Part shown: positions 1 through 44,119 of the stretch, piece after piece | How the letters are laid out: every line of letters begins with the position of its first letter | How positions within the stretch are numbered: the first letter of the stretch is position 1 | Source of the DNA: a bacterium | GTDB lineage: Bacteria > Patescibacteriota > Microgenomatia > Levybacterales > UBA12049 | Assembly (NCBI GenBank): GCA_021784535.1 | Contig: JAJYHW010000085.1 | Location: 1 to 44,119, forward strand | Direction: 5' to 3' | Length of the DNA: 44,119 bases | The notes under the pieces: model-generated | Databases searched by the model: none | Told to the model about the DNA's origin: nothing | What the model saw: only the letters and a program-made list of their open reading frames with translations | Program-made: the position numbers and the translations under genes

Positions 1-162
1 CTTGAAGTTAAGAGCGAACTGATCGGAGAGATGGTCGCAAAACGATTAAAAAAACTTGATAAAGTTGCTTATATTCGGTTTGCAAGTGTCTTTAGGCGAT
101 TTGTTGATGTTGAAGATTTTGAAAAAGAGGTAAAAGCGATAATAAAAAAACCAACGTTATGA
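1..162 (+). CDS. nrdR: Transcriptional repressor NrdR, C-terminal fragment (5' end lies outside the window)
   Basis: Frame 1 reads ...[26 protein letters not shown]..., the typical end of the NrdR ATP-cone. The TGA stop at 160-162 overlaps the next ATG (ATGA). It lies directly upstream of an RNR gene. Confidence 0.8.
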
Positions 163-569
163 AATTACATACAGAAATTATAACATTATGCGATTACGCC
201 CTGATTTCACGGGAAGGGAAATTAAGTATTAACGGTATTTTTGATGAATTGCGTGTGCAAAAATTTCCTGGAGGTATTGCACGGGCTTTCTTTGTCGCGA
301 CAATCCGGGGTAACGCAGATACGGCATATAAGCTCAAAATTAATACGGAGAGTAGCGGAAATGTGCTGAATTCATTAAATATTGATATCCGTACAAGTCC
401 AAACGGGAAGAATAATATTATCTTAGAACTTGTCAATCTTGGCTTTGAGAAAGAAGGAGAATACAAGTTTGCTATCTATCATGACAAGGAGGAAGTCGGT
501 TCAACGCAATTGAAAGTGATGAGCGCTGAACAACCGATGCAAGAGGTAAAGTATAAGTTACCGAACTAA
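159..569 (+). CDS. Hypothetical 136-aa protein between nrdR and nrdJ
   Basis: Clean ORF, translationally coupled to nrdR by a 4-nt ATGA overlap, ending 19 nt before nrdJ. No recognisable catalytic motif. Confidence 0.6.
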
Positions 570-588
570 TTTTCAATTTATTAAGCTT

Positions 589-3054
589 ATGAAATTTGAT
601 GGTGTCAGAGAAAAAGTATTTTTAGACCGATATGCACTCAAAGGTGCTGAAGGAGAGCTCCTGGAGCACGCACCGCAGGAAATGTGGCAGCGGGTTGCGC
701 ATGGCATTTCTCTGCAGGAGAAGAAGTCTAAGCAAAAAAAATGGGAAAAAGAATTCTATCGGGTTCTGGAGGATTTCAAATTTGTTCCCGGAGGCCGGAT
801 CCTGTCAGGTGCGGGCACAGGGTATCAGGTAACGTATTTTAATTGTTTTGTTATTCCCAATCCCAAAGACTCCAGACATGGCATTCTTGAATCGCTTGGT
901 CAGCTCATTGAGATCCAGTCCCGCTCTGGCGGGGTTGGCTTGAATCTTTCATCTCTTCGACCGCGGGGCGCACGCGTCAAGAAGGTAAACGGCACTTCTT
1001 CAGGACCTGTTAACTGGGCAACGCTTTTTTCAGTCGCAACACATGATATTGTCCAGCAGGGTGGTTCCCGGCGCGGAGCGACGATGCTCATGCTGCATGA
1101 CTGGCATCCGGATGTTGAAGAATTTATTACGGTCAAGCAGGATCTTACCAAAATTAACGGCGCCAACCTTTCCGTGTGTGTTTCAGACGGTTTTATGGAA
1201 GCAGTTAAAAAAGATATGGATTGGGATTTGGTTTATCCTGATCTGAGCGATGCTCACTATGATGCAGAATGGGATGGAGACATCAATGAGTGGCGTGAGA
1301 AAGGGTATAAAGTTAAAATATACAAAACTGTCAAAGCCAAAGAATTATGGGATCTCATTTGCACGGCAGCCTGGCGTTCTGCGGAGCCCGGCTTACACTT
1401 TTTAGAACGCTCCAATAAGAGATCTAACACCTGGTATTTTGAAAAACTCCTTGCTACCAATCCTTGCGGTGAACAGCCGCTCGGCGGGTGGGCTGTGTGT
1501 AATTTGGGCGCGATGAATTTGGCTGCCTACGTCAAGGATGATAACCTTACGCAGGACAAAGCAGGCTGGTTTGATTACGAGGCGTTTGGTAAAGACGTTC
1601 AGGTGGCGATGCGTTTTTTGGATAACGTTATTGATGACACCTACTATTTCTTTAAAGAAAATGAGCAAGTTGCAAAAGAAATCCGTCGGACAGGTCTTGG
1701 TATTATGGGAATTGCGGATACCTTTATCAAGATGAAGATTCGTTACGGTTCGGAAGAGTCTGAGAAGGTTGCAAAGAAAATTTTCAAAACGCTTCGTGAC
1801 AATGCCTATATTGCCTCCTCGGATATCGCGAAAGAAAAAGGCGCGTTTATAAAATTTGATAAAGACAAATATCTTAAAGGCTATCATATTAAAGCATTGC
1901 CAAAAGAAATTCGCGAGAAGATCGCAGAACAAGGCATTCGTAATGCTGTCCTTTTGACTATTGCTCCGACAGGGACAACAAGTCTTTTGGCTGGTGTTTC
2001 AAGCGGTGTTGAGCCGGTGTATGAATTCGAATACTCTCACAATGGTCGTCTTGGCAAACAAATGGTCTATCACGGATTGTACGGCGAATGGAGAGATGCG
2101 CATCCTGACGTTGATCGACCTGATTATTTTGTCGGGGCAAATGATTTGACGCCTGATGATCACGTGAGGATTCAGGCAATTGCTCAAGAATATATTGACT
2201 CTTCGATCTCAAAAACGGTGAATGCGCCCAATTCGCATACGGTTGAAGACGTAAAAAAATTATATATGTCCGCGTATGATAACGGGCTCAAAGGTGTCAC
2301 GTACTTCCGTGATGGTTCGCGCATGGGCGTTCTCCAGCGGGAGGAGAAAAAAGACGCTTCGGCAAGCTCAATGCAAGAGAAAGCTCCTGAACAAGCGCCG
2401 GCAGTTGTTCAAAAGCCGATGATCCCTGTGACATCACGTGTACCTCGTCCGATGGTATTAACAGGTGTAACCTATAAAGCAGAGAGTCCGACAGGGAAAT
2501 TGTATGTGACGATCAATAATGATGAAAAGGGAGATATCTTTGAAGTCTTTATCAATCACGGGAAAAGCGGATCTGATTTGATGGCGCTTGCGGACGCGCT
2601 CGGCCGGATGATTTCATTTGTCCTTAGAATCCATAGTCCGGTTCCTGCCCGGGAGCGGGTCCGTGAAATTGTGTCAGAACTTGCGGGTATTGGTGGGAGT
2701 CGCAGTAGCGGTTTTGGTGAGAATAGAGTCAGATCTCTGCCTGATGCTATTTCAAAAGTCCTTGCGCGGCATGCTGAATTTCGTGTTAACGGTAAGGTTG
2801 AAGACAGTGTCCAATACCTGGCGAGGATGAGCAATGATTATAGTGCTAGCAATGGTCATATCAAGACAGCAGTAGATCTGCCTGAAGAAGCGCCTGTGCC
2901 AAATCAGTTGGCATTACCTGAAACCGGCATCTCATCTGTAAGCAGCAGCGTGTCAACGTCACTGTTTGATATCTGTCCGGAATGCGGATCGGGAAGCTTT
3001 GCTTATGAAGAGGGCTGCAAGAAATGCTATGCATGTGGATATAGCGAATGCTAG
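589..3054 (+). CDS. nrdJ: Class II adenosylcobalamin-dependent ribonucleotide reductase
   Basis: 821 aa. RNR core motifs are present (NCFV, SRSGGVGLNLSSLRPRG, NPCGEQPL, TIAPTGTTS). C-terminal CPECG...CKKCYACG zinc ribbon is typical of NrdJ. Confidence 0.93.
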   Translation: MKFDGVREKVFLDRYALKGAEGELLEHAPQEMWQRVAHGISLQEKKSKQKKWEKEFYRVLEDFKFVPGGRILSGAGTGYQVTYFNCFVIPNPKDSRHGILESLGQLIEIQSRSGGVGLNLSSLRPRGARVKKVNGTSSGPVNWATLFSVATHDIVQQGGSRRGATMLMLHDWHPDVEEFITVKQDLTKINGANLSVCVSDGFMEAVKKDMDWDLVYPDLSDAHYDAEWDGDINEWREKGYKVKIYKTVKAKELWDLICTAAWRSAEPGLHFLERSNKRSNTWYFEKLLATNPCGEQPLGGWAVCNLGAMNLAAYVKDDNLTQDKAGWFDYEAFGKDVQVAMRFLDNVIDDTYYFFKENEQVAKEIRRTGLGIMGIADTFIKMKIRYGSEESEKVAKKIFKTLRDNAYIASSDIAKEKGAFIKFDKDKYLKGYHIKALPKEIREKIAEQGIRNAVLLTIAPTGTTSLLAGVSSGVEPVYEFEYSHNGRLGKQMVYHGLYGEWRDAHPDVDRPDYFVGANDLTPDDHVRIQAIAQEYIDSSISKTVNAPNSHTVEDVKKLYMSAYDNGLKGVTYFRDGSRMGVLQREEKKDASASSMQEKAPEQAPAVVQKPMIPVTSRVPRPMVLTGVTYKAESPTGKLYVTINNDEKGDIFEVFINHGKSGSDLMALADALGRMISFVLRIHSPVPARERVREIVSELAGIGGSRSSGFGENRVRSLPDAISKVLARHAEFRVNGKVEDSVQYLARMSNDYSASNGHIKTAVDLPEEAPVPNQLALPETGISSVSSSVSTSLFDICPECGSGSFAYEEGCKKCYACGYSEC

Positions 3055-3099
3055 ATTTGGGGACCGGTGAATAGATTTTAGGGAATAGAGTTAGAGATT

Positions 3100-3239
3100 G
3101 GACCGATTTTACAATTGAAGATGGAAATCACGGTGAAAATCCGTGGCTGTGCCGCAACTGTAAAGCCAGAAAACTTTTTTTCCCGCGCAGGAGCTTTTTT
3201 TAAGAATCCTTCTGTTTTGCGGAGCAAGAGAAGGATTTT
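3100..3239 (+). promoter_or_regulatory. Cobalamin (AdoCbl-type) riboswitch RS1, short form without a long P6 extension
   Basis: GGAAAT, then a 5-bp stem CACGG/CCGTG (3129-3145) closing a TGAAAAT loop, then GCTGTGCCGCAACTGTAAAGCCAGA. This matches the conserved GGUGAnAAUCC...GCxGxxCCGCAACUGUAA core and B12-box region. Downstream, a 9-bp hairpin (3205-3213 / 3229-3237) buries the GAAGGA Shine-Dalgarno of the ATG at 3240. Confidence 0.75.
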
Positions 3240-3599
3240 ATGAATAAAAAAGTACTCGCCATAGTCATCATTATCATTATTTTTGCTCTTTCAGCGCTTG
3301 GCGTTAGTGAGATTAAGACATTCTCCCATTCTATCCCCAATCCAACAGCTACTCCTGTCTCACAACAGACTACACTTGTGTACAAAGGCATTAATGGAAA
3401 AGATGCTTTAACGCTTCTTAAAGAACATGCGGCTGTCGAACAGGATCATTCAGGATTGGTCATTGGTATCAATGGTAACAAGCCGACAGGGCATCATTAT
3501 TGGGCGTTTTATGTTAATGGCAAGATGAGCCAGGTGGGACCGGCTGAGTATCAGACAAAAAACAGCGATATAATCGAGTGGAAAATAGAGAAATATTAA
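3240..3599 (+). CDS. DUF4430-like secreted or anchored protein (transcobalamin beta-domain-like, probable B12 binder)
   Basis: N-terminal signal/TM segment (VLAIVIIIIIFALSALG). The C-terminal pattern HYWAFYVNG...GPAEY...DIIEWK is typical of DUF4430. It is the first gene after RS1. Confidence 0.7.
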   Translation: MNKKVLAIVIIIIIFALSALGVSEIKTFSHSIPNPTATPVSQQTTLVYKGINGKDALTLLKEHAAVEQDHSGLVIGINGNKPTGHHYWAFYVNGKMSQVGPAEYQTKNSDIIEWKIEKY

Positions 3600-3616
3600 A
3601 AAGTTTAAAGTTCAAA

Positions 3617-4186
3617 ATGAAAAATTCAAAATTACAAATAAAAGTGCAAAATATTATTAGTCCTTTTATAATCATTGCGTTTGCAATTATTTTGAGGTTG
3701 GTCCCGCACCCTCCTAACGTTGCGCCGATTGCAGCAATGGCACTTTTCGGCGGCGTGTACCTCAATAAAAAATACGCACTTATTGTCCCGATTATTGCTC
3801 TGTTTGTTTCAGATATCTTTTTGGGATTTTATTCTGAAATGATATTTGTTTATGGCAGTTTTCTTCTTACCGGATTGATAGGTCTCTGGCTTCGAAATCA
3901 TAAATCCTTCAGAAATGTCATTCTGGCAAGTAGTGGTTCTTCTATCATGTTTTTCCTTATCACCAATTTTGGTGTGTGGCTTATGAGTTCAATGTATGAT
4001 AAAACATTCAATGGCTTGCTGGAATCGTACGCGATGGGGTTACCGTTTTTTAGAAATACGCTGCTTGGAGATCTTGGATACGTCGGATTATTCTTCGGGA
4101 GCTACGAGCTCTTGTCATTATTTATCTTAAATCGTAAAACGCAAATATCAAAACTACATCTCAAATCTAAACATTTTAAGATTTGA
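3617..4186 (+). CDS. Six-TM membrane protein, ECF S-component-like; probable cobalamin transporter subunit
   Basis: About 6 hydrophobic helices. The RLVPHPPNVAPIAAMALFGG motif resembles solitary S-component/DUF6580-type proteins. The ATG at 3617 was chosen over 3578, which overlaps the upstream gene by 22 nt. The function is inferred from operon context only. Confidence 0.6.
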   Translation: MKNSKLQIKVQNIISPFIIIAFAIILRLVPHPPNVAPIAAMALFGGVYLNKKYALIVPIIALFVSDIFLGFYSEMIFVYGSFLLTGLIGLWLRNHKSFRNVILASSGSSIMFFLITNFGVWLMSSMYDKTFNGLLESYAMGLPFFRNTLLGDLGYVGLFFGSYELLSLFILNRKTQISKLHLKSKHFKI

Positions 4187-4223
4187 ATTGTCGGTTTATG
4201 ATTTGAATTTTGAGTTTTGAGAT
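4158..4223. repeat. Heptamer-built imperfect hairpin element
   Basis: Left arm ATCTCAAATCTAAACATT (4158-4175) pairs with AATTTTGAGTTTTGAGAT (4206-4223) at about 14 of 18 positions. The arms are phased 7-mers (GAATTTT/GAGTTTT/GAGATTC). The left arm encodes the last residues of the upstream ORF. Confidence 0.55.
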
Positions 4224-4229
4224 TCTACT

Positions 4230-4769
4230 ATGCCGATTTATACCCGTACTGGCGATAAAGGGAAAACGTCACTTTTTGACGGCACCCGTGTGTTGAAATC
4301 ACACAAGCGCGTTGAGACATATGGAACAATTGATGAGCTTAATAGTATTATTGGTGCTACCGTTGCCCATTTGAAAAATAATGAGAAGCAATTGAAAGTT
4401 GAATTGGAAAAGATTCAAAATGATCTTTTGGATATCGGCTCAGCGCTTGCAACGCCTCATCCGATGCCGGTTATTGGTTTGGAAAATCGTCCAAAAGAGT
4501 TTGAGAAATGTATTGATAATCTCACGCAAAAATTGCCGGAATTAAATGAATTTATTTTACCCGGTGGTGGCAAAGCAGGCTCATTCTTGCATGTCTGCCG
4601 AACGATTGCCAGGCGAGCTGAGCGGCAGCTGGTTGCATTGACACAGAAAGAAAAAGTAGATGAGGCAATTGTTATTTATCTCAATCGCTTGTCAGATCTG
4701 TTATTTACTATGGCGCGATATGTGAATTATATGGAGAAGAAGAAAGAGATTAAGTGGGTAAAGCGATAG
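4230..4769 (+). CDS. pduO: PduO-type ATP:cob(I)alamin adenosyltransferase
   Basis: N-terminus MPIYTRTGDKGKTSLFDG...ETYGTIDELNS and the later RRAER segment are characteristic of PduO-type ATR. 179 aa. Confidence 0.9.
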   Translation: MPIYTRTGDKGKTSLFDGTRVLKSHKRVETYGTIDELNSIIGATVAHLKNNEKQLKVELEKIQNDLLDIGSALATPHPMPVIGLENRPKEFEKCIDNLTQKLPELNEFILPGGGKAGSFLHVCRTIARRAERQLVALTQKEKVDEAIVIYLNRLSDLLFTMARYVNYMEKKKEIKWVKR

Positions 4770-4847
4770 ATGTAAGATGTAGGATTTAAGATGTAGACGT
4801 GAAATATAAAAAATCTTCTTAAATCTTACATCATAAATCTTAAATCT
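4770..4847. repeat. Heptamer-built hairpin element (ATGTAAG family)
   Basis: Left arm ATGTAAG ATGTAGG ATTTAAG ATGTAGA; right arm TAAATCT TACATCA TAAATCT TAAATCT. Positions 4776-4791 pair with 4817-4832 (16 bp including one G-T). It starts 1 nt after the pduO stop. Confidence 0.7.
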
Positions 4848-4854
4848 AATATTT

Positions 4855-4989
4855 TGGGTGAACTTAGTGAAATTCTAAGGCTGTGCCGCAACTGTAAAGC
4901 CAGATCCCCATCCCGATTAATTCGGGGAAAAACCTTCCGAGCAGAAGTTCCTTTTTTTGTGGACTCCTCGGATGACGAGGAGTTTTTTT
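4855..4989 (+). promoter_or_regulatory. Cobalamin riboswitch-like element RS2 with terminator / anti-SD expression platform
   Basis: GGGTGAA, then a 5-bp stem CTTAG/CTAAG (4863-4879) closing a TGAAATT loop, then a 26-nt core (4879-4904) identical to RS1 3145-3170. Downstream is an 8-bp hairpin ACTCCTCG/CGAGGAGT (4963-4983) followed by a T7 run. The 3' arm carries GAGGAG 7 nt before the ATG at 4990. Confidence 0.6.
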
Positions 4990-6687
4990 ATGGCAAGATT
5001 AGAATTTGCACCAACACCAACACCAAGATCAAGAATAGGCAGGCAAGTAGGCAATGCAGAAGTATCACCGGTAATCCAGCCGAGAAGACTTGCTGTTTCG
5101 GAGCTTATACAGCAAGGTGTGTCTCAAGCTATTGGAAATATTGATGCCGTACTTGCGGAGTTTGCAGAGAATCAAAGAGAAAATCAGAAGAAGCCTAGCA
5201 TGCCTGAATCAGTATCTGTGTATAATCCATCCAAGCGTAGTCAGACAGAGTTTCTTAACCAGAGAATGCCTGTTTCTGTTTTTGAACAATCATCACAGGA
5301 AGATTGCATACGTGCAAAAGAAAGACTTTCTCCGACAAGTAGTACGCGGGAGTATATAGATTTTTTTGATAGATTTTATGAAGAGGAAGGTCTTCCAAAG
5401 GATTGGTACAAACTTCAGTATGGAGACGCTCAGGTAGGGTTCAGTATGAAAAAACAAATGGAACGTTTGAGAGATGACTCTTTTGCAGGAAGAAAGATAT
5501 GGGCTCGGCAAGCATTTGGCGATTTACAGGGATATCTGATTGAATATGTTTCTCCCTATAATGTTTTCCCCTGGACGCATGTTGTGAGGGAAACTTCTGA
5601 TGGAACAGCACATCTGGTTGATCCAAAATATGGAGGTAGACGTATGATTGATTTAGTCACAAATGACGAAAGAGATGGAGCTGTCACCTCTGTAATGAAA
5701 GCAATAGATCAGGCCGTTGTGACAGGGAAAAAGCCTGATGGGAGTGCGTTGTCTAATGGAAGTATGTTTTTGGAAGTAAGTCCTTCGGATGCTTCAGCAA
5801 CAGGTTTGAAACAGGACAATGGTAAGGATATTAAGTATAAAGATACACATATTAAAATATCTCAAGTGGTAGGAGATAAATTAGTAGGATTTACCATACA
5901 AACAGATTTCACCAAGACAGAATGCCGTGAGCTGCTCTATAGAGTTTCCGGGAAAATGCTCCCAGAGGATGCGCCAGTTGAAGATTATATAAGATCATTT
6001 GCTATTATTGATCCTACCGCAAGTGATCTGAAAAGCATTGGAGATATGGTCGGAGTTGCTGCCAAGGTCCGTTCGGATATGTCTTTTGGATCAAAAAATG
6101 CGTATAAAGATAAAACATGGGATCAAGTCCTTGAACAGATAAGCCGAGGGGATACATTATATGAATGGACGAAGACATCCCAGGCTATCCTGAAAAAGTT
6201 TGTATACGATGTGCTTTATGATAATCCGTCGAAAGATGAATTACCTCGCTATCTGTCAGCGACTATTCTAACTGCAGTTCAGGCAGCGCAGATGGATCAA
6301 TTGGCTGTGGCAGCTGAGAAGGCAGCTACAGAACAGCTTCATCTTATACTCCCACCATCCAATTTTGGTAATTTTGGAGAAGTTTTGAAGGCTACTGCCG
6401 CAATTGTCGGATGCGCAGGCGGAGGATCAGCATCTTCAGATGGTGGAATATTTGGAAGAAATCGTTCAGGACAAGTCGGAGGATTAACTGGTGAATCATG
6501 CCCTCAAATATCATGTGCCTGCGGCTGGGAGGCGAGTGATGCTGAAGTTGCATCAATTCAAGCAAAAATGCTCACACATTGTCCGAAATGTGGTGCAGAA
6601 CCTGGGAAAGGAGAAGCAAGGGGAAAGAGGGAAAAAGAAGAGGTACAGACGCCAATAGATAAGAAAAAGTTTGCATTAGCAGCATAA
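4990..6687 (+). CDS. Hypothetical 565-aa protein with C-terminal CxC...CPxCG zinc ribbon; no family recognised
   Basis: Long clean ORF. The ATG at 4990 was chosen because the TTG at 4957 lies inside the terminator hairpin. No signal peptide, TM segment or P-loop. C-terminus is CACGWEASDAEVASIQAKMLTHCPKCGAEPG. Confidence 0.7.
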   Translation: MARLEFAPTPTPRSRIGRQVGNAEVSPVIQPRRLAVSELIQQGVSQAIGNIDAVLAEFAENQRENQKKPSMPESVSVYNPSKRSQTEFLNQRMPVSVFEQSSQEDCIRAKERLSPTSSTREYIDFFDRFYEEEGLPKDWYKLQYGDAQVGFSMKKQMERLRDDSFAGRKIWARQAFGDLQGYLIEYVSPYNVFPWTHVVRETSDGTAHLVDPKYGGRRMIDLVTNDERDGAVTSVMKAIDQAVVTGKKPDGSALSNGSMFLEVSPSDASATGLKQDNGKDIKYKDTHIKISQVVGDKLVGFTIQTDFTKTECRELLYRVSGKMLPEDAPVEDYIRSFAIIDPTASDLKSIGDMVGVAAKVRSDMSFGSKNAYKDKTWDQVLEQISRGDTLYEWTKTSQAILKKFVYDVLYDNPSKDELPRYLSATILTAVQAAQMDQLAVAAEKAATEQLHLILPPSNFGNFGEVLKATAAIVGCAGGGSASSDGGIFGRNRSGQVGGLTGESCPQISCACGWEASDAEVASIQAKMLTHCPKCGAEPGKGEARGKREKEEVQTPIDKKKFALAA

Positions 6688-6692
6688 AAATT

Positions 6693-6842
6693 ATGAAGAA
6701 AGAAAAGGATTGTGAAATTTGCTACAGGATCCTCTGTAAGCGGTGCGGTTGGGTCGCTTCTGAGGATGATGTCATAAAAATACAAAAAGGTGAAATAACT
6801 GCATGTCCTGAGTGTGGATGGAAACCGGGCGACACTGTTTGA
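6693..6842 (+). CDS. 49-aa zinc-ribbon micro-protein (absent from the ORF track)
   Basis: MKKEKDCEICYRILCKRCGWVASEDDVIKIQKGEITACPECGWKPGDTV. It starts 5 nt after the upstream stop. A 29-aa gapless stretch is 15/29 identical to the C-terminus of the preceding protein. Confidence 0.6.
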   Translation: MKKEKDCEICYRILCKRCGWVASEDDVIKIQKGEITACPECGWKPGDTV

Positions 6843-6877
6843 TTGTTTGCATAGGTTTAACATGGTAAGATAGGAGT

Positions 6878-7588
6878 ATGGATCCAAGCATTCCTGCTGT
6901 CCAAGACACGCAAAATCAACAACCAGCGAATCAGCCGGTAAACCAGGTGCAGCCGCCTGTGACAGCAGCGCCTCCGGTACAGCAGCAGAAGACGCAGGTG
7001 TCTGTCGGCAATGTAGAAGCCGGAGCTGCTACAATGATTCAGGAAAATTCGGATGCTGATGCAGATGATGATGAGGATGAAATAAAGATTGCCCCGCAGG
7101 AAATAACAAATCAGACGGCAAATAAAAGCGCTGGAGTTGATACTCAGGAAGAAGATGTCAAACTTCAGTCAACAATTCCTGAGATAGTAGTCAGCAGTCC
7201 TGAAGTTGAAACGATTATCGAAGCGTCAGTGGATCAGGACAAGCCGGAGCTTTCAAAGGAAGTGAAGGCCGCGGGAGTGACTCATTCCGGTCCGGGAGTG
7301 ATTGTTGTTGAGCAGAGCAGTTCCGGAGTGCAAAAAATGCCTCCGATCACGTATGAACAGGCAAAAGTGGAAGAAAAAAAGACACAGCTGCATGAGGCAA
7401 GACACTGGTATCTCGCGCTGGTATTGTATCTCTGGCAGAAAATAAATCCAAAAGCCGGAGAAAAAGATAGGCAGGATGGCCAAAAGGATGCTATTCTAAC
7501 TGATCAAGCACCAACATTGTCAGCTGGGGAGCATAATAGCATAGAACAGTCTGAAGAGGTGCAAAATGAAGCGCCATCGAGGGGATAA
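6878..7588 (+). CDS. Hypothetical acidic, Q/P-rich (probably disordered) protein with one C-terminal hydrophobic helix
   Basis: 236 aa with a low-complexity N-terminal half (QNQQPANQPVNQVQPP..., DADADDDEDE) and the segment HWYLALVLYLWQKI. Its stop is 3 nt before the next gene. Confidence 0.6.
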   Translation: MDPSIPAVQDTQNQQPANQPVNQVQPPVTAAPPVQQQKTQVSVGNVEAGAATMIQENSDADADDDEDEIKIAPQEITNQTANKSAGVDTQEEDVKLQSTIPEIVVSSPEVETIIEASVDQDKPELSKEVKAAGVTHSGPGVIVVEQSSSGVQKMPPITYEQAKVEEKKTQLHEARHWYLALVLYLWQKINPKAGEKDRQDGQKDAILTDQAPTLSAGEHNSIEQSEEVQNEAPSRG

Positions 7589-7591
7589 GAT

Positions 7592-9973
7592 ATGCAATTG
7601 CAAGCAATAACAACACAAAATATATTGAGTATTTTATTATCATTTTTCCTTATTATTGCAGGGATAGCAATTGTTGTTGCTGCTGGTTGGGGACTATTTT
7701 ATATTTTTGTTCTCTGGCTTCGGTATCGGGATCGTGAATCAATATCATTGAATTCTGTCCTGCTGCAGGTAACCGTGCCGCGGGAAAATGAAACAAAAAT
7801 TGATGTAGCAGAGCAGCTTTTTGAGAGCCTTTATGCACTCTATGGATCAACAAAATTTGAATATTTTAGACCGCAGCCGCATCTCTCTTTTGAAATTGTG
7901 GGATTGCCGGGAGATATCCGGTTTTATGTCAATGTCCCCGCGAAATACCGTGATTTTGTTGAAAAAGAGATTAACGGAGCCTATCCTGAAGCAGATATCT
8001 TACCGGTCAATGATCCTGCTGCCAAACAGCGCGACGGGGCGGTTATCGGAACTGAATACAATATCTTTTCTGACAACGGGAAGGTTGCCTTTATGTGGCT
8101 CAATCTGAAAAAAGCGAATTATTTACCCATAAAAGTGTATAAAGATTTACCTGTTGATCCACTCTCTTCTCTTACCTCGATTCTGGGAAAAATGCGTGAA
8201 GGCGAAGGCGCGGCGATTCAAATACTCATACAACCTGCCGGGAATAGCTGGAAAAAAGTAGGCCGCAGTTATATCGGAAGTGTTAAGAAGAATGAGTCAA
8301 ATCCGGAAAAAGCGAGTTATAAAGCTGACGCGAAAGAATTGGAGCAAATAGAGAACAAGCTGCAAAAAGCAGGATTTTATACCACAATTCGCGTGGTTGT
8401 TTGCGCTCAAACGCAAGAAGCGGCAAACGCGCATTTGAATAATATCAAGGGTGCATTTCATCAATTCAATAGCTTGAATGCTTTTAAAAAGCGCTGGCAA
8501 TTTTTTAGAGGATTATTCATGACTGATTTTATTTACCGTTATTTTCCGTTGGTCAGAGAGACGTCAATTCTTACGTCTGATGAACTGGCAACAATTTATC
8601 ATTTCCCCAATAAAAGCATTTTAACGCCGGGCATCCACTGGCTTCATGCCAAGCGCTCTGCTGCTCCTTCCAATCTCGCGACGACAGGACTCTATCTGGG
8701 AAGAAGTACGTTTCGCGGTCTTGCCCGGTCTGTTTTTGTTGAGCGTGACGACAGGCGGCGACACATGTACATTATCGGAAAGACTGGTACTGGTAAAACT
8801 GAATTTCTCAAAAGCATGATTATTCAGGATATCAATAATGGTGAGGGAGTTGCGGTTATTGATCCTCATGGAGATCTGGTAGAAGATATTTTGAAAATGA
8901 TCCCGCCCAAACGGGCTGAAGATGTGGTTCTTTTTGATCCGTCTGATTATGATCGCCCGATGGGATTTAATATGCTGGAAGCAGATACAGAGCAGCAAAA
9001 ACATTTCGCTGTCAATTCATTGATCGGTCTTATGTATAAATTGTTTGATCCGAACAAGACCGGTATTGTGGGGCCGCGCTTTGAACACGCAGTCCGTAAT
9101 GCCATGCTGACTGTTATGTACGAAAAAGGAAGTACCTTGATTGAGGTGATGCGCGTATTGACTGATCCGGCATATGTGCAGGAAGTTTTGCCAAAGGTGC
9201 AGGATCCGATTATTCGGCGATACTGGACTGATCAGATTGCTCAGACGTCAGATTTTCATAAATCCGAGGTACTTGATTATATTACTTCTAAGTTTGGCAG
9301 GTTTGTCACTAACAAAATGATCAGAAATATTATTGGGCAGTCTGACAGCGCGTTTAATTTCCGCAAAGTGATGGATGATCAAAAAATTCTGTTGATCAAT
9401 CTTTCAAAAGGTACGATTGGCGAGGAAAATTCAAATTTTTTGGGTCTGGTTCTGGTGCCAAAGATTCTCGTCGCTGCCATGTCGCGTCAGGATATGCCGA
9501 TGGATCAGCGAAAAGATTTCTTTTTATATGTTGATGAGTTTCAGAATTTTGCAACACCTGATTTTGCGCAGATTCTCTCTGAGGCTCGAAAGTATCGGCT
9601 CAATCTGATTGTTGCCAACCAGTTTATCGGACAGATGGAGGAAGAGATCAAAAATGCTATTTTTGGAAACGTAGGCACGGTTGCCTCTTTCCGAGTCGGA
9701 GTGACTGATGCAAATTATCTTGCCCATGAATTTCAGCCGATTTTTAACGAACAGGATTTAATCAATGTGGATAAGTTTAATTGCTATATGCGTACACTTG
9801 TTAGCGGAGAGCCAGTACGGCCCTTCTCTCTTGATACAACAAAAGATATTACCAGAGAAAAAGCTATGGAGAATCTGCGTGTCGCTGAGCTTGTAAAGGA
9901 ATTATCGCGGCTTAAATACGGAAAATCAGTTGCCACTGTTGAAGCAGAGATTGCTCAACGAGCAAGACTGTAA
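7592..9973 (+). CDS. TM-anchored P-loop ATPase of the TraD/TraG/VirD4 coupling-protein / HerA-FtsK-like type
   Basis: 793 aa with an N-terminal TM hairpin (ILSILLSFFLIIAGIAIVVAAGWGLFYIFVLWL). Walker A is IIGKTGTGKT and Walker B is FFLYVDEFQNF. The C-terminal LIVANQ...GNVGT segment is typical of the TraG-D_C region. Confidence 0.75.
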   Translation: MQLQAITTQNILSILLSFFLIIAGIAIVVAAGWGLFYIFVLWLRYRDRESISLNSVLLQVTVPRENETKIDVAEQLFESLYALYGSTKFEYFRPQPHLSFEIVGLPGDIRFYVNVPAKYRDFVEKEINGAYPEADILPVNDPAAKQRDGAVIGTEYNIFSDNGKVAFMWLNLKKANYLPIKVYKDLPVDPLSSLTSILGKMREGEGAAIQILIQPAGNSWKKVGRSYIGSVKKNESNPEKASYKADAKELEQIENKLQKAGFYTTIRVVVCAQTQEAANAHLNNIKGAFHQFNSLNAFKKRWQFFRGLFMTDFIYRYFPLVRETSILTSDELATIYHFPNKSILTPGIHWLHAKRSAAPSNLATTGLYLGRSTFRGLARSVFVERDDRRRHMYIIGKTGTGKTEFLKSMIIQDINNGEGVAVIDPHGDLVEDILKMIPPKRAEDVVLFDPSDYDRPMGFNMLEADTEQQKHFAVNSLIGLMYKLFDPNKTGIVGPRFEHAVRNAMLTVMYEKGSTLIEVMRVLTDPAYVQEVLPKVQDPIIRRYWTDQIAQTSDFHKSEVLDYITSKFGRFVTNKMIRNIIGQSDSAFNFRKVMDDQKILLINLSKGTIGEENSNFLGLVLVPKILVAAMSRQDMPMDQRKDFFLYVDEFQNFATPDFAQILSEARKYRLNLIVANQFIGQMEEEIKNAIFGNVGTVASFRVGVTDANYLAHEFQPIFNEQDLINVDKFNCYMRTLVSGEPVRPFSLDTTKDITREKAMENLRVAELVKELSRLKYGKSVATVEAEIAQRARL

Positions 9974-9981
9974 ATGCTCAT

Positions 9982-10215
9982 TCAATAGATATTCATTAGG
10001 AGGAAGAGGGTAATAAGAAATGCGGTAAATAGTGCTAAGGAAATGCTTATTTTTACCATACCTTTGAGATACTCAGGCGCCTGCAGTCCTATCTCTCTTG
10101 TCGCGTGCACAGTCCTAGTAAGATACAGCCAGCTAAAAAATACAATGATTGCTATACTCATCAGATAGCAAAGAAGGACAAGCATTTTTATATGAGTAAG
10201 CGTCAGCAACAACAT
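9982..10215 (-). CDS. Small two-TM membrane protein, hypothetical
   Basis: 77 aa with two hydrophobic helices. It lies 17 nt downstream of, and co-directional with, the 10233-10829 gene. Confidence 0.45.
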   Translation of the reverse strand: MLLLTLTHIKMLVLLCYLMSIAIIVFFSWLYLTRTVHATREIGLQAPEYLKGMVKISISLALFTAFLITLFLLMNIY

Positions 10216-10232
10216 AATTATTCCTTTCGTAT

Positions 10233-10829
10233 TTATCCGGCGCTATTGGCATTATGATGCCTGAACCAGATAGTATTTTGGATTATTTCAGCATGTGTCC
10301 CGTCCATGAGTTGCTGTGTCAGATAGGTTGCCAGCTCATGCGGAGCGCGCACGTCTTTAATAACAAATTCTTCCTGATGCGTAGGCCGGTCAAAGGTGAG
10401 AAGAACATCTCCAATGTCAAGTATTTCATTGATAATACCATTAGTCCTCATATCAATTTCAGTACAATTGACTCTATCCAGCATGACGTCATTGGCGACA
10501 TAAGAGGCGAGCGGCGTATAGCGGAGTTCAATGATTTTACGATTTGTCAATATATACATATGAAAATACCAGTCAATAAGTATTTTGGTAACCAAACTAA
10601 TTCCGATGCTTAAAAGAAGCATTGCCGTAACAAGAAGTAATGACTGAGAAACAAAAAAATCCTGAAAAAATATAAGTGCGATGGAGATAAGTAGAACAGT
10701 CAATAAGCAGGCCAAAAAAACAGGTATAATAATCACAAAAGGGTGTTGTCGCTTTACAAGAAGTAACCGTTCATCCTTAAGTGTCAGGAAAATATTCCAG
10801 TTTCCCCTAGTTATCATGCCATTTTGCAT
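10233..10829 (-). CDS. Membrane protein, hypothetical (two TM segments plus a soluble C-terminal domain)
   Basis: The ATG at 10829 was chosen because it is preceded by AAAGGAG at a 5-nt spacing. The TTG at 10859 has no such signal. Confidence 0.6.
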   Translation of the reverse strand: MQNGMITRGNWNIFLTLKDERLLLVKRQHPFVIIIPVFLACLLTVLLISIALIFFQDFFVSQSLLLVTAMLLLSIGISLVTKILIDWYFHMYILTNRKIIELRYTPLASYVANDVMLDRVNCTEIDMRTNGIINEILDIGDVLLTFDRPTHQEEFVIKDVRAPHELATYLTQQLMDGTHAEIIQNTIWFRHHNANSAG

Positions 10830-11002
10830 AGCTCTCCTTTCAATATAACCGATGCGCAAATATACTATAGAAAAATAAGTACGTTTTAAGGAGATCTAGC
10901 GCAAATCTCCTTTAGGATAATCCGCAGATATGAAATTTATATGATAAAAAGATAAGAAATGCGTAAGAAGGAAAAAAAGAATTGTGTCGCTTCCCCTGAT
11001 CT

Positions 11003-11941
11003 CTATTGATGTTGTATAAGAAATGTGTCCAATTTCTGATGTAGAGTCCCTAGTGTAAGAACGATGTTTTCTACAGCAATTTCAAAAATATTTTGTTTCC
11101 GGCATACCTGTGCAAGTGCTTCTTCGTCATTGACGGAGGGAGTGATTGCTGTATTGGTATACGGGTACATAATAGAATTGGGATTACTATTGTGACCAAG
11201 ACCAAGAGAGTGGCCCATTTCATGGGCGAGTGTATGGATGAGTTCGCGCTGCGAATTGGTGATAAAAATATCTATTTGTTCGCTTGTGCCGTTTCGGATA
11301 TATTCACCTTCTTCAGGAGTTAACGATAAGACAGAGTTAAACGCACTTATTTTATTATCAAGCTGATTTATTTGTTGATTATACGTCACTGTTGATTGAT
11401 TAAGCTGATTTGCTTCATTCTGAAGCCGTGTTGCTTCCTGCTGAAGAGATTGTTGTTGAGCGACAAGATTATTATATATATTTTGCGGTGCGCCGCCTTT
11501 GCTGTTCCAGTATTGAATTTCCTGATTTAACGCGTTACTTTTTTGTTTGAATTGCGCAACTTGTTGTTCGTAGCTGGATATTTCAGGCTTGAGTGTATTT
11601 TTTTGCTGCGTGACTTGATTGTTGAGTGTATTGATTTGCGAGTTAAGCGCCTGTCTCTGATCATAGATCATATTGATTGGCATGTTTGCGTTTGGATCAT
11701 ATTTTAAAAGTACCATTCCTTTATTATTTTTCCAAGCGCTTGCTGCTTTTTTGGCATCTGTGATTAATTCTTGTTTGGTAATCCCAAATCTCGGATCAAT
11801 AGTTCCGATACGAAATGTTTTGGGTGTATCGCAGGGAGATTGATAAAAGATCTGATTTGCTTTGTCAGCAAGTATGGTCCGGTTCTGGAAACCTATGAAG
11901 AGAAGTCCAAGAATAATGAGAAAAAAGATAGTTTTTTTCAT
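11003..11941 (-). CDS. Secreted matrixin-type (M10) zinc metalloprotease with a Q/N-rich coiled-coil insertion
   Basis: Signal peptide MKKTIFFLIILGLLFIGF. HEMGHSLGLGH (HExxHxxGxxH) followed by an IMYP Met-turn. A segment of about 110 aa is rich in Q, N and L with a heptad-like pattern. Confidence 0.85.
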   Translation of the reverse strand: MKKTIFFLIILGLLFIGFQNRTILADKANQIFYQSPCDTPKTFRIGTIDPRFGITKQELITDAKKAASAWKNNKGMVLLKYDPNANMPINMIYDQRQALNSQINTLNNQVTQQKNTLKPEISSYEQQVAQFKQKSNALNQEIQYWNSKGGAPQNIYNNLVAQQQSLQQEATRLQNEANQLNQSTVTYNQQINQLDNKISAFNSVLSLTPEEGEYIRNGTSEQIDIFITNSQRELIHTLAHEMGHSLGLGHNSNPNSIMYPYTNTAITPSVNDEEALAQVCRKQNIFEIAVENIVLTLGTLHQKLDTFLIQHQ

Positions 11942-11993
11942 TACTCACATTCTAGCCTAAGTAAGAAAAACTAGCAAGAAAAAGCGTAAGAGC

Positions 11994-12956
11994 TTATGTC
12001 TGTGGTAAGGTAGAGGCTGTTTTGTGAATTTTGGCAATAAAGAAACCTTCCATTGTAGCGTTTGGGAAGATTCGTTCGGTATTCTGCGTCGTGAGAAATC
12101 TTTTTTTCTTCCATGAAGGCAGACCGCTTTGTAATTGAACTCCTGGCAATGCAATTTTTTCAACAGTTAACGCATCGGGAGATTTATTAACAACCCATTC
12201 AATGACTTCTTCGTTTTCCTCAGGAGAAAGCGTGCACGATGAGTAGACAATGATTCCTCCTATCTTGGTAGCAGCAATTGCTGAACGCAGCAGATACTTT
12301 TGTAATTTGGATAATTGTTTTATTTTTTTTGTTGACCAGTCCTGATAGGTTTTTGGATCATCGCATGTGATGCGCCCTTCCATAGAACAGGGGGCATCAA
12401 CAAGTGCCCGATCAAAATATTCAGGAAGGTTCTTCCAGAATGATTCTCCAGGTAAATTTAGTACTTTTGTATTCGTTACTCCCATATGATTAAGGTTTTC
12501 CTTTAGTTTGAAAAGTCTCTTAAAGCTGAGATCATTCGCTGTCAATTCTCCTGTATTTTGCATCAGTGCGGCAATGTGAGTCGTTTTGCTTCCTGGAGCA
12601 GCTGTAAGATCAAGGACTTTTTCTTCAGGTTTTGGGTTCAATACGAGAGCAGGGATCATACTTGAGAGATTCTGAATATAGAGAAAACCTCTCTTATATT
12701 CCTTTGTTTCCGTTAATTCCCTGACCGATTTATTTTTTAGAATAAAAGCATCGGTGTACCAGTCCACTTTTTCTATTTCGAATCCTTGTTCTGTAAGTGA
12801 TGTCGTGAGTGTTTCTGAGTTTGTTTTTATTGTGTTTGTTCGGAAAGAAGGAAGCGGTTTTGTTTCAAATGCGTGTAGTAGGTGCTTGAAATCAGTATCT
12901 GTATATAACAGATGCAACCGTTCTATAAATTGTGATGGTAAATTATTACAGGTCAT
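11994..12956 (-). CDS. RsmB/NOP2/Sun-family RNA (cytosine-C5) methyltransferase
   Basis: Motifs DLTAAPGSKT, DAPCSMEGR and YSSCTLSPEENE. The ATG at 12956 was chosen because TATAAT (rc of 12963-12968) lies 6 nt upstream. An alternative ATG at 13010 cannot be excluded. Confidence 0.85.
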   Translation of the reverse strand: MTCNNLPSQFIERLHLLYTDTDFKHLLHAFETKPLPSFRTNTIKTNSETLTTSLTEQGFEIEKVDWYTDAFILKNKSVRELTETKEYKRGFLYIQNLSSMIPALVLNPKPEEKVLDLTAAPGSKTTHIAALMQNTGELTANDLSFKRLFKLKENLNHMGVTNTKVLNLPGESFWKNLPEYFDRALVDAPCSMEGRITCDDPKTYQDWSTKKIKQLSKLQKYLLRSAIAATKIGGIIVYSSCTLSPEENEEVIEWVVNKSPDALTVEKIALPGVQLQSGLPSWKKKRFLTTQNTERIFPNATMEGFFIAKIHKTASTLPQT

Positions 12957-13025
12957 TGAGTCATTATACAAGAAAAATTTCTTCGTTGCTTTGCTGAGGC
13001 ATAAAAACATGTTACAATACTTGTT

Positions 13026-14066
13026 ATGAACAAGAAGCGAGTATTATCAGGAATACGTGCAACAGGGAGATTACATCTCGGGAATTATTTTGGTGCAATA
13101 AAAGGAATGCTTACGCTGCAGGATGATCCCGAATTCGAAACTTTATATATGGTCGCGGACTTGCATACATTGACGACACCGTACCAAGTAGAAGAACTTC
13201 GTCAAAACCGTCGTGAGATTATCATTGATTATTTGGCAGCAGGTCTTGATCCTGAAAAAAGTATTTTATTCCAACAATCAGCAAATCCTCATCATGCAGA
13301 ATTCGCTTTTTATCTTTCAAGTGTCGTGACAATCGCTAAAATGCAGCATCTGCCGACGTTTAAAGATAAAGTAAAGCAATATCCGCAATATGTGACAATG
13401 GCACTATTAAATTATCCTGTTCTCATGGCAGCGGATATTCTTATTTATAAAGCATCTGATGTGCCGGTTGGGATTGATCAGGAGCCGCATTTGGAAGTCG
13501 CACGTGAAATAGCACGACGTATGAATCAGGATTATGGAACTGATTTTCCTGAACCGCAAATCTTTAAGACGATAGGTGAATATGTATCTTCTCTTACAGG
13601 TGAGGGGAAAATGAGTAAGTCGGTTGAGGGGAGTTATATCAACTTGACTGATGATTTGGAGACGATTAGGAAAAAAATTGCGAAGATTCCAACAGATTCG
13701 GGTAAGGGTATTATAGATAAAGGAGTTTATATCTCGCGATCAGCTATGCCTAATAATGGAGTAGTTGCAATTGCTCCTTCTAATGGTGTTAAAAATTTAA
13801 TGGAGTTTATAGAGTTATTTAAAGGAAAAGAAAGAAGGAAAGAGCTTGATAACCAATATCAGGATGTTGGATTGCGATATAGTGAAGTTAAAAATGAATT
13901 AGCGGAAGCAATTTATCAGGAATTGCAACCAATTCAGGAAAAACGACAAGAATTGGAAAATAATCCTCAAAAAGTTGATAGTATTATCTCAGTAGGAAAT
14001 GAAAAAGCGACGGTGCTTGCATCAGAGGTCGTAAAAGAAGTTAGAGAAAAAATGGGACTTTTGTAA
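13026..14066 (+). CDS. trpS: Tryptophan--tRNA ligase
   Basis: GRLHLGNYFGAIK (HIGH-type motif), KMSKS, and a class Ic layout. 346 aa. Confidence 0.92.
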   Translation: MNKKRVLSGIRATGRLHLGNYFGAIKGMLTLQDDPEFETLYMVADLHTLTTPYQVEELRQNRREIIIDYLAAGLDPEKSILFQQSANPHHAEFAFYLSSVVTIAKMQHLPTFKDKVKQYPQYVTMALLNYPVLMAADILIYKASDVPVGIDQEPHLEVAREIARRMNQDYGTDFPEPQIFKTIGEYVSSLTGEGKMSKSVEGSYINLTDDLETIRKKIAKIPTDSGKGIIDKGVYISRSAMPNNGVVAIAPSNGVKNLMEFIELFKGKERRKELDNQYQDVGLRYSEVKNELAEAIYQELQPIQEKRQELENNPQKVDSIISVGNEKATVLASEVVKEVREKMGLL

Positions 14067-14117
14067 TATCTTATTTAATAGGTTTCATTTATCGTACGTT
14101 ACGAAAAATTTTTCTCC

Positions 14118-14134
14118 GTTGCAAAGGTTGCAAC
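14118..14134. terminator. Short hairpin between convergent trpS and the EEP gene
   Basis: GTTGCAA-agg-TTGCAAC (7 bp), flanked on both sides by CGAAAAATTTTT. It is weak, and only its position suggests a terminator. Confidence 0.3.
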
Positions 14135-14189
14135 CGAAAAATTTTTATGCCTCGCTTTGCTAATACAATAAAAGAAGTTCAGATAATTG

Positions 14190-14960
14190 CTAAATAATAA
14201 TTTCCGTTCCTAGGCCGAAGTGGTCTGAAAGATTTTCGTCTACAACTTGAAACTTTTTTGCCTTAAGATCCTTGCTGGTAAATAGGTAATCCACTGCTAA
14301 ACCCTTGGGAAAAAGCTGCTTTGCTCGATGATTGGTGGGATTTAAAGTATTTGTAATGCCGTTTTCTACGATAAGGTTTTTTGTATATGCAGAGATTTTT
14401 TGCATCAGAGGCTGCTCTGGAGTAAGATTGAAATCACCGGTTAAGACAAATGGTGGTTCTACCGACTGTAAATAATTAAGGAGTATCTCTCCCTGTTTTG
14501 TTTGATGGTGTTTTTCAATATGGTCGCCGCCCCAAGCGAAATGAGTATTGAGAAATGAAATTTGTTTGCCATTGATTGCGAGAATTAGATGTAATAGTTT
14601 TCTTCCAACATGTTCATAAGCAGTTGAATCCTTTGGAAAAGGTTTGAATGAAGAAAGAACGACCTCTTGTATCCGAATAAGTGAAAATTGTTTTTTATAA
14701 AATGTGCCGTTTGCCATATATGCTTGGGGGCTTGAAGTATACCGTTGCGTAAGAGAGAGTTCTGCGTTGTATTTTTCCTGCAATATCTTTCGTAATTCAG
14801 TAAAGGTATCCCGTTTTGAGTTTATATTTCCAGATATTGTCCCTTTCCCAGTCAACTCCTGGAGCTGAAGAATATCAAATTCATGAGAGGTGAGATAGGG
14901 GATAAGCTTATCCCAATAGTTATCTGAATTAGTATTAAGCTGGAGTAGTTTAATTGTCAT
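14190..14960 (-). CDS. Endonuclease/exonuclease/phosphatase (EEP) family protein
   Basis: LQELT near the N-terminus, TGDFN, and a C-terminal SDHFGL motif. 256 aa. Confidence 0.8.
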   Translation of the reverse strand: MTIKLLQLNTNSDNYWDKLIPYLTSHEFDILQLQELTGKGTISGNINSKRDTFTELRKILQEKYNAELSLTQRYTSSPQAYMANGTFYKKQFSLIRIQEVVLSSFKPFPKDSTAYEHVGRKLLHLILAINGKQISFLNTHFAWGGDHIEKHHQTKQGEILLNYLQSVEPPFVLTGDFNLTPEQPLMQKISAYTKNLIVENGITNTLNPTNHRAKQLFPKGLAVDYLFTSKDLKAKKFQVVDENLSDHFGLGTEIII

Positions 14961-15036
14961 TTTTTAAGTATATCACTGGAAGTCTTATGATTTCTTAAGA
15001 AAGTTTTAAAGATAAATTTTTGTTAGAATACAAAAG

Positions 15037-16002
15037 ATGTTCTCTCGGCAAAAAATTATTGTTTTCCAAAAACATATTCTTGATTGGTACCATGAAAATC
15101 AGCGCCCTCTCCCATGGCGTAAAACCCGGGACCCCTATTGTATTCTCATATCAGAAGTTATGTCTCAGCAGACGCAGCTTTCTCGTGTCATTCCAAAATA
15201 TGAAGCATGGATTAAGAAATTTTCAACTGTGCAAAGTTTGGCAAAAGCAAAAGTATCGGAAGTGTTGGCATATTGGAGTGGACTCGGTTATAACAGGCGA
15301 GCGCTTAATTTGCAAAAAGCTGCTCAGAAAATTGCGCAGGAATATAAAGGGGCTTTTCCACGAACAGAAAAAGAACTTATTGCACTACCTGGGATAGGAA
15401 AATACACAGCGCGGGCGATTCTTTGTTTTGCATTTGATCAACAAGTGGCTGTTGTGGATACCAATGTGAAGAAGGTGATACTGACACAATTAATTAAAAA
15501 CTCGAATGCCGAAGCACGAAATCCTAAACAAATTCGAAATAATAATTGTCAAAGAACAAAACATGTAGAATTTGGAATATTGAAAAATTCAGAAATTATT
15601 TCGAATTTTGGATTTCGAATTTTGGATTTGCCCAAAAACGATGAAACGGAGAGGACGGATTTAAGTGATAAAGAGATAAATGAGATCGCCCAACAACTGC
15701 TTCCAGCAGACAAAGCGTATGAATGGAATCAGGCGCTTATGGATTATGCAGCAACAGTATTGAAGAAAGAAAAAATTCCAATTCCTAAGCAATCAAAATT
15801 TCATGGATCCCATCGGTATTATCGTGGGCAAGTGTTAAAAGTATTATTACAGAAGAAAAAAATTTTGGTAAAGGGTTTGGGTCCATTAATAAAAAAGGAT
15901 TATACAGATTCAGAGGAAGAGTGGCTTCAGCAATTGATAGATGAATTGGTGCATGAAGGATTTGTTAAATATGAAAAAACCATTATTACCCTCGCTTCTT
16001 AA
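15037..16002 (+). CDS. HhH-GPD DNA glycosylase, MutY/EndoIII-like, without the 4Fe-4S cysteine loop and carrying an in-frame repeat insertion
   Basis: WYHENQRPLPWR, LISEVMSQQTQ, GLGYNRRA, LPGIGKYTA and VVDTNV all match the MutY N-terminal domain. The region after NQALMDY contains no cysteine. Confidence 0.8.
   Translation: MFSRQKIIVFQKHILDWYHENQRPLPWRKTRDPYCILISEVMSQQTQLSRVIPKYEAWIKKFSTVQSLAKAKVSEVLAYWSGLGYNRRALNLQKAAQKIAQEYKGAFPRTEKELIALPGIGKYTARAILCFAFDQQVAVVDTNVKKVILTQLIKNSNAEARNPKQIRNNNCQRTKHVEFGILKNSEIISNFGFRILDLPKNDETERTDLSDKEINEIAQQLLPADKAYEWNQALMDYAATVLKKEKIPIPKQSKFHGSHRYYRGQVLKVLLQKKKILVKGLGPLIKKDYTDSEEEWLQQLIDELVHEGFVKYEKTIITLAS
15517..15630. repeat. 114-nt palindromic heptamer element inserted in frame in the glycosylase gene
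   Basis: 15530-15543 pairs with 15595-15608 (14 bp) and 15517-15524 pairs with 15610-15617 (8 bp), with a 51-nt loop. The right arm contains ATTTCGAATTTTGG twice. The element starts on a codon boundary and is 38 codons long. Confidence 0.75.
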
Positions 16003-16029
16003 ACGTGCTTAATAAGCCTATTTTGTCTA

Positions 16030-16058
16030 TTGTCAGGAGTATCCTATAAGAGTATAAT
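16030..16058 (+). promoter_or_regulatory. Sigma-70-like promoter directly abutting the start codon
   Basis: TTGTCA (16030-16035), 17-nt spacer, TATAAT (16053-16058), then 8 nt to the ATG at 16067. No SD. Confidence 0.5.
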
Positions 16059-16066
16059 CTTTTTTT

Positions 16067-16873
16067 ATGTCGGAAAGAGAAGTAGTTTTATATGCACCTG
16101 ATAGTAATATTTCTCAAAGAAGTGAACTTTTGGGGACAACTGTTGACTTTGCGAGTAAATATGCTGCTGCAATTAACAGACTCGGTTTAGAGATAGTTCA
16201 TCGTCGAAATCCTTCGGAACCGCGAGACATTTTATGTATGGATGAGGGATTAACTCCTTATAGTAATGTAACTGTTCGTTTGGCAGGACCTGTTCCACTT
16301 CTTGCAAGAACACTTCCTCTACTCAAAGAAGGTGTAGCTAATGGGATAGTTTATAGTCGTGTATTTGATCATGCACATTGTGGAGCATTGGGGCTCAATC
16401 TTGCAGAGATAGGTGAAGGAATGGATATAGATCCTCAAAAAGCTGGAGCATTTTTGGCAGGAAGGTTTGCTAAAGAATTAACAAGAGTATATCCAGATCA
16501 TGAAGTTGCTTATGGTGGTAGATTATCATTAACCAGAAGACCTAAAGATCAACATACTGGTCAGGTTATCTATTATGACGCACGAAATGCTGGATTAGAT
16601 TTTGCACATCTTGCTAATTTCCCACCTGGGTACACCATCAGCAGAAATATTTTTGGACCTGATGCATCAAGAGAATGTGTTAGTCTTGCTTTGGGGATTA
16701 CCTTTGGCGCTCATGGATTAAGTACAAAACTTACTCCAAGTACCCCATTATATTTGGTTGGAATTGTAGACGGTCAAGAACAAATGGGTAAGATTGCTGA
16801 TGAGCTACGTCTTATTCAAAGCTCCCAAGGTATAAATGCAGGACGTATGCAAGTGCAAATTATAGCAGCTTAA
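16067..16873 (+). CDS. Hypothetical 268-aa protein with CxD...HxxCG motifs
   Basis: Clean ORF with its own promoter. C57-M-D59 and H102-A-H-C105-G resemble the beta-carbonic-anhydrase zinc-ligand pattern, but the conserved Arg is missing. Confidence 0.55.
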   Translation: MSEREVVLYAPDSNISQRSELLGTTVDFASKYAAAINRLGLEIVHRRNPSEPRDILCMDEGLTPYSNVTVRLAGPVPLLARTLPLLKEGVANGIVYSRVFDHAHCGALGLNLAEIGEGMDIDPQKAGAFLAGRFAKELTRVYPDHEVAYGGRLSLTRRPKDQHTGQVIYYDARNAGLDFAHLANFPPGYTISRNIFGPDASRECVSLALGITFGAHGLSTKLTPSTPLYLVGIVDGQEQMGKIADELRLIQSSQGINAGRMQVQIIAA

Positions 16874-16890
16874 TTGAAAAATAAACAAAT

Positions 16891-17451
16891 TTATTCCTTA
16901 TACTCTTCTTTCACATCCTCTTTGAAATCTTTCATTAATTTGCGAAGTTTTGGATCGATAATAACTCTACAATAATCAGGTCGTTTGCCGCTTTCATAAA
17001 AGTTTTGGTGCTCTGTTTCAGCTTTATAAAAGTTTGTAAACGGTATAATTTCTGTAACGATTGATTTAGTATATTTACCAGATTTTTCTAATTGTTCTTT
17101 AGATGCTTCAGCAAGGTTTTTTTGTGCATCATTATGATAAAAAATAATAGATCGGTATTCTGGGCCTGTGTCATAACCTTGCTGGTTGAGTGTCGTTGGA
17201 TCATGAGTCGCCCAGAAGATGTCAAGCAATTTCTCGTAAGAAATAATCGATGGGTCAAATTGTAATTGGACCGATTCTGCATGACCAGTGTTTTGCATAG
17301 CGACATCGTTGTAAGTGGGGTTTTTCATCGTACCTCCTGCATAGCCTGAAATAACAGTTATTACACCTTTTACGCGTTTGAAAATAGCTTCTGTGCACCA
17401 AAAACACCCTCCGGCAAACATTGCAGTTTCTAAATTCTTTATAGCCGACAT
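16891..17451 (-). CDS. msrA: Peptide-methionine (S)-S-oxide reductase
   Basis: GGCFWCTEAIF active-site motif. 186 aa. Confidence 0.93.
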   Translation of the reverse strand: MSAIKNLETAMFAGGCFWCTEAIFKRVKGVITVISGYAGGTMKNPTYNDVAMQNTGHAESVQLQFDPSIISYEKLLDIFWATHDPTTLNQQGYDTGPEYRSIIFYHNDAQKNLAEASKEQLEKSGKYTKSIVTEIIPFTNFYKAETEHQNFYESGKRPDYCRVIIDPKLRKLMKDFKEDVKEEYKE

Positions 17452-17539
17452 AGGAACATTATATCGTATCTCTTTGGTGAAGAGAAAGTAAAGGATAATT
17501 TAAGAAAACAATTTTACGGTAAAAGAGTATAATAAAATT

Positions 17540-18337
17540 ATGCCAGATGCCATTGTCGAAGTTTCCCATCTTACCAAACGCTTCGGTGATTTTACAGCAG
17601 TGAATGACGTTTCATTTTCTGTGGCGCGTGGACAAATTTTTGCCTTTCTTGGTCCCAATGGTGCCGGCAAGAGTACTACAATTAAGATACTCACAACGCT
17701 TCTTAATCCAACTGCGGGAGAGATTACGCTTAACGGATTTGATGCATTACATGATAAAGATAATGCAAGAAAGTCGTTTGGTATTGTTTTTCAGGATCAG
17801 AGTCTGGATGATGAATTGACTGCGTATGAAAACATGGAGTTCCATGCAGTACTATATGGAATTAATACTGAAGTGCGTAAAAAGAATATCCATGAACTAT
17901 TGGTGCTTGTTGAATTGTGGGATAGAAAGGATAGTTTGGTTAAGACATTTTCCGGCGGGATGAAACGGCGATTGGAAATTGCTCGAGGCTTACTGCATCA
18001 TCCAAAAATATTTTTTCTTGATGAACCAACGCAAGGTCTTGACCCGCAGACTCGTAATCATATCTGGCATTATGTGAAAAATTTGAGTGAAGAAAAAGGT
18101 GTCACAATTTTTTTTACAACTCATTATCTGGAAGAAGCGCAAGAATATGCGCAACGAATTGCAATTATGGATCATGGCAATATTATTACCGAGGGGACGC
18201 TTGAAGATATACTAAAAAAGACTGGAGAAAAAACACTGGAGGCTGCTTTTCTTAAGTTAACAGGGAGTGACATTCGTGAAGAAAGCGCTAGCAGTCTGGA
18301 AGCGATGCGAAGACATAGACAGATGAGAGGACATTAG
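17540..18337 (+). CDS. ABC transporter ATP-binding protein (ABC-2/DrrA-like exporter)
   Basis: Walker A GPNGAGKST, signature SGGMKRR, Walker B FFLDEPTQGLD. Confidence 0.9.
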   Translation: MPDAIVEVSHLTKRFGDFTAVNDVSFSVARGQIFAFLGPNGAGKSTTIKILTTLLNPTAGEITLNGFDALHDKDNARKSFGIVFQDQSLDDELTAYENMEFHAVLYGINTEVRKKNIHELLVLVELWDRKDSLVKTFSGGMKRRLEIARGLLHHPKIFFLDEPTQGLDPQTRNHIWHYVKNLSEEKGVTIFFTTHYLEEAQEYAQRIAIMDHGNIITEGTLEDILKKTGEKTLEAAFLKLTGSDIREESASSLEAMRRHRQMRGH

Positions 18338-18378
18338 TACTAAGAACTAACGTGTTCACGAGGTACGGTTTAAAAAAT

Positions 18379-19122
18379 ATGAATGCTATTTATATTTTAT
18401 GGTTACGAGAATTAAAACGGTATAGCCGTTCGCGTTCACGCATGATTGGCTCACTCGGTCAGCCGATTTTATTTCTTTTTGCATTAGGATTCGGATTGGG
18501 TCCTGTTTTTCAACGAGCAGGGCAGGGGAATTATTTTCAATTTCTTGGTCCTGGCGTTATCGCTATGAGTATTTTATTCACTGCAATTTTTGGCGGTATT
18601 CAAGTTATTTGGGATAAGCAATTCGGATTTCTTAAAGAGACATTGGTAGCGCCAGTTCCCCGATGGCAGATTATGCTTGGGAAAACCTTTGGAGGTGCGA
18701 CAATAGCTGTTTTGCAAGGAGTAGTTGTATTGATTTTAGCAACGATTTTTGGTTTTCGACCGGAATTAGGTTTGCTCGTGTTGGCATTGACCTTTATGCT
18801 TTTGATTGCGCTCTTTTTTACCGGATTAGGTATCAGTATCGCATCCGTCCTTGCGGATATTAACGGGTTTCAGATTATTATGAATTTTTTAGTGCAACCG
18901 GTTTTTTTCCTTTCAGGAGCACTTTTCCCATTAAATAATTTGCCAAAAGTTATTAGTAATATTACCGCAGTTGATCCGTTAACGTATGGAGTTGACGGAA
19001 TTCGTGGCACGCTAACCGGAGCAAGTCATTTTGGATTAGCAATAGATATAACTGTGCTTCTCATACTGGTAATGATTATTCTTACGATTGGCGCTACTCT
19101 TTTTTCACGAATTGAAGCTTGA
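18379..19122 (+). CDS. ABC-2 type transporter permease
   Basis: Six predicted TM segments, and it follows the ATPase. The ATG at 18379 is preferred over the GTG at 18352. Confidence 0.8.
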   Translation: MNAIYILWLRELKRYSRSRSRMIGSLGQPILFLFALGFGLGPVFQRAGQGNYFQFLGPGVIAMSILFTAIFGGIQVIWDKQFGFLKETLVAPVPRWQIMLGKTFGGATIAVLQGVVVLILATIFGFRPELGLLVLALTFMLLIALFFTGLGISIASVLADINGFQIIMNFLVQPVFFLSGALFPLNNLPKVISNITAVDPLTYGVDGIRGTLTGASHFGLAIDITVLLILVMIILTIGATLFSRIEA

Positions 19123-19124
19123 GA

Positions 19125-19583
19125 TTACATCGGCTGGAGGCCGATAAGCGTTTTTACCGGAGTGAAAGAGACTTCTTTGCCGTTGACAACTGTCGCTATG
19201 CTATATTTATATGTTACTCCCTTTTTAAGATAAGAAATTGTATAGTTTGTAACTTTTGGCGGAATATTTCTAACAGAATTGGTAAATGATTGCTCTCCCG
19301 ATTGTCCGTAGTAGATATTGTACGAGGCTGCGTGCGGATTAGACGGAAGCGGTATTGTTGCTTGCTCAAACAGTCCTCTCATGATACTAACTCCCGCGAC
19401 AGCCTGGCTCGCGGTGCCTTTAGGAAGCGACGCGACAAGGATCACCAATACAAGGCAGGCGCTGATAATGATAGCTCGTCTAAAGAGAACAGTTTGCGCT
19501 CCGGATGATGAAGAAGTACGTAAATCGGTGCGTTTGACAGCTTTGTGTGTTACTACTTTCTTTGCAAGCGCTTTCTTTTTCAT
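19125..19583 (-). CDS. Membrane-anchored protein with an FN3-like domain, hypothetical
   Basis: Basic N-terminus, one TM segment (AIIISACLVLVILVASL), then YNIYYGQSGE...YTISYLKKGVTYKYSI, which looks like FN3. The start is uncertain (ATG 19583 or TTG 19622). Confidence 0.55.
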   Translation of the reverse strand: MKKKALAKKVVTHKAVKRTDLRTSSSSGAQTVLFRRAIIISACLVLVILVASLPKGTASQAVAGVSIMRGLFEQATIPLPSNPHAASYNIYYGQSGEQSFTNSVRNIPPKVTNYTISYLKKGVTYKYSIATVVNGKEVSFTPVKTLIGLQPM

Positions 19584-19649
19584 ATCTCTATTCAGTAGAA
19601 CAAAAATAGAGGAGTCTGTCAAGCTCTGCTATTGATGGTAATGTTAGCT

Positions 19650-19730
19650 AAAAATTAAAAGTGAACACCCGCAATTCAGCGGCTAGGAAGTTCTGGGCCA
19701 CCGCAGTCCTCACCTCCACAGCAATAAGCT
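19650..19730 (-). terminator. GC-rich structured stretch downstream of the MscS-like gene (possible terminator or small RNA)
   Basis: On the minus strand, GGAGGT...ACTTCC and CCGC-tgaatt-GCGG can pair, followed by CACTTTTAATTTTT. The stretch is visibly more GC-rich than its surroundings. Confidence 0.3.
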
Positions 19731-19733
19731 TCT

Positions 19734-20528
19734 TTAGGCAAATGCCAGCTTATGTTTTTCAAATTCTTTTTTTACAAGCAATCTGTACTTTCTTGCGATT
19801 TCATTTCTGTGGACAGGAGAAGTTGTAATGATGACACGGATAATCATAGTTTCTGCTTCTTTAAAATTCTCTATTCCCTTTACTTCCGATACCGGGGTAA
19901 TCAGCTCTGCATATGCAGGATCTTTCTGTAATTGCTCAAGTGCGTTTTCAGCAGCTTTTATGATAACATCAATCTCCTGATTTATTTTTACCGGCAAATC
20001 AATAATAATATTGAATTTCTGTCGGGAAAAATTAATGATTTTTCTAATCTGGCCGTTCGGAATAATATGAACTGTTCCGTTGTCAGTGCGTATTGTTAAG
20101 GCACGAGCGCCGATACGCTCCACAATTCCTTCGGTTATGTCTCCTTGAATGAATGTAGTGCCGATTTGTAAGTAATCGCCAATTGCGATAGAGTCAAGAG
20201 ACAGGAGAAAAAGGCCATTTACAAAATCTTCTATGATTCCACGCGCTCCAATTCCAAATACGATACCTATGACAGTTGCTGAAGCGAGTAAAGGAGTGAG
20301 ATTAATGCCAAATAATGAAAGGATTATATAGAGAGCAACAATATAAACAACTGTTGTAATGAGATTGCGGATAACAGACGCGATTGTGTGTGTCCGTTTG
20401 GTGCCAAATCGCTTCGGCACACGGATAAATGAGCGGAGAATATAATCAACTAAAACAGCAACAAGAAGTGTAACTCCTGCATATAGATAAGTTTTAATCA
20501 TCGCGGTTGAAAAAATATCAATATTCAC
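19734..20528 (-). CDS. Mechanosensitive ion channel (MscS family)
   Basis: Three N-terminal TM segments, then the conserved beta domain (GDYLQIG...GIVERIGARALTIRTDNGTVHIIPNGQI). GTG start; the exact start is uncertain. Confidence 0.85.
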   Translation of the reverse strand: MNIDIFSTAMIKTYLYAGVTLLVAVLVDYILRSFIRVPKRFGTKRTHTIASVIRNLITTVVYIVALYIILSLFGINLTPLLASATVIGIVFGIGARGIIEDFVNGLFLLSLDSIAIGDYLQIGTTFIQGDITEGIVERIGARALTIRTDNGTVHIIPNGQIRKIINFSRQKFNIIIDLPVKINQEIDVIIKAAENALEQLQKDPAYAELITPVSEVKGIENFKEAETMIIRVIITTSPVHRNEIARKYRLLVKKEFEKHKLAFA

Positions 20529-20583
20529 CTTATACCCAGCATAAAATAAAACGGGAAAGAAGTAAAGCGAAAATTTACGTAAG

Positions 20584-21801
20584 CTATGAAAGCCGGTTGA
20601 TCGCGTGGGCTCCCTGATAAGAATTTTTTAATAGTAATTTCTGATTTGCCAGCAATTTGAAATCGCGTACATCTTTAATAAATTCGTTAAGCAGCATTTG
20701 TTCCTGATCTTTTTTAATAACGATTCTGAAACCTGTTTTTCCAAGTCCTTCAACAGTGTAAGCGTGCTGCAGCCATCCTTGTCCGAGTAGATATTTAGAA
20801 AGTCTGCTGGCGTCTTCCCCATAAACGAAAAGTTGAGGAGAATATGGTGAGCCCTGATAGCAGGAATAGCCAAAACTCTGGAGGATATCAGTGAGCTCTT
20901 TTTTTGTTTTGAGATATTTCTTGGCAAATTTCCTGTAACCTTGAAATTTATACAGCATAAGATTGGTATATAAACTAAAAAGCCCTAAAGAGGATCCAGT
21001 TACAGTAAGGCCTGCCATTTTTTTATTGCCTGAGCTAAGATATTCAATATTACCGGTATAGGCTTGCGTTATTTTTTTGTCACGGAGCAGCAAGACTCCG
21101 CCTCCAACCAGCGAGAGGCCAAATTTGTGACAGGAAATATTCATTGAGAAGAGACTTTCCAGCTGAGAAAATGTATATCTGAGATCAGTATCAAGATAAG
21201 GGATGATAAAACCACCAATTGCTCCGTCAATATGCATCCAGGTATCATGTTCTTTCGCGATTGCGTCCAGTTGAATCAGATCGTCAATAACCCCGAGTTC
21301 AGTTGCTATCATGATTGCGGCGACAAGAATAGTATTCCTATCAATTTTTTTCTTTACTTCCTCAATGTCTGTAGTATGCGTATCGTTAAGACCAATTTCC
21401 CGCACTTCTATGTTAAGCATTTTTGCACAACGTTTTAAGCTATAGTGTGCATGTTTTGGAACAAGGATATTTGGTTTGGTAATACCTTTCTCATCCTTCG
21501 CTTTTTCTCGAGCATAATGGAAAGCAAGCAGAATGCTTTCAGTAGAGCCAGCAGTAAGTACGACACTGCCGTCTTTATTGTCAAATAATTTTTTGAAATA
21601 TTTTTCTATGGTTTTCTCAAAATAGCTTAATGATGTATATCCTGCACGGTCTACGACATTTTTATTAAGATAATGAAAAAGGTACTGGTATACAAAAGGA
21701 TTTTTATGAATGGCGGTAAAAGTACCGATATTTTTTTGTTCGCTGGGATCTTCTTTGATAAGTTTGTCTAGCTGACTCTGAAGGTTTTGTAGATTTCCCA
21801 T
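20584..21801 (-). CDS. PLP-dependent group II decarboxylase / lyase family protein
   Basis: SCHKFGL PLP-lysine motif, TAGSTESI, and an HIDGAIGG-type segment. The ATG at 21801 (MGNLQNLQ...) is preferred over the TTG at 21846. Confidence 0.8.
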   Translation of the reverse strand: MGNLQNLQSQLDKLIKEDPSEQKNIGTFTAIHKNPFVYQYLFHYLNKNVVDRAGYTSLSYFEKTIEKYFKKLFDNKDGSVVLTAGSTESILLAFHYAREKAKDEKGITKPNILVPKHAHYSLKRCAKMLNIEVREIGLNDTHTTDIEEVKKKIDRNTILVAAIMIATELGVIDDLIQLDAIAKEHDTWMHIDGAIGGFIIPYLDTDLRYTFSQLESLFSMNISCHKFGLSLVGGGVLLLRDKKITQAYTGNIEYLSSGNKKMAGLTVTGSSLGLFSLYTNLMLYKFQGYRKFAKKYLKTKKELTDILQSFGYSCYQGSPYSPQLFVYGEDASRLSKYLLGQGWLQHAYTVEGLGKTGFRIVIKKDQEQMLLNEFIKDVRDFKLLANQKLLLKNSYQGAHAINRLS

Positions 21802-22113
21802 AAGATGGAATAAAATGAGTATAACAAAGTTGTCACAGTGAGTCAACCGCTATATTTCGGTGTAAAATGCATATCTTCTTTCCTAACCCTTACCTATTGC
21901 TTGCGCACTTCTTAGTATAGAGATTTATACTACCAGAGATGTTTATGATACATCGTAAAAAGAGGATGTCTCTTTTTACTCGCTGTCTCCGGAAAGGAGG
22001 GGAGTATGGAAAAGTTTATACAATATTTGGAGAAACAGATAACACGTATATTGAATTCGTTTTTTACAGTTTTTACCACACCTGTACGATAGAGGATTTT
22101 ATTAGCTGTTATT

Positions 22114-22140
22114 TTAGCACTTGACAAGTTTTACTGCTAA
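22114..22140. promoter_or_regulatory. CIRCE-like inverted repeat (putative HrcA operator)
   Basis: TTAGCACTT-N9-TACTGCTAA compared with the consensus TTAGCACTC-N9-GAGTGCTAA (8/9 and 7/9 matches). It overlaps the -35 box of the clpB promoter. Confidence 0.55.
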
Positions 22141-22149
22141 TTCTACAAT
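22121..22149 (+). promoter_or_regulatory. clpB promoter
   Basis: TTGACA (22121-22126), 17-nt spacer, TACAAT (22144-22149), then 8 nt to the ATG at 22158. No SD. Confidence 0.65.
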
Positions 22150-22157
22150 AGGGTAGT

Positions 22158-24299
22158 ATGGACAATAATCAAGTTCCTGATTTCCTTAAGCCGGTAACGC
22201 CGGATGAGGCACTGAAGAAGTTTACGCTAAATCTCACCGACACTGCTCGGTCTGGTAAGATTGATCCTGTCATAGGCCGTGAGGTTGAAATTCGTCGGGT
22301 GATGGAGATTTTGTCACGCCGGACAAAGAATAATCCTGTCCTTATCGGTGACCCTGGAGTCGGGAAAACTGCGATTGTTGAAGGACTTGCTCAGAAAATT
22401 GTTGAAAAATCGGTACCGACTCCCCTGCGGGATAAAGAAGTTATTGTTCTTGATTTTGCATTACTTTTGGCAGGTGCCAAATTCCGTGGTGAATTTGAAG
22501 AACGACTCAAAGGCGTTATCAAGGCAGTTGAAGAAGCTGAGGGCAAATACATTATGTTTATCGATGAGCTGCATACGCTGGTAGGCGGAGGTGCGGCAGA
22601 AGGATCTTCTGATGCTGCGAATATTCTTAAACCAGCGCTTGCTCGAGGAACGCTTCGCATGATTGGAGCGACGACAGTTAATGAATACCGTAAATATATA
22701 GAAAAGGATCCCGCGCTTGCCCGACGGTTTCAGCAAGTACTTATTGATGAGCCGACAATTGAAGATAGTATTGCAATTCTTCGCGGTATCAAAGAAAAAT
22801 ATGAATTACATCATGGTATCCGTATCACTGATGATGCACTAATTGCAGCGGTAAGGCTATCCGCTCAGTATATCCCACAGCGATTTCTTCCCGACAAAGC
22901 AATAGACTTGATAGATGAAGCAGCAGCGGCAATCAAAATTGAAACTGAAAGTATGCCGGCAGAGCTTGATGGGCTCAAGCGTAAAATTATGCAGCTTGAG
23001 ATTGAATTGGCTGCTCTCAAACGCGAAAAGACTGAGGTTGCAAAATCCCGGAAAGCACAGCAGGAAGAACAATTGAAACAATTACAGGAGGAAGCTGCAG
23101 TGATTGAACAGCGCTGGAACGAACAAAAAGATCTCATTCAAAAAATTCAGGAGATTCGTGCGAAGATTGACGGATATCGTATTGAACTTGATAAGGCGGA
23201 GCGTGATGTTGATTTGCAAAAAGCTGCAGAGATTAAATACGGCAAAATTCCTGAGCTTGAGAAAAAACTGCAGGAATTGCAGGCTGTGTGGGATAAAATT
23301 CCGACTGAAGCGCGTGTTCTTCGTGAAGAAGTTGATGATGATGATATTGCGCGGGTTGTCTCCCGTTGGACTGGTATTCCCGCAACCCGTATTCTTTCAG
23401 CTGAATCTGATCGACTTCTCCGTCTTGAAGAAGAACTCAAATCATATGTCGTTGGTCAGAATGAAGCGACTTCTGTCGTTTCACGCGCTATCAGACGGTC
23501 GCGTTCTGGTTTGGGAGGTCGGGATAAGCCAATCGGTTCATTTCTTTTCATGGGGCCGACCGGTGTTGGTAAAACAGAAACTGCCAAGGCGCTTGCTCGT
23601 ATACTTTTTAACGATGAGCACGCAATGACGCGGATTGATATGAGTGAATATATGGAATCTCATGCAGTTGCACGGTTGATTGGCGCTCCTCCCGGTTATA
23701 TCGGATATGATGAAGGAGGGCAATTAACTGAAGCGGTGAAGCGTCGTCCCTATTCTGTGATACTTTTAGATGAGATTGAAAAAGCTCATCCGCAAGTTTT
23801 TAATATTTTTCTACAGATTTTTGACGATGGCAGATTGACTGACAGCAAAGGTATGACAGTGGATTTTCGCAATACGATTATTATCATGACAAGTAATCTC
23901 GGTTCGGCAGAAATTCGGGAAGCGAAAAATAAAGAAGACGCACAAAGGAAAGCATGGGGTATATTGCACGAACATTTCAAGCCTGAGTTTCTTAACCGGC
24001 TTGATTCGGTGGTGATCTATAATCCTCTTTCACCGAAAGAATTATTTAGAATTGCAGAGCAACAGCTTGGTTTGGTTAGAGATAGATTGGCGGAAAATGG
24101 GGTTTCTTTGAAAATAACAGATGATCTGGCGATGTATTTTGCAGAAATCGGATATGATCCTGTTTTCGGCGCACGTCCTTTGAAGCGTGCAATTGAAGAA
24201 AAGCTGGTGGATGAGATCGCTATGAGAATTATAGAAGGCACAGTCAGGCCAGGCGATACGATTGAACCTAAGGTGAAAGACGGGAAGATATTATTATAA
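22158..24299 (+). CDS. clpB: ClpB-type AAA+ disaggregase natively lacking the N-terminal domain
   Basis: Two AAA+ modules ([15 protein letters not shown] and GPTGVGKTE) and a long coiled-coil middle domain. The protein starts about 25 aa before the [10 protein letters not shown] motif. 713 aa. Confidence 0.92.
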
Positions 24300-24456
24300 A
24301 GTTTCTAAGATTAAGTTGAGTTTTTCTAATAGTCTTTTGTAAAAGATTCCTCAAGTTCTCCTCTGTCTATTCATTCATAATACGTAGGCTCAGCAGTCTT
24401 TCTATAAATTGTTTCCTTTTTGACAGAACACTCATGAGCTTTTTCTTAAAGCGCAA

Positions 24457-24927
24457 TTAAACAATTTTTAAAATTTTGTGCTCGACGAACTCGAAGCCTT
24501 TATATAGAAATTCCGCTACAAAAAATTCATGTTTTAAGAGTAAATCGAGGAAGATTTTGTCTCCTTCATACAAGTTTATATTTTGTATTTTATCCATATC
24601 CACCCACTTAAATTTCCCTTCTCTTCCATCCACAGGTTCTCCAGTAAAATCCGAAGATGTAAATAGGAACATGATATTATCATAATTTCCTGTATTTTGG
24701 GCGCGAAAATACAAAATCCCTTTTAAATCAACCGAATGAACAGTAATACTAGATTCTTCTTTGACTTCACGGATTGCTGCTTTTTCTACTTCTTCACTAA
24801 GTTCGACATGGCCACCAATAGGAAGATATACGCCCTTTTGGTGCATTTTGTCATTCTTTTTATCACGCACGAGAAAGAGGATGTTATTATCTTTGAGTAA
24901 ATAGACTCCGGTTGTTTGCTTTTTCAT
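24457..24927 (-). CDS. NUDIX hydrolase
   Basis: Nudix box GGHVELSEEVEKAAIREVKEESSI. 156 aa. Confidence 0.88.
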   Translation of the reverse strand: MKKQTTGVYLLKDNNILFLVRDKKNDKMHQKGVYLPIGGHVELSEEVEKAAIREVKEESSITVHSVDLKGILYFRAQNTGNYDNIMFLFTSSDFTGEPVDGREGKFKWVDMDKIQNINLYEGDKIFLDLLLKHEFFVAEFLYKGFEFVEHKILKIV

Positions 24928-24950
24928 AGGTTTATTGTATCATTTGCAGT

Positions 24951-25568
24951 ATGGAGGAGAAGAAGATATGTAGGAAATGCGGGAGGGTTCTTGAAATGCG
25001 CCGGACCAAACGTACTGCGGAGCAATCGCAAAAGCACTATTATTACACAGCATACTATTATTGTCCTCATTGCAATAAGTTATATCATGATGAAAAATTC
25101 AAAGTAATCAATGTGCAGACTGCTCCACTCCATTTTGGCTCTCTCTCTACAGATCCTAGCAGCTATGATGTAGAGATCTGGACTGATGGAGCATGTGTCG
25201 CAAATGGTACGTCTCGTGCAAAAGCAGCCTGGGCATTTGTCAGTGGTGAAACTGAAAGAGCAGATCGCGTAGAGGGTAAGCAGACAAACAATGTCGCTGA
25301 GGGATTGGCGATTTACCATGCCTTATCGTGGGCAGCTGAGAAAGGATACAAACGGATTTTACTCCATACAGACAGTCAGATTTCATTGTATAGCGTAAGA
25401 AAACCCGCAAATAAAGTGCGTGCGAATCGTGAGATATTTGAAAATATTGAAAAGGTGATTGCGGAGAATAAATTGCTTGTGGATTACAAGAAAGTGCTTG
25501 GTCATTCAGGCGATCCCAATAATGAGCGTGCCGATTCGCTGGCAAATGGATTGGCGGTGAAGGGTTGA
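24951..25568 (+). CDS. rnhA: Ribonuclease HI with an N-terminal zinc ribbon
   Basis: CRKCG...CPHCN, then WTDGAC, NNVAEGLA, HTDSQ and NERADSLA (DEDD catalytic residues). Confidence 0.88.
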   Translation: MEEKKICRKCGRVLEMRRTKRTAEQSQKHYYYTAYYYCPHCNKLYHDEKFKVINVQTAPLHFGSLSTDPSSYDVEIWTDGACVANGTSRAKAAWAFVSGETERADRVEGKQTNNVAEGLAIYHALSWAAEKGYKRILLHTDSQISLYSVRKPANKVRANREIFENIEKVIAENKLLVDYKKVLGHSGDPNNERADSLANGLAVKG

Positions 25569-25627
25569 CGTTTACTTTTTCACTTTCCGCTCGGCACAAA
25601 ATTTTTCTCCTCTTACTCATTTATGAC

Positions 25628-25656
25628 TTGCAATATATCTCTGAAAGCGGTATATT
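25628..25656 (+). promoter_or_regulatory. sodN promoter
   Basis: TTGCAA (25628-25633), 17-nt spacer, TATATT (25651-25656), then 6 nt to the ATG at 25663. Confidence 0.55.
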
Positions 25657-25662
25657 ATTTTT

Positions 25663-26076
25663 ATGATCGCGGTTTCCTCGCTATTGCTAAAACTTCTTCC
25701 CACCCAAATAGCCTATGCTCATTGCGACCTTCCTTGTGGTGTCTATGATCCTGCTCAAGCGAGAATAGAGGCGGAAAGCGTCATGAAAATCATGGAGAAA
25801 TACGCAGGTCTTCATGAAGAAGAACAAAAATGGCGAGCAGTCTTCATCAAGGAGCAACGGGCAGAACTAGTCAAACACCATCTTTGGGTTTTGTGGACTG
25901 ATTATTTCAAGCCGGAGCATCTGGAGAAATTTCCGCACTTGCATGATCTTTTCTGGCGTGCAACCAAACAAGCAGGAGAGGCGAAAAAATCTGTTGATCC
26001 GGCCGTGGGTCAAAAACTGCTTGATCTTATTGATGAAATAGATAAAATTTTTAAAGAAACAAAGGCCACAAAGTAA
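25663..26076 (+). CDS. sodN: Nickel superoxide dismutase precursor
   Basis: A 19-aa leader followed by the Ni-hook HCDLPCGVYDPAQARIEAESV. 137 aa. Confidence 0.92.
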   Translation: MIAVSSLLLKLLPTQIAYAHCDLPCGVYDPAQARIEAESVMKIMEKYAGLHEEEQKWRAVFIKEQRAELVKHHLWVLWTDYFKPEHLEKFPHLHDLFWRATKQAGEAKKSVDPAVGQKLLDLIDEIDKIFKETKATK

Positions 26077-26080
26077 TTTA

Positions 26081-26170
26081 CAATTTTCATTTCTCAATTT
26101 TCAATCAAATCAACAATGATGTAATTTTAAAACTTTGAGAAATTGAAAATTTATTAAAAATTGAAAATTT
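26081..26170. repeat. Heptamer-built hairpin element (AATTTYC family)
   Basis: Left arm AATTTTC ATTTCTC AATTTTC AATCAAA; right arm GAGAAAT TGAAAAT ...ATTGAAAATT. 26082-26097 pairs with 26135-26151 (16 bp with one bulge). Confidence 0.7.
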
Positions 26171-26174
26171 AAAA

Positions 26175-26501
26175 ATGTTTCAACAATTATTTCTTCTCCT
26201 CTCCCCTATTTATAAATATCAGATTTTCGGAAGTAGTATGCTGCCGACATTAAAGCCAGGAGATATGGTATTGGTAAATAGAATGAGCTATTTGTTTTTA
26301 TCACCAAAAATCAATGATATTGTCGCGGTTAAAGATCCACGGGAAGGCAAAGTACTGATAAAGCGGATTATGAAGATTGAAGGGAAGAGCTATTTTGTGC
26401 AAGGAGACAATAAAAACGCAAGCACAGATAGCAGGGTTTTTGGTATGATAGGAAGGATTAATATTATTGGGAAAGTTACTGATGTAAAATTTCCAATTTA
26501 A
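26175..26501 (+). CDS. sodX: S26-family signal-peptidase-like protease, NiSOD maturation protease
   Basis: GSSMLPTLKPGD (Ser), LIKRI (Lys) and GDNKNASTDSR. It lies immediately downstream of sodN. Confidence 0.85.
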   Translation: MFQQLFLLLSPIYKYQIFGSSMLPTLKPGDMVLVNRMSYLFLSPKINDIVAVKDPREGKVLIKRIMKIEGKSYFVQGDNKNASTDSRVFGMIGRINIIGKVTDVKFPI

Positions 26502-26597
26502 AATTTTCAATTTTCAATCAAGTCATAATGTTTCAATTTTTTAACATTAGATTATTGGAAATTCAATGAAAATTAGAAATTAAGAATTGAAAATTGT
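26486..26597. repeat. Heptamer-built hairpin element (AATTTYC family)
   Basis: AATTTCC AATTTAA AATTTTC AATTTTC AATCAAG ... GGAAATT CAATGAA AATTAGA AATTAAG AATTGAA AATTG, with an inner 7-bp stem TAATGTT/AACATTA. The left arm supplies the last codons (KFPI) and the stop of sodX. Confidence 0.7.
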
Positions 26598-26600
26598 TCT

Positions 26601-27128
26601 ATGCTTGTCTTAATTCTTATCTTACTTATTCTTGTTATTTTGTTATTTCTTTTGTCGATGCTTTGGCCGCCGGATAGTCCCTGGTCTCCATGGTGGCGAA
26701 CAACGCCAACGCTTGCGCGGCTTGAATGTAAGCTTGCGAAGATTAAAAAAGGAGATATTATTTATGATTTGGGATCAGGTGAAGGAACGGCACTTATCAT
26801 CGCGGCAAAGGAATTTGGTGCAACCGGTGTGGGTATAGAGATTGATCCATTCCGTGCCTGGTATGCCAAGCTTGCCGTTTGGCTAGCTGGAGTTGCGGAC
26901 AAGGTAATAATCAGAAGGGAAAATTTTTTTACTGTTGATATCTCAAAGGCTACAGTTGTTTTTCTCTATTTGACACCGAGAGCTCTTGTCGGTCTTCGTG
27001 AGAAGTTTTTCAAAGAATTGCGGCCAGGTACTCGCGTGGTTACATTTGTCTATCAGATGGATTTGCCTTTGTATGCCAAAGATGACAAGGCAGAAATGTA
27101 CGTCTACGAGATACCAAAGCGAAAGTAA
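26601..27128 (+). CDS. Class I SAM-dependent methyltransferase with an N-terminal TM segment
   Basis: IYDLGSGEGTALI (motif I) and GVGIEIDP. 175 aa. Confidence 0.75.
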   Translation: MLVLILILLILVILLFLLSMLWPPDSPWSPWWRTTPTLARLECKLAKIKKGDIIYDLGSGEGTALIIAAKEFGATGVGIEIDPFRAWYAKLAVWLAGVADKVIIRRENFFTVDISKATVVFLYLTPRALVGLREKFFKELRPGTRVVTFVYQMDLPLYAKDDKAEMYVYEIPKRK

Positions 27129-27260
27129 ATGAAGGAAAAGCATTCGTGCTTGGTATGAAAAATATTTTGTTTTCAATTCACACGATCTAATTTGGAAAAT
27201 AACAGAGGAGTTCAGATGAAAACGAAAATATTTTTGTACCTCGCTCGCAAAGAGAACGTT

Positions 27261-28328
27261 TTATTTTTTCATCCTCAAATACAACCATCTCAGTTTATCT
27301 GCTACTTTGTAGCCTTGATACGCAAGGGGATTGATGACAAGATCATAACTGCCGATGAACTCGACATGTTCGGGGCCGAATTTCCTTTTAAAATCATGAA
27401 AGCCAAACCACGAATCTTTTGGGTCAGGCTCAGAACTCATCGCTCCCCACATGTCAAATTTTTTTAAGCCCAGTTTTTTTCCGAATCGGATACCCTCCCA
27501 CATGGCCAGATTTGAATGCATGACATTGCGATGCTCGTTGCTGGATGCGCCGTAGGGATAATACAAGGTGTCATGAAAGACAAAAAAAAGCAGCGCAGTC
27601 AGCACTTTTTTTTCATAAGTTGCCGTGAACAGGTGTGAGGTAAGTTTGCTGGGGTCGACATCATGTGAGAATGTATGCCATTGCAGTTCGTGATAGTGTC
27701 TGGTGTGAGCATAAAATTTTTGACGTGCTGTTGTCTCTTGCATCAGGCGCCAATATGCTTCAAATGCTTTTTCCGTGTTGTCTTCCTTGACTTCTACAGC
27801 ATGTTTTTTGGCAACTTTGATATTGTAACGTGCTTTCGGGTGCATGCGAGTCAGCAATTCATCTTCAGATTTTGTGAGATCCAGGACAAAGGTATATTTG
27901 GTAAAGAGTGGATGCGCGGCTGGAGGTAATTTCCAATTTCCGATTTCCAGTTTCCAATTTATTATTTTCCTGCTTCCTGCTTCCTGTTTGCTGTTTCTAA
28001 AGACATTTGGTTCCAGTTGAATGAAGATGCAGTTCTCCTGTTTGCCAATTTTATATAATTCATTTATCAATTGCTCATCAGGCATCGTTCCTTTTGGTAG
28101 ATAACCGATGGTAAAATCGGTCTTTGGCAATTTGTGAATGGTGAGTTGAAATCCTGAAATGAGTTTTAGTCCTGAGCTCGTCGAAGGATTTTCATCAAAA
28201 AAACCACTTCGGATTACCTTGATTCCTTCTTTCTCGCGGAATTCTCCCCATTCATAACTTTGGAGAGGATGAGTGACAATAGCGTTATATGCTATTTTTT
28301 GCTTGGAAGTAATAGGCCGGATGTCCAT
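27261..28328 (-). CDS. FemAB/FemX-family peptidoglycan interpeptide-bridge aminoacyltransferase
   Basis: Length and conserved blocks fit the family (QSYEWGEF, KARYNIKVAKK, YYPYGASS, LKKFDMWG). The ATG at 28328 is 6 nt downstream of TAGAAT. Confidence 0.8.
   Translation of the reverse strand: MDIRPITSKQKIAYNAIVTHPLQSYEWGEFREKEGIKVIRSGFFDENPSTSSGLKLISGFQLTIHKLPKTDFTIGYLPKGTMPDEQLINELYKIGKQENCIFIQLEPNVFRNSKQEAGSRKIINWKLEIGNWKLPPAAHPLFTKYTFVLDLTKSEDELLTRMHPKARYNIKVAKKHAVEVKEDNTEKAFEAYWRLMQETTARQKFYAHTRHYHELQWHTFSHDVDPSKLTSHLFTATYEKKVLTALLFFVFHDTLYYPYGASSNEHRNVMHSNLAMWEGIRFGKKLGLKKFDMWGAMSSEPDPKDSWFGFHDFKRKFGPEHVEFIGSYDLVINPLAYQGYKVADKLRWLYLRMKK
27928..27998. repeat. Pyrimidine-strand heptamer tract inside femX
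   Basis: AATTTCC AATTTCC GATTTCC AGTTTCC AATTTAT followed by ATTTTCC TGCTTCC TGCTTCC TGTTTGC TGTTTCT. It is translated on the minus strand as SKQEAGSRKIINWKLEIGNWKL. Confidence 0.7.
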
Positions 28329-28360
28329 CACTTTATTCTATCAGATTCACCTTATTATTT

Positions 28361-30253
28361 TTACCAATCAGAAGACCGTTGCGTGATGAGATGTTCCGGT
28401 AGTTCCGTGACAAAACGTGAGACAGTATTGGCTGTCCGCTGTCCAAAAAAAAGCCTGCGTCTGGCATAGGTCAAGAAGAGTTTCTCCTTTGCCCTGGTCA
28501 TCCCCACATAGCAAAGCCGCCGTTCTTCTTCAAGTTCTGATCGATCCATAAGGGATCTTGCGTGTGGAAAAAGACCTTCTTCCATGCCTATGATAAAAAC
28601 GATGGGAAACTCAAGTCCTTTCGCGGCATGCAATGTCATAAGCGTTATGGCATTTTTCTTTTCACCGTTTCCCTGTTTGTCCGAGTGGTATTCCTGTTCG
28701 ACCAGTGAAACATTTTCAAGAAAATCCGTCAAATCAGGAAATGCAATAGCAACTGAACGGAGTTCTTTGATATTTTCCAGTCGCGTTCTGTCTTCTTCAA
28801 GCTTCTCATCGTAGAGTTCGAGATAATTTGTTGCTTTGATAATGCCATCAAGAAGGTCAATAGTTGTCATGCTGACCCTATCTTTTCCGGCAGGAAGGTT
28901 CCCGGCGCCTTTTGTATTTTCTGATTCCGGAGTCTTAGCCAGCTGGCGGATCTCCGAAATGACATTTTGTTGATATTCCAGAAATCTTTGCAGTCTCCCC
29001 TTGCCCAGCTTTTCGATTCTTTTGTATGAGATTGAATCTTTTGCATTGTTTATGACGCGCAAGTAGGCAAGAATGTCTTTAATCTCCTTTCTTTCGTAAA
29101 ATCTCGTGCCGCCGATAAGAAGATACGGCAAGCCATGATGAAGTAACGCTTCCTCGATGACACGGGATTGAGCATTGGTTCGATAGAGAACAGCGACTTG
29201 ATTGAGGCGTTTTAATCCAAGATTGGCGGCTGTTCTGATGATAAAATCCGCCTCATCCTGTTCGTTATCCGCTTCGTACAATTCGATTTCTTCACCATCG
29301 GGATTTTGGGTCCATAATTGCAGTATTGGATGGCTGGTATTTTTTGAAATAATCGTTGATGCGCCATCAAGGATTTTCTGCGTGGAACGATAATTTTGTG
29401 ACAATGAAAAGGTTTTTGTTCCATGAAAGTCATCTTTAAATCTGTTTAAGTTGCGGTAATCTGCTCCACGCCAGCTGTAAATACTCTGAGAGAAATCCCC
29501 AACCACACAAATATTCTGCAAGGCAGAATTTGCTCCGACTAAAAGTTTCGTTAAAACATATTGTGCTCTATTGGTGTCCTGGTATTCGTCAATCAGGATA
29601 TATTTGAAGGTCTCCTGATATTTCTTCAATACCTGATCGTGTTCGCGCAAAAGCTTGATTGTATGGAGAATCAGATCGTCAAAATCCAGCGCATCATTTT
29701 CCTTGAGGATTGTCTGATATATCGGATAAATTTTTGCAACAGTTTCCTGAAAATATCCTCTGGCAAAATTTTGATATTCAGTGGCGGTGATGATTTCATT
29801 TTTTGCTTGAGAAATTGTTGCGTGGACTGAATGGGGCTTAAAGTCTCTCGTTGAGATATCAAGCCGGCGCATGGCTTCCTTAATCGCATCGAGTTGATCT
29901 TGTGAATCATAAATAATAAAATTATGCGAGAAGCCAAGATGATGACTTTCTCGCCTGAGGATTTTGGCGCACATCGCATGGAACGTGGCGACGGTAGGAT
30001 TTGCTACATAAGGTTTGGGAGATAAGGAGTTAATAATTCTTCCTTTCATTTCGTTTGCGGCTTTATTGGTAAACGTTATACATAAAATGGTTGAAGGATC
30101 AATCCCTTTTTCCTCAATAAGATATTGCACTTTACGTGTAAGGACTCGGGTTTTCCCTGATCCTGCGCCGGCAAGAATAATCATCGGTCCATCAGTCGCG
30201 ATGACTGCTTTTTGTTGTTCGGCATTTAAATCCTTGAGTAAGTCTCCATTCAT
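28361..30253 (-). CDS. pcrA: UvrD/PcrA/Rep-family ATP-dependent DNA helicase
   Basis: AGAGSGKT, DEYQDTN, VGDFSQSIYSWRGA, TLHAAKGLEF and VGMTRAK. Confidence 0.9.
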   Translation of the reverse strand: MNGDLLKDLNAEQQKAVIATDGPMIILAGAGSGKTRVLTRKVQYLIEEKGIDPSTILCITFTNKAANEMKGRIINSLSPKPYVANPTVATFHAMCAKILRRESHHLGFSHNFIIYDSQDQLDAIKEAMRRLDISTRDFKPHSVHATISQAKNEIITATEYQNFARGYFQETVAKIYPIYQTILKENDALDFDDLILHTIKLLREHDQVLKKYQETFKYILIDEYQDTNRAQYVLTKLLVGANSALQNICVVGDFSQSIYSWRGADYRNLNRFKDDFHGTKTFSLSQNYRSTQKILDGASTIISKNTSHPILQLWTQNPDGEEIELYEADNEQDEADFIIRTAANLGLKRLNQVAVLYRTNAQSRVIEEALLHHGLPYLLIGGTRFYERKEIKDILAYLRVINNAKDSISYKRIEKLGKGRLQRFLEYQQNVISEIRQLAKTPESENTKGAGNLPAGKDRVSMTTIDLLDGIIKATNYLELYDEKLEEDRTRLENIKELRSVAIAFPDLTDFLENVSLVEQEYHSDKQGNGEKKNAITLMTLHAAKGLEFPIVFIIGMEEGLFPHARSLMDRSELEEERRLCYVGMTRAKEKLFLTYARRRLFFGQRTANTVSRFVTELPEHLITQRSSDW

Positions 30254-30266
30254 AGAGTATAATAAT

Positions 30267-30357
30267 TAGATGTATGATGTAAGATTTATGATTTAAGAAA
30301 AGAAGTGAGGAATTATTGTTTAATAATTTATATCTTACATCTTAAATCTTATATCTT
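30267..30357. repeat. Heptamer-built hairpin element (ATGTAAG/AAGATTT family)
   Basis: Left arm TAGATGT ATGATGT AAGATTT ATGATTT; right arm ATATCTT ACATCTT AAATCTT ATATCTT. 30276-30286 pairs with 30332-30342. An inner stem AATTATT/AATAATT is also present. Confidence 0.65.
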
Positions 30358-30387
30358 AAGACAACACCCATTGTAGCATATTGCCAT

Positions 30388-31092
30388 ATGAAAAAACTTT
30401 TTATTGTCGGGAATTGGAAATCAAATAAAACAATTGCGGAAGCAAAAACATGGCTTCTTGAAATTTCCAATTTCCAATTTCCAATTTCTGATAAACGGGA
30501 AATTATCATTTGTCCGCCATTTTTGCTTATTCCTGAGATGAAAACGTTTATTGATGAGTACAAACTTCCCCTTAAGCTTGGCGTGCAGAATATTTCTCCG
30601 TTTGGCGAAGGAGCATATACCGGTGAGGTATCTGCCAGGACAGCGCAGGAATTTGTCACTCATGCATTAGTCGGACACTCGGAACGGAGACACTATTTTC
30701 ATGAGACCGATGAAGATGTCCTGGCAAAAATAAAACAGCTTTTGCGCTATGATTTAACTCCTGTTTTGTGTATCAGCGACATGAAACAATTGGCTTTTTA
30801 TTTAAAAGAAGATGATGTGATTACTGCCAATGCAGGGAAGATTATTTTTGTCTACGAACCGCCAGATGCGATCAGCGGCGGCGGAGCGTTTCATGCGATA
30901 GATTTAGATACTATTGATGCAAATACTGCTGAGATCAGTAAAATGATAGGCAAAGAAGTAGTTACTCTTTATGGCGGAAGTGTCAATCCAGAAAATGCTG
31001 CGTTGATTTTTGGCTTAGAACACGTTTCTGGAGGTCTACCCGGACAGGCAAGTTTGGATGCTGAAACATTTGCACAAATAATTCATGGATAA
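30388..31092 (+). CDS. tpiA: Triosephosphate isomerase
   Basis: GNWKSN, VGHSERR, YEPPDAI and YGGSV. Confidence 0.92.
   Translation: MKKLFIVGNWKSNKTIAEAKTWLLEISNFQFPISDKREIIICPPFLLIPEMKTFIDEYKLPLKLGVQNISPFGEGAYTGEVSARTAQEFVTHALVGHSERRHYFHETDEDVLAKIKQLLRYDLTPVLCISDMKQLAFYLKEDDVITANAGKIIFVYEPPDAISGGGAFHAIDLDTIDANTAEISKMIGKEVVTLYGGSVNPENAALIFGLEHVSGGLPGQASLDAETFAQIIHG
30462..30489. repeat. AATTTCC x3 plus AATTTCT tandem heptamers inside tpiA
   Basis: Perfectly phased 7-mers, translated as EISNFQFPIS in the loop after the GNWK strand. Confidence 0.75.
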
Positions 31093-32290
31093 TAATATAT
31101 ATCGACCTCACACGCGTCTGCAACCGCACAGGCGAAAGTCTGTCCGCAGGCGGGCAATTAGTGCATTTTTGGTTGCTATTATTTTACTTTTTGGCGTACT
31201 ATTCTGGAAAAGCAGTGCTCTACTCTCGCTCGTGTGGAAAACTGGTCTTACACAGATTGCTCACCTGAACTCGCCTCCTCCAGAGCCAGTCAATATGCTT
31301 CTTTTAGGAGTTGGCGGAGGTACACATGCAGGACCTGATCTAACTGATACGATTATTTTTATGCACATAGATCCGGTGCATAAAAAAATATCTCTGGTTT
31401 CTCTTCCGCGTGATTTATGGATTCCTTCTATGAACGCGAAAGTAAATGCAACATATACTTTCGCAAATGAAAAAAATCCTGGGAGCGGACTCGCAACGAC
31501 AGAAAAAGCTATCGGAGATATTTTGGGACAACATATTAACTATGGTATCAAGATAGACTTTGGAGGATTTGTAAAGGCTGTCAATATTTTGGGCGGACTG
31601 GATATCAATGTTGCCAGAACATTTGATGATTATCAATATCCTCTTACAGGACAGGAGGATGCAACGTGCGGGTTAACGCAGGCACAAGTTGCCAGTGCTT
31701 CAGCTGCCATAGCGTCAGGGAGCGCTACAAATCTCCAGGAATTCCCTTGCAGATATAAGCATATTCATTTTAATAAAGGGCCGATGCATATGGACGGGGA
31801 GACAGCTTTGGAATACGTAAGATCACGACACGCAATCGGGATTGAGGGATCTGATTTTGCACGGTCACAGCGTCAGGAAAAGGTTATCAGCGCCATTAAG
31901 GCTAAATTATTTTCACTCGGAACGCTCTTTAATCCTGTTAAAATTATTGATTTGATTAACACACTACAGGGAAGTATTGTTACCGATATTACGCAAAACC
32001 AGTATAGTAATTTCATCCGTCTTGCGCAGGAAATGAAAGGAGCAAAGATATCAAGTTCGGTTATTGATACGGGCGATATGGAGCATGATAGATATGGCTT
32101 ACTTATTAACCCTCCTATCAGTGCAGCATATGGAGGACAATGGGTACTGGTTCCCAGAGCCGGTGCAAATGATTACTCACAAATTCAGCAGTACGTGGCA
32201 TGTGAAATTACTGTAGGAAATTGTATTGTTGAAAAATATGGTATTATTACTCCGACTCCGAAACCATCAAGGGCAGTAAAAGGTCAATAG
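31085..32290 (+). CDS. LytR-CpsA-Psr (LCP) family glycopolymer transferase
   Basis: N-terminal TM segment, LLLGVGGG...DTIIFMHIDP, SLPRDLW and YVRSRH. It overlaps tpiA by 8 nt. Confidence 0.85.
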   Translation: MDNNIYRPHTRLQPHRRKSVRRRAISAFLVAIILLFGVLFWKSSALLSLVWKTGLTQIAHLNSPPPEPVNMLLLGVGGGTHAGPDLTDTIIFMHIDPVHKKISLVSLPRDLWIPSMNAKVNATYTFANEKNPGSGLATTEKAIGDILGQHINYGIKIDFGGFVKAVNILGGLDINVARTFDDYQYPLTGQEDATCGLTQAQVASASAAIASGSATNLQEFPCRYKHIHFNKGPMHMDGETALEYVRSRHAIGIEGSDFARSQRQEKVISAIKAKLFSLGTLFNPVKIIDLINTLQGSIVTDITQNQYSNFIRLAQEMKGAKISSSVIDTGDMEHDRYGLLINPPISAAYGGQWVLVPRAGANDYSQIQQYVACEITVGNCIVEKYGIITPTPKPSRAVKGQ

Positions 32291-34488
32291 TTTATTTTAT
32301 ATATCCTCGTTATTCCGTGTTGATACACAATGTGCCCAAGTTTTGCAAATTTCTGTTCATCCAAATTCGGGTATTTTTGAAATTCAAGTGTGCCTACATA
32401 AACATAGCGAACGTGGTATTTGGCAAGAAGTGCTTTTGCCGTTTGCAGATTGGTTGTTTCATATATTGTTTTTACATCAATTATACGGGGTGCTGGAATA
32501 GAATAGCTTCCCCGCCAGAGCCATTCATGAACAGTCCAGCCAAGAACAGTCGGAAGTCCTGTATTTGCTGAAATTCTTGCATAGTCTGTATATGAATCTC
32601 CTTGCGCTTCCAGAATGACAGGCTGTCCTTTAATGTTTTTATTAAGCCATTTAATGGCTGCATAGTCGTCTGGGTACAGCGTCTTTAAATATTTGATACC
32701 GTTAAGTCCCTGATAATTTTTAAAATTATTATAATACGCGTTAACCGCAAGAAATGGATAGGTCATAACAAGAGAAACCAGAATGAAGGTGATGAATAAA
32801 AATATACTGGTAACAATTTTTCCTTTTATGCGTTGATATGGGAGATCAAGTGTGATTCTGACGATGACATAAGCACTGCTGATTGAAAGTAAAATAAATG
32901 CCTGGAAAACGAGTTTAAACATCGTATTTGCACGGTAATAGGTCAGATAAATATCTTTGAGATAAAAAAATTCAGGAACGAAAATCAAAAATGTCGCAAG
33001 AATCATCAGCAAGATAATAAAAATGTCAGTAATCATGCGTTTTTTTGAGCGCAGCAAGAAAAAAACAAAACTTATCATGAAGAAAAGAAAGAAGCCATAG
33101 AGCGTCAGTAGTTCCCACCAGTATGATCTTTGACAGTGATTTGGCTCAAACAGGAATGGTCCGATTCTTCCGATTTTTATTAAGAAATCAGGCGCGCAAA
33201 TGACGCCAATTCCGCGCGAATACACTGATGCATCAAAGAAAAAGTTATATGGTGTTGAAAAGAAGAATAAGCCTGCAGTTATAATAAGTAGTGAAAGAAA
33301 GAAGTCCCGTCCCCATGCGATGTACCACCTTGTTGCCTTTTTATATAAGAGTCTTCTTCTCCACTGAATATACAGGATTATCATCATTGCGAGAAGCCAA
33401 TAGATAGCGCCGTCCCACGCATTGGTCATATACATTATTGCAAGGAAAAAACCAATAATAAGCAAGGAAAGTGGAGGAATCTGGAAGGTTTGACCAATAT
33501 GTATCTTTTTTTCATTTTCTAAAGAAGTTTGCGTAAGAAGGAGAGCAAAAAGAAAAGCAATTGTTATGAGTACAAACGGAATATCCAGTACGTGTCCATG
33601 CAGGTCTGCCACTGTCCAGGAATAAATAGGGAATTCATGGATGGTATGGTAGATAAAACGGGTAGCATCAGGATACCAGTAATTATTGGGAAAAGTAAAT
33701 GGCCTGAACGGCAGCTGCCAGAGTGGAACGGGATGATTTGCGTTGTATGGTGCAAAAAATGCGTAAAGAATATGAAGGTTTCCAGCGAGAGTAACAAGGC
33801 AGGCAGTAAGTATTCCCGATCCGATAAGTTTTGTTTTTCCTAGTACCTTTGCACCGTTCAGGTGATAATATAGATTCGCACCGAGCGAGAATGTAAGAGA
33901 GAAGCATGTTGCGACAATTGTTGAAAGCATCAAGTTAAAAGTGATATAGGAAGGTAGATTTGATAGCTTGGTCAGCATAGCCGTTACCAGATGTCCAAAA
34001 TAATAATAATTGATAGTGTACGGAGTGAACCACATGTCTTTTGGAGGAAAATATTTTGAACGTAAGATTGAATTGACGAACCCGAAATCCATAAATTTTT
34101 CAAGGCCGTGGATAGCAGGATTGAATGAATGAATGTATGCCCAGATAAAAAGGACAGTTATAAATAAGAGCTCTTCAATTGCGAATATAAGCCAGAGCTT
34201 TTTGAGATAAAAAATAAATTCTCTTTTTTGCTTTGAAAGAAAAAAAAGAATGCATGCTAGAAGGATAGCTGTGATACTAATAGTCGGGACAGTGAATGGA
34301 GCAAGATGCAGTATCCCGAGAACAAAAACAGCATAAGCAACAAGCGATGCTCCAAGAATTCTGGAAAAAAGATATCCCTTATCAAAAAAAGGTGAAAAGA
34401 GCCGCATGGTGAAAGGCAAAAAAGCTGCCCCCAACAAAAAGAGCACAAGCCACCATTGTAAAATAGCGATACTGTCTGAAAAATACAT
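32284..34488 (-). CDS. DUF2298 / 'YYY' polytopic membrane protein (GT-C-like)
   Basis: 734 aa with more than 15 TM segments. The INYYYFGH motif is characteristic of the chlor_Arch_YYY/DUF2298 family. Confidence 0.75.
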   Translation of the reverse strand: MYFSDSIAILQWWLVLFLLGAAFLPFTMRLFSPFFDKGYLFSRILGASLVAYAVFVLGILHLAPFTVPTISITAILLACILFFLSKQKREFIFYLKKLWLIFAIEELLFITVLFIWAYIHSFNPAIHGLEKFMDFGFVNSILRSKYFPPKDMWFTPYTINYYYFGHLVTAMLTKLSNLPSYITFNLMLSTIVATCFSLTFSLGANLYYHLNGAKVLGKTKLIGSGILTACLVTLAGNLHILYAFFAPYNANHPVPLWQLPFRPFTFPNNYWYPDATRFIYHTIHEFPIYSWTVADLHGHVLDIPFVLITIAFLFALLLTQTSLENEKKIHIGQTFQIPPLSLLIIGFFLAIMYMTNAWDGAIYWLLAMMIILYIQWRRRLLYKKATRWYIAWGRDFFLSLLIITAGLFFFSTPYNFFFDASVYSRGIGVICAPDFLIKIGRIGPFLFEPNHCQRSYWWELLTLYGFFLFFMISFVFFLLRSKKRMITDIFIILLMILATFLIFVPEFFYLKDIYLTYYRANTMFKLVFQAFILLSISSAYVIVRITLDLPYQRIKGKIVTSIFLFITFILVSLVMTYPFLAVNAYYNNFKNYQGLNGIKYLKTLYPDDYAAIKWLNKNIKGQPVILEAQGDSYTDYARISANTGLPTVLGWTVHEWLWRGSYSIPAPRIIDVKTIYETTNLQTAKALLAKYHVRYVYVGTLEFQKYPNLDEQKFAKLGHIVYQHGITRIYKINY

Positions 34489-34518
34489 AATAAATAGTTT
34501 TGTTTTATCTCTCAGCTC

Positions 34519-35073
34519 TCAGCTTATAATTTTTTTAAAAATTTCTTCTAAATTTTTTGCTGCTGTAATATTATTATCAAATTTTACAGCTTTTGCGTGT
34601 TCATCAAGCCAGTAAAATGTTGTGTCAGGATTATGTTTCGCGACATACCGGACAAGAGAAAGATCGTCGTCGATAAAGATATCAAGGTTTAATTTTTGCA
34701 AAACGTTATTTTTGAATTCATGGGGTTGATCATTGTTATAATTAAAATAGAGTTTATCAAAAATTTCATCAAATTTGTATTTTTTGATAAGCCTTTGGGT
34801 TTCCGGCTCAAGAAATTTAAATCTGCTTGAGATAAGATATAACTTGTTTTCTTTATCATTCGCCAATCTTTGCAGAATCGCAAAATTATCTTTTATAGGC
34901 TGCCTAAGGATAGGGGTATGGAGGGCTTTTCTTAATAACTGTTCAGGGACGTGCGGAATACGGTAAAGCAAAACGCCGTTATCTCTTGCTTTGTAGAATT
35001 TGTTTATAACAGCGCTGGGGATAAAAGGCGGAGTGTTGATGAAAATTTTATCCAGATCAAAACCTATCTTCAT
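34519..35073 (-). CDS. HAD-superfamily hydrolase (5'(3')-nucleotidase-like)
   Basis: DLDKIF (DxD motif I), LISSR (motif II) and FIDDD (motif IV). Confidence 0.6.
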   Translation of the reverse strand: MKIGFDLDKIFINTPPFIPSAVINKFYKARDNGVLLYRIPHVPEQLLRKALHTPILRQPIKDNFAILQRLANDKENKLYLISSRFKFLEPETQRLIKKYKFDEIFDKLYFNYNNDQPHEFKNNVLQKLNLDIFIDDDLSLVRYVAKHNPDTTFYWLDEHAKAVKFDNNITAAKNLEEIFKKIIS

Positions 35074-35095
35074 AAATGTATTATACTATTCTAGC

Positions 35096-36229
35096 ATGAA
35101 ATTGTTGATAAGTCTTTCATACTATTCGCCGCATATCAGCGGTTTAACGCTTGCCTTACGGCATCTTGCTGAGTTACTACAGAGAAATGGCTATACAGTC
35201 ACGGTGTTGGCTGCTCAGCATAAGAAAAATTTGCCTGATGAAGAAAAAATAAATGAGGTGACAGTCGTGCGGGTTCCCTATTTTTTTCGGGTCAATAAAG
35301 GATTCTTTATGCCAGGTTTTTCTAAAACAGCATTTCGTTTGTTGCAAAAAAACGATGTCGTTTTACTTACGTTGCCGCAGGTGCAATCGTTGATCGTTGC
35401 GATTGTGGCAAAATTACTCAGGAAGAAAATTGTGTGTCTTTATATTTGCGAGGTGACGCTTTCAGGAGGATTTCTCGCGAAAATAGTAAATAGTATGATC
35501 AGGTTAATCAATAGAACAACATTGTTGCTTGCTGATCAGATCGTGACACTCACTGATGATTTTGCGGTACATACCGCTAATTTGAAAGAGCCAGAAAAAA
35601 AAGTGGCGGGTATTTATCCTGTTATTATCCCGCCGCGAATCATTCAGGCTGAAATTGACGCATTGCAAAAAAGAGTACTGCGTAAAAAATATTATATCGG
35701 TTATCTTGGGAGGATCGCGTCGGAGAAAGGGATTGTGCATCTTCTTGAAGCGATACCCTCTTTACAAAAAATATTGGGCACTGATTTTGCCGTTATTTTT
35801 GCCGGTCCAAAAAAAACTGTTGGAGAAGAACTATATCGGAAGAAAGTCGAAAGTTTGTTTAAAAAATATTCAAAGTTTGTTATTCAGCTTGGCGAGTTGT
35901 CTGATGCACAAGTAGGCGCTTTTTATTCATTGCTTGATGTCTTTGTATTGCCAAGTACCAATAATACTGAGGCATTTGGGATGGTGCAGGTTGAAGCAAT
36001 GTATTGCGGGACACCTGTTGTGACGACTGATCTTCCGGGAGTGCGGGTGCCGGTTCAGAAAACCGGTATGGGGGAAATTGTGCCACCCGGAAATGTTTCA
36101 GCGCTTGCCCAAGCGATTGAAAAAATTTTGAAAAACAAACGGCAGTATCGCAAACAACGTGAGCTGATAGAAGATATCTTTTCTGAGAAGAAAATAGTGC
36201 TCGCGTATCAGCGCTTGTTTACTGTTTGA
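35096..36229 (+). CDS. Glycosyltransferase family 4 (GT-B, RfaB-like)
   Basis: MKLLISLSYYSPHISGL...; C-terminal EAFGMVQVEAMYCGTPVV (E-x7-E type). The ATG at 35096 was chosen because the longer ORF from 35000 overlaps the divergent gene. Confidence 0.85.
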   Translation: MKLLISLSYYSPHISGLTLALRHLAELLQRNGYTVTVLAAQHKKNLPDEEKINEVTVVRVPYFFRVNKGFFMPGFSKTAFRLLQKNDVVLLTLPQVQSLIVAIVAKLLRKKIVCLYICEVTLSGGFLAKIVNSMIRLINRTTLLLADQIVTLTDDFAVHTANLKEPEKKVAGIYPVIIPPRIIQAEIDALQKRVLRKKYYIGYLGRIASEKGIVHLLEAIPSLQKILGTDFAVIFAGPKKTVGEELYRKKVESLFKKYSKFVIQLGELSDAQVGAFYSLLDVFVLPSTNNTEAFGMVQVEAMYCGTPVVTTDLPGVRVPVQKTGMGEIVPPGNVSALAQAIEKILKNKRQYRKQRELIEDIFSEKKIVLAYQRLFTV

Positions 36230-37742
36230 TTTGCAATACCCTGGCAATGGTAAAAGAGCCTTTTTGTAAAAAATAAGCATTGAACTGCTTGTCGCATGCA
36301 GCGAGTCCAATAAGTGTTTGTTTATCTACGGGGCTTGTGATAAGAACAGCATGCGATATCGTTTTTACTGTATCACAGAGAAGAGTTGTCGTGGGCGGCG
36401 ACTGCAGGAAAAATACCGTATGTTTCTTGGTCATGCTGTCAATAATTGCCTGTTGCTCCGGTTGATGCCACTCGCTCCATCCCGATCCGATGACTACAAA
36501 TGTTGTTTGCGGCGGATAGCTGTCTATGGTATGAGCTATGATTTTTGCAAAAGGAGTATTCTGATCCGGAAGAAAATACGGATAAATAACGAAATATTTA
36601 TATAGATTTGCTGCTGTAATAATGAGTAACAAGTAGGTAATGCAAAGATAATAAAATATTTTTTGCAGCTTCTTGTTTTGGATGGTTTGAGAGAAAATAA
36701 AATGCCACGTTTGCGTTATGCCGTACCCTGTTGCGAGGTAAACAAACGGGATAACACCAATCATCCTGCCGATATTTGGTTGCGCAGTCGGGTTATGGAT
36801 ATCAAGCAGTGAAGGAATTTGGATAAGTATAAAAGGAAGAATAATAAATTCAAAATATTTCATTTGTTTTTTTTTGATGGAAGTTCGGATGAGGAGAAAA
36901 AAACCAATGAAAAAAAAGAGTGCCGATATGATATCCAGATGCGGAGATAAGGGAACGTTTAGCCTGAATCCCTGATCTCCTCGGAGAAAAAATGAGAAAA
37001 AGTTCGCGCTGATATTATGAATAAGATTGTGAATGATATTGCTTAGGGGTAAATTGTCTGATATCGCAAGTTTTTCTCCGAAATATGATTGATTGGTGAA
37101 AAAACCGGTTTTTTCTGTGGCGAAGCTATACAGTAATGGTATTGTTATAAGAAGCCCTAATAAAAGTATTTTATATCGTCTCCAGAAGACAAGCGGCATT
37201 CCCCAAAAACTTGCCTGTGCATACATGCCAAGCCCCAGGAATACTCCTGCTGCTATTTTTTTATTCTTTATTGCGAAAAGAAGTGTTATGGTTATAAATA
37301 ATGGAACGAGCATTCTCGCGTGAGGTTGTCGTGCGAATGTAATGCTCCAAAATGAAACCGCAGCCAAAAAACCGGAAATAACAGCTATTTCTTGCTTTTT
37401 GAAGAGTTCTTCAGCGAGTAAATAAAGAAATATAATGAAAAAAAGATAGACAAAAACAGAAGTAAGTTTTAATGTATAGAATGATAATCCCAAAAACCAG
37501 CTGACAAGAACAACAAGATAGGTGTAAATCGGGCCGTCGCCGCCGTAACGGTAATTATAGAAAAAAACACCGTGTTGCATTTGTTGAGCAAGATAATAAT
37601 GTGCGATTGCGTCTCCCCACATTTCACCCGGAAGCGTATTTAGTTGATAGAGTCCGATAAAAGCACCAATGAGTAAGATGCCAAAAAGTGTCCAATAAGT
37701 TTTTAGAATTTGTTTGCAGTGTGCCATTTTTGCTTTCGGCAT
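36219..37742 (-). CDS. GT39/GT83 (ArnT/PMT-like) polytopic glycosyltransferase, paralog 1
   Basis: About 12 TM segments with a first-loop GEMWGDAIAHYY motif. The ATG at 37742 is 16 nt after the upstream stop. The longer ORF to 37916 overlaps the upstream gene. Confidence 0.7.
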   Translation of the reverse strand: MPKAKMAHCKQILKTYWTLFGILLIGAFIGLYQLNTLPGEMWGDAIAHYYLAQQMQHGVFFYNYRYGGDGPIYTYLVVLVSWFLGLSFYTLKLTSVFVYLFFIIFLYLLAEELFKKQEIAVISGFLAAVSFWSITFARQPHARMLVPLFITITLLFAIKNKKIAAGVFLGLGMYAQASFWGMPLVFWRRYKILLLGLLITIPLLYSFATEKTGFFTNQSYFGEKLAISDNLPLSNIIHNLIHNISANFFSFFLRGDQGFRLNVPLSPHLDIISALFFFIGFFLLIRTSIKKKQMKYFEFIILPFILIQIPSLLDIHNPTAQPNIGRMIGVIPFVYLATGYGITQTWHFIFSQTIQNKKLQKIFYYLCITYLLLIITAANLYKYFVIYPYFLPDQNTPFAKIIAHTIDSYPPQTTFVVIGSGWSEWHQPEQQAIIDSMTKKHTVFFLQSPPTTTLLCDTVKTISHAVLITSPVDKQTLIGLAACDKQFNAYFLQKGSFTIARVLQIKQ

Positions 37743-37758
37743 AAAAAATCTTTCTCTT

Positions 37759-39435
37759 TCATCTGATATGTTTGAAGATAATGACTTTGGGATGATCATA
37801 GACTGTAAATGCCTCTTCTGCATTGTCATCAGGGATAGTAAGTGGGATACCGAGGTACGTGAGCGATGGATATGAAGTAAATTCAGCAATTTTTTTGTAG
37901 GCAGTTTTACCAGCAAAAAGATTGTGATAAAATTGTGTCATGCGCGGATATCTCTCAGGAACTGTCGGGATACTTCCCCATCCTCGGTTTGAAGATAAAA
38001 TAAGATAATCACCTTGCGCCAACATAGTATCCATCGTATTCCATTTTTGTTGCGTATCAGGATCAAAAACAGGTAATTCTTTGATCGTATAATTACTTCC
38101 GGATAATGTGCCGATTGGCAATGGCAAAGCATCGTCCCAGCTTTCTGTCAAAATGACACTTTTGGGCGGAATGTGTGCATAGATCCATTCAGAAGCTGTG
38201 ACGCGGGTGATGGGTTTGGTATAGATAGAGAAAAAGAGTAATGGCCAGATAATGATACCGAAAAAAAGCATGACCTGAACGAGTCTGGGAATTTGTCTGG
38301 AAGTATAAGTAAATCCTATACCGGCAAAAATTGCAAGGAATGGATAAAGAATTAGAAAATATCGCATGGTTTGGACTGTTTGGTATCCCTGATAAAGAAA
38401 AAAGAGAATAACCCATGTCAGTATAAAAAAAAGATCAGCACTGCGAATTTTTTTAAAAAGAGCGTAAATGCCAAGAGTAATACATATCGAATAGCCAATC
38501 CCGACACCGTAGAGAATAAGATTTTTTAGTGCAAAAAGCACCGGCGTTTTGTGTATCCATTGAACACCGGGAGGAAACCATGCCGTTGGACTACTCCATG
38601 CTTCGAGTTCTTTGATGTTATTGATAAAATGTTGGCTAGGACGCAAATCGAAAAGATTGCCTGTTTGAAAAAGGTAGGGGTCGGCGATCCTTCCGGCAAG
38701 ATACGTAATTAACCCAAAAAGTAAGAGGTCACCGGCAAGACGGGGAAGGTTTATTTTTTCAATCTGTCGATGCTTTGCATAGGCATTTATTAAGAGATAA
38801 AGAAGCAGCGGTGAAATAAAAACAGCAGTTACTTTTGATGCTATAGCCAATCCAAAAAAAAGGCCGCCAAGTAATAGCCATGCAAGATTTTTTGTAAAAG
38901 AAAAGCGGAGAGTAAAATAAAAAGAGATAAAAGCAAAGGAACTGACGAAGGTGTCAACAGCAAAAAAATGAGAAAGTTGGATAGGCAATACAGCAATAGC
39001 GTACATAAATGCTGCCCAATACTTTGTGTTCTTGTGAATACCATATTCTTTTTCAAAAATTTTTACAGTTTTGAAGATAACAAGAATGACGAGAAGATCT
39101 ACAAATCCGGAGAGTAGTCTTCCCGTAAGCGTAAAAGTATTATAAGTATCAGAATTGGTCAGTAAGAGAAGAATTTTGTTAACAACGACAGGGAATGTTC
39201 CATAGACATAAAAAGAATGTCCGATATTTGCCGGATTCATCGGAGAGGTTTGTGGGGTAAGGTATTGCGCAAAAGAATGCGGCAGTTTCATATCCTCTCC
39301 AACCATTGTGAGAAAACGCTCATCAGGATGCAAATGTTCATTTTGATCAAAATTAATATCGTAGAATCGGAAAAATGCGCCGATAATAACAATAAGCAGG
39401 AGAAGCAGCTTACTTTTGTTGAAAAATTTTTGCAT
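37759..39435 (-). CDS. GT39 (PMT/ArnT-like) polytopic glycosyltransferase, paralog 2
   Basis: 558 aa, polytopic, with a first-loop HLHPDERF motif. Confidence 0.75.
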   Translation of the reverse strand: MQKFFNKSKLLLLLIVIIGAFFRFYDINFDQNEHLHPDERFLTMVGEDMKLPHSFAQYLTPQTSPMNPANIGHSFYVYGTFPVVVNKILLLLTNSDTYNTFTLTGRLLSGFVDLLVILVIFKTVKIFEKEYGIHKNTKYWAAFMYAIAVLPIQLSHFFAVDTFVSSFAFISFYFTLRFSFTKNLAWLLLGGLFFGLAIASKVTAVFISPLLLYLLINAYAKHRQIEKINLPRLAGDLLLFGLITYLAGRIADPYLFQTGNLFDLRPSQHFINNIKELEAWSSPTAWFPPGVQWIHKTPVLFALKNLILYGVGIGYSICITLGIYALFKKIRSADLFFILTWVILFFLYQGYQTVQTMRYFLILYPFLAIFAGIGFTYTSRQIPRLVQVMLFFGIIIWPLLFFSIYTKPITRVTASEWIYAHIPPKSVILTESWDDALPLPIGTLSGSNYTIKELPVFDPDTQQKWNTMDTMLAQGDYLILSSNRGWGSIPTVPERYPRMTQFYHNLFAGKTAYKKIAEFTSYPSLTYLGIPLTIPDDNAEEAFTVYDHPKVIIFKHIR

Positions 39436-39453
39436 TATTTTTTCATTGTATCA

Positions 39454-41109
39454 TTAGTTATTTTTTTTGAAAATAAACACGGTTGGATGATCAAATACTG
39501 AGACTGTTTGTTCCCACCAGTACACAGGATCACCCAAATATACAATTCTGCAGAAAATATCACAAGGAGTTTGATAGATTTTATGAAATCCGAGCTTTCC
39601 GTTTAATAATGATTGATAAAACGCATGTCCTTTGGGAAACTGCTTTGGGTTTTGTATACGTGATTGGAGAATTCTCTGACTTGGTAAAATGATATATTGT
39701 GCCAAAGCAATTTTTTGCCGCAATTGCGTGACGGTTGCAGCAGGGGGATGCGTATCAAGCCCATAGAAATTAAAGGTATCAATATGAGGAAATGCTTCCT
39801 GAAATGGTAATATGCCAAGATCTGCCGGTTCTGTGAGGATATGTGCGTTGAGAGGGATAGTCTGTTGTGCGAAAACTACTGCCATAAGTCGCGGGTCAAT
39901 AGCGACAAAAGCTGTTGCAAAGTATGCGTATGCAAAGACTCCTGTCAAAATACATAAAAGTGCTATTTCAAGTGCGAGAAGTCGAGCAAAATGTCTGCCT
40001 GCTTTTATGAGTTTTGTAAGCGCAAGTGAATTGATCAGTATTATAAAAGGAATAGTTGGCACCAGATAGCGGGTCCATTTTACAAAAAGAACAGCTTGTG
40101 AAAGAAAAAGAATCAAAAAGAAAGCGGCAAGAAGTAGAAATTGACTATTTTTTTGCTTAACAGCGATGATAAAAAGATAGATACCTGCAGGGATAAAAAG
40201 TAGCGTAGCTAATGGATTGAGTAAAAATGGATATATATGCAAAAATTGGTAAATAATTGGTGTTGTATCAAGAAAATTTTCAGTGTAGAAAACAGGAAGT
40301 GTCCCGAAGGCCACACCGGATTCGTAGTGCATGCTTGAAAGAAAATCTTTTGCATCAAATACGACATACGGATTAGTGAAAAGGTAAACCAGAGCAGCGA
40401 TGATCAGGAAGAATAGTATTTCCTTCAACGCATGCAGCGCGTGAAGTTTTTTGCTAGTGTTTCGAAAAACAAGTATCGGAATAAGAATAAGAGGAATCGG
40501 CAGAAGGGCAAGGGAAGTTATTTTGATTGCAACGAGGGTGCCAAAAAGAAGCGCAGAAAGCAAAATATTGATCCGTGTTTTCTTTTCCAGAACATGCAAA
40601 AAGCTCAAAAAAAGTAATACGCCAAAGAAGGTTAGCCACATTTCGAAGGTTCCAAAATGGGCAAACTGGATAAAGCCTACGCAGAATGTCGCGAAAAAAA
40701 CACTGAGTAAACCGACAGTCGCATTTTGAAGTTTTTTACCAAGAAAAAATAATAATGGAATAAGGAGTGTCGCAAGAATCGCAGAATAGATTCTGCTTAT
40801 CATAATTGCCTGTTCAAAAGTTACTGTTTGTAAGGAGGTTGGGGATGCTTGGTTAATCCATTGGGAAAAATAGTTTACGGCTATGCCGGTAAAATAAATA
40901 GTATAAATAGGCAAGGAGCCATAGGCAAAAAAATGTGGATTCATTTGGGTGAAAAAACGCAATTGGCTCACCGCGTTTGCAATATTGCGTTCGTCAGGAT
41001 GAAAATAGAAAGGCGCACCCCAGTTCAAATTGTAGAAATGGAGAAAACCGCCAATTAAAGTAAGTAAAAATACGATATAAAAACTCTTTTTAATTCGAAA
41101 AATTTTCAT
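39454..41109 (-). CDS. GT39 (PMT/ArnT-like) polytopic glycosyltransferase, paralog 3
   Basis: First-loop FYFHPDERN motif. The ATG at 41109 (MKIFRIKKSF) was chosen because the extension to 41187 lies inside a repeat element. Confidence 0.75.
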   Translation of the reverse strand: MKIFRIKKSFYIVFLLTLIGGFLHFYNLNWGAPFYFHPDERNIANAVSQLRFFTQMNPHFFAYGSLPIYTIYFTGIAVNYFSQWINQASPTSLQTVTFEQAIMISRIYSAILATLLIPLLFFLGKKLQNATVGLLSVFFATFCVGFIQFAHFGTFEMWLTFFGVLLFLSFLHVLEKKTRINILLSALLFGTLVAIKITSLALLPIPLILIPILVFRNTSKKLHALHALKEILFFLIIAALVYLFTNPYVVFDAKDFLSSMHYESGVAFGTLPVFYTENFLDTTPIIYQFLHIYPFLLNPLATLLFIPAGIYLFIIAVKQKNSQFLLLAAFFLILFLSQAVLFVKWTRYLVPTIPFIILINSLALTKLIKAGRHFARLLALEIALLCILTGVFAYAYFATAFVAIDPRLMAVVFAQQTIPLNAHILTEPADLGILPFQEAFPHIDTFNFYGLDTHPPAATVTQLRQKIALAQYIILPSQRILQSRIQNPKQFPKGHAFYQSLLNGKLGFHKIYQTPCDIFCRIVYLGDPVYWWEQTVSVFDHPTVFIFKKNN

Positions 41110-41153
41110 AATAACAAATAATCCAATATACAAATACTGCCAATCAATAACCA

Positions 41154-41222
41154 AATACAAAATGACAAATTGCCAATACGAAATCATTTAGTATTTAGCA
41201 TTGGTCATTTAGTATTGATTTA
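41154..41222. repeat. Heptamer-built imperfect hairpin straddling a gene boundary
   Basis: Left arm ATACAAA ATGACAA ATTGCCA ATACGAA; right arm TTAGTAT TTAGCAT TGGTCAT TTAGTAT. About 17 of 23 positions are complementary. Confidence 0.6.
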
Positions 41223-42499
41223 CTTAGCAACCGTGCTGCTTTTTCACCTAATTCGACTGCATAATTTGTTCCCCTGTCCCAGGGATAGACCTGTTCAATG
41301 TTGGCAAGAAATACATTAGAGAGCGGCGTTGTCATAGCTGGAATTATACGCGAATAATTGATTGGAATGATCGGCTGAGCAAAAGGAACGGTGAATTTTT
41401 TTAACCCGATAAGATTTTTTTTATAATCCGGGTTTAATTTTTTGAGAAAGGGATCAAAAGTTTTCAATAGCGCTTCTTCGCTCAAAGTGAAATACGGGTG
41501 ATCATGTGGTAAATAGTGACCAAGATAGACAAGGTGCTCATTATTATAATGTTCACTCTTTATAAAATTGGTATGCTCGACAATTGCCAGAAGCGGTGCT
41601 TTGGTGTCGCAAATGCTGAGCCAATAGGTATTATCGGTTAAAAAAGGTTTCTTAAGCCGCATGATTACCACAATAGCTCCGAGCCCTTTAAGATTCAGTA
41701 GTGATTTTTTGTATGGTTCAGGAAGTTGTGGTGCGAGTTTCAAAAACGCAAAAGACGGGAGCGTAACAATAGCTTTATCGTAATTTCCGATTTCCAATTT
41801 CAAATTCCCAATTTTTCTGTATTTGATCTGAGGTTTATTGTTTGAGGAGATCTCGGTTATTTCAGTATTATAATAAATTTTTCCTCCTTTTGCTTCGATA
41901 ATACGAGCGAGATGGTTGGTAAATCTTAAAAAGCCTCCTTCCGGATAAGCAAGACGGGTTGTTCTTTTGGCAATGCGTCCCCAGAACCATGCGAGAGAAA
42001 TGTTTTCTGCATCTGCTCCGAATTTGCCAACGAGCAGCGGTTTCCATAGTAGCTCATACGCTTTTTTGCCAACTGTTTTTTTTAAGTATGCTGCTGTGGT
42101 AAAGCCCTCAAGTGGTTTCCAGAAAGGATTAAAGCGAAGCGGGGTAAGAGCGAGCGCCATCTGTATTCTTTCAAATACGGAAAGTTTCTGAAACGTCAAT
42201 AATGTGAACGGAGAGTCCATTTGATAAATTTTGCCATCTATCAAGTGGGATGTTTTGGGTCTTGTAATAATAACCGGGAAATCCAGTTCTTTTGCAAGAG
42301 CCAACACTGTTTTATCACTGGTAAACCAATGATGATAAAATGCCTCCAGCGTCCAGTCCCAACCAGTTTCCTGATAGCCAATTGCCAGGCCGCCGGGTTG
42401 TGTATCTTTTTCAAAGAGAGTGACGTCGTGCCCGTCTTTGACTAATTGATATGCCGCGGAAAGCCCGGTAAAGCCGGCTCCGATAATTGCTACTCTCAT
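41195..42499 (-). CDS. NAD(P)/FAD-dependent oxidoreductase (HemY/CrtI/amine-oxidase-like fold)
   Basis: MRVAIIGAGFTGLSAAYQL...LFEKDTQPGGLA dinucleotide-binding motif. 434 aa. Confidence 0.8.
   Translation of the reverse strand: MRVAIIGAGFTGLSAAYQLVKDGHDVTLFEKDTQPGGLAIGYQETGWDWTLEAFYHHWFTSDKTVLALAKELDFPVIITRPKTSHLIDGKIYQMDSPFTLLTFQKLSVFERIQMALALTPLRFNPFWKPLEGFTTAAYLKKTVGKKAYELLWKPLLVGKFGADAENISLAWFWGRIAKRTTRLAYPEGGFLRFTNHLARIIEAKGGKIYYNTEITEISSNNKPQIKYRKIGNLKLEIGNYDKAIVTLPSFAFLKLAPQLPEPYKKSLLNLKGLGAIVVIMRLKKPFLTDNTYWLSICDTKAPLLAIVEHTNFIKSEHYNNEHLVYLGHYLPHDHPYFTLSEEALLKTFDPFLKKLNPDYKKNLIGLKKFTVPFAQPIIPINYSRIIPAMTTPLSNVFLANIEQVYPWDRGTNYAVELGEKAARLLSKSILNDQC
41782..41816. repeat. AATTTCC-family heptamer tract inside the oxidoreductase gene
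   Basis: AATTTCC GATTTCC AATTTCA AATTCCC AATTTTT, translated on the minus strand as KIGNLKLEIGNY. Confidence 0.7.
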
Positions 42500-42508
42500 A
42501 CATAAGGT

Positions 42509-42536
42509 ATGCGAATTTCGAACTAATCATTCGCAT
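42509..42536. repeat. Short hairpin between the LPXTG-protein gene and the oxidoreductase gene
   Basis: ATGCGAAT (42509-42516) pairs with ATTCGCAT (42529-42536) across a 12-nt loop. GAAT/CGAA recur with a 7-nt period. Confidence 0.5.
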
Positions 42537-42546
42537 CAGATTCGTA

Positions 42547-43911
42547 TTATAAAGCAAAAAATAATAAAGCGCCAATGCCGAGAATTGAGATTCCCGTAAT
42601 CGTACCAGTAATTGCTGCAGAACTGCCTGTTTTTGGCAATGGAGTTTTTGTCGGTGTTATGGCAGTTTTTGTGGGAGTTGGTGTTACGGTCGGTTTGGGT
42701 ATCGCAGTAGGTGTGGCTGCAGCTGTGGGTACGGGCGTGGTAGTTGGTATAGCTGTTGGAATTATTGTCGCGATCGGCGAGACGGATGGTGCAATAAAGT
42801 GACTTCCCGAGGCATAGACAATAAAGGATCTACTGATCGTCTGAAGAATGCCTGCGGCGTTAATTGATTTAATCGTAATTGTATGCTTACCTGGTGCGAG
42901 TTTGAGAGGCGGGCGAAATTGCCAGTTGCCGGAATTATTACTATGAAGTTTTACAGAAATTTCCTGTTGTGATTGGATTATGATATCAACTTCAGTATTT
43001 GGAAGTGCTCTCCCCTGAAAAGTCGGTTGCTGATCTGTAAAAGCTTGCGATGCTCTTGGTGTATCGATTACCGGAGAAGAGACAGGTGCAGGCGTAGTAA
43101 ATACAGGAAATCCTATGCCCGATGTGACTTGTGCGGCTCCGGATGCTTTCGTAGTTCTTCCAAGCGTAAAGTCATAATTTTGAGGCAAAATAATTTCAGG
43201 TACAGGGTTTGTATTATCGAAGAGTACTTTTGCAACTGATTGTTGTGTTGGTGTAACAGCTTGCAGGGTGAGCATGGTATCGGAGGTGAGTGATGCCGCG
43301 GTTGAAAGATTACTGTTGCGCAGTTGTGCAAGCGGAATTTGATAGCTTCCATCTGGATTGATGAGGGTTGCGAGCTGCTGAAGACCGCCACCTGTAAGAT
43401 AGACAATGCCTTCTGTGGGAATGGTTCCATTACTCAGCGCGACAGTGCCGGCAAGTGGAGGTGTAGTTGCGGCGTTAGTCAATGGTTTTGCAGTTGTAAC
43501 TATAAACGGGCTGCCGTTATTTGTTGTTTTTTGAGAGCCGGAATCAATAACATAATAATATTTTGTGGAAGGCGTTGCGTGCTCTACGGTTATAAAGTGC
43601 ACTTGGTGTTCAGCTGCGCTGCCAGTCTTTTTATCGCGATCATCCAGCGCGATATCAGGCATTGACGGGCTTGTGCCATACGAAACGGTTCCTACAGTAG
43701 GAACATCAGTTGTGTAAGAGATTGTAAAAGATGTATCCGAGATGTTGCTTATTTGTATATTTTTAGGCTCACTGCCGGCTGTTGCTTTTGAAATAAACAT
43801 AAATGTGTTGCCGCTGAGAAGAAGAGTAATACCTAAAGCCACAAGAAGGACAAAAAATCCTGCATAAGAAGGTAATTGTTTATCTAATAGCTTGTTTTGT
43901 GCATAGCTCAT
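42547..43911 (-). CDS. Surface protein with FN3/Ig-like domains, a T/P-rich stalk and a C-terminal LPKTG sorting-like signal
   Basis: N-terminal TM/signal segment, then NIQISNISDTSFTISYTT (FN3-like), an Ig-like block (PGKHTITIKSINAAG), a PT-rich linker, then LPKTG plus a hydrophobic tail. Confidence 0.75.
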   Translation of the reverse strand: MSYAQNKLLDKQLPSYAGFFVLLVALGITLLLSGNTFMFISKATAGSEPKNIQISNISDTSFTISYTTDVPTVGTVSYGTSPSMPDIALDDRDKKTGSAAEHQVHFITVEHATPSTKYYYVIDSGSQKTTNNGSPFIVTTAKPLTNAATTPPLAGTVALSNGTIPTEGIVYLTGGGLQQLATLINPDGSYQIPLAQLRNSNLSTAASLTSDTMLTLQAVTPTQQSVAKVLFDNTNPVPEIILPQNYDFTLGRTTKASGAAQVTSGIGFPVFTTPAPVSSPVIDTPRASQAFTDQQPTFQGRALPNTEVDIIIQSQQEISVKLHSNNSGNWQFRPPLKLAPGKHTITIKSINAAGILQTISRSFIVYASGSHFIAPSVSPIATIIPTAIPTTTPVPTAAATPTAIPKPTVTPTPTKTAITPTKTPLPKTGSSAAITGTITGISILGIGALLFFAL

Positions 43912-44119
43912 TGTCCTTGTCTGGTAACCGATGCGCTCGAAGAAGACGTCTGTGTTGCTGGTGCAAATTGTGACGAATTCGATGCTGGCGGTGTTCCTGT
44001 CGGCGTCAGGGATGATGATCCAAGCGGCGCCAGAATATAAGGAGTAGGTGAAGGATTAAGTGGAGATGTTGTTGTAGCAGTGGATGAGCTTGTTTGCGTT
44101 TCAAAGAATGGGCTGACAT
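43908..44119 (-). CDS. 3' end of an S/T/P-rich protein gene (5' end lies outside the window)
   Basis: The frame is open from the window edge (...TSSSTATTTSPLNPSPTPY...SSSSASVTRQGQ*). Its TGA overlaps the next ATG (ATGA). It is absent from the ORF track because it has no in-window start. Confidence 0.55.
   Translation of the reverse strand, partial: VSPFFETQTSSSTATTTSPLNPSPTPYILAPLGSSSLTPTGTPPASNSSQFAPATQTSSSSASVTRQGQ

Follow-up and report, generated by a model that had tools for sequence, protein, structure and literature searches.

We find that the segment at positions 4843–4989 (RS2) is a functional class-II-type cobalamin riboswitch, which probably switches OFF ORF1 together with the tightly coupled ORF2, with the two following genes, ORF3 and ORF4, probably forming a separate unit. 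Coordinates are those of contig JAJYHW010000085.1 (GCA_021784535.1), the whole 44,119 nt of which (the window) was analysed on the forward strand; all features described below lie on the + strand. The host is a CPR bacterium of Levybacteria type with a tiny genome.

The B12 consumer of the locus is NrdJ (589..3054), an adenosylcobalamin-dependent ribonucleotide reductase matching TIGR02504 NrdJ_Z (575 bits, cutoff 400) and Pfam Ribonuc_red_lgC (408 bits), whose C-terminus reads as a Cys-rich zinc-ribbon tail. It is followed by a first riboswitch, RS1 (aptamer 3123..3174, RF01689 39.4 bits, GA 36.5), of a type also found in relatives; in its platform (3175–3239), an SD-sequestering hairpin AATCCTTCT...AGAAGGATT can be read ahead of the ATG at 3240. 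RS1 controls a B12 salvage operon (3240..4769), which encodes a DUF4430 protein (3240–3599; PF14478, 42.7 bits), a DUF6580 membrane protein (3617–4186; PF20221, 181 bits) and a PduO-type cobalamin adenosyltransferase (4230–4769; PF01923, 206 bits; TIGR00636, 200 bits). The DUF4430 domain also occurs in transcobalamin-type binders. For the DUF6580 protein, the PDB gave a single weak and non-significant match (6fnp chain A, E 0.28).

Rfam cmscan at the gathering threshold returned exactly two matches in the 44 kb, each to RF01689 (AdoCbl-II). The RS2 aptamer (4843..4918) covers the full model (positions 1–81) with 41.1 bits (GA 36.5, E 1.5e-6), so that the second cobalamin riboswitch proposed in the earlier note is borne out by the covariance model. 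Its helices are P1 (TGGG/CCCA), P5 (CTTAG/CTAAG), a small helix (TGT/GCA) and P6 (CTG/CAG), and its conserved core is GGCTGTGCCGCAACTGTAAAGCCAGA. As noticed before, positions 3145–3170 of RS1 and 4879–4904 of RS2 are identical over 26 nt, an identity that ends at both sides, and the adjacent stem shows compensatory changes (CACGG/CCGTG in RS1, CTTAG/CTAAG in RS2) around near-identical 7-nt loops (TGAAAAT and TGAAATT).

An identical core, together with an Rfam score just 4.6 bits over the threshold, would also suit a decaying duplicate of RS1 without a regulatory role, a reading that the comparative data effectively refute and to which we attach a negligible probability. At least 21 other species have an RS2-type leader ahead of their ORF1 orthologue, and compensatory substitutions are seen in P5, in the small helix and in P6, which argues for a functional RS2 and against a decayed copy. 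In the alignment of 21 orthologous leaders (A4), 96.3% of the cells of the aptamer are paired, and pairing drops to 39–51% in slid controls; 42 cells are changed on both sides, versus 11.5 in shuffles, and none of the 500 shuffles matched the covariation, which is seen at four of the five P5 pairs. Moreover, these leaders form a conserved lineage of their own, with a covarying expression platform that differs from that of RS1, and in some orthologous copies P6 is extended, and these match RF01482 or RF00174 in place of RF01689. A riboswitch match was found immediately upstream of every close ORF1 homologue (loci L007, L008/9/10, L011, L013 and L014) and also 5' of the most distant members of the ORF1 family, P0125 and P0094.

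Downstream of the aptamer helices, a variable hairpin (4912..4926, CCCGA-TTAAT-TCGGG; alignments A2 and A4) precedes a P13-like hairpin (4934..4947, CTTC-CGAGCA-GAAG). The former occurs in most relatives with another sequence and is missing in some, and its stems keep complementarity despite these changes (GTCCC/GGGAC, GTTCCC/GGGAAC, ATCCGC/GCGGAT). The latter is nearly invariant among the 21 leaders and, in L011, aligns with the 3' hairpin of the RF01482 model. At 4963..4989 lies an intrinsic terminator with an 8-bp stem (ACTCCTCG/CGAGGAGT), a GATGA loop and a T7 run (4983–4989) leading straight into the ATG at 4990; a terminator scan called 4961–4985 (10 pairs, 5 of them G-C). Its 3' arm contains GAGGAG, and thus the GGAG Shine-Dalgarno, in agreement with the combined terminator and SD-sequestering platform recognised earlier. 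The 5' half of P13, CTTCCGAG, is complementary to CTCGGA of the terminator 5' arm and can therefore serve as an antiterminator and anti-sequestor. Across the 21 leaders, the terminator stem is paired in 97.6% of cells and the alternative pairing in 89.8%, with three pairs of the latter changed on both sides. For the nascent RNA ending at 4975, the antiterminator pairing has the minimum free energy (MFE, −11.8 kcal/mol); the terminator reaches −13.9 kcal/mol alone and −15.9 kcal/mol with P13, and in the full leader the terminator state is the more stable one, as expected for kinetic control. The platform pattern was matched by 64 metagenome contigs; the aptamer core precedes it in about 55 of these, and wherever sequence exists the gene immediately 5' is PduO.

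The direction of switching and the form of the ligand are inferred. During transcription of the leader, the 5' half of P13 (CUUCCGAG) would pair with the CUCGGA on the 5' side of the terminator stem; neither the terminator (8 bp and U7) nor the structure burying the GGAG Shine-Dalgarno could then form, and the genes would be ON. Once cobalamin is bound, the aptamer would hold P13 via a loop-loop contact, of the kind known for class-II-type cobalamin riboswitches, and the terminator/sequestor would then form right before the ATG at 4990, turning the genes OFF.

ORF1 (4990..6687, 565 aa) had been taken for an orphan. A profile search places it instead in a family of ~217 clusters at 50% identity, confined to Levybacteria-type genomes; this family is fast-evolving, and its function and fold are without known counterpart. 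ORF1 has no match in Pfam, NCBIfam or PADLOC, and the claim that the gene under RS2 lacks a recognisable B12 function stands in this respect. Its AF2 model (pLDDT 81.7 overall, >94 in the core) found nothing with E <0.06 among PDB and viral structures by Foldseek and resembles none of the solved proteins that bind or process B12. Residues 1 to ~95 are disordered and are followed by an alpha/beta and helical core (~100–445), an AIVGCAGGG loop with the invariant C475, a flexible linker and a C-terminal Cys4 ribbon (C504, C509/C511, C531, C534), the protein ending in ...FALAA. The proteins encoded behind RS2-type leaders fall, for 57 of the 61, into one cluster sharing E185, R228, S264, Y283, C475 and the ribbon cysteines.

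ORF2 (6693..6842, 49 aa) starts 5 nt past ORF1 and is kept downstream of ORF1 homologues in relatives. It contains six cysteines (CEIC..CKRCGW..CPECGW), gives weak Zn_ribbon_9/3 matches and, as judged by similarity to the C-termini of ORF1 and P0010, is a homologue of the ribbon found C-terminally in ORF1-type proteins. Both kinds of ribbon matched zinc-ribbon models and not the Pfam rubredoxin model.

All ORF1-family members examined adjoin NrdJ, PduO and the genes for B12 uptake; each of them follows a riboswitch of its own or else is fused behind PduO. Within 28 species-level, ORF4-anchored loci with PduO, the first arrangement occurs in 16 and direct fusion behind PduO in 4. Translational coupling to PduO is seen in some genomes (L146, L037, L074), with a gap of 1 nt in L146. 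NrdJ, PduO and the uptake genes for DUF4430 and DUF6580 proteins make up a regulon with ORF1. We tentatively propose that ORF1, with its rubredoxin-like Cys4 ribbon and the free-standing copy ORF2, could be a cytoplasmic cobalamin-handling factor made under B12 scarcity. It might, for example, reduce or strip the upper ligand of scavenged corrinoids, which PduO would then adenosylate for NrdJ; the reactive residue would be the invariant Cys475, whose loop is flexible and rich in Gly.

Repression of B12-independent isozymes is a frequent role of cobalamin riboswitches, and NrdJ is the sole B12-dependent enzyme seen in the locus. ORF1 might then be a B12-independent substitute (compare metE, nrdAB/nrdDG) opening an alternative deoxyribonucleotide route when NrdJ is without its cofactor, and the Cys-rich ribbon tail of the family, often with a terminal Cys, formally resembles that of NrdJ. 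We consider this very improbable, since the confident ORF1 model is unlike the ribonucleotide reductase/PFL barrel or any nucleotide-salvage enzyme, just one Cys is conserved outside the ribbon, some relatives have NrdJ and lack an ORF1-type gene, and the coupling to PduO fits B12 use, not avoidance.

The divergence of the ORF1 family far exceeds that of the flanking genes and is incongruent with phylogeny: ORF4 stands at 92% in L090, where the ORF1 homologue is nearly undetectable, and in L008 the values are 75% for ORF4 and 60% for ORF1. Conflict or surface proteins show such a pattern more typically than housekeeping enzymes do. The pattern would agree with a hypervariable factor acting in conflict or stress (a toxin-like, antiviral or growth-arrest protein), for which B12 scarcity would merely be the induction signal, as would the dispensability of the protein in several species and the ssrA-like ..ALAA tails of some members, which would suggest enforced rapid turnover. 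This, too, seems quite improbable to us: in addition to the absence of a PADLOC match, the polar residues that are invariant in all subtypes (E, R, S, Y, C) suggest one conserved chemistry, every member examined sits at the NrdJ/PduO locus only, and there is a single copy per locus with no adjacent immunity-like partner except ORF2. The preferred reading of ORF1 as a cobalamin-handling factor is in line with the suggestion, made earlier, of a new B12 acquisition or trafficking machine, an idea that survives for ORF1 and ORF2 only and not for ORF3-ORF4.

ORF3 (6878..7588, 236 aa) is, by composition, acidic (pI 4.4) and of low complexity, and has a conserved amphipathic segment at its C-terminus; no database matches were obtained. 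ORF4 (7592..9973, 793 aa) is a membrane-anchored ATPase with a predicted TM segment (residues 3–45), belonging to the VirD4/TrwB/HerA/FtsK superfamily and carrying an N-terminal DUF8128 region (precomputed Pfam). Its Pfam matches are weak (TrwB_AAD_bind 36.7, T4SS-DNA_transf 35.8, DUF87 35.3 and TraG-D_C 25.2 bits), every NCBIfam equivalog cutoff was missed by a wide margin, and similarity to TrwB and DotL in the PDB is limited to ~50 residues around Walker A. At the superfamily level, then, the first descriptions of ORF2 as a zinc ribbon, ORF3 as acidic and ORF4 as a TM-anchored TrwB/T4SS-type ATPase hold. The ORF4 search yielded 63 related loci. ORF3 is its constant partner: throughout Microgenomates, also at loci that lack B12 genes, an ORF3-like gene immediately precedes ORF4 homologues.

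The earlier note had read all four genes as one operon under RS2. Indeed, they lie on a single strand with confirmed gaps of 5, 35 and 3 nt, no terminator was predicted by the scan in the 35-nt ORF2-ORF3 gap, and ORF1-type, ORF3-like and ATPase genes are neighbours in almost every locus, including the very distant L143, L144 and L146, an adjacency that could reflect function and not clade synteny alone. The operon might then encode a B12-starvation machine in which the VirD4-like ATPase would carry ORF1, corrinoids or DNA/deoxynucleotides through the envelope; the ORF1 family, with its disordered N-terminal ~100 residues and conserved C-terminal tail, evolves like an exposed or interaction protein. 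However, ORF1 has neither a predicted signal peptide nor a TM segment, the window contains no further secretion-system gene, and the genes come apart in relatives. One to three unrelated genes separate ORF2 from ORF3 in many of them; L031 and L043, without the ORF1-type gene and riboswitch, retain PduO-(ORF2)-ORF3-ORF4; and L051 has its ORF1 homologue between NrdJ and DUF6580, apart from the ATPase. Other Microgenomates and further CPR lineages possess the ORF3-ORF4 pair with neither NrdJ nor PduO nor a riboswitch, and in Paceibacteria an ORF4 homologue without an ORF3-like gene is split in two genes beside SecDF. A conserved promoter (6843..6871) stands right before ORF3, whatever the gene upstream. 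These findings make the four-gene machine unlikely.

This promoter consists of a −35 TTGTTT (6843–6848), a 17-nt spacer and an extended −10 TGgTAAGAT (6863–6871). In 19 species its consensus is of sigma70 type, TTGcct-17-TGnTAAGAT followed after 6–7 nt by ATGGAT, with TG, TA..AT and ATGGA invariant. The ORF3 ATG lies 6 nt past the −10, which implies a start site giving a leaderless or near-leaderless mRNA. RS2 gating stands for ORF1, and the postulated B12 control of a translocation ATPase is not supported; ORF4 is probably outside the B12 regulon. Given the 35-nt gap and the lack of a predicted terminator, transcripts released by RS2 may run into ORF3-ORF4, and B12 would affect this separate, widely conserved CPR pair at most through such read-through. 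A second promoter of the same type is found at 13010, ahead of a gene starting at 13026.

The two cobalamin riboswitches of the window, RS1 and RS2, lie downstream of the gene for the B12-dependent reductase NrdJ (589-3054); NrdR, followed by a DUF6941 gene, is visible upstream of NrdJ on the source contig (DAIBXE010000009.1 of the metagenome-assembled genome GCA_027424635.1). The RS1 aptamer (3123-3174; RF01689, 39.4 bits) precedes genes for a DUF4430 protein, a DUF6580 membrane protein and a PduO adenosyltransferase (3240-4769), a position indicating that RS1 controls an ordinary B12 uptake and activation operon adjoining NrdJ. The RS2 aptamer (4843-4918) is followed, in order, by ORF1 (565 aa, ATG at 4990), ORF2 (49 aa), ORF3 (236 aa) and ORF4 (793 aa), with the intergenic gaps of 5, 35 and 3 nt that the earlier note had reported. 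That note saw in the four genes a single RS2-gated operon, ending in a coupling-protein-like ATPase and possibly devoted to B12 acquisition or trafficking. This interpretation was half right: a link of ORF1 and ORF2 to B12 remains plausible, but the inclusion of such an ATPase in the operon is not supported. Among named relatives, the closest carry the labels Levybacteria or Levyibacteriota (CPR, Microgenomates group). Metagenome-assembled genomes carrying a Levybacteria-type locus were often deposited under unrelated names (uncultured Gammaproteobacteria, Sulfotelmatobacter, Acidiferrales, Lysobacterales, Limnocylindrales), which are probably placeholder or mis-binned labels.

The RS2 RNA belongs to a known riboswitch class. 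When the 44-kb window was scanned with all 4227 Rfam families at curated thresholds, only two matches were obtained, RS1 and RS2, both to RF01689 (AdoCbl-II, formerly 'AdoCbl-variant'). RS2 covers the full model (1-81) and scores above the gathering score (41.1 vs 36.5 bits), in agreement with its initial recognition as a riboswitch from a 26-nt identity between 3145-3170 and 4879-4904. This identity is exact, and the P5 stems (CACGG/CCGTG in RS1, CTTAG/CTAAG in RS2) with their 7-nt loops (TGAAAAT and TGAAATT) were also correctly described.

A cobalamin-riboswitch match was found directly 5' of every close ORF1 homologue. In the related loci of other genomes, it was to RF01689 in L007 (38.5 bits) and L014 (37.9 bits), to RF01482 in L011 (45.8 bits), and to RF00174 in L013 (29.2 bits) and in L008, L009 and L010 (24 bits); the lower-scoring copies are those with a P6 extension. 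Even P0125 and P0094, the most distant ORF1-family proteins placed (~21-22% identity), have RF01689 matches directly upstream. All RS2-type and RS1-type leaders keep the core GCCGCAACTGT, either unchanged or with a single compensated change. We aligned 21 distinct RS2-type orthologous leaders and scored them on a six-helix model. Standard pairs occupied 96.3% of the cells, compared to 39-51% when partners were slid, and 42 cells showed double substitutions, compared to 11.5 in shuffles (none of 500 shuffles reached 42). Both sides changed at four of the five P5 pairs, while G-C became A-U in a small helix in 4 species and U-A became C-G in P6 in 1 species. Together with the RF01689 matches at distant members, such conserved and covarying leaders indicate that RS2 is an old, maintained regulatory element rather than a decaying copy of RS1. 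Moreover, a metagenome search with the expression-platform pattern alone (CTTCCGAGCAGAAG-N5-35-CTCCTCGG) recovered 64 contigs, with the aptamer core upstream in ~55 and PduO just before wherever sequence exists. Tandem cobalamin aptamers directly after NrdJ were seen in one related locus (L051:2200-2482; RS1-type core at 2233, RS2-type core at 2375), in which an ORF1-family gene, DUF6580 and PduO follow in an order unlike that of the window.

The RS2 leader consists, in order, of the aptamer, a sequence-variable but complementary hairpin, a short P13-like hairpin (CUUC-CGAGCA-GAAG), a further covarying hairpin and a terminator/SD sequestor. The last is the 8-bp hairpin ACTCCTCG-GATGA-CGAGGAGT, followed by T7 (4983-4989) and immediately by the ATG at 4990; a terminator scan recovered this site, and GGAG lies inside the 3' arm, so that the combined terminator and SD-sequestering platform proposed earlier is retained. 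The P13-like hairpin is nearly invariant among RS2 leaders and, in L011, aligns (loop CGAGCA) with the regulatory hairpin situated 3' in RF01482, the Rfam AdoCbl model. CUCGGA(AG), in the terminator's 5' arm and loop, is complementary to the 5' half of the P13-like hairpin, CUUCCGAG. Across species this alternative helix is 89.8% paired, and 3 of its pairs have changed on both sides; for the nascent RNA to 4975 it gives the structure of minimum energy (-11.8 kcal/mol). Once the 3' arm is present, the terminator state with P13 is more stable (-15.9 kcal/mol). Thus, an antiterminator is favoured early and a terminator in the full leader, the layout expected for a kinetically controlled OFF switch.

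In cobalamin riboswitches, ligand binding stabilises a loop-loop contact with the regulatory hairpin. Bound cobalamin would likewise stabilise a contact with the P13-like hairpin of RS2, which would withdraw the antiterminator strand CUUCCGAG and let the terminator/sequestor form. This architecture, in which a terminator/SD sequestor opposes an antiterminator, supports OFF logic, by which RS2 would bind cobalamin and repress the downstream gene; the OFF direction, the ligand form and the loop-loop (L5-L13) pairs should be read as putative. RS1-type leaders follow the same logic with different sequences (CCCGAGCAGGAG ... AATCCTTCT/AGAAGGATT).

RS2 resembles the class-II cobalamin riboswitches (RF01689), of which the env8 HyCbl riboswitch is reportedly an example, in its small aptamer without a large P6 extension, its P5 hairpin with a 7-nt loop, its conserved core GCCGCAACUG...AGCCAG, its score above gathering and its short hairpin after the aptamer. 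In contrast to the textbook class-II arrangement, the regulatory hairpin of RS2 holds no ribosome-binding site and competes with a downstream terminator/sequestor; the P13-like hairpin is followed by an extra covarying hairpin and a separate terminator/sequestor whose U-tract touches the start codon. The locus documents an expression platform built otherwise than in the textbook riboswitch. As orthologous RS2 copies alternate between forms with and without the P6 extension, ligand selectivity (AdoCbl vs MeCbl/HyCbl) may differ among species.

No sigma70-like promoter could be assigned to RS2 in 4770-4850. In several relatives, ~12 nt separate the PduO stop from the start of the aptamer, and RS2 may therefore attenuate the PduO transcript from within. 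In the window, the interval from the PduO stop to RS2 (4769-4840) is occupied by a long AT-rich imperfect palindrome (GATGTAAGAT...ATCTTACATC and ATTTAAGA...TCTTAAAT), which could be a transcript-end or stabilising hairpin of the PduO operon; a similar element occurs in L013.

Most genes standing behind RS2-type leaders are of one kind: 57 of the 61 distinct proteins encoded directly behind such leaders fall into one cluster, and a family model made from these proteins recognises every gene at the ORF1 position (E 1e-45 to 1e-112). ORF1 has only five close homologues (57-65% identity; 5.8 billion protein clusters searched), and it had been regarded as an orphan. This is no longer tenable: when 1.84 billion representatives were searched with a profile of the six close sequences, 217 clusters at 50% identity were recovered, of which 73 had E <= 1e-30. 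A word-indexed search with an 88-sequence family alignment returned the six known close relatives and nothing further. The absence of any match to a characterised family was upheld, as Pfam, NCBIfam and PADLOC were all negative for ORF1 (PADLOC likewise for ORF2 and ORF3); the 88 members gave only scattered weak zinc-ribbon matches in Pfam, and the best match of the ORF1 profile to PDB sequences had an E value of 0.34. Our literature searches found nothing on the ORF1 family or on cobalamin riboswitches in Patescibacteria, and those on DUF6580, DUF4430 or DUF8128, or on cobalamin and RNR in CPR, yielded no account of this system. The ORF1 family is thus a previously undescribed protein family.

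Using the 88-sequence alignment, AlphaFold gave a confident ORF1 model (pLDDT 81.7, residues ~100-445 above 94), compared to a pLDDT of 59 with a 6-sequence alignment. Foldseek found no significant analogue of this model among solved structures (best E 0.066, TM <= 0.15) or viral models (best E 0.064). The idea of a tetrapyrrole-binding GAF domain was discarded, because phytochrome PAS-GAF matches were non-significant (probability < 0.3) and remained so with the better model. Residues common to the family are E185, R228, S264-P265, Y283, C475, which sits in a PGCAGGG-like loop in many members, and the Cys of a C-terminal ribbon. No hydrophobic segment was found in ORF1, which is predicted to be cytoplasmic.

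The family diverges far faster than the neighbouring genes and out of step with them. For example, ORF4 and PduO of L090 are 92% and 79% identical to those of the window while its ORF1-family protein is essentially undetectable, and in L008 the identities are 75% for ORF4 and 60% for the ORF1-family protein. Several members (ORF1 at 6673-6687, P0003, P0004, P0005, P0019 and P0040) end in ...ALAA or ...LAA, similar to the ssrA degradation tag, and others have a Cys within the final three residues. In L014 (1218-2932) the homologue is split, behind one riboswitch, into a 167-aa N-terminal ORF and the 394-aa P0006; the split is either real or due to a frameshift or an assembly error.

ORF2 carries the motif CEIC..CKRCGW..CPECGW and is kept downstream of ORF1 homologues. 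It shares homology with the ribbon at the C-terminus of ORF1-type members, and this fusion or fission argues that both proteins act together. The CxxCGW...CPxCG(W) of ORF2 and of the ORF1 C-terminus recalls rubredoxin knuckles and the NrdJ tail, and many ORF1-family members end with a further Cys, as does NrdJ of the window. Unlike in rubredoxin, the knuckle spacing is shorter, and the ribbons match only generic zinc-ribbon models, weakly, the Pfam rubredoxin model being negative; two ORF1-family members weakly match the rubredoxin-like domain of rubrerythrin (E 0.013). The C-terminus of NrdJ (2970-3054) is itself a Cys-rich ribbon, CPECG...CKKCYACGYSEC, to which the CPxC...CxxC...C tails of many family members are formally similar.

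So that the sample would not be selected on ORF1, loci were anchored on ORF4 and taken once per species from 185,579 genomes. Both PduO and ORF4 were present in 28 of these 63 loci, among which 16 had an ORF1-family gene preceded by an RS2-type leader of its own, 4 had one fused directly behind PduO, and 8 had none at that position. All ORF1-family members with visible context lie in the NrdJ / DUF4430-DUF6580 / PduO locus. The gene starts 1 nt after PduO in L146, abuts or overlaps it in L037 and L074, and stands between NrdJ and DUF6580 in L051. No cobalamin riboswitch was detected at Rfam thresholds in L031 and L043, from species with no ORF1-family gene. The association of ORF1 with cobalamin use by genomic context is therefore strong. 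In L142 (3687-5776) and L144 (3316-5644), a divergently transcribed pair encodes a Prenyltrans/SQHop_cyclase-like protein and a DUF4430 protein, which may constitute a split transcobalamin-like binder; in L142 this pair is preceded, on the opposite strand, by a separate RF01482 riboswitch (55.1 bits) that lies back to back with the one of the ORF1-family gene.

The placement of an unknown gene after a second riboswitch within one cluster is a classic signature for predicting B12 transport or processing proteins, and unknown genes behind cobalamin riboswitches have repeatedly yielded new transporters and processing enzymes. As in known B12 regulons (btuB/btuFCD, ECF-CbrT, BtuM, BtuG; PduO), the locus pairs a B12-dependent enzyme, NrdJ, with salvage genes, namely a binder (DUF4430) and a membrane component (DUF6580) under riboswitch control, and an adenosyltransferase. 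ORF1 differs from BtuB/BtuFCD, ECF-CbrT, BtuM, BtuG and PduO in having no sequence or fold similarity to them, in its predicted cytoplasmic location, in its Cys4 ribbon and in its far faster evolution. A new B12-linked function is a reasonable expectation for ORF1 and ORF2, but not for the ATPase. As a working hypothesis, we propose that ORF1 would be a cytoplasmic cobalamin-handling factor, reductively activating scavenged corrinoids or stripping the upper ligand for PduO/NrdJ, given its coupling to PduO, its invariant Cys on a flexible loop, its rubredoxin-like knuckles and its NrdJ-like Cys-rich tail.

To our knowledge, CPR bacteria are unable to make B12 and many need it for their sole ribonucleotide reductase. 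For the capture, activation and delivery of the cofactor with so few genes, the ORF1 family offers a specific candidate, with a confidently predicted fold lacking a solved analogue, invariant Glu, Arg, Ser, Tyr and Cys residues, a ribbon and a 49-aa partner; all members examined lie beside PduO and under putative B12 control. If ORF1 were a corrinoid reductase, dealkylase or chaperone, it would represent a new enzyme class in B12 salvage, and its hypervariability would need explaining.

The proposal of a single riboswitch-controlled operon of four genes was not supported, given an internal promoter, inserted genes, and the occurrence of ORF3-ORF4 without the leader. A promoter-like element before ORF3 (ATTGCC/TTGTTT-17 nt-TGnTAAGAT, 6-7 nt, ATGGAT) is conserved in 19 species, in all of which TG and TA..AT are invariant irrespective of the preceding gene. 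In the window, its -35 (6843-6848) comes right after the ORF2 stop and its -10 is at 6866-6871; the 6-7 nt from the -10 to the ATG imply a leaderless mRNA. Many relatives have 1-3 unrelated genes between ORF2 and ORF3, the ORF3-ORF4 pair occurs in other Microgenomates with no B12 genes nearby, and species devoid of ORF1 and the riboswitch retain PduO-(ORF2)-ORF3-ORF4. A core-motif match seemingly before ORF3-ORF4 in L040 (7596) proved to be a chance 1-mismatch occurrence inside ORF3 coding sequence, with no Rfam match. The ORF4 ATPase is thus probably outside the B12 circuit and, barring transcript data to the contrary, is best left out of the operon. Given the 35-nt gap between ORF2 and ORF3 and no predicted terminator there, read-through into ORF3-ORF4, and with it some B12 dependence, is possible. 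In several relatives, a small gene pair inserted between ORF2 (or PduO) and ORF3 (L007:3922-4592, L028:6618-7270) encodes a ~100-aa protein with a hydrophobic C-terminal half and a ~110-aa protein starting MQQ(S/N)Y(R/K)D.

ORF4 is anchored in the membrane and belongs to the VirD4/TrwB/HerA superfamily of P-loop ATPases. Its earlier description as TraD/VirD4-like holds for the TM anchor and the P-loop domain, but not with regard to equivalog cutoffs, PDB coverage and secretion-gene context. Like TrwB and VirD4, it has an N-terminal anchor (hydrophobic segment, residues 3-45) followed by the ATPase, with matches above gathering to Pfam PF10412 (TrwB_AAD_bind, 36.7 bits), PF02534 (T4SS-DNA_transf, 35.8 bits) and TraG-D_C, and its best PDB matches are TrwB and DotL. 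Unlike coupling proteins, it resembles PDB entries over no more than ~50 residues around Walker A (TrwB match 381-432), a large DUF8128 region precedes the ATPase, and NCBIfam equivalog cutoffs are missed by 200-750 bits (best matches 53.8 bits vs a cutoff of 250 for the CD1115 family and 53.1 vs 366 for SXT TraD). Moreover, neither the large ORFs of the window nor the annotations precomputed for the source contig include a relaxase, VirB4 or other T4SS gene, and ORF4 is, in contrast to coupling proteins, a conserved chromosomal CPR gene whose neighbours elsewhere are an acidic protein or SecDF-like genes. In the Paceibacteria loci L058, L062 and L067 (about 7840-10660), two genes stand for the homologue, one of DUF8128 type (~400 aa) and one for the ATPase (~515 aa); this split pair lies downstream of two membrane genes that are SecD/SecF-like by length and position only.

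We consider it very improbable that ORF1 is instead a hypervariable effector induced by B12 starvation, with read-through adding ORF3-ORF4 and the motor exporting or displaying ORF1, so that corrinoids or deoxynucleotides/DNA would be taken from a host. If true, ORF1 and the VirD4/HerA-like motor would form a new vitamin-piracy apparatus of episymbiotic CPR bacteria, and host deoxynucleotides or DNA would be a B12-independent dNTP source for the episymbiont. With ORF1 and ORF2 read as the B12-linked genes, and ORF3-ORF4 as a separate unit, the appealing but unsupported coupling of B12 sensing to a secretion-type ATPase is corrected, and a conserved leaderless-type promoter is documented in Levybacteria. 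A second element of this type (12991-13028; TTGCTG-17-TGtTACAAT) lies 7 nt before the ATG of a tRNA-synthetase (tRNA-synt_1b) gene at 13026, which suggests widespread use of leaderless mRNAs by this organism.

Follow-up and report, generated by a model that had tools for sequence, protein, structure and literature searches.

The host gene

The window, i.e. the whole 44,119-nt stretch of DNA analysed, carries a gene of 321 codons that codes for a DNA glycosylase and hosts a palindromic repeat element in frame (Table 1). [quoted passage not shown] An AlphaFold2 model of the host, built from 33 homologues, shows a mean pLDDT of 85.6, and its comparison with the PDB again yields 8UUC as the top match, with a target-normalised TM-score of 0.86, an rmsd of 2.6 Å and the whole chain covered. 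In the family alignment E40, D141 and R260 are invariant and Q252 nearly so. E40 corresponds to the Glu whose catalytic role in MutY is described in 10.64898/2026.01.22.701053. In 8UUC the Q and R of the segment QSTFEGSRR stand opposite Q252 and R260, which are the counterparts of the 8-oxoG-recognising Gln201 and Arg209 of MutYX. The 4Fe-4S cysteine motif is absent, the host translation being free of cysteine beyond residue 177.

The host protein and the MutYX of 8UUC therefore share the HhH-GPD catalytic domain, the X domain, the Gln/Arg pair for 8-oxoG and the lack of cluster cysteines; they differ in that the host has about 50 residues more between the helix of the catalytic Asp and the one that follows, and identity is ca. 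29%. An earlier note on this DNA had described a MutY-like glycosylase, which holds as far as the adenine glycosylase type is concerned, but the protein is predicted to be a clusterless MutYX with an X domain and not a canonical MutY.

Concerning the integrity of the gene, 8 contigs from several samples encode exactly this 321-aa protein, hence the insert is not an assembly artefact. Two strain variants have the same length and keep the frame, one of them with a single amino-acid change within the element. The intact ORF, the conservation of the catalytic and 8-oxoG residues, the confident fold of the model and these frame-keeping variants make the gene look functional, and a pseudogene, which the earlier note had considered, is not what lies here. 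A decaying pseudogene or an assembly chimera is accordingly extremely improbable: what could be said for it is an 87-aa truncated gene call at the locus in one NCBI assembly, but this call is caused by a run of N, the remainder being identical to the window, and it has against it the intact protein on several contigs, the conserved catalytic residues and the confident predicted fold. A frameshift variant, suspected from the 87-aa cluster member, was ruled out by the same run of N in the record.

Table 1. Features of the host gene and its element in the window, and palindrome types occupying the same MutYX loop in orthologues.
Feature	Position or locus	Strand	Evidence and remarks
MutYX-type clusterless adenine DNA glycosylase gene, 321 aa, host of the element (predicted)	15037..16002	+	ORF, Pfam, 8UUC match, AlphaFold2 model
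Catalytic Glu codon, E40, in SEVMSQQTQ	15154..15156	+	invariant column of the family alignment; role from MutY literature
Catalytic Asp codon, D141, in VDTN	15457..15459	+	invariant column of the family alignment
Palindromic repeat element, ca. 141 nt, CGAAATC-heptad hairpin family	15494..15634	+	nhmmer half-arm profile; L081 alignment; peptide homology
Left arm, AAACTCGAATGCCGAAGCACGAAATCCTAAACAAATTCGAAAT...	15494..15553	+	nhmmer E = 3.7e-11; 41/48 identities with the intergenic copy of L081
Inner stem, 5' half, AAATTCGAAATAAT	15530..15543	+	14/14 complementary to 15595-15608
Loop of 51 nt between the inner stems	15544..15594	+	repeat search, folding
Right arm, inverted arm consensus, 7-nt-periodic GGATTTC/GAATTTT units	15582..15634	-	nhmmer E = 5.3e-9; period-7 and period-14 arrays
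Inner stem, 3' half, ATTATTTCGAATTT	15595..15608	+	14/14 complementary to 15530-15543
Local tandem duplication of the 14-mer ATTTCGAATTTTGG, 2 exact copies	15598..15625	+	array spans 15598-15629
Leftover extra loop codons (ca. PKNDETERTDLS) from the element up to the conserved DKEI helix	15635..15666	+	family alignment, length comparison
CGTC-tagged REP dimers, "RH...MT" peptides	L088, L089, L095, L106; solo unit in L104
AT-rich "ELGIMNYELG...NSLFVIHDS" type	L096		DNA from L096 alone; palindromic nature inferred by peptide back-translation
"NSENSE...LILRDSD" type	MutYX loop of orthologues
G/C-rich "PLPPPKEGR...RGGDKGVG" type	L109

Anatomy of the element

The earlier note had placed a palindrome of 114 nt at 15517-15630. 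Repeat search recovers its perfect 14-bp inverted repeat, the 8-bp outer repeat and the 51-nt loop exactly where they had been reported, as well as the 14-nt unit doubled in the right arm, present in exactly two copies. As had also been described, the palindrome starts on a codon boundary (codon R161 begins at 15517) and encodes the quoted peptide, its 114 nt being free of stops in that frame, whereas all five other frames contain them. The palindrome thus stands, but its extent does not, since the arms matched by the profile give 15494-15634, ca. 141 nt. The element so delimited is 47 codons long and starts at the second base of a codon. Its outer arms, 15517-15528 and 15606-15617, are 12 nt long, 92% complementary and include CGAAATCC/GGATTTCG. 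By its size and its terminal inverted repeats (imperfect arms, ca. 141 nt) the element is classed as MITE-like. The loop resembles those of other copies only weakly, its sequence being poorly conserved across the family.

Compared with 200 shuffles, the region folds with z = -2.74 as RNA and z = -3.45 as DNA, each time with 1 of the 200 as stable. All 14 positions of the inner stem pair, and bases specific to the window recur, mirrored, in the two arms. Selection on the hairpin rather than neutrality could be the reason, but this could also stem from the correction of a quasi-palindrome by template switching, which is an established kind of replication error.

Tandem CGAAATC, the 14-mer of the window, AATTTCC and TTCCTGC are all free of stops in six frames, while the two heptad types seen solely in intergenic hairpins (AATTTTC, AGATGTA) do contain them, a contrast consistent with a selection filter on intragenic persistence. 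AATTTCC and TTCCTGC are heptads found inside other ORFs of the window.

In the AlphaFold2 model the helix that follows the catalytic Asp reaches residue 160, and a further helix modelled with confidence starts at residue 211. Residues 167-204, within the insert, are the sole segment with pLDDT below 50, in an otherwise confident MutYX fold, in agreement with the earlier suggestion that the insert is tolerated as a surface loop. The codons that remain between the element and the DKEI helix are possibly a relic of an older insert; they show no significant similarity to the other inserts.

A dispersed family of DNA copies

When the 114 nt were compared by BLAST with all the DNA fetched, a match of 22 nt turned up in L081, which is the contig of the closest orthologue among the matches listed (64% amino-acid identity in the local alignment and 71% over aligned columns of the family alignment). 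The match sits between the gene of an ABC ATPase and that of its permease; the corresponding spacer in the window is 14 nt long and empty. When window positions 15485-15665 are aligned to the reverse complement of L081:13640-13780, about 120 nt align with a score of 69, compared with 18.3 ± 2.7 and a maximum of 29 for shuffles. The related copy occupies 13648-13771 of L081, and the best block (41/48) starts at window position 15491. At the MutYX site itself the nearest orthologues (P0003, P0002, P0010 and others) carry sequences that do not significantly resemble the element of the window or of L081. The element is therefore a dispersed repeat, being like the sequence of another locus and unlike that of the orthologous site.

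An nhmmer profile of the half-arm matches both arms in the window and copies in L167-L173, so that DNA copies are present in L081, L167, L168 (two), L169, L171 and L173, plus the window. There is one copy within the 44-kb window and one related copy in ca. 20 kb of the nearest relative, and searches with exact and short motifs found nothing further in the window, and in the CPR loci nothing besides the L081 copy. The DNA of the copies in the proteins P0121 and P0122, described below, also forms hairpins, with the common arm consensus AAATCCGAAATCCGAAGCACGAAATCCGAAACAAATYCRAAAT.

These data bear on whether the palindrome could have a local origin, in slippage and an inverted duplication within the loop sequence, instead of being a dispersed copy. 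Such an origin would fit the evident 14-nt tandem duplication and the heptad arrays that are common in the window, also within other ORFs, but the strong DNA and peptide similarity to unrelated loci and genomes and the dissimilarity of the orthologous site in the nearest relatives make it very unlikely, and for the element as a whole it is largely refuted.

Searches for a known identity or a mobilising partner were negative. No Rfam family matched, generic long-hairpin microRNA and tmRNA matches all falling below threshold; the plasmid collection gave no match; and the searched literature returned unrelated primer matches alone for the DNA and peptide strings of the element. In the fetched loci no transposase domain was found among the called genes, nor any parent insertion sequence with matching ends. 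The flanks of the copies in the window, L169, L171 and L173 show no clear direct repeat, the exact ends of the element being uncertain.

Copies within proteins

Six-frame translations of the window and L081 copies, used as queries, led to two proteins: P0121, which is a PIF1-like helicase, and P0122, a cysteine desulfurase. Residues 148-192 of P0121 align without gaps to the window insert with 26/45 identities, and the segment 148-198 corresponds to 9 residues in human PIF1, i.e. about 42 aa are extra. P0122 has two copies, at 175-214 and 261-297, with no counterpart in NFS1. The segments of both proteins are clean insertions relative to solved homologues, and the in-frame copies use a common reading frame, "..RNPKQIQN..SNFGFRASNL".

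A profile made from four peptides and run on an indexed database found 48 proteins, nearly all of them domainless "hypothetical proteins" of 35-79 aa. Three contigs with such tiny ORFs were fetched; their ORFs sit in spacers between co-directional or convergent genes and overlie long, near-perfect hairpins, the one in L169 with a fold of -109.6 kcal/mol. These "hypothetical proteins" are ORFs called on copies of the element.

A HMMER search of 1.84 billion representative proteins (cut-off E <= 1e-3) shows the element peptide in 588 protein clusters. Among the best 143 of the 588, 25 have at least 250 aa and carry an internal copy in the same frame. Hosts recognised by Pfam comprise TsaD, MnmA, glutamate dehydrogenase, a MiaB-like radical-SAM enzyme and a class-V aminotransferase, and further Ser/Thr kinases, glycosyltransferases, an O-antigen ligase and others. 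The peptide is conserved because the DNA arms are. The proposal that the locus shows a phenomenon like that of the Rickettsia palindromic elements (RPEs) is thus borne out, with a dispersed family that has intergenic copies as well as in-frame copies in many unrelated proteins.

The breadth of hosts also speaks to the idea that the segment is removed after transcription or after translation, like an intron or an intein, leaving a mature enzyme without it. The stable hairpin would suit such a process. However, every in-frame copy seen, in many hosts, has an open frame, for which excision would give no reason; Rfam yielded no match to an intron or ribozyme, its single hit being a sub-threshold tmRNA (12 bits against a gathering score of 47); the peptide contains no intein motifs and Pfam finds no intein domain in the host protein; and the junctions vary among orthologues. 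Excision is hence highly improbable.

The same loop in orthologues

In 107 close homologues, whose labels, if they have one, are Patescibacteria or Levyibacteriota, the motifs DTNxxK and AYEWNQA lie 24 to 79 aa apart (median 47). The window protein has the longest distance, 79 aa, compared with 31 in 8UUC, which substantiates the view that this site is unusually long. Distant outgroup MutYX loci were taken from a genome-contig scan with full-length alignment, the matches listed being relatives at 30-40% identity; among these the distance is mostly 32 aa, and 30-35 in all but one. A scan of metagenome contigs provided ca. 28 close orthologue loci among the matches listed. The alignment of orthologues reveals a lineage-specific indel, the nearest orthologues carrying unrelated sequence at the site and not a homologous segment. 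An insertion at this site, as originally proposed, is therefore confirmed, but it is not a one-off, since the region takes insertions recurrently across the clade.

Folding was assessed with RNAfold against shuffles for the distinct inserts of at least 20 codons with available DNA (n = 14); a score based on self-reverse-complement alignment had missed obvious hairpins, its mismatch penalty being too strict and G-U pairs being ignored. Eight of the 14 inserts fold better than shuffles (p <= 0.025), with z of -7.3 in L109, -6.2 in L088, -4.9 in L095 and -4.0 in L098, and the other six show no detectable folding. At least 5 unrelated palindrome types, including the window family, are found at the MutYX loop (Table 1). 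The inserts of L088, L089, L095, L104 and L106 fit the CGTC type of REP, with a (C)GTC tag, an 8-9-bp stem starting with AT and a short loop, in line with the published description (PMC3733652). REP units are in frame elsewhere too in genes of these contigs: the 5'-3' exonuclease of L104 contains a clean 22-aa insertion, and TrpC of L095 has a REP dimer in its N-terminal region, its net length being unchanged. A 31-aa insert nested within a decayed ancestral CGTC REP common to P0003 was also considered, and was dropped because the upstream 23 nt belong to the same element and the P0003 insert is dissimilar.

Insert junctions and reading frames vary between orthologues, and in the neighbour-joining order of the core protein empty sites and insert types are interleaved. 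This speaks for gains, losses or replacements that occurred repeatedly and independently in a permissive loop, and not for a single nucleotide-specific target.

The recurrence of hairpins of differing sequence in the same loop of many orthologues is also a point for regarding the hairpin as a selected cis-acting element, in mRNA or in single-stranded DNA, or the peptide as adaptive, either being retained for modulating MutYX. Conceivable roles in mRNA are those of a processing site, a translational pause or a stability element. The perfect inner stem of the window would agree with it, as would the many intragenic REPs in replication and repair genes (PMC3733652) and the presence of a PIF1 helicase and a 5'-3' exonuclease among the other hosts found. 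Yet the hairpin is dispensable, because some orthologues are free of an insert and 6/14 inserts lack detectable folding; hosts of the family are mostly unrelated housekeeping enzymes rather than repair proteins; the element contains no promoter-like or terminator-like site and belongs to no Rfam family; and the conserved DNA arms already explain the conserved peptide. A selected cis-acting or adaptive role is, on balance, unlikely.

Relation to known repeats

That REP and RPE elements occur inside genes is well established (PMC3733652, PMC10969869). The RPEs (Ogata et al. 2000, 2002; summarised in PMC10969869) have in common with the window family that they are dispersed palindromes with intergenic copies, that their in-frame copies lie in unrelated housekeeping proteins, always in one frame of the element, and that the insert is placed where the fold tolerates it. 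The likeness is one of behaviour, and membership in RPE-1 to RPE-10 is not claimed. Unlike in RPEs, the arms of the window family are iterated heptads, and the MutYX loop is occupied by several unrelated palindrome families across orthologues. The lineage differs as well, the relatives of the host gene being labelled Patescibacteria and the contigs of the other copies having very different gene content.

The REPs of the CGTC/GTAG type (Di Nocera et al. 2013, PMC3733652) are short stem-loops, often inverted dimers and mostly intergenic, with a tag at one end, a 20-40-bp stem-loop, an 8-9-bp stem starting with AT and a 4-5-nt loop; when intragenic they encode 20-80 extra residues, comparable to the window element. 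The latter has no end tag, arms of ca. 50-60 nt and a loop of 51 nt, and is thus of a different family. Bacterial MITEs (Coxiella QMITE1, ERIC, BOX; PMC10969869, PMC5896051) share with it a small size, multiple copies, a non-autonomous nature, terminal inverted repeats and in-frame fusions, but for the window element neither a target-site duplication nor a parent insertion sequence with matching ends was found. By analogy, the element appears to work like RPEs and intragenic REPs, and it is not placed in those families.

Interpretation and significance

Taken together, the locus is probably best explained by a dispersed, non-autonomous palindromic repeat that is translated within a permissive MutYX loop as a tolerated passenger. 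A REP/MITE-like repeat, with arms of CGAAATC-type heptads around a variable loop, would have lodged after the catalytic-Asp helix of MutYX. It would be read through and translated because its arms have no stops in any of the six frames and its loop is open in one, adding ca. 47 residues, probably disordered, that would leave the fold and the catalytic and 8-oxoG residues intact. Candidate modes of movement are hairpin-directed single-strand transposition, or template switching or recombination between copies. In orthologues the loop would recurrently capture palindromes because insertions there survive selection. We infer translation (from the open frame), neutrality and the mode of movement, whereas membership in the family, its dispersal, its in-frame occupancy of unrelated proteins and the loop predicted to be disordered are direct results. 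The element is most likely a tolerated passenger rather than a functional module.

Regarding novelty, in-frame palindromes are best known from Rickettsia, and intragenic REPs from several other bacteria. What is new is a very large family, distinct from these, that behaves in the same way, with 588 protein clusters and copies bearing tiny ORFs; it is present in uncultured bacteria with reduced genomes and also outside them. To the original finding the analysis adds how large and broad this family is, and that unrelated palindromes have occupied one MutYX loop recurrently. In terms of annotation, the family accounts for many tiny "hypothetical proteins" and for odd low-complexity inserts in conserved enzymes of metagenome-assembled genomes.

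A more active part for the MutYX loop can also be conceived, in which it is a landing pad where hairpin repeats are directed or selectively kept, perhaps also in other replication and repair genes, the DNA or RNA structure or the peptide tuning the enzyme. We regard this as quite unlikely; if true, it would link the hairpin-repeat load of a genome to its own repair machinery. The family as such is a natural experiment on the protein loops that accept 20-60 extra residues, and the one MutYX loop, with at least 5 unrelated palindromes across lineages, offers a tractable system for setting a selection filter against targeting.

Heptad repeats elsewhere in the window

Three genes of the window carry short heptad arrays in frame, built from units of AATTTCC (about four copies) and TTCCTGC (about four copies), and neither heptad contains a stop in any of the six frames. 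Set against the E. coli sequence, the triosephosphate isomerase presumably shows no obvious net change in length. Between genes, two hairpins have arms of AGATGTA/TCTTACA heptads in common (alignment A4), and the two AATTTTC-armed hairpins align over their full length with about two thirds of the columns identical (alignment A5).

Repeats and associated features in the window and at other loci
Feature	Position	Setting	Details
AGATGTA/TCTTACA-heptad hairpin	window 4768-4855	intergenic, after stop of ORF 4230..4769	~90 nt
AGATGTA/TCTTACA-heptad hairpin	window 30265-30358	intergenic, between divergent ORFs 28361..30253(-) and 30388..31092(+)	~90 nt
Two AATTTTC-heptad-armed hairpins	window 26075-26177 and 26485-26596	intergenic, either side of small ORF 26175..26501	~100 nt each
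Short heptad array	window 27928-27997	FemAB-family protein, in frame	peptide KQEAGSRKIINWKLEIGNWKL
Short heptad array	window 30462-30488	triosephosphate isomerase, in frame	peptide EISNFQFPISD
Short heptad array	window 41782-41814	amine-oxidase-like flavoprotein, in frame	peptide IGNLKLEIGN
Group I intron	L168:2396-2626	adjoins two tRNA genes	Rfam RF00028, 93.5 bits
Element copy	P0190, residues 1290-1340	directly after intein splicing domain (residues 1012-1288)	
CGTC-type REP dimer	L095:3977-4044	N-terminal region of TrpC homologue, ORF 3866..4687	translated

Element copies and REP dimers at other loci

The group I intron lies on the same contig (L168) as the cysteine desulfurase with two element inserts, where several further long hairpins are found at 3094-3163 and 4886-4952. 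P0190, which hosts another copy of the element, is 1423 aa long and combines MerR HTH domains with an intein splicing domain.

MutYX itself has, at a second site, an 8-aa insertion (e.g. DIPFDASI) common to four orthologues (P0011, P0036, P0046 and P0100), located after LPWR, at columns 43-50 of the orthologue alignment A1 and window residue 28.

In the public MAG GCA_027424635.1, which holds the same MutYX gene as the window, a run of Ns (DAIBXE010000009.1; L174:2866-2920) covers the right arm of the element plus the next 30 nt, its length being exactly that expected for the missing sequence. Because of this run the gene is called as an 87-aa fragment, which illustrates how the repeat degrades an assembly or its annotation.

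The locus whose MutYX loop holds a CGTC-tagged REP dimer (L095) has one in its TrpC homologue too. Alignment to solved TrpC structures reveals no net insertion at this dimer, which suggests that it replaced native sequence rather than being simply inserted.

Follow-up and report, generated by a model that had tools for sequence, protein, structure and literature searches.

Rickettsia palindromic elements (RPEs) are palindromic repeats that occur both between genes and in frame in housekeeping genes, as old and diverged copies with no known transposase (PMC10969869). Tandem 7-nt units of unknown function have been described as STRRs in Calothrix and Nostoc, as GGGAATC arrays in Xanthomonas and as TAACTGA arrays in Beggiatoaceae; such heptamers are strongly intergenic, use lineage-specific units and sometimes lie just 5' of start codons (PMC4692102, PMC4679880). 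REP/REPIN sequences and MITEs (ERIC, Correia, Chunjie) are short, multi-copy and mostly intergenic, and Chunjie is tolerated in operons (PMC3116915, PMC10969869). The window analysed here, the whole 44,119-nt stretch, belongs to a Levybacteria-like CPR bacterium whose genome is 93% coding. CPR/Patescibacteria genomes are small, tightly packed and usually called repeat-poor.

Arrays were called by TRF and a lag-7 scan, and inverted repeats by a separate repeat search. In the self-match scan of the window, 17 regions reach at least 15 of 21 matches at lag 7 and 12 at lag 14, a multiple of 7, versus 0 to 6 at lags 3-13 and 15. Four lag-7 regions reach at least 18 of 21 matches, a threshold at which 50 dinucleotide shuffles yielded no region at any lag; checked against other lags and shuffles, the period-7 signal proposed by the initial annotation thus exceeds chance. 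Nine of the 15 heptamer arrays are intergenic, though intergenic DNA makes up 7.2% of the window (binomial p = 1.8e-7), an enrichment of about 19-fold. Per 100 kb, there are 34 heptamer arrays in the window; CPR relatives have 13.8, and non-CPR control loci have 2.2, making the window about 15-fold denser than these controls.

The two spacers flanking sodX carry members of a family that we call F1. Copy 1 (26075..26177, + strand) occupies the entire sodN-sodX spacer and copy 2 (26488..26597, + strand) the entire sodX/methyltransferase spacer; TRF and the inverted-repeat search agree with the initial annotation that both are imperfect inverted repeats with heptamer arms. The arms consist of 3.3-4.4 head-to-tail heptamers (TRF), of the AATTTTC/AATTTCC type in the left arm and GAAAATT in the right. 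Copy 1 has the conserved core AATCAAATCAACAATG, a left arm (26075-26108) made of AATTTAC/AATTTTC/ATTTCTC units and a right arm (26135-26174) of GAAATTG/AAAATTG units. The right arm of each copy terminates in GAAAAT, followed by 6 nt and the ATG of sodX (copy 1) or of the methyltransferase gene (copy 2). At the other end, the left arm of copy 2 supplies the final codons and the stop of sodX (...VKFPI*), as initially read, and the ortholog in the related locus L012 ends about 5 residues earlier. The copies are homologous over their full length, loop included, with 81% mean column identity in a two-copy alignment and 74% pairwise identity within a 15-member alignment. Against the family profile, nhmmer gives E = 8.8e-15 for copy 1, which helped build the profile that scores it, and E = 5.7e-18 for copy 2; the latter is also 85% identical to a copy from another metagenome (L144). 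The alternative pairing registers that 7-nt phasing was expected to allow exist weakly, shifts of ±7 or ±14 giving 0.7-3.8 expected pairs versus 10-22 in the main register.

Scanning public metagenomes with the 18-nt core brought the family to 15 aligned copies, the two flanking sodX and 13 from other metagenome contigs. They share the plan (AATTTTC)n-AATCAAATCACAATG-loop-GAAAATTCATTGTAAATTGA-(GAAAATT)n over about 100-130 nt, and some contigs have multiple copies (three within 4 kb in L147, two in L103). Their hosts are Levybacteria-like and more distant bacteria known solely from metagenomes. All 15 copies lie between two ORFs, with the nearest ORF end within 20 nt at 17 of 29 measured edges and a maximum gap of 92 nt; 10 have sense and four antisense orientation, and the intergenic copies carry stops in almost every frame. 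In L134 and L206, the element is 86% identical (blastn) and the flanks have no similarity. This homology, together with the placement between ORFs, supports the initial proposal of a structured-repeat family at gene ends. Identity is 73-79% within one genome and reaches 94% between genomes; within-genome identity not exceeding that between genomes, the pattern is not that of a recent burst. The host of L159 has a PcrA 47% identical to that of the window, yet its F1 nucleotides are 71-77% identical. F1 is much better conserved than its hosts, which is a puzzle for a selfish reading: conservation in L159 appears too high for neutral junk and would need either sequence-specific constraint or horizontal spread.

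Comparison with relatives shows whole elements present or absent at otherwise conserved junctions, a comparison that the initial annotation had proposed. In L013 and L014, the sodN, sodX and methyltransferase genes touch or overlap; L012 has a sodX/methyltransferase spacer of 2 nt, and copy 1 is missing from all three. Because related Levybacteria keep these genes abutting or overlapping, the sodX elements are, as far as synteny can tell, lineage-specific insertions within an operon. The pcrA-tpiA spacer, with conserved flanks, is filled by a heptamer hairpin in the window and by an unrelated, GC-rich one of 80 nt in L011, and measures 11 nt in L013; a loop of FemAB repeats this slot pattern with heptamer arrays in the window versus a palindrome in L012. 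No target-site duplication was found at sodN/sodX, sodX/methyltransferase or pcrA-tpiA, where fuzzy ends leave room for one of 2-3 nt. Ten assemblies of one population, including a strain 1.1% diverged, display no insertion, copy-number or unit-number change.

Heptamer hairpins with other units were also listed at five further places in the window, of which two are clear, two weak or degenerate, and one, at 42509-42536, is a plain 8-bp hairpin without heptamer phasing and was rejected as a family member. The two clear ones belong to a sibling family, F2. The first (4764..4855, + strand, TRF; arms GATGTAA/GATTTAA and TTACATC/TTAAATC) is bounded by the stop of the cobalamin adenosyltransferase gene on one side and by the second AdoCbl-II riboswitch (4843-4918) on the other, and its RNA fold reaches -22 kcal/mol (z = -4.9, with 0 of 200 shuffles equally stable). 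The second, hairpin C (30265..30363, + strand, TRF), occupies the divergent pcrA-tpiA spacer, with fold z = -3.1 on the + strand and -3.3 on the - strand. It is flanked by conserved -10-like boxes (AGAGTATAAT on the + strand, TACAATGGG on the - strand), and a promoter-like site, TTGAGT-18-TATAAT, lies immediately upstream (30234-30263). The arms of these two hairpins align and the loops do not. The weak heptamer pair at 4124..4229 (+ strand, lag-7 scan, inverted unit match 5/7; units TCTCAAA/ATCTAAA and TTTGAGT/TTTGAGA) spans the 3' end of the DUF6580 gene, which does terminate in ...KSKHFKI* at 4186 as first noted, and the spacer up to 4230; it folds into two separate small hairpins (z = -2.2). 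The degenerate hairpin at 41140..41230 (no strand assigned; TRF period 7, 69% matches) has NNNAAAT units facing ATTTAGT, with fold z = -2.9 on both strands. It lies at the junction of two minus-strand genes, overlapping the last codons of an amine oxidase and the start annotated for the gene that follows, and amine oxidase ortholog alignments end 6-8 residues short of the C-terminus of the window protein.

Heptamer arrays also run in frame inside genes, and the initial annotation had overlooked those at 27925-28000, 30453-30497, 41778-41815 and 15597-15630, as well as one at 3591-3643. The FemAB gene carries adjacent twin arrays (27925..28000, - strand, TRF; AATTTCC x4.7 and TTCCTGC x4.4) that encode ...QEAGSRKIINWKLEIGNWKL... 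in a loop of variable length in the protein alignment; they form no hairpin (fold z = +1.7), and the FemAB gene of L012 has another, GC-rich palindromic element (-44 kcal/mol) in frame in the same loop. The triosephosphate isomerase (TIM) array (30453..30497, + strand) is a perfect in-frame AATTTCC x3.9 (TRF, 100% matches) encoding ISNFQFPIS; the TIM of L012 has equal length and a degenerate CAAATCT CCAATTC CCAGTTT encoding TNLQFPVS. In the amine oxidase gene, an AATTTCC-type array (41778..41815, - strand, TRF) encodes KIGNLKLEIGN in frame, in a loop 2-6 residues longer than in L013 and L014. The HhH-GPD glycosylase array (15597..15630, + strand, TRF; ATTTCGA/ATTTTGG, period 14 at 100%) lies in frame in a C-terminal extension, at about residues 187-198, the Pfam domain ending at residue 149. 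Finally, an AAAATTC-like array (3591..3643, + strand, TRF and lag-7 scan) where the DUF4430 and DUF6580 genes meet represents N-terminal codons or else spacer, the Pfam DUF6580 match beginning at residue 25.

Other genomes have comparable cases. A 513-aa membrane protein in L127 contains in-frame F1 sequence, one complete copy and half of another, with the encoded peptide NFQFSIFNFQS..., and L147 has in-frame heptamer arrays in TrxB and GDH. The loop of PcrA after motif Ia holds in-frame heptamer arrays in L015, L017, L018 and L024, those of L017 and L018 including heptamer hairpins. AATTTTC arrays are readable in sense only and AATTTCC arrays are open on both strands; all three AATTTCC arrays of the window are inside genes, a pattern that fits a survivor filter acting through stop codons. 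A protein search with a 40-aa F1-encoded peptide, a query too short and of low complexity, returned nothing at E <= 0.001.

Family homology, multi-copy dispersal, presence or absence at syntenic sites, gene-edge placement, both orientations, in-frame copies and the want of terminator features are all observed. With moderate confidence, we favour the view that F1 and its sibling families (F2, GATKTAW, and others) are selfish, non-autonomous palindromic repeats of the REP/MITE/RPE kind with STRR-like heptamer arms. The sodX spacers would then be two copies of a dispersed non-coding palindromic family, in which outer (AATTTTC)n versus (GAAAATT)n arms surround a conserved inner core, AATCAAATCACAATG ... 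GAAAATTCATTGTAAATTGA. We infer that F1 is mobile and that its copies were gained at low-harm sites, which, because the genome is 93% coding, would be junctions between genes and tolerant loops on protein surfaces. Slippage or conversion would later have altered the tandem arms in unit number and sequence, probably giving rise to the different unit alphabets. Among the origins and roles initially offered, the one that fits best is a mobile, non-autonomous or a slippage-prone origin. Pfam searches of 30 window proteins found no transposase, and the remaining nine have housekeeping families or no match in the Pfam annotation. No RAYT/IS200-like protein was matched by tblastn in 2.1 Mb of loci, a weak test with IS608 TnpA and E. 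coli RAYT queries on small genome parts. A phage vector for the spread of F1 was rejected, two scans of viral contigs giving chance matches only.

A possible, though doubtful, alternative is that F1 is a functional, portable cassette serving as promoter or operon punctuation in a genome with leaderless mRNAs. In the outward (TTGAAAA)n arm, exactly 17 bp separate a -35-like TTGAAA from a -10-like GAAAAT (3 x 7 = 21; 21 + 2 = 23), with the terminal GAAAAT 2-6 nt 5' of the downstream ATG, so that a gene whose translational coupling is broken by insertion could be transcribed alone as a leaderless mRNA. The gene starts of the window are compatible with such a system: Shine-Dalgarno sites precede five of the 39 genes and a TATAAT-like box (at least 5/6) lies 3-9 nt, mostly 6-7 nt, before the start codon of 17, and sodX and the methyltransferase gene, both without this box, each receive GAAAAT + 6 nt + ATG from the element. 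Six family copies abut the gene downstream, their GAAAAT lying 2-6 nt before its ATG, and in five of the six TTGNAA or ATGAAA stands exactly 17 nt further upstream; five of the non-abutting copies have an independent canonical -10 box within the gap. The palindrome would present the same outward arm in either orientation, its sequence is kept across deeply diverged hosts, and a promoter scan places outward TTGAAA-18-N6 sites on both arms of copy 1. However, GAAAAT does not have the T at position 1 found in every strong -10 box of the window, the -35-like hexamer of sodX stands at only 14 nt, and promoter-like sites are not in excess (24 versus 18.8 ± 4.5 in shuffles), AT-rich repeats matching the consensus easily. 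Moreover, the arm facing the upstream gene would drive antisense transcripts into it, F2 units do not have the F1 promoter geometry, and relatives without elements at the same junctions imply that these are not required there.

More doubtful still is the stronger form, in which the heptamer phasing would itself be functional geometry, each arm a self-contained sigma-70-type promoter and F1 a mobile, orientation-independent cassette restarting leaderless transcription. If true, such a cassette would explain why arms stop 2-6 nt before start codons, how F1 is conserved across CPR lineages with PcrA 47% identical, and how a coupled operon can be split without loss of its downstream genes; it would also provide a testable expression rule for a leaderless, Shine-Dalgarno-poor CPR lineage and a reason for 7 as the preferred repeat unit.

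It is improbable that nothing moves and that the arrays are heptamer microsatellites made in place by polymerase slippage, with hairpins arising by local inverted duplication or template switching. Heptamers are an over-represented class of long simple-sequence repeats in many bacteria, a proposed cause being slippage tied to the polymerase footprint (Mrazek 2007, as cited in PMC4692102). The many units (62 distinct canonical ones among 118 arrays), the shared arms and unshared loops of the F2 hairpins, and the TIM and amine oxidase arrays, at whose positions the orthologs show similar residues and a degenerate form of the repeat, also go in this direction. These two arrays look more like in-place homogenisation than insertion, because similar ancestral residues seem to have been replaced with little or no length change. 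Independent slippage cannot, however, make the non-repetitive core and loop common to F1 copies at unrelated loci and contigs; entire 100-nt elements are present or missing at conserved junctions, and unit number is constant in the ten population assemblies.

It is highly improbable that the hairpins act in RNA form, be it as intrinsic terminators or as 3' or 5' stem-loops that stabilise or segment polycistronic mRNA. The element hairpins reach -14 to -22 kcal/mol (-20.5 kcal/mol, z = -2.3 for copy 2) and the elements begin at stop codons. Hairpin C, because it lies between two divergent conserved -10 boxes, is placed in the 5' leaders of both pcrA and tpiA and would fall a few nt past the predicted transcription start of the latter. 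The terminator role first suggested is nevertheless rejected: no element has a following T-run or a G+C-rich stem, and the sites are inside an operon, in 5' leaders or in coding sequence, two copies lying within an operon tightly coupled in relatives. None of the elements was called terminator-like, their stems being AT-rich and weak. F1 stability is modest (z = -1.0 to -2.3), folding energy has no consistent strand bias among the window elements, and F1 copies occur in both orientations. RNAalifold on the 15 F1 copies returns solely an invariant 8-bp stem with zero compensatory pairs. In a search of the whole window, no Rfam family matches the elements at the gathering threshold, and relaxing to E <= 10 brings up chance-level hits alone. 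Phase-variable contingency repeats are unlikely, unit number being unchanged in ten assemblies and arrays being present in housekeeping genes.

The window thus shows, in a CPR host, a family of palindromic elements that splits conserved operons, fills slots holding unrelated palindromic elements in sister lineages and writes 7-residue-periodic peptides into essential enzymes (TIM, PcrA, FemAB, TrxB, GDH). This matters for annotation, through ORFs that are spurious or lengthened and through strange low-complexity insertions in proteins of CPR bacteria, and for assembly and binning, through contigs broken by repeats; it also bears on the tolerance of selfish DNA by reduced genomes. F1 is a new form of known kinds of repeats; literature searches, both for its repeat sequences and for repeats of CPR/Patescibacteria, turned up no account of it.

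The likeness to REP and MITE elements drawn initially is fair, F1 being short, non-coding, multi-copy, bounded by inverted-repeat arms and variably present between relatives; the heptamer phasing judged unusual is not new, inverted array pairs being known in cyanobacteria and Xanthomonas (PMC4692102). MITEs measure about 50-500 bp; in size and copy number F1 resembles them (100-130 nt, inverted-repeat arms, 15 aligned copies, up to three per contig), but it has no TIR with target-site-duplication signature, none being seen at the compared filled and empty sites, and no near-identical intragenomic copies, and no parent IS was found in the small genome parts searched. It also differs from REP/REPIN sequences, which are strictly extragenic and linked to a RAYT gene, in its A+T-rich instead of G+C-rich stem and its in-frame copies, and no RAYT was found in the weak test above. 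With the heptameric STRRs, the window arrays share over-represented 7-nt tandem units, intergenic enrichment and inverted pairs able to form stem-loops. The units here are, in contrast, A+T-rich, of many kinds per genome and in frame in essential enzymes, and form arms around a non-repetitive core, itself conserved and present in different genomes; AATTTYC, GATKTAW, TTCCTGC and the others do not match the known STRR units (CCCCAGT, TTGGTCA, CAACAGT; GGGAATC; TAACTGA). A GGGGATT array was seen in L184 only, a contig taken as putatively cyanobacterial from its repeat unit alone. Small dispersed repeats nested in tandem heptamers, reportedly described in Nostoc by Elhai et al. in 2008, would be the closest architectural parallel. 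RPEs, likened here by description and not by sequence, are similarly palindromes of about 100-150 nt in a small reduced genome, both intergenic and in frame with a family-typical peptide, as F1 and related arrays are in the L127 membrane protein, the PcrA loop of L017 and L018, FemAB, TIM and amine oxidase. They differ in their alphaproteobacterial host (Rickettsia) versus CPR/Microgenomates here, and tandem-heptamer arms, as present in F1, are not reported for them.

The heptamer-armed hairpins described around sodX in the initial annotation are real: Tandem Repeats Finder identifies period-7 arrays at both ends of each spacer flanking this S26-type peptidase gene (26175-26501), at 26075-26105 and 26153-26176 between it and sodN (25663-26076), and at 26488-26518 and 26567-26596 between it and a gene for a membrane methyltransferase (26601-27128). 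The left arms are the reverse complements of the right arms, and the window contains over a dozen other period-7 arrays. The periodicity also stands above shuffled background. When scanned in 21-nt windows, lag 7 yields 17 regions with at least 15 matches (12 for lag 14, a multiple of 7, and 0 to 6 for the other lags from 3 to 13 and for lag 15) and four regions with at least 18, a level reached at no lag in 50 dinucleotide shuffles. The genome belongs to the CPR/Patescibacteria and 92.8% of the window is coding according to the ORF map; nine of the 15 non-trivial arrays fall in the intergenic 7.2% (p = 1.8e-7). Per 100 kb, there are 34 arrays in the window, 13.8 in CPR relatives (216 kb) and 2.2 in non-CPR loci retrieved with the same PcrA query (1.1 Mb). 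No heptamer arrays occur within the 32 kb examined of the closest relatives, L011 and L012, and they are present in more distant Microgenomates. Long GGGGATT arrays were found in one chance match of the metagenome scan (L184:42-105 and 1092-1153); this unit was described for Nostoc PCC 7120 (PMC4692102), showing that heptamer repeats already known are picked up by the lag-7 scan.

The two sodX spacers align end to end, loop region included (CAATCAARTCA.AYAATG...AATTTT..AAC.TT), indicating homologous copies in direct orientation and not independent slippage products. Public metagenome contigs were scanned with an 18-mer common to both, CAATTTTCAATCAARTCA, which matched at least 120 DNA stretches; among those listed, the matches inspected were mostly due to chance in A+T-rich DNA, with a clear set sharing the same architecture. 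A profile built from nine copies of this family, F1, recovered the two window copies (26075-26177 and 26488-26597) and others on further contigs, including three within 4 kb on L147 and two on L103, with additional partial matches on L127, L199 and L097. The 15 copies aligned from the window and metagenome contigs, consensus (AATTTTC)n AATCAAATCACAATG - variable loop - CATTGAAAATTCATTGNAAATTGA (GAAAATT)n, bear out the proposed family of structured repeats. Identity is 73-79% within one genome and up to 94% between contigs, so copies within a genome are no more alike than copies across contigs. The F1 copy of L159, a host sharing just 47% of PcrA and 45% of FemAB residues with the window, is 71-77% identical in nucleotides. 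Such similarities require sequence constraint or horizontal spread, and this distribution across hosts does not fit simple junk DNA.

Among the other sites proposed as heptamer hairpins, those at 4764-4855 (hairpin B) and 30265-30363 (hairpin C, in the pcrA-tpiA spacer) hold and form a second family, F2, with a common GATKTAW alphabet, alignable arms and unalignable loops; only degenerate versions occur at 4124-4229 and 41140-41230, and the hairpin at 42509-42536 is a plain one that shows no phasing. Hairpins B and C fold as RNA clearly more stably than shuffles (z = -4.9 and -3.1), the sodX-flanking elements modestly so (z = -1.0 and -2.3). The alternative pairing registers envisaged from the phasing (±7, ±14) exist but are minor, with 0.7-3.8 expected pairs versus 10-22 in the main register. 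There is no evidence of selection on RNA pairing in the 15 F1 copies, which display no compensatory pair and only an invariant 8-bp CAATTTTC/GAAAATTG stem. Folding energy did not differ consistently between the strands, and no known RNA family was found among the elements in Rfam (window at the gathering threshold, elements at E <= 10). Two AdoCbl-II riboswitch matches (3123-3174 and 4843-4918) lie in a B12-related cluster coding for a TSCPD-domain ribonucleotide reductase, which we take to be class II and B12-dependent, DUF4430 and DUF6580 proteins and a cobalamin adenosyltransferase; the second directly adjoins the right arm of hairpin B, overlapping it by a few nucleotides. Elsewhere in the window, a 793-aa protein (7592-9973) surrounded by housekeeping genes has weak TrwB/VirD4-type coupling-protein and HerA-like ATPase domains.

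By PcrA identity, the nearest relatives are Levybacteria-type MAGs (L011 75%, L012 74%, L013 63%, L014 60%), followed by Gottesman-, Curtiss- and Roizmanbacteria. L011 (OZ246394.1), a 1.61-Mb complete chromosome titled 'uncultured Gammaproteobacteria bacterium', shares synteny with the window across a dozen genes, with PcrA and ClpB 75-82% identical; it is a Levybacteria-like CPR genome whose record label looks wrong. The order sodN-sodX-methyltransferase-FemAB-pcrA-tpiA-lytR is kept in L012, L013 and L014. The first three genes abut or overlap in L013 and L014, and in L012 sodX and the methyltransferase gene are 2 nt apart and an unrelated CCTGG...CCAGG hairpin occupies the 58 nt between sodN and sodX; this marks the two 100-nt sodX elements of the window as lineage-specific additions inside an operon. 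The divergent pcrA-tpiA spacer has conserved flanks, AGAGTATAAT and CCCATTGTA (other strand, TACAATGGG), with a variable filling: the window has hairpin C, L011 an unrelated GC-rich hairpin (GTCATTGCG...CGCAATGAC; whole spacer -35 kcal/mol) and L013 only 11 nt. A FemAB loop carries heptamer arrays in the window and, in L012, a palindrome (-44 kcal/mol) encoding HSGGVQNQ...DSGQARMT in frame. The unrelated G+C-rich palindromes of the sister lineages (GTCATTGCG...CGCAATGAC; CGTCATTCTGG...CCAGAATGACG, -44 kcal/mol) are located at L011:9885-10005, L012:8630-8700 and L012:7006-7113. From the pcrA-tpiA, sodN-sodX and FemAB-loop comparisons, different palindromic families fill the same permissive slots in sister lineages.

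All 15 aligned F1 copies are flanked by an ORF on each side, for example at the rplK-rplA junction and directly upstream of nusG in L103 and at the trxB-gdh junction in L147. An ORF end lies within 20 nt of 17 of the 29 edges measured (largest gap 92 nt), and ten copies run in the same sense as the neighbouring genes and four are antisense to them. Copies also enter coding sequences: a full hairpin and a half copy lie in frame in a 513-aa membrane protein of L127 (...NNFQFIIFNFHSIFKFKFLNIKNSLIISNLKLKI... and ...NFQFSLFNFQSNHNFKFLNIKN...), and heptamers encode VKSQKSKVKS and KLKIENLKLKI inserts in TrxB and GDH of L147. The PcrA variable loop after helicase motif Ia contains arrays or hairpins in L015, L017, L018 and L024. 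Several in-frame arrays inside window genes had been overlooked in the initial annotation, including those in variable loops of FemAB, TIM and an amine oxidase. AATTTTC arrays are translatable in sense only, since a TGA turns up in all three frames of (GAAAATT)n within 21 nt; AATTTCC can be read through on both strands, and its three window arrays are all intragenic. A simple stop-codon filter explains which units occur where. The perfect TIM array (AATTTCC x3.9) has a degenerate counterpart at exactly the same place in L012, with no length change, suggesting homogenisation in place and not a new insertion, again a misfit with simple junk DNA.

The arrays do not look hypermutable; among ten population assemblies, including one strain 1.1% diverged, there is no change in unit number or sequence. 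Contigs identical to the window occur in GCA_027424695.1 and several ENA and Logan assemblies. A second strain (GCA_027391585.1) has 17 substitutions over 1.5 kb and identical repeat elements; 16 of the substitutions cluster in a 74-nt stretch (25463-25536) inside the RNase H gene, which looks like a recombination tract. The encoded protein (24951-25568, just upstream of sodN) is extended at its N-terminus by about 70 residues that include two CxxC pairs, possibly a zinc ribbon.

An F1 arm could also serve as promoter for the adjoining gene, which we consider unlikely. Only five of 39 window genes have a Shine-Dalgarno-like motif, and 17 have a TATAAT-like box (at least 5/6) 3-9 nt, most often 6-7 nt, ahead of the start codon (e.g. 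16050-16066, 17523-17539, 24928-24950 and 25645-25662), so leaderless mRNAs appear to predominate in this genome. No such box precedes sodX or the methyltransferase gene, at each of which the right arm of the element supplies GAAAAT, 6 nt and ATG; in the six F1 copies abutting a downstream ATG, GAAAAT lies 2-6 nt before it, five of them with TTGNAA or ATGAAA exactly 17 nt upstream, a spacing that follows automatically from the 7-nt phasing. In five of the non-abutting copies the gap contains a canonical -10 box of its own. Being palindromic, F1 presents the same outward arm in either orientation. However, A+T-rich repeats easily match promoter consensus, GAAAAT lacks the T at position 1 found in the strong boxes of this genome, and the geometry fails for the sodX -35 and for the F2 alphabet. 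The GAAAAT-near-ATG pattern may instead reflect a filter on surviving copies. The best promoter-like site of its region (TTGAGT-18-TATAAT, 30234-30263) lies directly upstream of hairpin C. The suggested role as intrinsic terminators is not sustained, as the elements give no terminator-like call, lack T-runs, have A+T-rich stems and lie within an operon or in 5' leaders.

The elements are multi-copy, dispersed and without coding capacity, occur in either orientation at gene edges or in frame, and are present or absent at sites that are otherwise conserved; in all this they match small selfish palindromic repeats, their likeliest identity. From such comparisons we infer that the elements would be mobile. 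No transposase was identified in a Pfam scan of 30 window proteins, and tblastn, a weak test here, found no IS608 TnpA or RAYT match in 2.1 Mb of loci. No target-site duplication was seen at the filled and empty sodX and pcrA-tpiA spacers, nor any polymorphic insertion among the ten population assemblies.

Our literature search found no description of such heptamer-armed elements. Taken separately, there is precedent for tandem heptamer arrays, for their arrangement in inverted pairs and for palindromic elements lying in frame. The closest behavioural analogue is provided by the Rickettsia palindromic elements (PMC10969869), and the closest analogue for the arms by cyanobacterial or Xanthomonas heptamer repeats (PMC4692102, PMC4679880). 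What appears to be new is their combination, a heptamer-armed palindrome with a conserved core across CPR/Microgenomates that splits operons and writes periodic peptides into core enzymes.

What the first reader, a model, noticed from the sequence alone, without database searches (positions are those of the whole stretch)
27928..27998. The same AATTTCC heptamer tract is embedded in three unrelated conserved genes and yields near-identical peptide motifs
Seen: femX (27928-27998) is translated as ...NWKLEIGNWKL.... The FAD oxidoreductase (41782-41816) is translated as ...IGNLKLEIGNY.... tpiA (30462-30489, opposite coding orientation) is translated as ...EISNFQFPIS.... The sodX tail (26488-26515) also uses it. 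All are phased (A/G)ATTTCC units on the + strand. In femX a second tract (TGCTTCC x2, TGTTTGC, TGTTTCT) follows, and the two tracts are not complementary, so this copy is not a hairpin. In tpiA the tract does not lengthen the loop relative to other TIMs (about 26 residues between NKT and the PP strand, from memory). The repeat therefore appears to have overwritten a variable loop rather than been inserted. Inference: a slippage-prone or recombinogenic repeat colonises variable loops of essential genes. Three heptamers equal 21 nt, which keeps the frame. Copy-number change by a non-multiple of 3 units would frameshift, giving a potential phase-variation switch.
Basis: partly seen in the sequence, partly recalled or inferred. 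Interest (0 to 1): 0.65.

Follow-up and report, generated by a model that had tools for sequence, protein, structure and literature searches.

The report
In-frame heptamer repeats in housekeeping genes
Short runs of a 7-base repeat sit in frame inside surface loops of essential genes of this uncultured Levybacteria-like (candidate phyla radiation) bacterium and many relatives, behaving as tolerated simple-sequence DNA that becomes loop peptide rather than as an on/off switch.

Summary
(A/G)ATTTCC heptamer arrays lie in femX, tpiA, an FAD oxidoreductase and the sodX tail, far above dinucleotide- and codon-shuffled expectation. The shared peptides are arithmetic: 7 and 3 are coprime, so any frame reads the same cyclic heptapeptide.

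The tracts belong to a lineage-wide class of heptanucleotide microsatellites in Microgenomates-like genomes.
- About 80% lie inside genes.
- In genes they almost always have 4-5 copies; intergenic arrays vary more and often form inverted pairs (hairpins).
- The same loops of FemX, TIM and the oxidoreductase carry such arrays in many lineages, with different units.
- One FemX loop exists in two lengths, 14 or 21 residues, a step of three heptamers.
- Perfect (GGAAATT)4.9 arrays are identical across genomes whose FemX is only about 62-66% identical.
- The window's own femX copy has decayed by synonymous changes only.

Phase variation is not supported. Five same-species assemblies and two other strain pairs show no copy-number change, and the genes are essential.

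Best reading: slippage or conversion in 7-nt register, filtered by frame, stop codons and loop tolerance. This is a new variant of known heptamer repeats (Xanthomonas, Nostoc).

The parts
27928..27960 (-). Heptamer array 2 in femX. The coding strand reads AAATTGG AAACTGG AAATCGG AAATTGG AAATT and encodes NWKLEIGNWKL (FemX residues 124-134). It is an interrupted ('dead') copy of the (GGAAATT)4.9 array that is perfect in relatives.
   Evidence: Its 3 differences from the perfect array are all synonymous.
27967..27997 (-). Heptamer array 1 in femX. The coding strand reads AAACAGC AAACAGG AAGCAGG AAGCAGG and encodes NSKQEAGSRK (residues 111-121). Relatives carry AAGAATC, AGGAATC or TAAGAAT arrays at the same position.
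   Evidence: AlphaFold pLDDT is below 50 for residues 113-124.
27261..28331 (-). femX-like gene of the FemAB family (lipid II:glycine glycyltransferase-like), intact.
   Evidence: Pfam PF02388/PF13480. Matches PDB 6SNR and 1LRZ.
30462..30488 (+). Perfect (AATTTCC)x3.9 array in tpiA encoding EISNFQFPIS (residues 25-34, from the end of helix 1 to the loop before strand 2). It is length-neutral.
30388..31092 (+). Triosephosphate isomerase gene, intact. The catalytic N9, K11, H97 and E157 are among the invariant columns.
41782..41814 (-). Degenerate GGAAATT-type array (76% matches) in the FAD/NAD(P) oxidoreductase gene, encoding IGNLKLEIGNY (residues 230-240).
41195..42499 (-). FAD-dependent oxidoreductase gene of the amino-oxidase / protoporphyrinogen-oxidase-like family.
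   Evidence: Pfam PF01593, PF13450 and PF01266.
26485..26518 (+). AATTTCC/AATTTTC array forming the left arm of an intergenic inverted pair. The sodX-like S26 peptidase ORF (26175-26501) runs into it and stops at a TAA inside it, giving the tail ...VKFPI.
26567..26596 (+). Right arm (GAAAATT-type units), inverted with respect to 26485-26518.
   Evidence: pairing is predicted, z -1.4.
26075..26170 (+). Inverted pair of AATTTTC / GAAAATT heptamer arms between sodN and sodX, of the same family as 26485-26596.
4768..4847 (+). Intergenic hairpin whose arms are heptamer arrays, (AGATGTA)n ... (TCTTACA/TCTTAAA)n. It lies just upstream of an AdoCbl-II riboswitch match.
   Evidence: (z -4.2).
30268..30358 (+). 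Intergenic hairpin of the same AGATGTA/TACATCT family, between the divergent uvrD and tpiA genes.
   Evidence: z -3.1.
15598..15629 (+). (ATTTCGA ATTTTGG)x2.3 array in heptamer register, 100% perfect. It lies in frame in an HhH-GPD DNA glycosylase gene, C-terminal to the domain (residues 188-198, ISNFGFRILDL).
41186..41216 (.). Weak ATTTAGT array spanning the junction between the oxidoreductase gene and the downstream PMT_2-like gene.
4175..4221 (.). TTTGAGT / 20-nt periodic tract between ORF 3578-4186 and the cobalamin adenosyltransferase gene.

Best explanation
The AATTTCC/GGAAATT tracts are heptanucleotide microsatellites. This simple-sequence class is strongly over-produced in some Microgenomates (Levybacteria-like) lineages.

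Inferred mechanism:
- Strand slippage and mis-registered repair in a 7-nt register amplify a local 1-2-copy seed, or homogenise a quasi-periodic stretch without changing its length.
- Selection then removes everything except arrays that keep the frame, avoid stop codons in all three phases, and fall in surface loops that tolerate new residues. Keeping the frame means a net change of 0 or 21 nt, which is why genic arrays sit at 4-5 copies.
- While an array stays perfect it is kept homogeneous at the DNA level. Once interrupted it 'dies' and evolves as ordinary coding sequence, and its peptide is retained as loop.
- In intergenic DNA the same arrays occur with freer copy number, often as inverted pairs that form hairpins.

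Shown: the arrays, their enrichment, their location, the copy-number quantisation, the recurrence at the same loops, the DNA-level conservation and the absence of polymorphism.

Inferred: the slippage/conversion mechanism and the selective filter.
For: Period 7 alone is enriched.
- Window: 7 runs against 0.15 expected; inside CDS 4 against 0.045 under codon permutation.
- TRF score >=46: 42 period-7 arrays in 696 kb of Microgenomates-like loci against 1 in 1151 kb of other bacteria fetched with the same query.
- Density is patchy between sister lineages. The window, L171, L099 and L173 are rich; L001-L004 and L170 have none, and L167 has only one weak array.

Location and copy number:
- 71 of 88 arrays lie in long stop-free frames.
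- Genic arrays have 4-5 copies in 66 of 71 cases, intergenic arrays in 10 of 17 with a range of 3-8 (Fisher p=0.0014).
- Perfect runs are bimodal, with a gap between about 2.4 and 4.3 copies.

Length steps and seeds:
- FemX loop 2 is 14 aa (53 of 70) or 21 aa (7 of 70).
- L171 is +7 aa relative to three sisters.
- L174 has a 1.5-copy AGGAATCAGGA where L173 has 3.9 copies and L172 has 4.4.
- In L081 the one unit whose TAA would fall in frame reads CAA.

Hot spots:
- FemX loop 1 carries arrays with at least 12 different units in at least 17 of 35 orthologues.
- Runs of 7-aa periodicity in homologue sets: FemX 32 against 3-11 at other offsets; TIM 9 against 0-4; oxidoreductase 23 against 2-13 (of those 23, 10 lie in the array loop and 11 in an unrelated conserved LKKFDPFLKK motif near residue 340). 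In FemX and TIM most lie in the same loops, the rest in conserved non-array motifs.

Maintenance and decay:
- Same-amino-acid codons are identical 9 of 9 inside perfect arrays against 38-55% elsewhere.
- The window's femX array carries 3 changes, all synonymous (P about 0.003).
- Many 'array-less' loops look like decayed arrays.

Structure:
- The arrays map to a low-confidence loop (pLDDT below 50 at residues 113-124).
- Coding arrays are unstructured as RNA.

Literature: heptamers are the most abundant long simple-sequence-repeat class in many prokaryotes, and polymerase slippage was proposed as the cause (Mrazek 2007, as summarised in PMC4679880). Heptamer arrays in Xanthomonas and Nostoc prefer four units and form inverted pairs (PMC4692102).
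Against: - The tpiA array replaced a loop with a net change of -1 aa. Simple expansion cannot do this. It needs length-neutral conversion or a compensating deletion, and neither was observed.
- The five perfect (GGAAATT) arrays all have the same 4.9 copies, and no copy-number polymorphism was seen anywhere. Ongoing slippage was therefore not demonstrated.
- A few units recur across genes, lineages and even phyla. GGAAATT accounts for 11 of 88 arrays. An (AATTTCC)5 array occurs in a 68%-GC phage contig. The unit resembles Xanthomonas GGGAATC (PMC4692102). This hints at sequence preference beyond generic slippage.
- Why the register is 7 nt is unexplained.
- The intergenic arms in the window also cluster near 4.4 copies, although no frame constraint applies to them.
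Confidence: 0.55

Rival explanations
1. Ectopic templated copying, or a tiny mobile unit. Arrays of about 30 nt are copied from one array to another site in the same genome, by template switching or short-patch gene conversion, or by an unknown element. The copy overwrites a loop segment of similar length.
For: - The same unit and the same strand occur in four places within 15 kb of the window, three of them within 4 kb.
- L171 likewise has ATTTTCC/AATTTCC-type arrays on one strand at the sodX tail, femX loop 2 and tpiA.
- The replacement in tpiA is length-neutral.
- Array size is characteristic, about 30-36 nt.
- Whole inverted pairs can sit in frame in genes, as in L007 uvrD, where they add about 11-12 aa per array.
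- The same FemX loop also collects REP-like palindromes in frame.
Against: - There are dozens of different units, with no conserved termini, target duplications or flanks.
- L174, L173 and L172 show 1.5, 3.9 and 4.4 copies of one unit in situ.
- The 14-versus-21-aa two-state loop fits expansion by 3 units rather than import of a fixed element.
- Synonymous divergence resumes immediately outside the perfect arrays.
Confidence: 0.2
2. The arrays are functional nucleic-acid elements, or products of a dedicated sequence-specific process. For example they could be platforms for a protein that reads 7-nt steps on RNA or DNA, or weak two-tetrad G-quadruplexes. Selection would then maintain them in the DNA or RNA rather than in the peptide.
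For: - Five genomes with only about 62-66% FemX identity share an identical perfect 34-nt array, including its synonymous sites, and conservation stops at the array edges.
- Intergenic inverted pairs are kept in position between the window and L171 at the sodX tail.
- GGAAATT/AATTTCC arrays also occur in a 68%-GC phage contig.
- The four-unit preference and inverted pairs match Xanthomonas GGGAATC repeats, which were interpreted as G-quadruplexes (PMC4692102).
- Cold-shock domains bind one heptamer each (discussed in PMC4679880).
Against: - Unit sequences are very diverse and many contain no G on either strand.
- Arrays are absent from equally close sisters L167 and L170 with no replacement.
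- The window's femX array decays at synonymous sites while its peptide is kept.
- Arrays are confined to tolerant loops, as expected for passengers.
- Coding arrays have no predicted structure.
- No Rfam family matches them.
Confidence: 0.12
3. Phase-variable contingency loci. Copy-number changes of one or two heptamers toggle the reading frame of femX, tpiA and the oxidoreductase.
For: The unit length is not a multiple of 3, and the arrays lie inside ORFs.
Against: - No indel occurs in any array among five same-species assemblies or in strain pairs L105/L106 and L123/L124.
- The genes are single-copy housekeeping genes (TIM, FemAB).
- The arrays are short (3.9-4.7 units) and two of the three are interrupted.
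- The tpiA array is retained across species-level divergence.
- Across relatives only in-frame states are seen.
Confidence: 0.03
4. Chance or codon-usage by-product of an A+T-rich genome that encodes Asn/Lys/Ile/Phe-rich loops.
For: GGAAATT and AATTTCC consist of common codons and are stop-free on both strands (sequence inspection).
Against: - Codon permutation gives 0.225 pattern hits against 9 observed, and 0.045 period-7 runs against 4.
- Dinucleotide shuffles give 0.19 against 9.
- Other periods are not enriched.
- A+T-rich Clostridia loci lack such arrays.
Confidence: 0.01

Closest known systems
Heptameric simple-sequence repeats of Xanthomonas (GGGAATC) and Nostoc PCC 7120 (GGGGAYT) (Rehm et al. 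2015, PMC4692102), and the general excess of heptanucleotide long SSRs in prokaryotes (Mrazek et al. 2007, as cited in PMC4679880 and PMC4692102)
   Same: - Tandem 7-nt units with genome-wide over-representation of period 7 only.
- A clear preference for about four units.
- Frequent convergent inverted pairs in intergenic DNA.
- Position usually preserved between related genomes while length and sequence drift.
- A favoured unit of similar form (GGAAATT/GGAAATC/AGGAATC here, GGGAATC there).
   Different: [quoted passage not shown]
- Here the units are A+T-rich and very diverse.
- About 80% lie in frame inside genes, including housekeeping genes.
- Genic copy number is quantised.
- The host is a CPR/Microgenomates lineage, for which I found no report.
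Cyanobacterial STRR heptamers (Calothrix/Nostoc; cited as ref. 39 in PMC4692102; details from my own knowledge) and TAACTGA direct repeats of Beggiatoaceae and cyanobacteria (MacGregor 2015, PMC4679880)
   Same: - Short tandem heptamer arrays of 2-6 copies scattered through a genome.
- Function unknown.
- The TAACTGA paper makes the same point that translation of a heptamer repeat gives a 7-aa repeat, and that stop codons restrict which orientation can enter genes.
   Different: - One or a few fixed units per genome.
- Mostly intergenic, upstream of start codons.
- No recurrent occupation of the same protein loops was reported.
Rickettsia palindromic elements (RPE; Ogata et al. 2000, own knowledge; mentioned in PMC1166351, PMC2229807 and others listed)
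   Same: - Repetitive DNA that persists in frame inside conserved, functional protein-coding genes.
- It sits at surface positions compatible with the fold and becomes part of the protein.
   Different: - RPEs are 100-150-bp palindromic mobile elements with conserved sequence, and they always add length.
- The coding arrays here are about 30-nt direct repeats without palindromy. They have many units and are sometimes length-neutral.
- True REP-like palindromes do occur in the same FemX loop of relatives, but not in the window.
Simple-sequence contingency loci of Haemophilus, Neisseria and Campylobacter (for example the 7-bp repeats upstream of hmw1A; PMC8262952)
   Same: A repeat whose unit is not a multiple of 3, in or near a gene. 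In principle it could shift the frame.
   Different: Contingency loci are long, polymorphic and lie in surface or restriction-modification genes. Here the arrays are short, non-polymorphic in the available data and lie in essential genes.
Cryptic simplicity / slippage-driven evolution of coding sequence (Tautz, Trick and Dover 1986; Levinson and Gutman 1987; own knowledge)
   Same: Slippage-like processes create and homogenise short motifs within genes, and generate new peptide segments in tolerant regions.
   Different: Described mainly for eukaryotes and for triplet or mixed motifs. A strict 7-nt register with a 3-unit quantum in bacterial housekeeping genes is not the classical picture.

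Membership tests
Phase-variable simple-sequence contingency locus | Repeat copy number is polymorphic between and within strains | tested here: not met
   Five same-species assemblies, L105/L106 and L123/L124 have no indel in any array. Consensus assemblies cannot exclude rare variants.
Phase-variable simple-sequence contingency locus | Unit length is not a multiple of 3, and the repeat lies in an ORF or promoter | tested here: met
   7-nt units lie inside the femX, tpiA and oxidoreductase ORFs.
Phase-variable simple-sequence contingency locus | Affected genes are dispensable surface, modification or host-interaction genes | tested here: not met
   The genes are TIM (PF00121), FemAB (PF02388), an HhH-GPD glycosylase and an FAD oxidoreductase.
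Phase-variable simple-sequence contingency locus | Long uninterrupted tract that gives high slippage rates | tested here: not met
   The tracts have 3.9-4.7 units. The femX array is 84% matching and the oxidoreductase array 76%.
Heptanucleotide long-SSR class (Mrazek 2007; Rehm 2015; STRR) | Tandem direct repeats with a 7-nt unit, and period 7 specifically over-represented | tested here: met
Heptanucleotide long-SSR class (Mrazek 2007; Rehm 2015; STRR) | Preference for about four units | tested here: met
   66 of 71 genic arrays have 4-5 copies, and perfect arrays are 30-36 nt. Compare PMC4692102.
Heptanucleotide long-SSR class (Mrazek 2007; Rehm 2015; STRR) | Inverted (convergent) pairs in intergenic regions | tested here: met
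   Pairs at 4768-4847, 30268-30358, 26075-26170 and 26485-26596. The first two fold with z -4.2 and -3.1.
Heptanucleotide long-SSR class (Mrazek 2007; Rehm 2015; STRR) | Under-representation in coding regions | tested here: not met
   71 of 88 arrays lie inside long stop-free frames. The window has 5 arrays in 4 genes, plus the sodX tail.
Heptanucleotide long-SSR class (Mrazek 2007; Rehm 2015; STRR) | G-tracts able to form a G-quadruplex (Xanthomonas/Nostoc subclass) | tested here: not met
   Units carry GG at most, and many have no G at all (AATTTCA, CAATTCA, AAATCTC).
RPE-like in-frame selfish palindromic element / MITE | Sits in frame in conserved genes at structurally tolerant sites | tested here: met
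   Intact ORFs. The FemX arrays lie in a loop with pLDDT below 50. The TIM array lies at the helix 1-strand 2 loop.
RPE-like in-frame selfish palindromic element / MITE | Palindromic or terminal-inverted-repeat structure | tested here: not met
   Coding arrays fold no better than shuffles (z +1.66, +0.97, -0.11).
RPE-like in-frame selfish palindromic element / MITE | Family of near-identical copies with conserved ends, and insertion that adds length | tested here: not met
   There are many unrelated units and no conserved flanks. The tpiA array is length-neutral.
DNA uptake sequence-like molecular drive | One specific oligomer vastly over-represented genome-wide and recognised by the uptake machinery | not testable with these tools
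   Only 44 kb plus fragments are available. Unit diversity argues against it.

The most novel reading that the evidence does not exclude
Some Microgenomates lineages may have an active, partly sequence-selective DNA process that writes and maintains arrays of about 33 nt in strict 7-nt register. GGAAATT-like units would be favoured, and these resemble the unexplained heptamer repeats of Xanthomonas, Nostoc and a high-GC phage. The process would act even inside essential genes and sometimes without changing length. If so, it would be a dedicated generator of new loop peptides and of hairpin-forming intergenic elements, not generic polymerase slippage.
Probability: 0.15. Interest if true: 0.8.

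Novelty: new variant of a known kind. Interest (0 to 1): 0.55.

Why it matters
- Repeats whose unit is not a multiple of 3 are normally purged from bacterial genes, or are used as frameshift switches. Here a whole radiation of ultra-small bacteria tolerates them in frame in core enzymes.
- The same loops are re-used again and again, and the repeat-encoded peptides are later kept as ordinary protein sequence. This is a clean natural example of de novo loop sequence born from simple-sequence DNA.
- Every base of a heptamer unit is read in all three codon phases. This, together with homogenisation, could explain why perfect arrays stay identical across very divergent genomes.
- The data also give a comparative handle on the 30-year-old question of what makes and maintains heptamer repeats (STRR, and the Xanthomonas/Nostoc repeats), and why about four units are preferred.
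- In practice, such tracts should not be annotated as phase-variable loci or treated as assembly errors.

Tried and rejected
- Hairpin or terminator reading of the coding tracts: rejected. They fold no better than shuffles.
- Known RNA families: only two AdoCbl-II riboswitch matches elsewhere in the window.
- The source genome is not among the GTDB representatives scanned; the best hit has 75% UvrD identity. The metagenome scan also found no same-species contig. The exact-protein look-up did find five, but they are nearly clonal, so power to see polymorphism is limited.
- No homologue above 77% identity exists for TIM, FemX or the oxidoreductase apart from the window's own cluster. Intermediate-distance strains could therefore not be examined.
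- G-quadruplex reading: rejected as a general explanation, because most units lack G-runs.
- Programmed -1 frameshifting: AAATTTC fits the X XXY YYZ slippery pattern, but GGAAATT and most other units do not, and no downstream structure is present. Dropped.
- A diversity-generating retroelement or reverse-transcriptase origin: nothing in the window supports it. The gene at 24951-25568 has a strong RNase H match (PF00075) and only a weak RVT_3 match, so it is RNase H rather than a reverse transcriptase.
- The +7-aa insertion near the FemX N-terminus of the window (about 28160-28190) was checked for heptamer periodicity and has none.
- 'Array-less loops are cryptic arrays at the DNA level': not seen in the loci, where no residual period 7 was found. 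At the protein level, however, many loops do look like decayed arrays.
- Mrazek et al. 2007 could not be read because it is not held. It is cited only through PMC4679880 and PMC4692102.
- Literature searches for heptamer or tandem repeats in CPR/Patescibacteria found nothing relevant.
Full report
1. OBSERVATION

- TRF reports AATTTCC x4.7 at 27928-27960, x3.9 (100% perfect) at 30462-30488 and x4.7 at 41782-41814.
- A related AATTTCC/AATTTTC tract lies at 26485-26518.
- All are in (A/G)ATTTCC phase on the + strand.

The ORFs are intact and translate as stated.
- A FemAB-family gene (27261-28331, - strand) reads ...INWKLEIGNWKLPP....
- tpiA (30388-31092, + strand) reads ...LEISNFQFPIS....
- An FAD oxidoreductase (41195-42499, - strand) reads ...KIGNLKLEIGNY....
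- The S26 peptidase next to Ni-SOD ('sodX', 26175-26501) ends ...VKFPI*, with its stop codon inside the tract.

Gene identities rest on Pfam hits and on PDB matches.

The second femX tract (27967-27997, TTCCTGC x4.4) is real and is not complementary to the first (fold z = +1.66).

The tracts are not chance.
- The two-unit pattern gives 9 hits against 0.19 expected from dinucleotide shuffles and 0.225 after permuting codons within genes.
- Period-7 runs number 7 against 0.15 expected. No other period is enriched except 14 and 21.
- One of the 9 hits (30409-30422) is just the catalytic GNWK motif of TIM.

The 'near-identical peptides' carry no extra information. Because 7 and 3 are coprime, any frame of (GGAAATT)n reads cyclic GNWKLEI and any frame of (AATTTCC)n reads NFQFPIS.

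2. WHAT ELSE IS IN THE WINDOW

The window holds many more heptamer arrays with other units.

Four intergenic elements are inverted pairs whose two arms are heptamer arrays:
- 4768-4847 and 30268-30358, both (AGATGTA)n...(TCTTACA)n;
- 26075-26170 and 26485-26596, both (AATTTTC)n...(GAAAATT)n.

The first two fold significantly (z -4.2 and -3.1), whereas the coding arrays are unstructured. The sodX tail is simply the left arm of one such pair.

A fifth genic array, (ATTTCGA ATTTTGG)x2.3, lies in frame in an HhH-GPD glycosylase gene (15598-15629). Rfam matches none of these elements.

3. ORGANISM AND RELATIVES

The window is from a Levybacteria-like member of the Microgenomates (CPR). Its nearest genome loci have 74-75% UvrD identity and keep the femX-uvrD-tpiA synteny.

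An exact-protein look-up found five contigs of the same species from five samples. They are 99.8-99.995% identical over up to 21 kb, and there is not one indel in any array. Two other close strain pairs in the data, L105/L106 and L123/L124, likewise show no array length change.

4. A LINEAGE-WIDE CLASS

- At TRF score >=46 there are 42 period-7 arrays in 696 kb of Microgenomates-like loci, against 1 in 1151 kb of other bacteria retrieved by the same query.
- Density is patchy. The window, L171, L099, L109 and L173 are rich. Sisters as close as L170 have none, L167 has only one weak array, and L001-L004 have none.
- Of 88 arrays, 71 lie inside long stop-free frames.
- Genic arrays have 4-5 copies in 66 of 71 cases. 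Intergenic arrays have 4-5 copies in 10 of 17 and range from 3 to 8 (Fisher p = 0.0014).
- Perfect period-7 runs are bimodal, with a decaying background and a second mode at 30-36 nt.

5. THE SAME LOOPS, AGAIN AND AGAIN

FemX loop 1 lies between LEPN and HPLFT.
- It carries a 4-5-copy array in at least 17 of 35 orthologues, with at least a dozen different units: AAATTGG, AATTTCA, CAATTCA, TAAGAAT, CATGATT, AAATCTC, GGTCAAT, AAGATCA and others.
- Among the 120 closest FemX homologues, runs of 7-residue periodicity number 32, against 3-11 at offsets 5, 6, 8 and 9. Twenty-five of the 32 lie in loop 1 or in a second loop near residue 220; the other seven are conserved non-array motifs such as KLRWFYLKLR.
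- Many loops without a clear array look like decayed arrays, for example TETNSQLLTTNYQLRK and SINGKSMENGRWKMGNL.

The TIM loop and the oxidoreductase loop show the same behaviour.
- TIM: ISNLKSQISNL, ANGEWQIANG.
- Oxidoreductase: IGNWKLEIGN, MANGKWQMAN, IRNLKFEIRN.
- Offset-7 excess: 9 against 0-4 for TIM. For the oxidoreductase it is 23 against 2-13, of which 10 lie in this loop and 11 in an unrelated conserved LKKFDPFLKK motif near residue 340.

AlphaFold2 places the window's two femX arrays (residues 111-121 and 124-134) in the only internal segment with pLDDT below 50, residues 113-124, and in its neighbour. The overall model has pLDDT 86.

The same FemX loop in relatives also holds in-frame REP-like palindromes (RHSGEE..SRIDSGQARMT, VIPAKAGIHGSP). 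It is therefore a generally permissive site.

6. INSERTED OR OVERWRITTEN?

Both occur.

tpiA is length-neutral.
- The closest array-less TIMs (70-76% identity) read WLEKFKELNPQFSPEEKE where the window reads WLLEISNFQFPISDKRE. The window is one residue shorter.
- It is two residues longer than Thermus TIM 1YYA; the alignment places a 2-residue gap in 1YYA.
- Array-bearing and array-less TIM loops share the 16-19-residue range.

FemX loop 2 shows a quantum step.
- It exists in two states, 14 aa (53 of 70) or 21 aa (7 of 70, four of them with an obvious 7-aa repeat).
- L171 carries (AAAATGG)x4.7 there and is exactly +7 aa relative to the window, L167 and L170.

The window's double array in loop 1 makes that loop about 10 aa longer than in L170 or L081.

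A seed is visible. L174 has 1.5 copies (AGGAATCAGGA) where L173 has 3.9 and L172 has 4.4.

Stop avoidance is visible too. In L081 the one TAAGAAT unit whose TAA would be in frame reads CAAGAAT.

7. LIVE AND DEAD ARRAYS

- L172, L173, L174, L086 and L097 all carry a perfect (AAATTGG)x4.7-4.9 array of 33-34 nt in FemX loop 1. Their FemX proteins are only 62-66% identical pairwise (84% for L173/L174).
- Codons for identical residues are the same in 9 of 9 array positions between L172 and either L173 or L174, against 38-55% elsewhere in the gene. Synonymous differences resume immediately after the array.
- The window's own copy differs from that perfect array at three positions (TTG>CTG, ATT>ATC, TTG>TTA). 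All three are synonymous; P is about 0.003 if changes were unselected.
- The tpiA array, perfect in the window, differs in L171 by three synonymous changes and one replacement. A more decayed version sits at the same place in L002.

Perfect arrays are therefore held uniform at the DNA level. Interrupted arrays evolve like ordinary coding sequence whose peptide is under purifying selection.

One point follows from the arithmetic. In a homogenised heptamer array every base is a first, second and third codon position in different copies. No unit-level change is therefore silent. This could explain the conservation, provided some intra-array conversion operates. That last step is inference.

8. 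MECHANISM (INFERENCE)

The best-supported reading is heptanucleotide microsatellite dynamics.
- Slippage and mis-registered repair in a 7-nt register amplify local seeds or homogenise quasi-periodic stretches.
- Selection then passes only arrays that keep the frame (a net change of 0 or 21 nt, hence seed + 3 units = 4-5 copies), are stop-free, and lie in tolerant loops.

This matches three things:
- the published view that heptamers are the dominant long-SSR class in many prokaryotes, possibly because of polymerase geometry (Mrazek 2007, via PMC4679880);
- the four-unit preference in Xanthomonas and Nostoc heptamer repeats (PMC4692102);
- the inverted pairs in the same repeats (PMC4692102).

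Weak points:
- length-neutral replacement in tpiA;
- identical copy number, and no polymorphism, in 'live' arrays;
- a few favoured units (GGAAATT is 11 of 88 arrays) that recur even in a 68%-GC phage contig;
- intergenic arms that also cluster near 4.4 copies.

These weak points keep two rivals alive: ectopic templated copying, and a dedicated or functional element. Phase variation and chance are effectively excluded.

9. COMPARISON WITH KNOWN SYSTEMS, AND NOVELTY

The closest known kind is the heptameric SSR class of Xanthomonas, Nostoc and the cyanobacterial STRR.
- All structural criteria are met: 7-nt unit, period-specific excess, about four units, inverted pairs.
- The defining distributional feature, under-representation in genes, is reversed here.
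- The G-quadruplex property is absent.

Functionally the genic arrays behave like Rickettsia palindromic elements, as repetitive DNA living in frame in surface loops. They fail the structural criteria for that family. They also fail three of four criteria for contingency loci.

I found no report of this phenomenon in CPR/Patescibacteria, within the limits of the held library. I therefore rate it a new variant of a known kind, of moderate interest. It is a reproducible, lineage-wide, quantised invasion of essential genes by non-triplet repeats, with an unexplained DNA-level maintenance.

Noticed in passing
L002:6994-7131; L167 and L171 FemX loop 1; also L102, and P0126, P0130, P0136, P0180, P0185, P0197, P0222, P0235: A double-hairpin element of about 40-75 nt sits in frame in the same FemX loop in several lineages. 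Its sequence is CGTCATTCTGG...CCAGAATCGATTCTGGACAAGCCAGAATGAC, translated RHSGEE..SRIDSGQARMT. Other REP-like palindromes (VIPAKAGIHGSP, LPAGKAGI, ILHFVQDD) occur in the same loop, and one of them interrupts a GGAAATT array in P0238.
   Followed up: partly
L166 (IMGVR_UViG_3300017987_003406), e.g. 3823-3868, 4993-5042, 5574-5629, 6048-6131: A 68%-GC phage contig (lambda-type portal, capsid, S49 protease, DNA methylase) carries many heptamer arrays. Several clearly lie between genes; 3823-3868 falls inside a long stop-free frame upstream of the methylase domain. They include A+T-rich (AATTTCC)5-7 and inverted pairs such as (CCAATGA)n...(TCATTGG)n. The same unit as in the window thus occurs in a compositionally very different genome.
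   Followed up: partly
window 3123-3174 and 4843-4918 (+): Two AdoCbl-II (cobalamin) riboswitch matches above Rfam gathering score. One lies directly downstream of the heptamer-arm hairpin at 4768-4847 and upstream of ORF 4957-6687. A cobalamin adenosyltransferase gene lies at 4230-4769.
   Followed up: no
window 26975-27081 versus L163: All 21 differences (19 substitutions and 2 single-base gaps) between contig L163 and the window cluster in about 100 bp at the 3' end of ORF 26601-27128. This is also the end of that contig. It may be a strain-variable or recombinant patch, or a contig-end artefact.
   Followed up: no
window about 28160-28190 (FemX residues about 46-53): The window's FemX has a 7-residue insertion (NPSTSSG) that is absent from all sisters. 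It has no heptamer periodicity but contains a short inverted repeat (TCCT..GAGCTC..AGGA).
   Followed up: partly
L001 (OZ246394.1), L003, L009: Records titled 'uncultured Gammaproteobacteria bacterium' are syntenic with, and 51-75% identical in UvrD to, Levybacteria/Microgenomates loci. The record titles look mis-assigned.
   Followed up: no
tpiA of the window compared with L001-L005 and P0002-P0120: The window's TIM belongs to a subfamily with an SGGGAFH insertion and an ISDMKQL..YLKEDD segment. It is 70-76% identical to many metagenomic TIMs but only 36-42% identical to the TIMs of L001-L005, the syntenic loci closest by UvrD identity; syntenic L007 carries the same subfamily TIM (SGGGEF) at 43%, and L167/L170/L171, also syntenic and closer still by UvrD (80-84%), carry TIMs 72-75% identical. 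Two TIM types or very uneven rates exist within this clade.
   Followed up: no
L099:7431-8132 (- strand) and 3973-6360 (+ strand): A single TIM gene in L099 carries three separate heptamer arrays (TTTGAGC x7.1, TTGAAAA x4.3, GATTTAT x3.9). A DUF2298 gene in the same locus carries three more (ATTTGGA x2, AAATCAC), all perfect or nearly so.
   Followed up: partly
units GGTCAAT/AATGGTC (L096, L101, L125), AAACAGG (window 27967-27997), TTGGTCA (L166): Several units differ by one base from the classical cyanobacterial STRR heptamers (TTGGTCA, CAACAGT, recalled from memory). AGGAATC in L173 is one base from Xanthomonas GGGAATC. This may be coincidence or a shared sequence preference.
   Followed up: no
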